NCBI RefSeq assembly: GCF_000400465.1
Contig: NW_008806290.1
Coordinates: 180,001 to 212,000 of the forward strand
Length of the DNA: 32,000 nucleotides
Reading direction: 5' to 3'
DNA from: Wallemia ichthyophaga EXF-994
Lineage: Eukaryota > Fungi > Basidiomycota
Both the position numbers and the translations under genes were made by a program. The stretch's first letter is position 1, and every line of letters begins with the position of its first letter. The notes beneath the pieces were generated by a model, which made no database searches, was not told the origin of the DNA, and worked only from the letters and a program-made list of their open reading frames with translations. Positions 1-32,000 of the stretch are shown here, piece by piece.

Positions 1-2
1 CA

Positions 3-1402
3 GTGTACCCGCATCCTGATTCCGTCTACTTCAACACGCAGCAAGATTGGGATAAGGTTATCGTGCGTGACTTGATCTTGCAGCGTAAACTAGCCCCGTT
101 CTACAAGGGATTGAACGACTACAACGACGATATGTCTGATATCGATATTCTTCAGCAAAAGTACAATGGTAGCCTACCGCCCAACTCTCCGCACGTTTCC
201 CCTCAATCTCAGGTAAAAACGCCGAGGAGATCAGCTTCATCTTCATCCACGAATCTTAAGAAGCCGACAATTAATCCCGAGACTTTCATCTACAAGAATG
301 CCCAGGAATGTCCCATTTGCTTCCTTTTCTACCCCTCAAACCAGAACCGTAGCAGATGCTGCGATCAGCCACTGTGTAGTGACTGCTTTGTCCAGATTAA
401 GAGGTCTGAGCCTTCAACCACTCACCTCGAATCTGAGCCTGCCGCATGTCCTTACTGCGCGCAGGACAACTTCGGTATCACGTATTCCCCTCCACAGTGG
501 CGTACCGGCAACGGTGCTAGTCCTTCTCTCGAGTCCAACCTCGATAATCTCGTTAATGAGAGCTCTGCGCAAACTCAAAGGCCTCGCAGAAAATCCATCA
601 GCGCTGATAGCTCCGACGTGGTCACTAGTGACGCCATTCGCCCAGAATGGAAAGCTAAACTGGAGTCAGTGCGTGCGCAAGCCGCTCGTCGCGCTAACAG
701 AAGAATCATCATGCGTCAAGTCGGCGATAGACTGGTGCCCATTGGGGTGACATCATCCAGACATCCCCTCGCAAACTCTCAACTTCCACCAGGTCTGTTC
801 CTCTCCTCAGAAGGCGATGTCCAGTCGAGCCCCCACCAAGCTAATCCAGAACAAGGGACGCAGAGAGTGCGCAGTCGCTCCGGTAGGAGAGCGGTTGATA
901 ACTTGGTCAACAGTCTCGGAAACGGTGCTGACTTGGAGGATGTGAGTGGGGGGAGTGTAATTGATATGAATCTACTAATAAATCTCACCAGGCAATGATC
1001 TTGGAGGCTATGAGACTTAGTTTGCTAGAAGAGGAGGAGAGAGGTAGGCGTCGTGAGGAGGAGGAGATTCACGAGAGACAGGCACTCGAAAGAAGTTCCT
1101 CACAAGTGGACATTACATCGGCAGATAATCAACATACCCACGAACCGATCCAGACACCAACAGCAGCACACACTGTGCATGAAGCACCACCAATTGCACC
1201 ACCAACTGACACCCTGCCTGAGAGAACAACATCGATCCACAACAACAACAACAATGGCGATCATTCCAGTCCTGAAGACAAGAATTCACAACAGAGCCGG
1301 CCTTGGAGTGATTCAGTTGATGGGGAGGGAGTGGTTTCGGAATTTGGGGTTGAAACAGCTGCAGATACAGCAGTACCGGCAGGCAGCCGCCCACAGGAAT
1401 AA
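3..1402 (+). CDS. SIP5: Sip5-like protein (Snf1/AMPK-pathway associated, RING-like Cys cluster); 5'-partial
   Basis: Motifs LILQRKLAPFYKGLND, ECPICFLFYP..NRSRCCDQPLCSDCFVQIKR, ACPYC and IRPEW. Intron 942-991 (GTGAGT..CTAAT..CAG) joins ORF 3-998 to ORF 995-1402, giving DLED-AMILEAMRLSL. CAG at 1-3 is probably the acceptor of an upstream intron, so the true start lies outside the window. Confidence 0.9.
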
Positions 1403-1540
1403 GTTTGGCCATCGATCGAGAAATTCATTCGTTACGCTTACGAAAGAGATGATGGATATAATGGTGAAGCTTGGTGTTACAAATTAGTGTTATTTACTTG
1501 TACAATGATTATATGATTGACTATCAACTAGAAAGGGCTA

Positions 1541-2263
1541 TCAACTAGGAGAATCTGATCCGGCAAGCTTCCACAGGTAGTTTGAGTGAAAAAATGCACT
1601 AGCGTTTTTATCCAAGACAACGCTGTTGAGGTCGTTGGCTTCATCGTTCCTAACGAGTACCTTGTTAACCTTGCCAGTATAGTCATCCGTGATGATCTCA
1701 AAGCCCAAATCGCGTAAAATCTTTAATCTGAGGCTGTATGACGCGTATTTGACGCGTGTTAGAGGGGGACCTAATTGGGAATTGAAAACGCGACTTACAC
1801 GACTTGATCCATTGAATGCTCTTCTGCGGGCCTAACAGTCTCTAACTCGGACCATTCGTCTTTGAGTTTGTTGAGTGTCGACTCGCACTTGGTGACTGAC
1901 TGTTCGAGCTCAGTGATAGAATTAGCGAGCTGAAACTTTTTGTTGTCCTGTTGAAACATATTCTCTTGGTGCTCCTCAGGCGTAGGTACCGTATTCGGTC
2001 TATTAGCCGCCAACCTAGCGTTATCGAGTTGACGCGTGAGGTTTCTGAGGGACTGCCTAGCGCTGTCTCTAGAAGAGCGCCTTTCTTCAGCCCTGCGCTT
2101 CATGAGCTGATCAATCTGATCCAAACCCGTCGTGTCCGAAGCCGGGTTAAGCAAGTCCATCGTGAGGACCTCGCGCATAACCGATCTGCGTATTATTAGC
2201 GTGTTTGCATAGGCTAGAACATTTCACCCACATTTGGTCACTCAGATTTTGTGATATCGACAT
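1541..2263 (-). CDS. SPC24: Kinetochore Ndc80-complex subunit Spc24
   Basis: Exons 2263-2232, 2185-1799 and 1733-1541; introns 2231-2186 and 1798-1734. The spliced product has an N-terminal coiled coil followed by the RWD-like head VLRLKILRDLGFE..GKVNKVLVRN..DLNSVVLD..SAFFHSNYLW, typical of fungal Spc24. Confidence 0.85.
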
Positions 2264-2282
2264 GGTGGTGCGTGGGCGAGAT

Positions 2283-2288
2283 ACGCGT
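2283..2288. promoter_or_regulatory. MCB-like element (ACGCGT) in the 84-bp divergent spacer between SPC24 and the SPB gene
   Basis: Exact palindrome ACGCGT between the two ATGs (2263 on -, 2348 on +). A role as an MBF site is inferred from yeast biology. Confidence 0.45.
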
Positions 2289-2347
2289 TTCGGGAAAACG
2301 GTCATCAGGAATCCACATCCACGGGAATTGAACTAATTGCTTTTAAA

Positions 2348-5300
2348 ATGGCGCATGCTCTCGCATCTGCATCTGGATTGGATGCCTCTAATTCCCATGT
2401 CAATATTTACGATACGCAGAAATCACTCGCGGAGATGTCGTTGGGTGCGCTAGAGCCGTCGTTCAAATCTGAAGACGAGCGCGAGATTCAGCAAAAGACG
2501 CAGCCCAAGCAGGACCACGAGATGTTGATTGAAAGGGAGAATCAGCACGACGTGGAGGTTGAGGAGGGGCACGAGCAGCAGCAGCTCTCAGACGACGAAC
2601 TCAAATTCCCTCACGTTGAAGACGGCGGTGAAGACGATCTCACCAGCGTACAGGTACCCCTGGCGGACTCGTCTAATTCGCAGCTGTTCGACAAATCAAC
2701 CGCTTCGCTCAAGTCTAAATCTAGGACCGGGTCTTCGCGCAGAGAGAGCGGAGGCAAGCCAATGACTCTGAAGGAGCAGGAGGAGGTAGGTCTCATTATC
2801 TCATCCGTCAGACTCATCGACTCATCTCACCGACTAAAAGACAATCGACCAAGCCAAGCGCGAAAATTGGTCTTTGAAACTCAAAATAGTCCTCTTGGAA
2901 AATAGGCTGAACGAGGTGGCCCCGGAACAGGTGAACGATGCGCTCAAAGAGAACATTCAGCTCAAAATAGACTCTCAAAACATGAGAATGGACTTAAAAC
3001 GCAACAGAACACTCGCACTCAAGTTAGAGAAAGCGATCGAGGCACTCAAGGATGAGAACAAGAAACAGAAAATTGTGATCGATTCAAATCAACGATCGAA
3101 ACCTAGTCCATCAGCTAGCAAGAACCTCGAAGATATGGTAAAGAATGCACAAGAAAACGAGCAGGAGGTTAGAACACTTCTTGAAATGTCTAATGAGAGA
3201 GAAAGAGAGCTAAAGGAGCATATTCATACACTCGAATCCCAGCTAGACAGAAACATCGGAGAGGGTGCTGAGAGCCACCACGGCTGGAGCGATGGAGAAG
3301 ACGCTCGCGCTGAGATCAGTAGGCTCCGTGACGAGGTTTTAGTGGAGCGTGACACTAAGGAAGACATCATAGCCAGTCGGGTTGAGTTGGAGAATCAGCT
3401 AATGGAAACGACAGAAGAGATAGAAAGACTGAGGATGGAAGCAGAAGCTAATGAAGACAACTCAGTCGATCTAGACTCAGCTGTGTCAGTCAGACGTAAT
3501 CGTCAAAAGCGAAAGCCTGAAGATCTTGAAAAGGAAAAGAACTCCCTCGAAACTCAAGTACAGGCTCAATTACAGTTGATCGAGAGTCGTGACAATGAAA
3601 TCGAAGAACTCTATGCACATGTTGAGAGACTAGAAAGTCATATTGAGAACAACACCAGTCTTCGCAACTCGATGAAAATGTCAAGCAACAGTGATCCACG
3701 GGTACATTATGAATTGGAGAAGCTAGATATTGAATGCAATGAGCTGAGGGATCGTCTGTCTGAAGCGCACGTAGAATTGGACAGGAGAGAGACTGAAATT
3801 GAAGGCTACTTACGTGATCAAGAGGACAAATTTCATGACTACATCAACGAATACGATCGTGAACGCAAGTATGAGAAGGAAGAGCTGCATTCATCCAGGC
3901 TCAGATTGGAAGAATACGAAGCAAAGATAGCTACTTTTGAGGATTCGCAGGAGCATATTCAGCAAGAAATTGACCAGTATCTTGAGAAAATGCAAGGAGA
4001 TCTTCATGAGCGCAATGAAGAGTTGCTTGCAGCTAATGATGAAGTTAGCAGAGTGAGTAATGAGTGGAAGTGTTTCAATGAAGATATTAACTAGTATCAT
4101 AGATAAGCGAGCAAAACATACAGCTGGAAAATGAGCTGGATATTGTTTGCGCGAGATTCGAAGCACTTGAAAGCGATCTTCTTGAGATGCAACAACGACT
4201 AGATCAAGAGCAAGATATCCAAGATAGAGTGACATTCTCACTCAAAGAAAAGATTGAAATAACGCATGAGCAGAAACGAGAGCTTGAAAAAGCAATCGAG
4301 AAGCAGATGGCGGATATGCGCCAAACGCGTGAAGTAAGCGATGATCTAGCTTTAAGATTAGCAGAACGCGAGGAGCAATCGCGACAAGAATTAGAGCAAC
4401 TTCGTCAGCTTGAGTATGAATTTGAATCACTAGCTACATCAATGAAGGAGGAGAAGGACGGTAGAGAGCGTGATAGAATATTCTATGGTCGCGAGAAACG
4501 TGATCTCGAGATGGAGCATAAGAGAGCCATTGAGCACAAGACTACGACTTTAGAAGATTACCAGACACAGGTGCAGCAATTAAGATCTCAATTGAGTGCA
4601 CGTGAAGAAGATTACCAGAAGTTGCAAAGCAGGATGAAGAAAATGATGAGTGAGCATCAAGAGCTTGGTGATAGTCACACGAATGATCGCGCAACACTGG
4701 AAATGGAAATAGAGAGACTGGAGAGAGATGGAGCGAGATATGTTGCAGACATTGAGCAGCTGAGATCAGAGTTGGAACGCAAGGACAAGATGTTGGAGGA
4801 GCGCGAGAGAGGGTTGCACAGCACAAACAGCGAGAGCCGGGAATTGAGCTATCAATTGAAAGCAGAACTGCAGACGAACGCATACAATATCGAAAAGTTG
4901 CATACATCTCAACAACAGTATCAAGATGCATTGGAGGAGGTGACTAGGTTAAAGGATAGACTTAGAGAGGTAGATTCACGCCTGATGCGTGAAGAAAAGG
5001 GAGTAAATGTGTCAGAATCTCAATATAAGCAGCAAGTGACGGAGCGTAACACATTGCTTCTGACGATTTACCAATACATGGAGAAACTAGTCGGACCAAG
5101 TGATAGAAAACATAGTGATGCTAGACCGTACAACAATTTCAATGCTTTCCATGAGAATGTCATTTCCAAGATGAGAAAGGTCAGCTCGCTGCAACTCAAG
5201 TTCGACAGTCGAGCAAAAGAGATAGAGAGCAAGTGGATGGACAAATTTGCAGCACTGCGCAAGCAAATTGATGGCAGATGGAAGCAACTCGATGGATTGG

Positions 5301-5821
5301 AGGGTAGTGTGAAGAGTGCTGCTGAGATGCACAAGCAATGGAGATTGAAAGCAAATGAGAAATCGAGAGAACTTGATGAGATTAAGGTGGGTGTAATTGT
5401 GGTGGATAGAGTGGCTGCTGACTAAGACACGCAGAACTCGTACAATGAAACAATGATACAGCTGGCTAACGCGAAATCTAAACTGAACGTCTCTAATGGA
5501 GATACAGGTGAAGTACGAGCACTGACAGCGAGAGCTACAACTGCAGAACGCAGATTGAACATAACACAGAATCAAATGTCTCAGGTGGAGGAGAAGCTGA
5601 TAGAGGCGCGCAACAAGATGGTAGAAAGCGACAACAAGTGGTCAGCTAGAGCCAAAGAGTTTGAAAATAAGATGAAGGCAGCGGAGGACAAGGTGAAGAG
5701 AGAGAGAGTTGGTGCTAAGGATAGAGTGAACGACTTGGAGAAGAACATTGAGGAGCTTAATAAGCAGATTGAGGGTGCATCAAAGAGGAATACAACAATA
5801 CAGAGTTTAGTTGGAAAGTGA
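2348..5821 (+). CDS. Spindle-pole-body gamma-tubulin receptor, centrosomin CM1 family (Pcp1/Spc110 or Mto1/ApsB-like long coiled coil)
   Basis: Introns 2786-2840 (AAG acceptor), 4053-4102 and 5387-5434 join four ORFs in frame. Splicing of intron 1 restores the CM1 motif TLKEQEETIDQAKRENWSLKLKIVLLENRL. The C-terminus has ERNTLLLTIYQY and a KWSARAKEFENKMKA..ERVGAKDRVNDLE segment resembling the Mto1/Pcp1 SPB-targeting region. The paralog cannot be assigned by eye. Confidence 0.85.
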
Positions 5822-5907
5822 GAAAGTGAAAATATGAAAAAAGCAGTAAGCATACAAGACGTGTAAAAGTAAGATACGATACCAGATATTTATGTACATT
5901 GTTCAGC

Positions 5908-6658
5908 TTATGGATGAGCTCTATTTCTCTTACGTGATGAAGGCTGTTGAGGTTTAGTGGAGGAATGCGATTTGTGGTATTGAATAGCTTTAGAGAAGAG
6001 CTGTTGGTGTTGGGTGTTGACGTGGTTGATGTGGTTGATGTGGTTGGCATTACTAACTTCAATGTCGTTGAAGCTGCCGAGAAGCTGTTTGATATTTGCC
6101 GAGTATTGATCGAGGAAGTTTTTCAGAGAGTGTATGTCGATAGAGTGGATGTCTCTCTTTATATTTGAGTGTACAGTGAGCGTATTGCTGAGCTGATTGA
6201 GTTTTCCCTGTATTAGGTTGTTGTTGACTGCGCTAATGAAAAGTTCCTCGACTGATTCGTTCGATTCAAGGTCCAGCTCGAGTCTTAGTCTGGCATATTC
6301 GACGACTCTATCAGAGGAATATGAGGTCATTGAAAGCTGCTTAAGCTTTGAGAGCTGCTTATCGGACAAATCCAGATATATTGATTTGTTATCTGCGACG
6401 TGTGTGAGCACTTGGGAGGCACTAGCAGATAAATCTAACCAGAGAAATCTTTGAAAGTACCGTATGCAAAAAGCTTTAATGTATTTGAATAAATATCGTC
6501 TTGGTCCTTGTACTGAGATTGAGTGAGCAATTTAGCTGTGTAGCGCACAGGACACAGACAGAATCGAGGAATTGGGTGTAATTGAATAAGCCATCATCAT
6601 CAATCAACTTGATTACCGCCTCTCTAACCCGTTCATCTTGTTGATCCAGCGTCATCAT
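5908..6658 (-). CDS. CSN7: COP9 signalosome subunit 7 (PCI domain)
   Basis: Introns 6559-6513 and 6439-6393 give FLDS-YKDQDDIYSNTLKLFAYGTFKDFS-DNKSIYLDLSDKQLSKLKQLSM..EELFISAVNNNLIQGKLNQ..IKRDI, matching the CSN7 LFAYGT and L..GKLDQ....V...GRD pattern. The start is 6658 or 6655. Confidence 0.8.
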
Positions 6659-6682
6659 CGTCGAATTGAAGGATTGTTGAGA

Positions 6683-7374
6683 ATGTCACAGAATCCGTTA
6701 CTTGCACCAATCTACCCTTTGGATCAGCATCCTGAGTTTACGCGTATGGATCCTGTCGATCAATCCAATATGCACGCTGTAAGTCAAGTATTTAGCCAGG
6801 ATAGCGTGTATTCAACCAAATCAGATGCTCAAGTATCAGAAATACATACAACAAGGTATGGAAAGCTGTGCATTCAAGACCGTGTTGTCTGCAGGCGCTG
6901 GGTTCGGTCTTGGTGCTTTCTTCAGCTTAGTGTCTTCTTCATTCGCATTCGACGACCCTTTCAGCAGAACTTCTGAGCTTTCGAGGCAACAGAAGGCCAA
7001 GGAGTTGTTTAAGGATATGGGTAAATCAATGTACAGGCAGGGTAAAGGATTCGGTGCTGTTGGTGGTCTATTTGCCGGTATAGAATGTTGTATTGAAGGC
7101 GTACGTGGTGTTTTATCGCTAATAACATATCATTAATCCCCAACGCTTACAGTATAGAGGTACTAATGACCTCTACAATTCAGCTTCGGCTGGTTTCTTG
7201 TCCGGTGCCATATTATCTAGAAATGCAGGCGTTAAGGCAGCGTTTGGTGGTGGATTTGCATTTGCTGCATTCAGCACAGCTATTGACACGTATATGAGAA
7301 GTGCAGTCAGTATACATTATAGCGTCTTACCGCAACTTCTGACACACAAACAGCCGGCGGATAATGACTACTAA
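6683..7374 (+). CDS. TIM22: Mitochondrial inner-membrane import channel Tim22 (Tim17/22/23 family)
   Basis: Introns 6779-6824, 7101-7152 and 7306-7353. Motifs [52 protein letters not shown] and [21 protein letters not shown]. Confidence 0.93.
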
Positions 7375-7668
7375 TCTTAATACCAAATCATCTATAGACA
7401 AATCATCTAGTGTATTTATACGTAAACTATCCAACCACGATAAGATTTTCACAACAAAATTTTCACGACACACTGATCTTACTTGATTGGAGTGATGAGA
7501 GTATGAGGATGTATTTGAGTACATCTTGAGTGTATAAAGCGTATAATTTGGATAATTTGGATAAATTTACGTAGATTTCCACGATGATCATTAATACGTC
7601 ATTCCATCTAGTAACCAACCCCATTCACATCTCTAACCCAACGACCACAACGATCGACCATTTCGAAA

Positions 7669-10177
7669 ATGACAAAATCTAATGAAAACACAAGGAAGAT
7701 TGCCGTGCTGACTTCTGGCGGAGATGCAGCAGGTGCGCCAATTTAATGTATAGATATAACTGTACACGGCTCACACCTATATCGCAGGAATGAACGCTGC
7801 AGTTAGAGCTGTTGCCAAAATGGGTCTTTACAGAGGCTGTGAGGTGTTTATAGTTCGTGAAGGCTGGGCCGGTTTAGTCGCAGGTAACGTCAACGCTGCT
7901 CCTGCAGATGTACGCCCTCCACCTCAAAGAGCGGGCAAATACCACGGAAATCAAGACGTTGAAGGCGAAAAATTTGCTGCAACCTTCGGTGAAGGTGAGC
8001 TACTCCAAGAGGGCGCTGGTGAAGGCTTGAAGGGTCGCCATATCTTGAAAGTTGGTTGGGATGACGTTCGTGGTTGGATGGATATCGGTGGTACTCTCAT
8101 TGGTACCGCTAGATGCGCGGAATTCCGTGAAAAGGAAGGTCGCGAAACTGCTGCTTTCAACTTGATTAGCCTCGGTATTGACGCTTTGGTTGTTATTGGC
8201 GGTGATGGTTCCCTTACCGGTGCTGACAGATTACGCGGTGAATGGCCTTCCCTTCTCGATGATTTGGAGAAATCGAAGAGAATCTCAGCTGAGCAGCGCA
8301 GTAAACACGCTCATCTTACTATTACTGGTATCGTTGGCTCTATCGATAACGACATGGCTATGACCGATATCACTATTGGTGCTCCAACCGCTTTACATAG
8401 AATTTCTGAAGCTGTTGACTCCATTGGTTCAACCGCTTCTTCTCACTCTAGAGCCTTCGTTGTTGAAGTTATGGGTCGTCATTGCGGTTGGTTGGCCGTC
8501 ATGGCTGGTTTGGCCTGTGGTGCCGACTATATATTCATCCCTGAACGTCCTCCAAAATCTGAGGACTGGGAGAGCGAAATGTGCAACGGCCTCAAGTCTC
8601 ACCGTGAACATGGCAAGAGAAAGACAATTGTTATCGTTGCTGAAGGTGCTTTGGATCGTCAATTGAAGCCAATTAAGCCTGCATATGTTGCAGACATTCT
8701 CACAAAGCGTTTGCAACTCGACACTAGAGTAACTACCCTCGGTCACGTTCAACGTGGTGGTAAGCCATGTGCTTATGATAGACTTTTGGCAACTTTGCAA
8801 GGTGTTGAAGCTGTTGAAGCGGTTTTAGATGCCACCCCACAAACACCAAGCTACATGATTGGGTTAAAGGAAAATAAAGTTAAGAGAGTTAGTTTGATGG
8901 ATGCAGTTAAGGCTACTGCTGGTGTCGGTGATGCTATTGAGAAGAAGGACTTTGACCAAGCACTTCAACTCAGAGATCCAGAGTTCTTGGAGAATCTTGA
9001 AGCATTCGATTACTCGACCATTGTCGGCGATAACAAGCACTTGCCAGAGGGTCAGAGACTTAGAATTGGTATCATTCACGTCGGTGCACCAGCAGGTGGT
9101 ATGAACGCTGCAACCAGAGAAGCAGCAAGATTCTGTTTAGCCAGAGGTCACACTCCATTAGCCATCTACAACGGTTTTGAAGGTCTTTGGGCTGAGGCTG
9201 GAAATGGCGTACAGCCATTATCTTGGTTACAAGTAGACAACTGGTCATCAAGAGGTGGTTCAGAGCTCGGTACCAACAGATCGCTGCCTGCAGATGACTT
9301 GGACAGCACATCGAAGGCATTGCAAAACCACAACATTGATGCACTCTTGATGATTGGTGGTTATGAAGCATACACAGCAATTCAAACACTCAAGAACGCA
9401 AGAACCAACTACCCAGCCTTCCAAATATCAATGGCAGTGATCCCAGCAACATTATCAAACAATGTACCATTGACAGAATTCAGTGTTGGCTCAGACACAG
9501 CATTGAATGCGCTGGTTGATGCATGTGACGCAATCAAGCAATCAGCAGCAGCGTCAAGAAACAGAGTTTTCGTCGTTGAGACACAAGGAGGAAAGTGTGG
9601 ATACTTGGCAACAGTGGGTGCTTTAGCAACTGGAGCTAACATAGTGTACACGCCAGAACTCGGGATGGACTTGGGATTAGTTCAGAGTGATGTGGAGTTC
9701 TTGAAGCGTCGTTTCGCATTGGATGTCAAGGGCAAATCAGATGGTAGATTTATAATCAGAAACGAGAAAGCGTCGTCAGTTTATTCGACAGAGTTCCTCA
9801 CAAACATGCTCAAGGAGGAGGGCAAGGAATTGTTTGACTCAAGAGCAGCGAACCTCGGACACACGTTGCAAGGTGGGACACCATCACCAATTGACAGAGC
9901 TAGAGCATGCAGATTAGCTGTCAGATGTATAAAGTTCTTGGAGGACAACAGCACATCGCGTCAAGCTGGTGCTAAGGATGAGAGTGCAGCTGTGATAGTT
10001 ATAGAAAATGGACAAGTACGATTGGCGCCAGTTGAGGACGTTTCCAAGGTGGCAGACGATAAGAATAGACGTGGAATGGACCCTTGGTGGACACACCTCA
10101 AGCATTTGGTTGAAGTTTTGTCCGGAAGAAGGACGTTAGCGGGTGGTCGTCATCACGAGGAGAGAATGAACAAGTAA
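7669..10177 (+). CDS. PFK1: ATP-dependent 6-phosphofructokinase (eukaryotic tandem-duplicated type)
   Basis: Exon 1 (7669-7732) encodes MTKSNENTRKIAVLTSGGDAAG; intron 7733-7787. Intact motifs GGTLIGTARC, IGGDGSLTGA, GSIDND, EVMGRHCGWL and LGHVQRGG, plus a second regulatory half (VGAPAGGMN, PATLSNN). Confidence 0.98.
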
Positions 10178-10287
10178 ATGTACTTAAAATATAATCTTTA
10201 AATTTAAAATGTTTGTAGCCAAAATTACCTAATCCGATAACCCCATACGCAGTCAAACGCAGTTATCATAGTGACGACGACGATCAA

Positions 10288-11731
10288 ATGCGTTTATTCA
10301 ACAAATATTCCAGCTACGATATGTTGCCTGGGTATAATACACATAAGAATAGGAGAAGGCTTGCCATTTACACGGATAAGCTCAGGCCATCTGCATCTTT
10401 CATCACTGGAATTACCGTGGCTTCCGTTTTGTTTACTTTCCTGTCGATATTCCCAAGAGCTCCACCGTCTATCCCATACGCCTTTGAGGAATTTCAGCCC
10501 GAGAAGCCCGACTGCCTCAGTTGCGGTTTAGATCCCACCGTCGCGCTCATCGACAGCCAGTCGTACATCCAGCCGTATGAGGATCCAGGCATGAACAAGC
10601 ACCTCACAGAATCTCAATGCCTGAACCAATACCCTGGTTTGTTCTATGAGGCGGAAAGAGCTTTGGCTTATTGGTCGGAGCGTGGTGGTATCACGCTGAA
10701 GCACTTGGATAAAGCTTCAGAGAAGGCACACGGGAGGGTTGTAATACACAACAACAGAGTGGGTTGGCTGTTTGGAAATAGCCTTTCTAACAAGACGTTT
10801 ATAGATGTTTGTGAAGGAATTCAGTCATAACGATGTCAATACTAGAGCTTTGGCTACATTTGCGGCTATTCATGAAGCTCTGCTCACTTCAACAGAGGCT
10901 TTTCCAAATGTGGAATTCACGTTCCAAGTTCAAGACGCCGGTGATTCCGAAGATGAACCTATACCAACACTTGTCCTCGACAGGACAGCCGATCAGCCTG
11001 AATTGTGGCTCATGCCCGACTTCGGGTTCTGGTCGTGGCCTGAACCTAAGGTAGGAAGCTTTGGTGAGGTGAGGGATAAGGCAGGTAAATGGGAATCTAA
11101 ACACAGCTGGTCGGAGAAGCTACCAAAACTTTTCTGGAGAGGTGCATCACTTGATCGTGAAATACGTAAGCAATTGATCAATGCAGCAAACGGGTATGCT
11201 TGGTCAGATGTCAAGATGATGGATTGGGGTAATATCCAGCCTGGTGATTTGTTGACAATGGAGGAGCATTGCGGGTATCAGTTCTTGGTGCATGTTGAAG
11301 GCGTAGCTTACTCAGGTAGACTCAAGTATCTTCTTCAATGCCACTCCGTCTCTGTGATGCATGAACTAAAGTTCATTCAACACTTCCATCACTTGTTGGA
11401 CGGCAATTCTACATCAGCTGACCAAAACGTCGTTGTTGTTCCACTGCCAGAGAGGAGACCAGGTAGTGAGACGGATCCAAACCCATGGGAACGCCTACCT
11501 GAAGTGATGGAACAGCTCAAGAAGAATCCAGACAGGGTTAAGAGGATTGCAGATAACAGCTGGGAAGGACTGAGGAGTAGGTATTTGACACCATCTGCTA
11601 CTGTTTGCTACTGGAGAAGGCTATTGAGTCTCTGGAGTCAGGCTCAGGCATTTACAGTAAAGGTCGATGACAGTTATATACCTTACGAATCATTCATGTT
11701 GATGAGGACGGTTGATTGGCAGGCACATTAG
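10288..11731 (+). CDS. CAP10-like / glycosyltransferase family 90 protein (putative xylosyltransferase, type II membrane)
   Basis: N-terminal TM segment; intron 10759-10804. Motifs GRVVIHNNR, PNVEF, LWLMPDFGFWSWPE, KLFWRG, EHCGYQFLVHVEGVAYSGRLKYL, HFHHLL and RIADNS. Confidence 0.88.
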
Positions 11732-11922
11732 ACAGAAAAAATTAGAGAAAACCTTTACAATAATTACCGACGTACATACCCATCCCAGACAAGTCATACT
11801 GATTCAAGATGCTGCGAATGCTTGAATACATGAAGAATTAATATGATATTTATTTTAACTTTCTTATACTTGTATGCGTGCTAATTTAGTAGTTTAATAT
11901 GTCATTACTTTGCTTTTTAATA
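11714..11922 (+). repeat. Inverted repeat, copy A (partner at 15621-15812)
   Basis: Colinear with the reverse complement of 15621-15812. Perfect blocks of 23 nt (11776-11798) and 22 nt (11816-11837), with diverged flanks. Includes the last 5 codons and stop of the GT90 gene. Confidence 0.92.
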
Positions 11923-12259
11923 CACGATGCTTTCCAGTCTGCTCTTAGCTAAAGCTGCTCGAGTTCATCCTCACTTGCTTATTCCTTGACGCGTAGAATG
12001 TGCCTTGATAGGTGTTATCACATCAAATCTGAATGATTTCCACGTCGAGACACATGCCTTTATAAAACTTTCTAAAGTATAACTAATTGATGGAATATAC
12101 AAATTGGAGAACATTATAAAAATATATTTTCCTAAATATATTACTCGAAAACTTAGGTTTGAGGTGTTGTTGTGTTTGTCTAGTTATAAAATTTGAGAAT
12201 TGTAAAAGAAAGAATTATACAGTTAGTATTAAAAAGTTGTTGTCGTGACTGATGCATCC

Positions 12260-14237
12260 TTAGCCACCCTTTGGAATAGCCTGACGGTCAGCTTCCTCGT
12301 TGACCAAGTATGCTGGCAAGTTGGCTGCTTCACCCTCTTGCTCAACGTCCTTGGCGTCACTAGTAAGACCGAGACGTGCAGCCTCTGCCTTGACCTCTTC
12401 TGAGGAGAGCTTTGGCATCGAGTTGGCGACCGAGACGTATGATCTGCCTTCAGTGTAACCAAGTGCAAAGATAACATCAATCTCCTCGAGAGATCTACCA
12501 GCAGTCTCTGGGTAGAAGAAGAGGACGATCGGGATGAAACACACGTTGATGATACCTGATACAGTTAGTTAGGGTGCTAAGGAAGTTTTTTTACCCACCG
12601 AAGAAAAGGAAAGTACCCCAGTTGATGGCTGCTAACATAGGAGGTGTCCACTGTACAACTGCAAAGTTCCACGACCAGCTGGAAAAATTTCAATGAGCCG
12701 TTATACCTTGCTATAAGCATTGTACTTACTTGCTCATGGTGGAGATAGCGTTTGCGTTGGTACGGATACGAAGTGGGTTGATCTCGGCTGGGTAGAGCCA
12801 AGGGAGTTCGAGCCAGGTGGCACCAAAGAAGGCCAAGAAGAGGAATTGTCCGAGGACAGATCCGTTCAAGACGTTCTGTGCGTGGTCGGTTGGACCTTCT
12901 AGACCGAATGGGATGGTGCAGCCCATGAGAATAAACATAGACATGGCCTGTCCGACAGAACCGACCAAGAACATCTTGCGGCGACCGACCTTCTCGATAA
13001 TGAAGTACGAGATACATGCGCAGAGGGCATATACGGAAATGTTGACACCAGCAAGGATAAGCGCGAGCTTACGTTCCAAACCGAGGTACTCCTCGAAAAT
13101 GAGTGGGGAGAAGTAGATGACTGCGTTACAACCGCCTATCTGCTGGAAAACTTGAGATGAGGCACCGAGGAGAGTTCTGCGCAAGTGTTGGGTCTTGCCA
13201 CCGGTGAGAACATCACGTCTTCTGGCGGCACCTTGTGTCTCGGTCATCAATCTAATACCGTCAGCCATGATATTAGTGTGGTGGTGTGCTTCGGCGGAAT
13301 CTACTGGAACTGAGTTGAGGGCGGCAACGACGCGTCTACCCTCGTCTTCACGGCCTTTGGAAAGTAACCAACGTGGGGACTCTGGGAGGAATAGAGCACC
13401 ACCGACGAGACCGAAAGCAAATGCTATTTGGAAGGCGATCGGGAATCTCCAGGTGACGTCGGCAGGATCGTAATTGTACGACAAACCAACATCGATCCAG
13501 TATGAAATAACAGTTCCGATAGCAATCATTGACGCTTCAATACAGACCAAGACACCACGGTTGTGTGACTTGGATGTTTCTGCTTGCCATGATGGGATAG
13601 TGGAAGTATTGAGACCATTACCAACTCCGGTAATAACACGTCCAACACAGAATTGCTCTGGCGCGTGATGGCCTCTAAATGCGGTAACTTGAATGATAGT
13701 ACCAATAACCATAACGCCTGCACCAGTAAACATCATACGACGTCTACCCATCCAGTCACCGAAGAGAAGAGCACCGAGAGCACCGAGAAGACAACCGACT
13801 TCGTAAATTGAAGTGTAAGTGGCTTGAATGAGCGCAGCGCGAGAGTGCGCAGGAGTATTTGTAGGAACAACCGAGTCAGTTGTATCTGAATATCCGAATT
13901 TATCATGTTGATATGATGGATTCACTGCAGGGAAAGTATCTCCGAACTGCTCTGAGGTGATCAATCCGGCCATGACACCTTGATCTGTGCGGGTTCACGT
14001 GTTAGCGGAGTATTTACGCGTCAAAACGCCACAACGCACCATAACCGAAAAGCAGGAAACCGGTAGTTGCAGTGGCAGAGATAAGCCACACAAGTTTATT
14101 CCCGTGGGCGCCCATGACTGAATAATTGGCATGAATACAAATTTGCAAAGCAGCAGGACAAACGACTCACACGTTGGGATGGATCCATCATCGTACTGAG
14201 GCTGCTCTACCTCCTCCTTGTTTTCTTTGCGAGCCAT
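12260..14237 (-). CDS. STL1: MFS sugar porter, STL1-like glycerol/H+ symporter
   Basis: Introns 14170-14118, 14039-13985, 12729-12679 and 12598-12556. Motifs TGFLLFGYDQGVMAGLI, IYEVGC, GRRR, GRVITGVGNGLNTSTIPSWQAE, WRFPIAFQ, PESPRWL, QQIGGCN, YPAEINPLRIR and PETAGRSLEEID. Closeness to Stl1 is from recalled similarity; the substrate is not proven. Confidence 0.8.
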
Positions 14238-15284
14238 TGTGGTTGTTTGCGGAGAAGCGAGTAGCTGGAAAGAATTGGATGAAATAATTTAAAATGTCCA
14301 ATTGCGGGGCTAGTTACATACTAATGTGGTTATTTCCCAAAAAGGAATTCGATTTAATTGGTGCGGCCGGATTTGTAACTCCGCGGAAACGCTATGATAC
14401 TCAGTTTTCTCTGCGTGACTTTGTTGCTACTCTGCGTCCTGCCAATCCTTTGTGTTCCTTAGATATGACGTCTGCGTTTTTAATTGATGTCTCTCTGCAG
14501 TACGAATAAGCGAGGATATCTGCACACATGACTTGTGGAGCGTGTCTGATTACACATATATTCTTTGATCTGCATGTATTCTATTTTTACAGCCTATATT
14601 CCGCCTCACGTGCACAAGATGCTCGGAAACGGGGCCTGAGCTGCTCGACAGGGACACAAAAAATCTGCAAAACTGCGAATCAATCGGGTATAAGATTTTT
14701 ATTTCAAATTTCAGCAGCCACAATATGCGGTTGTTATTTATAGCCGCAATACTAGTCTCACTATTCCCTCTTATCCCAGGAATGGTCCTTCGAAGATGAG
14801 CCTAAGCGAGCGCGAAGGCGGTGGACGCGAAGGGAAAAACGCGGGTGGTGGCGGGAATTGTCGGAGTTGAATAATGTGTTTCTAAGGAGTATATGTGTTC
14901 ATTCTCAGCTGTTGCTTTACACCGCAGATCATTTGCGCTCACGTGTAATGCTTACTAAGCGTCTGAACCTGCCGGAGACAACTCCAAAACACCGCGTAAT
15001 ACTGTATTAAATGCTACGACCACTCCAAAAGAGTGACATACACTTTAGCAGACGTCAGCAGGTGTCAGTGCGGGTGCAGATCACCGGATTATTCGGAGCG
15101 ACAGGGAGTGCTAGCGAGTGCTTGCTACGAAGCACAGCACTCCATTCACGCAAAATAAAACCTACGATGCACCCTTGAAACTCCGGCACACGTCAAATCA
15201 CATCCAATGAACAGCCACTTGACAGATCTGCAGAGGTATAAAATGTGTCATTACGTTATTACGAAATACAAACAAATATCATTT

Positions 15285-15608
15285 TTATGACGCTGCTGCC
15301 TGCGTAGCCTGCTGCCTCATCTCCAGCATCCGTCTCTTAATAAAGTAATCAATCTGATGCAGCTGTGAGCGCGGTACTTTTACGCTTTACACTCTACACA
15401 CCCAGCTAGCCGCACACGCTCCCTCATACGCCTTAAACTCCCTCGGACACATCCTCTTTATCTCCTCGTTGTCGCTCGTCGGCGTCGACCCAAGGCAGTC
15501 GAATAGCTTGTCTCGCGCACTCCAGCACGCCTGGCGCTCCTCTCTCGTAAGAGTTTTGGCTTTCGAAGACGGCACGTCCTTATCCTCTGACTTGAATGGC
15601 CACCACAT
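15285..15608 (-). CDS. COA6: Cytochrome c oxidase assembly factor Coa6 (COX6B-like CX9C-CX10C protein)
   Basis: REERQACWSARDKLFDCL..C...FKAYEGACAASW, then intron 15401-15354, then IDYFIKRR..stop at 15287-15285. Confidence 0.85.
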
Positions 15609-15620
15609 CTTGATCGATTA

Positions 15621-15812
15621 TATTCAAAAGCACAGAGCAATTATTTATCTTACTATTAATTTAGCGCGCGTAAAAGTATAACAAAGTTAAAAATAATATT
15701 TTTCTTCATGTATTCAAGCATTCACAATATGACTTGTCTGGGATGGGTATAGACGTCGATAATTATTTCAAGGCTTATCTCCAAGGACTTCTATCTAATG
15801 TGTTTGCAAATC
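15621..15812 (-). repeat. Inverted repeat, copy B (partner at 11714-11922)
   Basis: Perfect blocks at 15728-15750 and 15702-15723 match copy A in reverse complement. The repeat ends about 12 nt upstream of the COA6 ATG. Confidence 0.92.
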
Positions 15813-17150
15813 TTTGAGTTACTGGCTTATTCCTGGACAATCCCCATTCTCGTACTCGCTCTGAATGGGTGCAAACAGCATCGTGCGAGATTCTTGAGGT
15901 AAACAAATGTGCCAACGCACAAGAGTATAGCAGAATAAGCAGAGCATACCTTATGCAATAATGTCTGCCAGATTTTAATTTGTCCGGTTTCCATTTACAA
16001 GGATAATTCTTAGCTAGTACAATCTAATTAAGACACTTTGCTTCTTTTCTAATACTGGCGCAATTACAACTTGGCAATCACATCAAGTCACCTTTGCTCC
16101 CACCTAGCCCAGAATCAACAACATTGCACCCAGCTCAAGCAGTCTTCTGAACATGTCGATCAGTGCGACTTGTCAGCAATCATATTTCACTATTGGTATG
16201 TTTCGTACAATGCTACATCAACCATCATATCCATCACAGCATTAATATCAAGCTTGGTCGTCTCCTCATCCTCTTTTAGAGTAGCCCTTGAGCGAGGCCG
16301 TTTGATCCCTTGGAGTCCCGATTTTATACATTGTCGACGAAAGACTCCCCAGCAACACTTCAATTTTGGTAAAGACATCTGCATAATGTCTCTCTTTCCC
16401 CTGCAACGTCTTTAGTGTGTTTAACAGATGTGGCGTTGGTAATATAAGTTGTCGTATGTCGGTGTTTGGAATATTGACTGAACCATTCTCCTTCATCTTC
16501 TCAATCTCGAGGTTAGACTCTCTAAGATGGCGAGAAATAGCGTCGAGACGGCGCGGTAGGGTCAGTAACAACATCGGAAGCTTTAGGCATTCACTTGTCG
16601 TTACTGCTGAAGAAGGTATTGTGCCGCATGTCTGAATTGGACGTGTGAGCGTCGTAGGCTGATTACGCTCTACTCACTTCTGTAGACAATCAGTCGTGTT
16701 AGTCCTGACGCTATTCTCGGGTGCGCGCAGAATTCCATTAAGTGACATTAGTTGCATGTCTTCGGAGGCTCCTTCAGGCCGTTCAAGGCTACTAACACAA
16801 GAACAAGACGAGTATGTCGATCTGACGAGCTCCCAGCCGAGCCACTATGTGATGTGCTACCAAACGAATATGCTTGTACAACAGCCTGCCAAGTGTTAGT
16901 GCAAATACCGCTGCGTTTATCCTCATTGTTGGTCTTAATGGTTCTAAATCATACCCATTTACGACGTCAATACAAAGATTAGATTTATGTTCTACTTTCA
17001 AATCAACTAGCCAGCGCTATCTCATCCAGACACTATACTTCCTCTTCCTGTAACCTTTCAATGACTTGTTTACGGCGATGTCTCTATGTTATCTGATTTG
17101 TATATTGCACAAATTATCCAAAAATTTATGAGATTTGCTAGAGACATGTA
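15813..17150 (-). pseudogene. Decayed coding-like region (pseudogene or transposon relic), product unidentified
   Basis: About 1.3 kb with only short, frame-shifting ORF pieces (16266-16574, 16190-16384, 16792-17001) in an otherwise tightly packed genome. There is a canonical-looking 46-nt intron at 16677-16632 (GTGAGT..CTCAC..TTCAG), but no continuous frame could be built. Confidence 0.35.
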
Positions 17151-17233
17151 TATAAGATATTGAAATAAAAGAAATAGGTATGCAGGGAATTCAGGGAAGA
17201 GGATCATTCTCATGACATATATAAAACCACACT

Positions 17234-18199
17234 CTAAGCTTGGAGTTGAATGTGTTCAAGCACACGCTCACGCACGCGTCCATCGGATGGAGACGTCTTG
17301 AGCAGCCACTCGGCATCGGTGACGAGCCAGCTCCACCACCACACGGCCAGAGGGGCAGTAGCAGCGTGCCAGAGGGCGTGAGCGTCGAGAGATCTGCCAA
17401 TGGGGACGAACTCGAGCAGCTCGAGGCTAAGCGCGACCATAGTGAGAGCGACGAGGGCGACGGGGGTGTAAGGCGCGGGGTGAGATAGACATTGTGATTT
17501 AACGTGTTTCCTCCTCCGCATGTACTCCCTCAGACACCACCCGAGCCAGAGCAAATTATGCAGCATGCCGGCCGCGATGACGACAGTGAGATGCCACCCA
17601 TAGTCGATGCGTTTGCTGGAGAGTGTGGAGAGGGAGTGCAATGCATACACGAGCCCCAAACAGACGGTAGACGCGAAGAATGACACGTGGCACACTCTCA
17701 CCAACGCCACGTTCAGTCCTGCGAACACAGCCGCCCCTGCAGCGAGGTAGTCAAGCCGCTCCGTGAAGGCCACGTCGCGCGTATGGAAGACACTGCTAGC
17801 TACCCACGCCCCCATTTGCACGTACGCGAGAAGTGCATAAACGCGGCGGGACGGCTGCGCAACGCGCCGACGCACCAATGCCAGTCCCCGCCGATGGGCG
17901 AGTAGGTTGAGCAGCGAGAACAGCGTCGAGAGTGGCTCCTGTATCCCGAACACAGCGTAGAAGGGCCACTTCCCATAGTATTGCGCTACGAGGTGGCGCG
18001 GTTGCACGTCTACTTGTTCGTGCATGCATTTGTAGCGGCATAGGTCCGTTGTTGTCCATAGTAACGTGCGCGTGGGCGGTGCTGTTAAACACTTGCGCAC
18101 GCATAAGCGGAACGCTGGCTGCCGGTCACCGTATGAGGCGAGAACGCTCGTTGCAAGTAGTATCACCAACACCACCAGCTGTGCACTTGGTCTGCCCAT
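17234..18199 (-). CDS. PER1: Per1/PGAP3 GPI-anchor lipid remodelling protein
   Basis: Signal peptide, then ASYGDR..F..CV.KC, W....CRYKCMH, QYYGKWPF..VFGIQEPLSTLFSLLN, SSVFHTRD..TERLDY and LDAHALWH (CREST-superfamily His motifs). Single exon. Confidence 0.93.
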   Translation of the reverse strand: MGRPSAQLVVLVILLATSVLASYGDRQPAFRLCVRKCLTAPPTRTLLWTTTDLCRYKCMHEQVDVQPRHLVAQYYGKWPFYAVFGIQEPLSTLFSLLNLLAHRRGLALVRRRVAQPSRRVYALLAYVQMGAWVASSVFHTRDVAFTERLDYLAAGAAVFAGLNVALVRVCHVSFFASTVCLGLVYALHSLSTLSSKRIDYGWHLTVVIAAGMLHNLLWLGWCLREYMRRRKHVKSQCLSHPAPYTPVALVALTMVALSLELLEFVPIGRSLDAHALWHAATAPLAVWWWSWLVTDAEWLLKTSPSDGRVRERVLEHIQLQA

Positions 18200-18401
18200 G
18201 GCTCCGTTGAAAGATTAAATTGAGCGGAATGTGCTGACACGAGCTGAAATGAGATAAAATCATATAGAATGACATGATGTGATCCGAAAACATCAAATAA
18301 TCAAATACAAATCGAGATTCTAAGCCCGTTAGCTGAGCTATAGGGGAAAGAGAGGTAATGAGAAGCTCGAGTGCAACAAGTCAACCGCAACCAATACCAC
18401 A

Positions 18402-20139
18402 TCAGACGATATGCGGAGCAACATCTGCAAAAATCGAGTTAATGTGATTGACCAAGAAACAGCGACAACCCACCGAATCGCTTGGCCGCATGTCTGCTCT
18501 TCTTGTGTTCTCTCTTTTTAGTGGTAATGGGAGCGAAAGTGGTCTTAGTATCCGAAAGGACGTCCTCAGTGGGAGATTTGAAGATTTTACCGCGACAGAA
18601 AGCAGTGATAGTGGCAGCCATCAGCGCGCACCACACGAGAAGAATAGCGACGGTGAAGATAGCGTGCACGACGTGCAAGAAGCGACACTCAAAAATATCC
18701 CCGAGCACCTTAAACGTAGATATCATGCCGACGAGCGGGAAAGTGAGGGCCCACATGCCGAGCACCTCCGTGGAATGGTAGTGCACTTTGAAAGGCCACG
18801 GAATAGCTGCCATCAGAAAGAAGAACCACGCACAACCCAGCAGCATTGTGGCAGCGAGGATGCCGACGTTGTAGAATATTTCCCCGGCAAGCGGGGTGAA
18901 TGTGGTTACTTGGGGGAATATCTCTCGCGCTTCCTCTCCCAGTTTGAGCAGGGCAAGGGCCGTAAAACCCGGCGGACCCGCTGCTACAAACGCCCCGTTC
19001 GCTTGATGTCCCTCCATGAAACCTGTCGTGATTATCCGCAGGCAGAAAATTGCGAGGTACATGAAGGTGATAAGTGTACCTAGACCTTGGAAGACGTACG
19101 AAACAAGCAATATTATCAGCGCATCGTTGCTTCCTTTGTCAATATCGCTGAGACACTGTGAGAGTGTGAGTGAGTGAAGATTTTAAGCATCCCCCTCACA
19201 TTGAAACCGACGACGCCCGTCAACATCAAAGGAAAGACGAGGAACATATAAGCGGGAGTGAAGCTGGTAATTGTTCCGGAGTGCTCGCAGTTGAACCAGA
19301 CGAGGAGCATGGGGATGCAGACTAAATTCGCCATGGCAAGGTAGATCCAGAAGAGGACGACGAGGGCTTCGGGAGTGACGACACCGAAGTCTTTAACGCC
19401 GTACTGTGAGATTCTGTGAAGTGGCTTTTGAGATTGTGTCTATGATTAATTGCCAACTCACCCAATCACTATTGTGGCAAAGGATAGCACGATTAGCGGG
19501 ACAAAAACACCTTTTACAGGGTCCCTAACGAGTCTCAAAGACTGTGAGGGGAATACTGTAGATATTTAGTCTGGTAGATGGCTAAATGAAGCGGCAGACT
19601 CACGTATAGCTTGTGAGACAAGGAGAGTGACATTAAGGAGAAAAAGCGCGCAAACAAAGAAGAAGAAGAAGAGCTCTTTGGGGTGTTAATATGAGGACTT
19701 ATTTATACCTTAAACTTAAAATACCTGGATACACGACCCACTCCGGTGGATTGTAAAGGTTAGACATGAGAACAAATACAGCGCCTGTGCCTGTGGAGAA
19801 AGAGTGTCAGGTGGATTTACTGAGAATATAATAACACCAACCCATTGCTATTGGCCACGCCTGCCATGACCAACCGTGTATCCTTCTAAAGAAACGACGT
19901 GGTTTGCGGGATGGAAGGGTTTTAGGTTCTTCAGAGAGCGTTTGATCGTCGAGGTCAGGGGAATGATTGAGACTAAAAGGGGTGGAAATTGAGGGAGAGG
20001 GTGATTGCTCATGGCCAATATTCTGCTCAATATTCTGCTCCTGCTTATGGCCATGAATGTCTTTGATTGTGGACATAGAATGACTATTAAAGGAGCTGGA
20101 ACTGATTGGGCTACTACTAATACTCTCAATTGACTTCAT
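18402..20139 (-). CDS. TDT/SLAC1-family anion channel (Mae1/Ssu1-like dicarboxylate or sulfite transporter)
   Basis: Motifs RRIHGWSWQAWPIAMG-TGA, GVFVPLIVLSFATIVIG, AFVAAGPPGFTALALLKLG and WALTFP. About 6 short introns, including 19841-19791 and 18473-18425; the last exon ends DVAPHIV-stop at 18404-18402. The start could be 20139 or 20076. Confidence 0.82.
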
Positions 20140-20508
20140 AGACGTTAAAGATCTGATACCGCTTATGTATTGAATATAAGACAAGAATGGATTTAATAAA
20201 CATTCCAGCGGCTGCGGATAACAACCGAAAGAAGTGACAAGATAAGAAATATTAAGGACATCAAGAATCTTGGCAGAATTCAAATCTCGGCATGGAGTGA
20301 GACTTCAATTCGGAGGCTGTTACAGGGCGTGTATTGTGTTCACTGGGTCCAGTGTATCGTATTTGAGAGGAATTGTAAAAAATAAAAAAATCGAGAAAGC
20401 ATCCAACACGTCCAAGGAGCCACGAATAGAAATAGTTTTAATTTATTTTTTTGATAAATTATCGAGTTCCCATCTCACCACCACCAAACCAACGTGGGTT
20501 GTGCAGAG

Positions 20509-21851
20509 ATGTCACGTAATAAACAAGTTCTAGAGGCATTTGAATCTTTCAGGCAGAAGCACAGTAAGCAGAATAGGGAGATAATAGTGTGGGTTTTGAG
20601 CGTGATGTGTGGTGATTATAGCTTAAACAGTGGAATAGGAACAATACCCTGCTAAATATTAGAAATCAGCAGCTACAACAGGATTTGGCTAGGCTTTGGG
20701 ATGAAAATACCCAGCTGAGGCTACAGCTATCGCAGTCGAATCACCAGCTAAATACACGGCATAATAAGGTTATCGATAAAGTTGTCGATCAGCTCAATTC
20801 TTTGAAGGGCGACTACAAACAACCATCTTCAGCACCTAAAACTTCTTCTTATCCAATTCAAAGACGCGTTTTAGCTGCTCCTCCAGAGCTGGATAGCATT
20901 CAAGAGAACTTAGGTTCTTCTTCTTCATCCTCTTCTTCTGACAATGAAATAACCTCTCAAGACGCTAAAGAGGCTGCACACTCAAGACTCATCTCAAGAA
21001 GACGTCTCTCTCGCAACTCCCTCTCTCAACCCAGACAATCACCTAGAATCCCCAATTCACGCAAAAAAGACGATTCTGACTTCGAACTGGACGATAATAA
21101 GCCTGAACCAGCCACAAAAGCAAGGAGGAACAAACGGCGACACTCAGAAGATGGTACTAGTCCAAGCCCACAACCATACGGTGGGAAAAAGAGACCGAAA
21201 CCACGCAAATCAAACACAAACAAATCCCCTGATAAGCCTGAAGCAAGTACTTCAGAAGCGGTGAAAGAACCAAAAGAGGTAGAACCCCCTGTGGCACTCC
21301 CTGTAGACCCCCCTGTAGAGCTTCTTGCACAACCCCCTGCACAACCTGCACGGCCAAAACGCGGAAGACCAAAAAAAAACACAATCACCACAAATGTCCA
21401 ACCAGCCACCGAGACTTTGAGAATTAGAATACAGAGGACGCCTGAGGAGGGTTTGGAGGACCCACAAGAAGCGCAAAAGGTACAAAAAGCACAAGAGACG
21501 CAAAAGGCACAAAAAGCACAAGAGGCGCAAAAGGCACAAAAAGCACAAGAGGCGCAAAAAGCACAAGAGACACAAGACATACAAGACACACACTCAGATA
21601 CAGACATGTCCGAGCCTGAGAATATCAATGTCAATACTTACGACGACAAATATACGTACCCAGCACACCGCCATCTAACGTCAACATCGAGATCACCCAG
21701 CGTAGACACAGACACAGAGGGCAGACCATCGCGTCGAGTACGCAAGTCTGTCAACTACGCTCTCCCGAATTTGCGCGATAAGATGCGTAAACCCGAATCA
21801 GAGGGAAGTGTGAGTGAGCTGGGGCGGTTGCTAGAAGAAGAAGAATTGTAA
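20509..21851 (+). CDS. SGO1: Shugoshin (centromeric cohesion protector)
   Basis: Exon 1 (20509-20586) and intron 20587-20630 give the N-terminal coiled coil FESFRQKHSKQNREII-WN..LARLWDENTQLRL. The C-terminal basic SGO motif is RPSRRVRKSVNYALPNLRDKMRKP. The 3' end is uncertain: a possible GTGAGT intron starts near 21810. Confidence 0.88.
21465..21590 (+). repeat. Coding minisatellite, 14 x 9 bp (Q-x-x tripeptides) inside shugoshin
   Basis: CAAGAAGCG CAAAAGGTA CAAAAAGCA CAAGAGACG CAAAAGGCA... translating QEA QKV QKA QET QKA QKA QEA QKA QKA QEA QKA QET QDI QDT, with a 27-bp higher-order unit. Confidence 0.95.
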
Positions 21852-22315
21852 ATAGCTCAAATAACAAACCAGATGAGGTTAATTCTAATTCAACAATAAT
21901 AAGCAGCCAACAGCTCCGCGTATTTTGCTATTTTGCTGATAGCATCGATCACGTTATATGATGCGAAATACTACAATCAAACATTAATTTAAAGCGAGTA
22001 CTACTGAACCTGATCAAATCCGTGTGGTTTACCTGACCAATAAAAGCTGCTCAAACGCGTAAATCATAGGTTACGTAACCACAGAATATTTTGGTAACAA
22101 AAGTAGGCCGATGGCTTTTTGTATACAATAATATGACGTTTACGTTCTTTTCAAAGCTTAGTCGCGCTTTTCTGCGTATTTGCAAATTTTCATTCCAAAC
22201 TGGTGTGTGCTTTCGCATCAATATGTAGATTATTGGGGATGATCATGAGGTGAGGCCCTGAGCCATCTGTTATCATCTCTAACCTCAACCACCAACAGCT
22301 TAAAGCAGTCCACCA

Positions 22316-22969
22316 ATGGCCCAAGCAACCAAACGCATTACGGCGGTGAGTGGAGGTTAAGTGGCTGTTAGAGCCTGACTAACTCGCACACGCCTAGGAA
22401 TACACACTAATAAGCAAAGAGCGTATTAATGGAGTGAGTGAGGTGGAGCTGGTCGACGACAACATATTTGAGTGGGCTGGATACATACATGGTCCTCAAG
22501 GCACACCCTACGAAGATGGCAGATTCAGGTTCAGACTGGCATACCCAGACAATTTTCCGTTCAAAGCACCCGCTTTCCAACTCAAGACACCTATATACCA
22601 CCCAAACTTTGACCCAGAGGGCAATATCTGCATTGGTCTCCTTAAATCTGAGAGCTGGAAACCAACGACGAGAGTGACGCAGAGTAGGTGTCGTAGTGGA
22701 CTGTAGAGCTTCCTAATCAGATGATCACACCAGTCTTCCAAGCAATCTTGCAACTCCTCGCTGAACCCAACCCCGATGATCCACTCGATGCTTCCATTGC
22801 CAATGACTACAGCGTGCGTTTTTCTTGCACTTGTTTCGAGCCCAAAAACTAACCCTATTCAGAACAATCGCAGTGACTTCATCAAAACTGCTAAAGATTC
22901 CGTCTATAAGGTTCGCATGACGCTCTGCTATTATTCTAAGCTGACCCTACAAAGCACGCAACTCATTGA
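22316..22969 (+). CDS. Ubiquitin-conjugating enzyme E2, class I (Ubc4/UBE2L3-like)
   Basis: Introns 22346-22397, 22684-22733, 22814-22862 and 22911-22954. Motifs GPQGTPYEDG.F, FPFKAP, IYHPNFDPEGNICIGLLK (active-site Cys), WKP and EPNPDDPLDASIA. Confidence 0.93.
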
Positions 22970-23076
22970 CGTTATTTGTATATCACACACACACATACAT
23001 TACATCAGCAAACTCACAATCAATAAAGACATGAATTGAGACACAAATAATATTTACATGTACTACTTTAAACCCC

Positions 23077-26000
23077 TTAAATCCACTGCAGCTATTGTTA
23101 GTACTCATGTTCATATAAATCCCCAACAATCGACTTACTGGCGCCCATTGTGGATCCATTTTAGCAAGCTCAATTGGATTTGTTGCTTTGGCAATCAAAT
23201 CCAAGACACTTTGACAAGCAGGTATCACTTTCTGGTTGTTGGTGCTACCGCCGCTCGCGCCCTGACCTTGTCCTTGGTTCAAGTTAAACTGGTCACGTTC
23301 ATACTTGCAACCCAATACCGTAGCTCGCGCAACTATCCCGTCAACATTCTGCTGTATCGAGTTACGCACTTCACCATCCGAAGGGCTCTGACGGCGTTGA
23401 TTCGTGTACCAACTCGACACATCTTCCCTAACGAACAGATTCAATTGGTTCTCCAAATCATACTGCGGCTCCGTCAAACATCTCCCCAACGATACTATTG
23501 ATGATACCAAAACTCCCTCTATCCCAATCGACGTCAAGTAATGTTGTAAATTTGGCGTCAATCTAAATGGAACTGATTCTGGATTTGATAGCTGACAATC
23601 TTGATTAATCAACCCTGGTATCACATCTGTGGTATGCATTGATCCAGTTGAAGGCGTAATCATGATTCGATGTGGTTGGCGATGTGCAATGCAGAAGCCA
23701 TACGTCATGAAGATTATCGTCGCAACTTGGTTCGACATTTGCTTTCTCAACATCCAAAATTCTGATGGTGAATTGGCTGATCGATTCATATACCTCGTCA
23801 GCACATCTTCAGGAACGTACTTATTTGCAATCTCCTCAATTATTTCCATCTTGAGATTCAACGTTGTAATTTCCTAACATTCAAGTCAATTAACTTCCAA
23901 TTCAAAAACCATAACTCACAGAATCATCCGCCTTCGAAACCGACTTGAGTTTCTCAATATATGTCAGTATCGGCGTGATACTATCTTCTCCCAGCTCCTC
24001 GCAGTGTTTGTTGGAAATATCCTCCAGTGACACTGTGCTTGGGTCATTTTGCACAAGTCGGAGATTTGTTGACAGTGGAACCGATAGAGGTGCGTTGAAG
24101 TATATGTTTCTCCGTCTACACTCCTTACGACGATCAATCACTCTGTTATTCTTGTTAGTTTGAACACCTCATCCCACACATTCTACGTACGCATTAAAGA
24201 TCCGACAGATTTGCTGAGTACGTTCTTCACGTCTAACGTGTCTGGTGGGAGGCATCTGTACCATAAATGGATGTCTTGTGCCATTCACCGCAACGAATGT
24301 AATTCTCTTCCAACTAACCCCATGTGACTTGTAAAACTCAAACTTAGGTGCTATTCTCGCAATCTTCAAGAACGTCGACCTATCTTCATCTTCATGTTTG
24401 TTGTATTGACCTGGTATCTCAATCTGATCATACTTGTTGAGATGGAATTCAACCAAATGCCTACGCGAATACTCCAACGACTGGAATCTTGGCCTTGAAT
24501 CGAGTACCTTTTCGAATCGTTTTCTCCAAATCATCAACTTCCTAATGTATTGCGATAATTGCAACTCTGAACCGAGACCTGGCTCATTCACGAATGGCTT
24601 CTGCTTCCCAATCACAGCTTGTTCAATAAACTTATTTAAAGCCTGTCTTGTAGTTGGTGATAACTCCATCGAACTCCCTTTATCTCTCGTGGCGTAATTC
24701 ATTATTGCATCCCCTAACAGTGCATTCACAAATCTATACCCGTCTTCTTCCGGCGACGACTTGAAACGTGCAGCAATTTGATCAACCATTGTTTCGAGAG
24801 AGAGTGTTAGTAGTGGATAAGCAGTCTTGAGTATAGACAGCACTTCATCCACCCAGTCCCAAGGGTTCTTGTAGAGTGGAACTTGACCTTGTGTAGCTTG
24901 CTGTTGCATGCCTTGCTGTGGCTTAGCATTTGCTGTTGCCGGTGATCCCAATTGAGGCGTCAACGCGGCTTGTGCTGGCGGCGCAAGATGTGGGTTTGGT
25001 CCTTGCTCACCTCTTTCAGCCTTTGCCACTGCTACTGCTTGAGCTTGTCTTCTCAACACTGTATACTCCTCTCTCGTTGTGCGCAAGTGGAAGAAAAGCG
25101 CTTGTGGATACTTCTTTGCAATCTGTATCAAGATCAGACGGGCATGCCTCGCTTCACGATGCGATAGCGAAAGCAATAGTTGAGGAATAAGAGTTATCCA
25201 GTACCATACTTGGAAGTCACCTTTATAAGCCTTTAAAAGTTGTCAATATAATACACCACCATAGTTCAAACTACACACCTCGAACGCTTTAGAGATTGTC
25301 ATATTGACATCATCCAAACTGAGTAGCCACAAAACCCGTGCAAGGAGTTTCCTAGACTTGTGATTACGATAGAGGCCTGAAGCTTGAAGATAGCAGCTAA
25401 TAGCATTAGCACCAAGTGACATGTTTTCAGGATGCACCTTGAACTGCTGGTCGTTATAACGTCCCCACTCCGCCCATGCTCTTGGCAAGTTTAAATCTGT
25501 CTGTACAGCATGTGCAAACGACTGAGTTGCGTCATCATGTAGGCCTAATTTAGCCGTAAACATTCCCTTAAGTGTAAAGAATTCAGACTTTTGCGATGGA
25601 GCGAAAAAGTGTAAATTAGTGTTATTGATTACTTCTAAACCAGCTCCCAGTCCATCTGTTGTTGGGTATAAACATCTTGCTTGTTCACGCAATTTCAGAA
25701 ATGCCTGAAGTGTTATTAGTTAATCGCTTTCTGGATACTCATACTAATCACTCACTTCCTGAATCTCAATGTTTGGGAGAGTATAGATCTTGGTGAGTAA
25801 TGAGATACAGACGTCTTGCAATTGATGTTTACGAGCAACATGAGCAAATTGATTGATAGTCCATGCCATTTCATGGTAGCCTCTGTATCCAAAGCTGTTT
25901 TGACCGGTATTCGTTTGACCATTGCCGTTAGCTTGAAGGTTGTTGATGATTGGCAAGTAGACTTTGTTGATAGCTTGGAATACATGCGATCTCCATGCCA

Positions 26001-29000
26001 CCAAGTCAGACCACAGATTAATGTCGTCCCATAAGTTAGGCATTCTATCTCTCCATTGATGTACTATATTTTTAATCTCTGATGAACGCTGCTCGACGTT
26101 AGTTTCATTTGTGGCGGCAAAGGTATGGAATATGTTTGAAGCGTCCCACAATTCAACACACTGTTGGAAAGTATGGAGAAGAGGAATGTTTGCAGGGCCA
26201 GGAATATCCGGTAAGGAATGCCATTTTTTGAGTGATAGTTGAATCGCCTCAGTTGTAATCTTATTAAAATCATTCGATGGCTCATTGGTATCCTGAGCTT
26301 TGACCAACGACATGAACGCCTCAAAGATTCTCCTTCTAGGAGTTGCAATGTCAGCCAAATTCTTGAACGCTCCTTCTATAACTTCTCTATCTTGCGACCA
26401 GTCAGATGTTCTCCAAGCGCATTCGAATAAGAGATCAGCATTGGATTCATTTTTTGCTAGATCAGTGAGTAGATCCCACTGTTGTAATTTTTGCGAGCAT
26501 AAAACCCAATGATCTTCCCAGACAGCGTATTCGGGCTCGTTAAATGGGACGTTACCCGCTCTTGCTTTAATTTGAGCATTTTCATGCATAATTTGAGCTT
26601 CTGACCATAAACCAAGCTGCTCGTAAGACAGAGCTGCGTTGGTTTCGGGATATCCAGAACGACGCCTCCAAAGACCGTAAAACAAATCTTCTTCTGCAAG
26701 ATCTGCGTAAATCTCTGCTAAAGCGTCTCTTGAAATTTCATTGACCATTTCACTTTCTCGTCCAACCACCGTTAGCTGTTCCAATAACAAAATCGCCGTG
26801 TGCCATGCACTGAATGTCTTTCCGAGATATTTGACGAGATGTGGGGGGAGGGCAATAGAAGGAGAGGCTGTTAGAATACCATCCAAGATTGTCTGTATAA
26901 CATTTGGGCGAGAGTCGACTTGCTTCAAGTGATACTCTTGAGCCAACAGACCTATCATATGTCTAGTAATTTCAGCTTGTTCCTTCCTGTTAATTGAAGC
27001 CCAAGCTGAGCCGAAAACAGTAATCCAGATATCGTGCGCGGAATAATCATCCATATACTGTAAGTGGCGAACTGCATCAATGAGTCCATCGACTCTGTAC
27101 GACTTCAAATTGGCGACGAAAGCATCCTCACCATATTCACCACTAACGATGAGCTCATCTGACTTGATAGAACCGAGAACAAGATCCAAAGCTTGATGAA
27201 TCCAATAGACATTACTCAAGGAGTCCCAATTTTGTACACCGAGCACGTATTGAAGTCTTGAAGCAACAGAAAGGTACATACTTTCATGGAAAACTTCAAT
27301 AAAACTACTCCTAAGATCATGGTTGGAAGCACGACAACCCAACAAGAAAGCATTTTCTAAACGAACAGTCATTTCACTTCTCGCATAGAAAGAGTCTTTG
27401 TAGATACTAAGAATCAACTCCAGGTACTCATTAAATAGTTTTTGTGAAACTTCTTTCGATGGTGCGTCACTAACTACCCCCTTGATATCGTACTGGCGTT
27501 CCTCGATTGACATCATCTTGATAAGAAGACCAGCCTTCTCACGGGCAGTTGGGAAAGCATTATTCTTCTCAGTGATCCATGTCTTAATCATTTCAAGTAT
27601 GTACTTGATAACATCGCTACTCGTACTTCTCTCAATCAACAAGACCATGCAAGTAAGAAATATTCTTCTGGCATCACCCAACTGCGACACTCTTCTACGC
27701 GGTAAGTCAAGAGTCAATGGTACGAGTTTCGGATCTATGAGATAGCTTGGCTTTTTATCAGCTGAGGAATGCTCACGAGTGATTATTTGTAGTAAACGCA
27801 TATGTGCTGGTATAAACATGTCGAACTTATCAGGTTGAACGTCCGTCCATGCACGAAGCAGACAAAGTGCATTGTGTGGGTTTCTAGAACCAGATAAGCC
27901 ATCGTTGATGATATTTTCGATCATACTAGAGAATGCTTTGACTTCACGACCCTGCTGACTGTCATCCTCTTCTGTGATTGATGGAAGGATACTGAAAATG
28001 CGTTTGACGAGGGGCTCAAGTGTGAGATGAAGTCTGTTGATATTCGAAGTAAAACATTTCTCAATTATTCTAGCTAAACCTGCCAAGTTGCTATTGAAAT
28101 AGGAGTCCTGCTCAGGTAATGCAAGCGCACAGAGTACTTCAGCTGAATTACAGTGGACAGTCGCACTTTCTTCCTTCAGTTCGCTCTGTGGTTTGGATGT
28201 CAATTTCATCAAAATAAATCGTAAGACTAGCTACTCACCTGTGCAAGTACTTTCAAGAAGTAAGCCAGCTTGGCACTTATATCGTTGTGACTGTCAAGAG
28301 CTTGGTAGCCCCTCAACAGGCCAATAGCACGAGCTGAAAGAGATGCTGGAGATGAAATAGGTTCACTCGATATTGAGGCAAACCTCACCAAATAGTTGAT
28401 AGCATGACCTTTGAGATTCTGATGCAAAACAAAAGTCTTAGGCGTACTAGGTTGAGGCGTACTGCTACCTGGCTGAGGAGTGCTTGTAGCAGTTGAAGAT
28501 CTTGTACGTTTAGCAGCGGGTTGCTCGTCAAACGATTCAGAAGCTCTTCTCTTGTCACCAGACTGTGGTTGTTCTGACAACTTCTCATCATCTGCTAGTC
28601 TTCTCTGTTCCCAATGTAAAATCAACTCAAGTACATCTATCGACAATTGGCGAGTGTCGTTTGCAGCAGAAGGAATGATACCCATTCTCGTGATAGAATT
28701 GAGCATGTGTGGAACGAACAACTCCCTAATTGGATAGAACATATCGCTATGCCTGATGATCAAAGAGTAAATTGTTGATAATTGTGCAGCTGATTGTTGT
28801 TCTTCGACTAAAACTCTTCTAATCCTGATAGCCCACTGTGGCAAATGCGAGACAGGGGCAGGTGCTTTCTCGGGTACACGCTGAGGTAACACTGGTGTGA
28901 GTATGTCTAACGCCTCCTTTGTCATGGCTTTGGTTTCTGGCTGGACGCTTTTCAGCAAACCAACATAAACTTCACGTGTAATCTTGCTAGGTGAGTCGAA

Positions 29001-32000
29001 TGCTCTCAAAAATCTGCAAATTAGAATGTAGCCAGAGTGTTTGACTGATGCGTCGACATGACGCTGTGATAGCCATCCAAACTTGATAACATCCTTTTTG
29101 AATTCACCGAGAAGATCAGGACAAACATCAACAAGTGTGGCACTGTAATAATTGTCAATAATTTCTGGATTTTCGACGCAGAAATACTCATACTCACGAG
29201 AAATTGAGCAGTTCTATGAAAAGACCATTTCCAACTTCACTCAGTTCTTCTTCTTTTTGATATGGAGACCATACTTTATTGTGCATTTCTCCAATAAAGC
29301 CTTCATCAATAACGTTCTCTTCAGGACGATACTTTGCCACCACAGCAATAGGATTGACGATATGTCTCACGATGAACATTTTGTGTGACTGTGAGAGGTT
29401 TTCATCAGGGATCTTATTGACAAAGTGGCTAAGAGTGACATGCTTGAGTTCGGACGACGTTGAGAGGGCAACATTCTTGATATAAAATCTCGACAAACCA
29501 ATCAAATTGAGAGGCAACTTGAGCGTGAAAACTTCAGCCATATAAATCAGCATAGCAGGATCAGGATGATTGATGAGATGGAGAAGCAGAATTTCCAACA
29601 GGGTTTCAATTTCTTTCGTGCGAATGTAAATATCAGCTATCGGCTTGTCCGATTGAACGTGCTGTGACCAAAGACCCCATATAGACTCCCAAAGAACACT
29701 GCGCTGCTGTTCACTAGCAGCCAATATATTTGGGTGAATATCTATCAACGCTCTGACGATCTTGAGACCATGGAGTGCAAAACCTGGCTTAGACAGGGCT
29801 TCAGATGAGAAAAAGCTGTTAACTAAACGCTCCGGATTTGCTAAAACATCTGCTCTCAGATTCTCGGCGTGTGGAGATGTAAGGGCAGCTCTGTACGTGT
29901 TGAAGTGTTCCGCTGAGTCCATACGAGCTATGCTGCGCGTTAGATACGTTCATAAAGCCTAGTCATATATCTCACCCAAGAAGAAATCGTTGGCCTCATT
30001 AGGAAATCTATCTAAATATTGAGCAAGAGGTGTGGTCCATGGGCTACCTATCACCCTTCTAAAACGCTGCTCAGTTTGTACGATTAGATTGGAAAATTGC
30101 TCGAGGTAAATATTCGCAGCTGAAGGTAGCAATCTGAACACATTGGCAATAGCCACCATAATTTTTACATCGTGAAGGTCTGCTAAATCACCAGACAATG
30201 GGGGTTGGTTCGAAGTCTGAGCTGCGATTACCGACGCTTGTTGCTGCTGTTGAATAGTAGCATTAGGAGGTAAATTTATCTTAGGTGATGGAGCAGCTTT
30301 AAGGTCTTTCTCATCAAGCAATGATTTGAAGTGCTCCAAAAGCTTTGTACCAATCTCAACCTTAAAGTAATTGGTTAAGAGTTCCAACAACCTAGCTAAA
30401 CCGTCTAAGCCTGCAATATTAATCTTTCGAGTATCACTGAGATTGATCAAGATTGGTTTGAGAGCAGTTTGAAGCAGTTCCTTGGGAACTTTACCAGACT
30501 GTACGAGAACCTGCTTGATTCCATCATGAGCAACACCGTGTAATTCTGAGCTACGTGCGTATAAACTTTTAAAGTAAACACTAATAATGCGCATACGAGC
30601 TTGGTTTGCAGATCGGAATATGTCACTCGTAGACGTAGCCGCCGTGAGTAACCTGACACAGGCTACTCGCAAATCTGCCAATGCTAATTGAACAATGTGA
30701 GATGGGCGTTGACCGATAATAGCGACATCTTCTGCATCGCTGATACCCAAGACTTCATGCACAAATCTTGTCAAGTCTTCGCTGATTTCTAATACGCCGG
30801 ATGATTGTGAATTAGGTGGTGCAGCTGATTCTGGATTGTCGATCTTCTCCTTGTCTGATTTCTCCTTCTCATCAGGTTGAGGTGTGTTATGCGCTGACAC
30901 TTGAGGTCTTAATTGTAAGCAGTAGGTAACAGCATCGATGCGCGCAGTCTGCATGGGAACAGGTAGCGCTCTCAGTGGTTTATGATAAATAGCGCTGCTG
31001 AGGACGCTTTTACCAGGTGCCAGTAAATCTTTTATAGCCATACCAGTTTTCTCTGACAACTGCGACAAGGTATTTTGAGTATTCTTGCGCACGATATCCT
31101 TGGGTGATGTCAGGTCAGCTATCAAAATACTAATGAGATGATTGAATTGATATCTAACGCTATCATAACCTTGACCTGATGTTGAACTGAGTGAAGGTGA
31201 TTCTATGGGCCTATTACCACTATTGAAAGGATTGGCTGTGCTTGCTGCCGGTGTCGATGGGCGTGAAGCATCCATAAATTCCAAAGCACTATCGTGGGTG
31301 ATACTCTGAGGACCGTTACAGATATCAATCAATCTATTTTTAATTGTTTAGCAAAATTCTCAGAACATAGGTTGACCCACTTTCTAATAAAATCGATGAC
31401 TAGGTCCACTTCAACAGGAGTTTCAAGTGGCATATCTTTGAGAATATACACTGCAGCTCTGTAAAATTCAATTTGATGAGAAGAGATCCATTTTTCGCCT
31501 AGATTGACATCATCACTAATCATGAGAGTCATGCCTTTCAAACCGGCAAGTTTGTAACGCCAGAGCTGATCATGACAGAGTGAAGAAAACCGCGATGACA
31601 ATTGATTAAAGATAAATCCCTTCATATCCTCATCGACACCAGCGACCAATTCGACAATTTGATTCACGGAGAAGAGTACTAAATCGTAGCTCAATTTCTC
31701 GTCGCGTGATACTGCAGTTGTGAGACAATTAGCAATACAATCAAGGGTGACACCACCAAGACGTGAAAGAGACACAATGCCATCATTCCAATTGAGATAA
31801 ACAAACTGAATCTCCCTCTTCATCACGAAAACTACTAGCTCCTTGACAAAGTCTAAAGATAGTGACGATAAGCTAGTTGTGGTGGCAGCGTTGATGAGTG
31901 TATCCAAGATCTCCCGGTAAGAATTTTCCTGAACTAAACCATTAACGCCATTCAGCAAAAGCGGGGCTAGAGAATGTTTCAAAATTGATATAGCTCTTTC
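23077..32000 (-). CDS. TRA1: Tra1/TRRAP, PIKK-family pseudokinase scaffold of SAGA and NuA4; 5'-partial
   Basis: Introns 31380-31334, 29975-29928, 29197-29143, about 28238-28190, 25755-25705, 25278-25231, 24190-24143, 23919-23874 and 23138-23086 join the ORF pieces. HEAT region, FAT region (LGKTFSAWH, EEDLFYGLWRRR, WEDHW), a kinase-like domain lacking the DRH/DFG catalytic residues (IAHRQPHRIMI..TTDVIP; VPFRLTPNLQ) and a FATC end MDPQWAPWI-stop. The frame is open to the window edge. Confidence 0.97.

Follow-up and report, generated by a model that had tools for sequence, protein, structure and literature searches.

Two genes of Wallemia ichthyophaga EXF-994, encoding an STL1-like transporter and COA6, lie between the arms of a diverged inverted repeat. 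An earlier note on this DNA offered three readings: duplicated breakpoints of an old inversion, the termini of a mobile element, or a substrate for flipping the block. Which of these accounts for the locus is the question addressed here. Our analysis indicates that the repeat is very probably a scar, the duplicated breakpoint of one old, fixed micro-inversion of COA6–STL1 in the W. ichthyophaga lineage. The window, the whole 32,000-nt stretch analysed, is identical in sequence to KE007240.1:180001-212000, and all positions refer to it (Table 1).

Table 1. Features of the GT90–PER1 region, with positions in the window
Feature	Position	Strand	Remarks
GT90 (CAP10-like glycosyltransferase), intact; segment A and first 18 nt of B	10321..11731	+	Pfam PF05686, E 5e-26; annotated in EXF-994
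Copy A (segment B)	11714..11922	+	Last 18 nt of GT90 CDS and 191 nt of 3' flank
D', decayed inverted duplicate of PER1 3' coding end and 3' flank	11923..12114	+	Reads in PER1 sense
STL1 3' flank, start of inverted segment C'	12115..12259	-	W. mellicola STL1 3' flank homology extends to 12122
STL1-like MFS sugar/polyol transporter, EOQ99617.1	12260..14237	-	Pfam Sugar_tr, E 2e-80; orientation inverted relative to other Wallemia
COA6–STL1 spacer, inside inversion	14238..15284	-	72-75% identity to L016 and L019
COA6 (cytochrome c oxidase assembly factor 6), EOQ99618.1	15285..15608	-	Pfam COX6B; annotated; inverted relative to other Wallemia
Copy B (segment B')	15621..15812	-	GT90 stop-codon relic DLQTH* and spacer directly upstream of COA6
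Segment X, between B' and D, 1,273 nt	15813..17085	-	Holds frameshifted dynamitin relic
D, PER1 3' flank and final 211 nt of PER1 CDS; functional original of D'	17086..17444	-	
PER1, intact, outside inversion (segments D, E)	17234..18199	-	Pfam PF04080 (Per1), E 5e-78

The two arms of the repeat

BLASTN of copy A against the window returned copy B as its reverse complement (E 2e-31, 73% identity over 211 columns), confirming the repeat of about 200 bp that had been described. The repeat has two copies in the whole window, with an arm-to-arm distance of 3,698 nt. In a global alignment, the copies agree at 154 of 190 aligned bases (81%) and differ by four indels (13, 2, 4 and 2 nt); the earlier note had recorded the 13-nt indel and did not mention the other three. 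A repeat search resolved the pair into three colinear inverted blocks (11714-11801/15725-15812, 11813-11837/15702-15726 and 11846-11912/15633-15699).

The arms are composed of a gene end and its spacer. Copy A begins with the final 18 nt of the GT90 ORF (DWQAH*), and the GT90 C-terminus reads VDWQAH* here and TDWQAH* or TDWSAH* in relatives. Copy B contains GATTTGCAAACACATTAG and, as previously recognized, a counterpart of this C-terminus. It also lies, as stated earlier, directly upstream of COA6, its end falling 12 nt short of the ATG at 15608. Allowing one mismatch, a 13-nt motif, AATAATTACCGAC, recurs in both arms and in the sequence between GT90 and COA6 in W. mellicola, L016 and L017.

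The two perfect blocks noted before, of 23 and 22 nt, each occur a single time in either arm, and a search of the window at up to three mismatches gave no further site (shuffle expectation 0). These cores are only mildly unusual. The earlier proposal that they hint at gene conversion or selection is weakly supported: the pair is improbable by chance (P 0.006), whereas a single perfect run this long in the arms is not unusual alone (P 0.14), core 2 is imperfect in other strains, and the cores are absent from the relatives' spacers with up to six substitutions allowed. The 23-nt core is the same in both arms in all five strains compared. It is possible, if doubtful, that the 13-nt motif and the 23-nt core form one compact element kept by selection in both copies after duplication, which in the ancestral 190-bp spacer may have combined the GT90 transcription stop with the COA6 promoter boundary.

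Two tests spoke against a structured RNA in the arms: an Rfam scan of 11000-17500 gave nothing relevant at E <= 1 (one chance-level lncRNA match lay outside the arms) and the fold of copy A was less stable than that of its shuffles (z = +1.5). A tRNA scan of the window found none, and neither core 1 nor the STL1 protein retrieved any Wallemia in scans of JGI metagenomes.

Gene order in Wallemia and the PER1 relic

Synteny in relatives, which the earlier note had proposed as a check, was compared across the genus. In W. mellicola (L019, L020) the order is PFK>GT90>COA6>STL1> <PER1 <SLAC1, with PER1 convergent with STL1. L016, a second species of the W. mellicola complex, has PFK>GT90>COA6>STL1, and L017, a third lineage, has GT90>COA6. 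The order in W. ichthyophaga is PFK>GT90> <STL1 <COA6 <PER1. COA6–STL1 is thus reversed relative to three other Wallemia lineages, and the pair was inverted in W. ichthyophaga. All W. ichthyophaga assemblies compared (seven named) share one orientation; the inversion is fixed in this species.

The direction of the change is recorded at the locus itself. The dead GT90 stop relic is contiguous with the region upstream of COA6, so COA6 once followed GT90. Within the genus, the relics together with the three lineages that share the colinear arrangement establish GT90> COA6> STL1> as the ancestral order. Both breakpoint regions are single-copy in W. mellicola.

A second relic pair, missed by the earlier note, derives from the other breakpoint. 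D' starts one base after the last base of copy A, comes to within 7 nt of the STL1 3' flank, and matches the 3' end of PER1 in two colinear blocks: 11941-11992 against 17434-17382 (75% of 53 nt, E 7e-4) and 12084-12114 against 17116-17086 (81% of 31 nt, E 0.009). Each match is short, but the gapped local score of D against D' is 45.7, compared with 25.2 +/- 3.3 for shuffles, of which 0 of 500 reach 45.7, and a genomic-control maximum of 35.8. The codon-aligned relic in D' is LLEFILTCLFLDA, corresponding to LLEFVPIGRSLDA in PER1, and a deletion of about 115 nt in D' has GACGC on its flanks. Identity is 81% for B/B' and about 77% in the D/D' blocks, the latter over only 84 aligned nt; these values would fit a shared origin of the two pairs in a single event. 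The arm divergence (JC 0.22) is about one quarter of the W. ichthyophaga–W. mellicola divergence at fourfold sites (0.86).

Origin of the inversion

The present layout is A-B-D'-C'-B'-D-E, with C' at 12115-15620 and segment X between B' and D. Each duplicate is made of breakpoint sequence that was ancestrally unique: the GT90 3' end and spacer motif in the arms, and the PER1 3' coding end in D'. A single inversion with staggered breaks would produce this arrangement. Starting from GT90> COA6> STL1> <PER1, both ends of the COA6–STL1 segment would have been cut with an offset. Of the proximal cuts, one would lie at least about 18 nt into the GT90 3' end and the other about 12 nt before the COA6 ATG; of the distal cuts, one would lie about 140 nt beyond the end of STL1 and the other about 210 nt into the PER1 3' end. 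Fill-in and rejoining in reverse, or an equivalent replication template switch, would then have duplicated the stretch between the paired cuts and so produced the order A-B-D'-C'-B'-D-E. It is owing to the duplicates that GT90 still has its final codons and 3' flank (in copy A), that COA6 retains the spacer upstream of it (in copy B) and that the PER1 C-terminus survives (in D). What was left over, a GT90 tail in copy B and a PER1 tail in D', would have decayed. Copy A most likely now provides the 3'UTR and terminator of GT90, and copy B the promoter and leader of COA6; the arms probably have no recombination function today.

Segment X separates B' from D by 1,273 nt, a departure from the simple model that needs one extra event. 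This may have been a capture or insertion at the junction, or the loss of a second X copy beside D'. On its minus strand, at about 16190-16574, X contains a dynamitin (dynactin p50) pseudogene that the earlier note did not report, a frameshifted C-terminal relic. The ORF 16266-16574(-) matches an intermediate protein, P0245 (E 4e-7), which in turn matches Pfam Dynamitin (E 1e-26); Pfam searches of the X ORFs and three-frame translations gave nothing, and the dynamitin link came solely via this intermediate. Over 102 codons the relic differs between EXF-994 and L011 by 12 substitutions; 11 change the amino acid, and the start codon is affected (ATG>GTG). No similarity between X and the W. mellicola STL1–PER1 spacer was seen on either strand. 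A continuation of the GT90 relic beyond copy B was sought in 15813-17085, where comparison with GT90 by tblastx, blastn and gap-tolerant alignment stayed at shuffle level; a possible extension past a 23-nt insertion, ATGGGGATTGTC, was not significant. An 18-nt direct repeat (11973-11990 / 15821-15838) was also observed, and the inversion model does not account for it.

The order of cause and effect could be the reverse, with an older inverted repeat whose arms underwent ectopic homologous recombination. Inverted repeats around an inverted segment are the classical recombination substrate, and here the arms bracket the segment exactly. This would nevertheless require that an inverted GT90–COA6 spacer copy had earlier been inserted, in a separate event, precisely at the STL1–PER1 boundary, and it leaves the reciprocal PER1 relic D' directly beside copy A unexplained. 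Relatives with the ancestral order have a single spacer copy, and Ranz et al. (PMC1885836) argue that inverted duplicates of ancestrally unique breakpoint sequence are inconsistent with recombination within a two-copy repeat; we regard a repeat that came first as improbable. The same layout, A-B-D'-C'-B'-[remnant]-D-E, would also result if an inverted B-C-D copy had been inserted beside B and the original COA6–STL1 later lost, leaving X as its remnant, a sequence of events that would explain the spacer between B' and D. By blastn and tblastx, however, X has no similarity to COA6, STL1 or their spacer, and no relic of either gene emerged when X was compared with the rest of the window; X instead carries the dynamitin relic on the opposite strand. 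As two precise events are needed rather than one, such an origin is very unlikely.

The remaining two readings fare worse. That the arms are terminal inverted repeats of a decayed mobile element, which captured STL1 and COA6, is suggested by geometry alone, an inverted repeat of about 200 bp around a 3.7-kb segment. The arms instead derive from single-copy sequence of the locus itself, the end of the GT90 coding region and its spacer, and in three other lineages the supposed cargo genes are found at this locus with no repeats around them. With no transposase among the ORFs, no third arm copy in the window, the compared loci or JGI metagenomes, and only 1.67% repeats in the genome, the chance of a mobile-element origin is close to negligible. 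A live switch, in which recombination between the arms still flips the STL1–COA6 block, could draw on the shared 23-nt core and on the recombination seen in W. ichthyophaga populations (PMC6738226). Against it stand the single orientation in all assemblies compared and the state of the arms, 81% identical with four indels and a longest perfect block of 23 nt. There is no recombinase gene in the neighbourhood, and the mating-type inversion is the sole departure from synteny that the population study reports for its contigs (PMC6738226). Present-day flipping is highly unlikely, and of the earlier alternatives it is the inversion with duplicated breakpoints that fits the gene order of relatives.

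Relation to known rearrangements and the genes involved

The locus is a clear but ordinary case of a known rearrangement mechanism, neither a mobile element nor a switch. In Drosophila, breakpoint duplicates range from 46 bp to 1.9 kb, six inversions have both breakpoints duplicated, and the duplicates decay through substitutions and small deletions (Ranz et al. 2007, PMC1885836). As in those staggered-break inversions, ancestrally single-copy gene ends are here duplicated, inverted and placed at opposite ends, at both breakpoints; the duplicates measure 209 nt and about 360 nt, inside the Drosophila range, and the redundant copies decay alike. The Drosophila inversions are cytologically visible, whereas this one spans 3.5 kb and two genes in a very compact fungal genome. 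Its arms are also older (81% against a mean of about 88% identity), and one junction has an extra 1.27-kb segment.

Human dupINVdup variants are usually ascribed to replication template switching. As outlined by Brand et al. 2015 and Collins et al. 2017 (PMC5338099), they likewise combine an inversion with a duplication at each end in one event, but they are recent and of kilobase to megabase size, unlike the ancient, fixed and tiny inversion described here. Among fungi, inversions of one to a few genes between related species, like the present one, are described as widespread in 2000 work as cited in PMC4915352. In the W. ichthyophaga inversion, in contrast to that gene-order work, both breakpoints are resolved to within a few bases, and both show the hallmark of staggered breaks, unique sequence duplicated in inverted orientation. 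The 2000 inversions were reportedly recognized from gene order, with no duplicated breakpoint sequence described. The literature found does not trace small fungal inversions to their origin at the sequence level. Such an inversion can be harmless in a three-quarters-coding genome: although two of the four cuts lay inside genes (GT90 and PER1), the duplications restored both ends. Flip switches based on inverted repeats need long, near-identical repeats, and both orientations occur in a population; the W. ichthyophaga locus has neither. It resembles the methylotrophic-yeast mating-type inversion, as cited in PMC6738226, in having inverted repeats around a gene block.

The gene names given in the earlier note, GT90, STL1-like, COA6 and PER1, hold on Pfam and annotation evidence and, for COA6, on matches to the human structures 6NL3 and 6PCE (E 1e-7). 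EOQ99617.1, annotated in EXF-994 as 'Sugar transporter STL1', is among the four Stl1 homologues given in PMC3849046. Nothing indicates a tie between the inversion and salt adaptation. The transporter is 88% identical to its W. mellicola orthologue, and in the COA6–STL1 spacer conservation with W. mellicola and L016 covers about 290 nt beside the STL1 ATG. In the sister species W. hederae, a cluster listing gives the STL1 protein as TIA88853.1.

Arms of the inverted repeat

The window is identical (100%) to positions 180001–212000 of KE007240.1, and its COA6 ORF shares 99% identity with the W. ichthyophaga EXF-994 protein. A repeat search of the window resolved the inverted repeat into three colinear inverted blocks. 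BLASTN aligned 11714–11922 with 15812–15621 (E 2e-31), the same position at which the earlier note had put the two arms, copy A and copy B. Globally aligned, the arms are identical at 154 of 190 bases (81%) and differ by four indels of 13, 2, 4 and 2 nt. Each arm contains one occurrence of a 23-nt perfect block (core 1) and of a 22-nt perfect block (core 2), and no further copies were found elsewhere in the window with up to three mismatches allowed.

The first 18 nt of copy A close the GT90 reading frame, and copy B has a match to them, as the earlier note had seen; this match is a dead counterpart of the GT90 tail that includes the stop codon. Only 12 nt separate copy B from the start codon of COA6, confirming its placement directly upstream of that gene. 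In the COA6 sense, copy B reads as a GT90 tail relic (DLQTH, then stop), a spacer and COA6, which is the arrangement still found in relatives; copy A is the equivalent stretch, still joined to the live GT90. Because copy B matches this arrangement and a motif of the arms recurs in the relatives' spacers, the arms are identified as duplicates of the ancestral GT90 3' end and spacer. The arms matched no relevant Rfam family, and no stable fold was found for copy A.

The recurrent motif, AATAATTACCGAC (13 nt), is located 27–39 nt past the GT90 stop in copy A; copy B has it with a single mismatch. The GT90–COA6 spacers of at least three other Wallemia lineages (W. mellicola, L016 and L017) contain it on the same strand with at most one mismatch. 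Outside the motif these spacers are unalignable between species, and AATAATTACCGAC is a candidate cis-element. The idea that the perfect cores hint at conversion or selection is weakly supported. Perfect runs of at least 23 and at least 22 nt together are rare among shuffled alignment columns (P 0.006), and core 1 shows no difference between the arms in all five strains compared. However, one run of at least 23 nt has a P of 0.14, core 2 is altered in four of the strains, once within copy A and three times within copy B, and neither core was found in the relatives' GT90–COA6 spacers. The cores are mild evidence for uneven constraint or old conversion patches, and for no more than that.

Features of the locus (window positions unless another locus is named)
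Feature	Position	Strand
PFK	7790-10177	+
GT90	10321-11731	+
STL1-like MFS transporter, EOQ99617.1	12260-14237	-
COA6, EOQ99618.1	15285-15608	-
PER1	17234-18199	-
SLAC1-type channel	beyond PER1	
A, GT90 body		
B, copy A	11714-11922	
D', decayed inverted duplicate of D	11923-12114	
C', inverted STL1 and COA6		
B', copy B	15621-15812	
X	15813-17085	
D, PER1 3' end and flank	17086-17444	
E, rest of PER1		
AATAATTACCGAC in copy A	11758-11770	
AATAATTACCGAC in copy B	15756-15768	
AATAATTACCGAC in W. mellicola, L019	8874-8886	
AATAATTACCGAC in L017	about 695-707	

Gene order and the PER1 relic

In W. mellicola (L019, NCBI; L020, ENA metagenome) the gene order is PFK> GT90> COA6> STL1> <PER1 <SLAC1. 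L016, of the same species complex and 89% identical to W. mellicola, shows PFK> GT90> COA6> and the beginning of STL1>, while L017, a third and roughly equidistant lineage, shows GT90> COA6>. Only the COA6–STL1 pair is reversed in W. ichthyophaga. The seven named assemblies fetched for this species (EXF-994, five further from NCBI and one from Logan, with two other similar loci left out) share one order, colinear with the window at 98.8–100% identity. Both breakpoint regions are single-copy in W. mellicola. The dead GT90 tail adjoining COA6 shows the colinear GT90> COA6> STL1> order to be ancestral.

Immediately past copy A, from 11923, comes sequence similar to the PER1 3' end in inverted orientation. 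Positions 11941–11992 match 17434–17382 (75% of 53 nt) in codon alignment, LLEFILTCLFLDA against PER1 LLEFVPIGRSLDA, and 12084–12114 match 17116–17086 in the PER1 3' flank (81% of 31 nt). The two blocks are colinear with each other. Gap-tolerant local alignment of D with D' scored 45.7, compared to 25.2 ± 3.3 for shuffles (0 of 500 reached this score) and a maximum of 35.8 among 128 genomic control segments. About 115 nt have been deleted from D', with GACGC on the flanks of the deletion. D' ends 7 nt short of 12122, the first position that is homologous to the 3' flank of W. mellicola STL1.

Just past each arm is one copy of a direct repeat of 18 nt, with 16 positions identical: at 11973–11990 within the PER1 relic D' and at 15821–15838 within a 23-nt 'insertion' in the GT90 relic. 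The match does not exceed chance expectation over the whole window (E 0.5), yet its placement is odd and falls outside what a simple inversion explains; a short templated insertion at the junction might account for it.

Origin of the inversion

Of the three alternatives in the earlier note, the relatives' gene order, the GT90 relic and the PER1 relic single out the duplicated breakpoints of an old inversion. Staggered breaks at both ends, followed by fill-in and end joining, would have inverted COA6–STL1 and duplicated B and D. Two of the four cuts lie within coding sequence, in GT90 and PER1, and it is the duplications at the cuts that kept the four genes intact. The locus has the same reciprocal duplicate pattern as Drosophila inversions, for which Ranz et al. 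proposed staggered breaks with fill-in and end joining; there the duplicates span 46 bp to 1.9 kb, affect both breakpoints in six cases and decay through substitutions and small deletions (PMC1885836). Its geometry is also that of human dupINVdup variants (PMC5338099). The locus is a well-resolved new example of an already known kind of rearrangement scar. The genome paper gives EOQ99617 among four Stl1 homologues and makes no mention of the COA6–STL1 rearrangement (PMC3849046). Substitution divergence (JC) between the arms is 0.22, about a quarter of the 0.86 at W. ichthyophaga–W. mellicola fourfold sites in PFK; if the arms evolve roughly neutrally, the inversion would therefore date within the W. 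ichthyophaga lineage.

The other two alternatives were rejected. Mobile-element termini are at odds with the arms' content, which is local GT90 end and spacer, with the fact that relatives carry the two genes at this same locus, and with the lack of further copies in the window, the fetched loci and JGI metagenomes. A recombination substrate for active flipping is not supported, given the single orientation in every fetched W. ichthyophaga assembly, the divergence of the arms (81% identity) and a longest perfect block of only 23 nt. A population-genomic study found the mating-type region to be the only polymorphic inversion, as to that study's own contigs (PMC6738226). Inversion through recombination between inverted repeats that were already in place fits poorly too: it would put no PER1 relic beside copy A, and a prior insertion at the exact place would be needed.

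Segment X and variation around the locus

The 1,273 nt of X, between B' and D, depart from the simple inversion model. No GT90, COA6 or STL1 relics were found in X, nor any similarity to the W. mellicola STL1–PER1 spacer. Its longest ORF (16266–16574, minus strand) matches an ENA protein (E 4e-7) which Pfam identifies as a C-terminal portion of dynamitin (E 1e-26), and the homology carries on in another frame, which indicates a frameshift. When EXF-994 is compared with the Logan strain L011, the ORF shows 12 substitutions in 102 codons; 11 are amino-acid-changing, one of them ATG to GTG. Together with the frameshift, these changes indicate that X holds a C-terminal pseudogene of dynamitin (dynactin p50), evolving without constraint between strains. 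The EXF-994 annotation has only a 33-aa gene in X. W. ichthyophaga lacks hyphal growth. Capture or insertion of a fragment at the B'–D junction is slightly favoured, as dynamitin is absent from the 10 kb around the locus in W. mellicola. An ancestral dynamitin between STL1 and PER1, duplicated along with D and later deleted on the D' side, also fits.

The approximately 290 nt that precede the start codon of STL1 (14238–14526) are 72–75% identical to W. mellicola and L016, whereas the remaining intergenic DNA is unalignable between the three. Translated matches fall in several frames on both strands, suggesting a conserved non-coding leader or promoter and not an exon. In another Wallemia lineage (L001–L009, ENA/Logan metagenomes), the GT90 stop is followed, some 450 bp further downstream, by an ORF that has an RNase H-like domain (L001, 10583–11640), and most of these contigs stop at it. 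By eye, the ORF looks like a retroelement, and a second lineage would therefore have undergone its own, independent disturbance of the GT90 3' flank. Protein cluster P0124 includes NCBI entries under the name W. ichthyophaga, among them E3P81_00987 and E3P96_02460, that have 590 aa, as in the W. mellicola form, instead of 591 aa; differing annotation or mislabelled strains could be the cause.

Across 6500–17000, EXF-994 and L011 differ at about 1–2 positions per 500 bp in PFK and GT90 and at about 10–14 per 500 bp from 11.9 kb on. The step falls at the left inversion junction, and the higher zone takes in the STL1 coding region. It may reflect no more than a recombination mosaic, given that LD in W. 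ichthyophaga decays over about 1.3 kb (PMC6738226).
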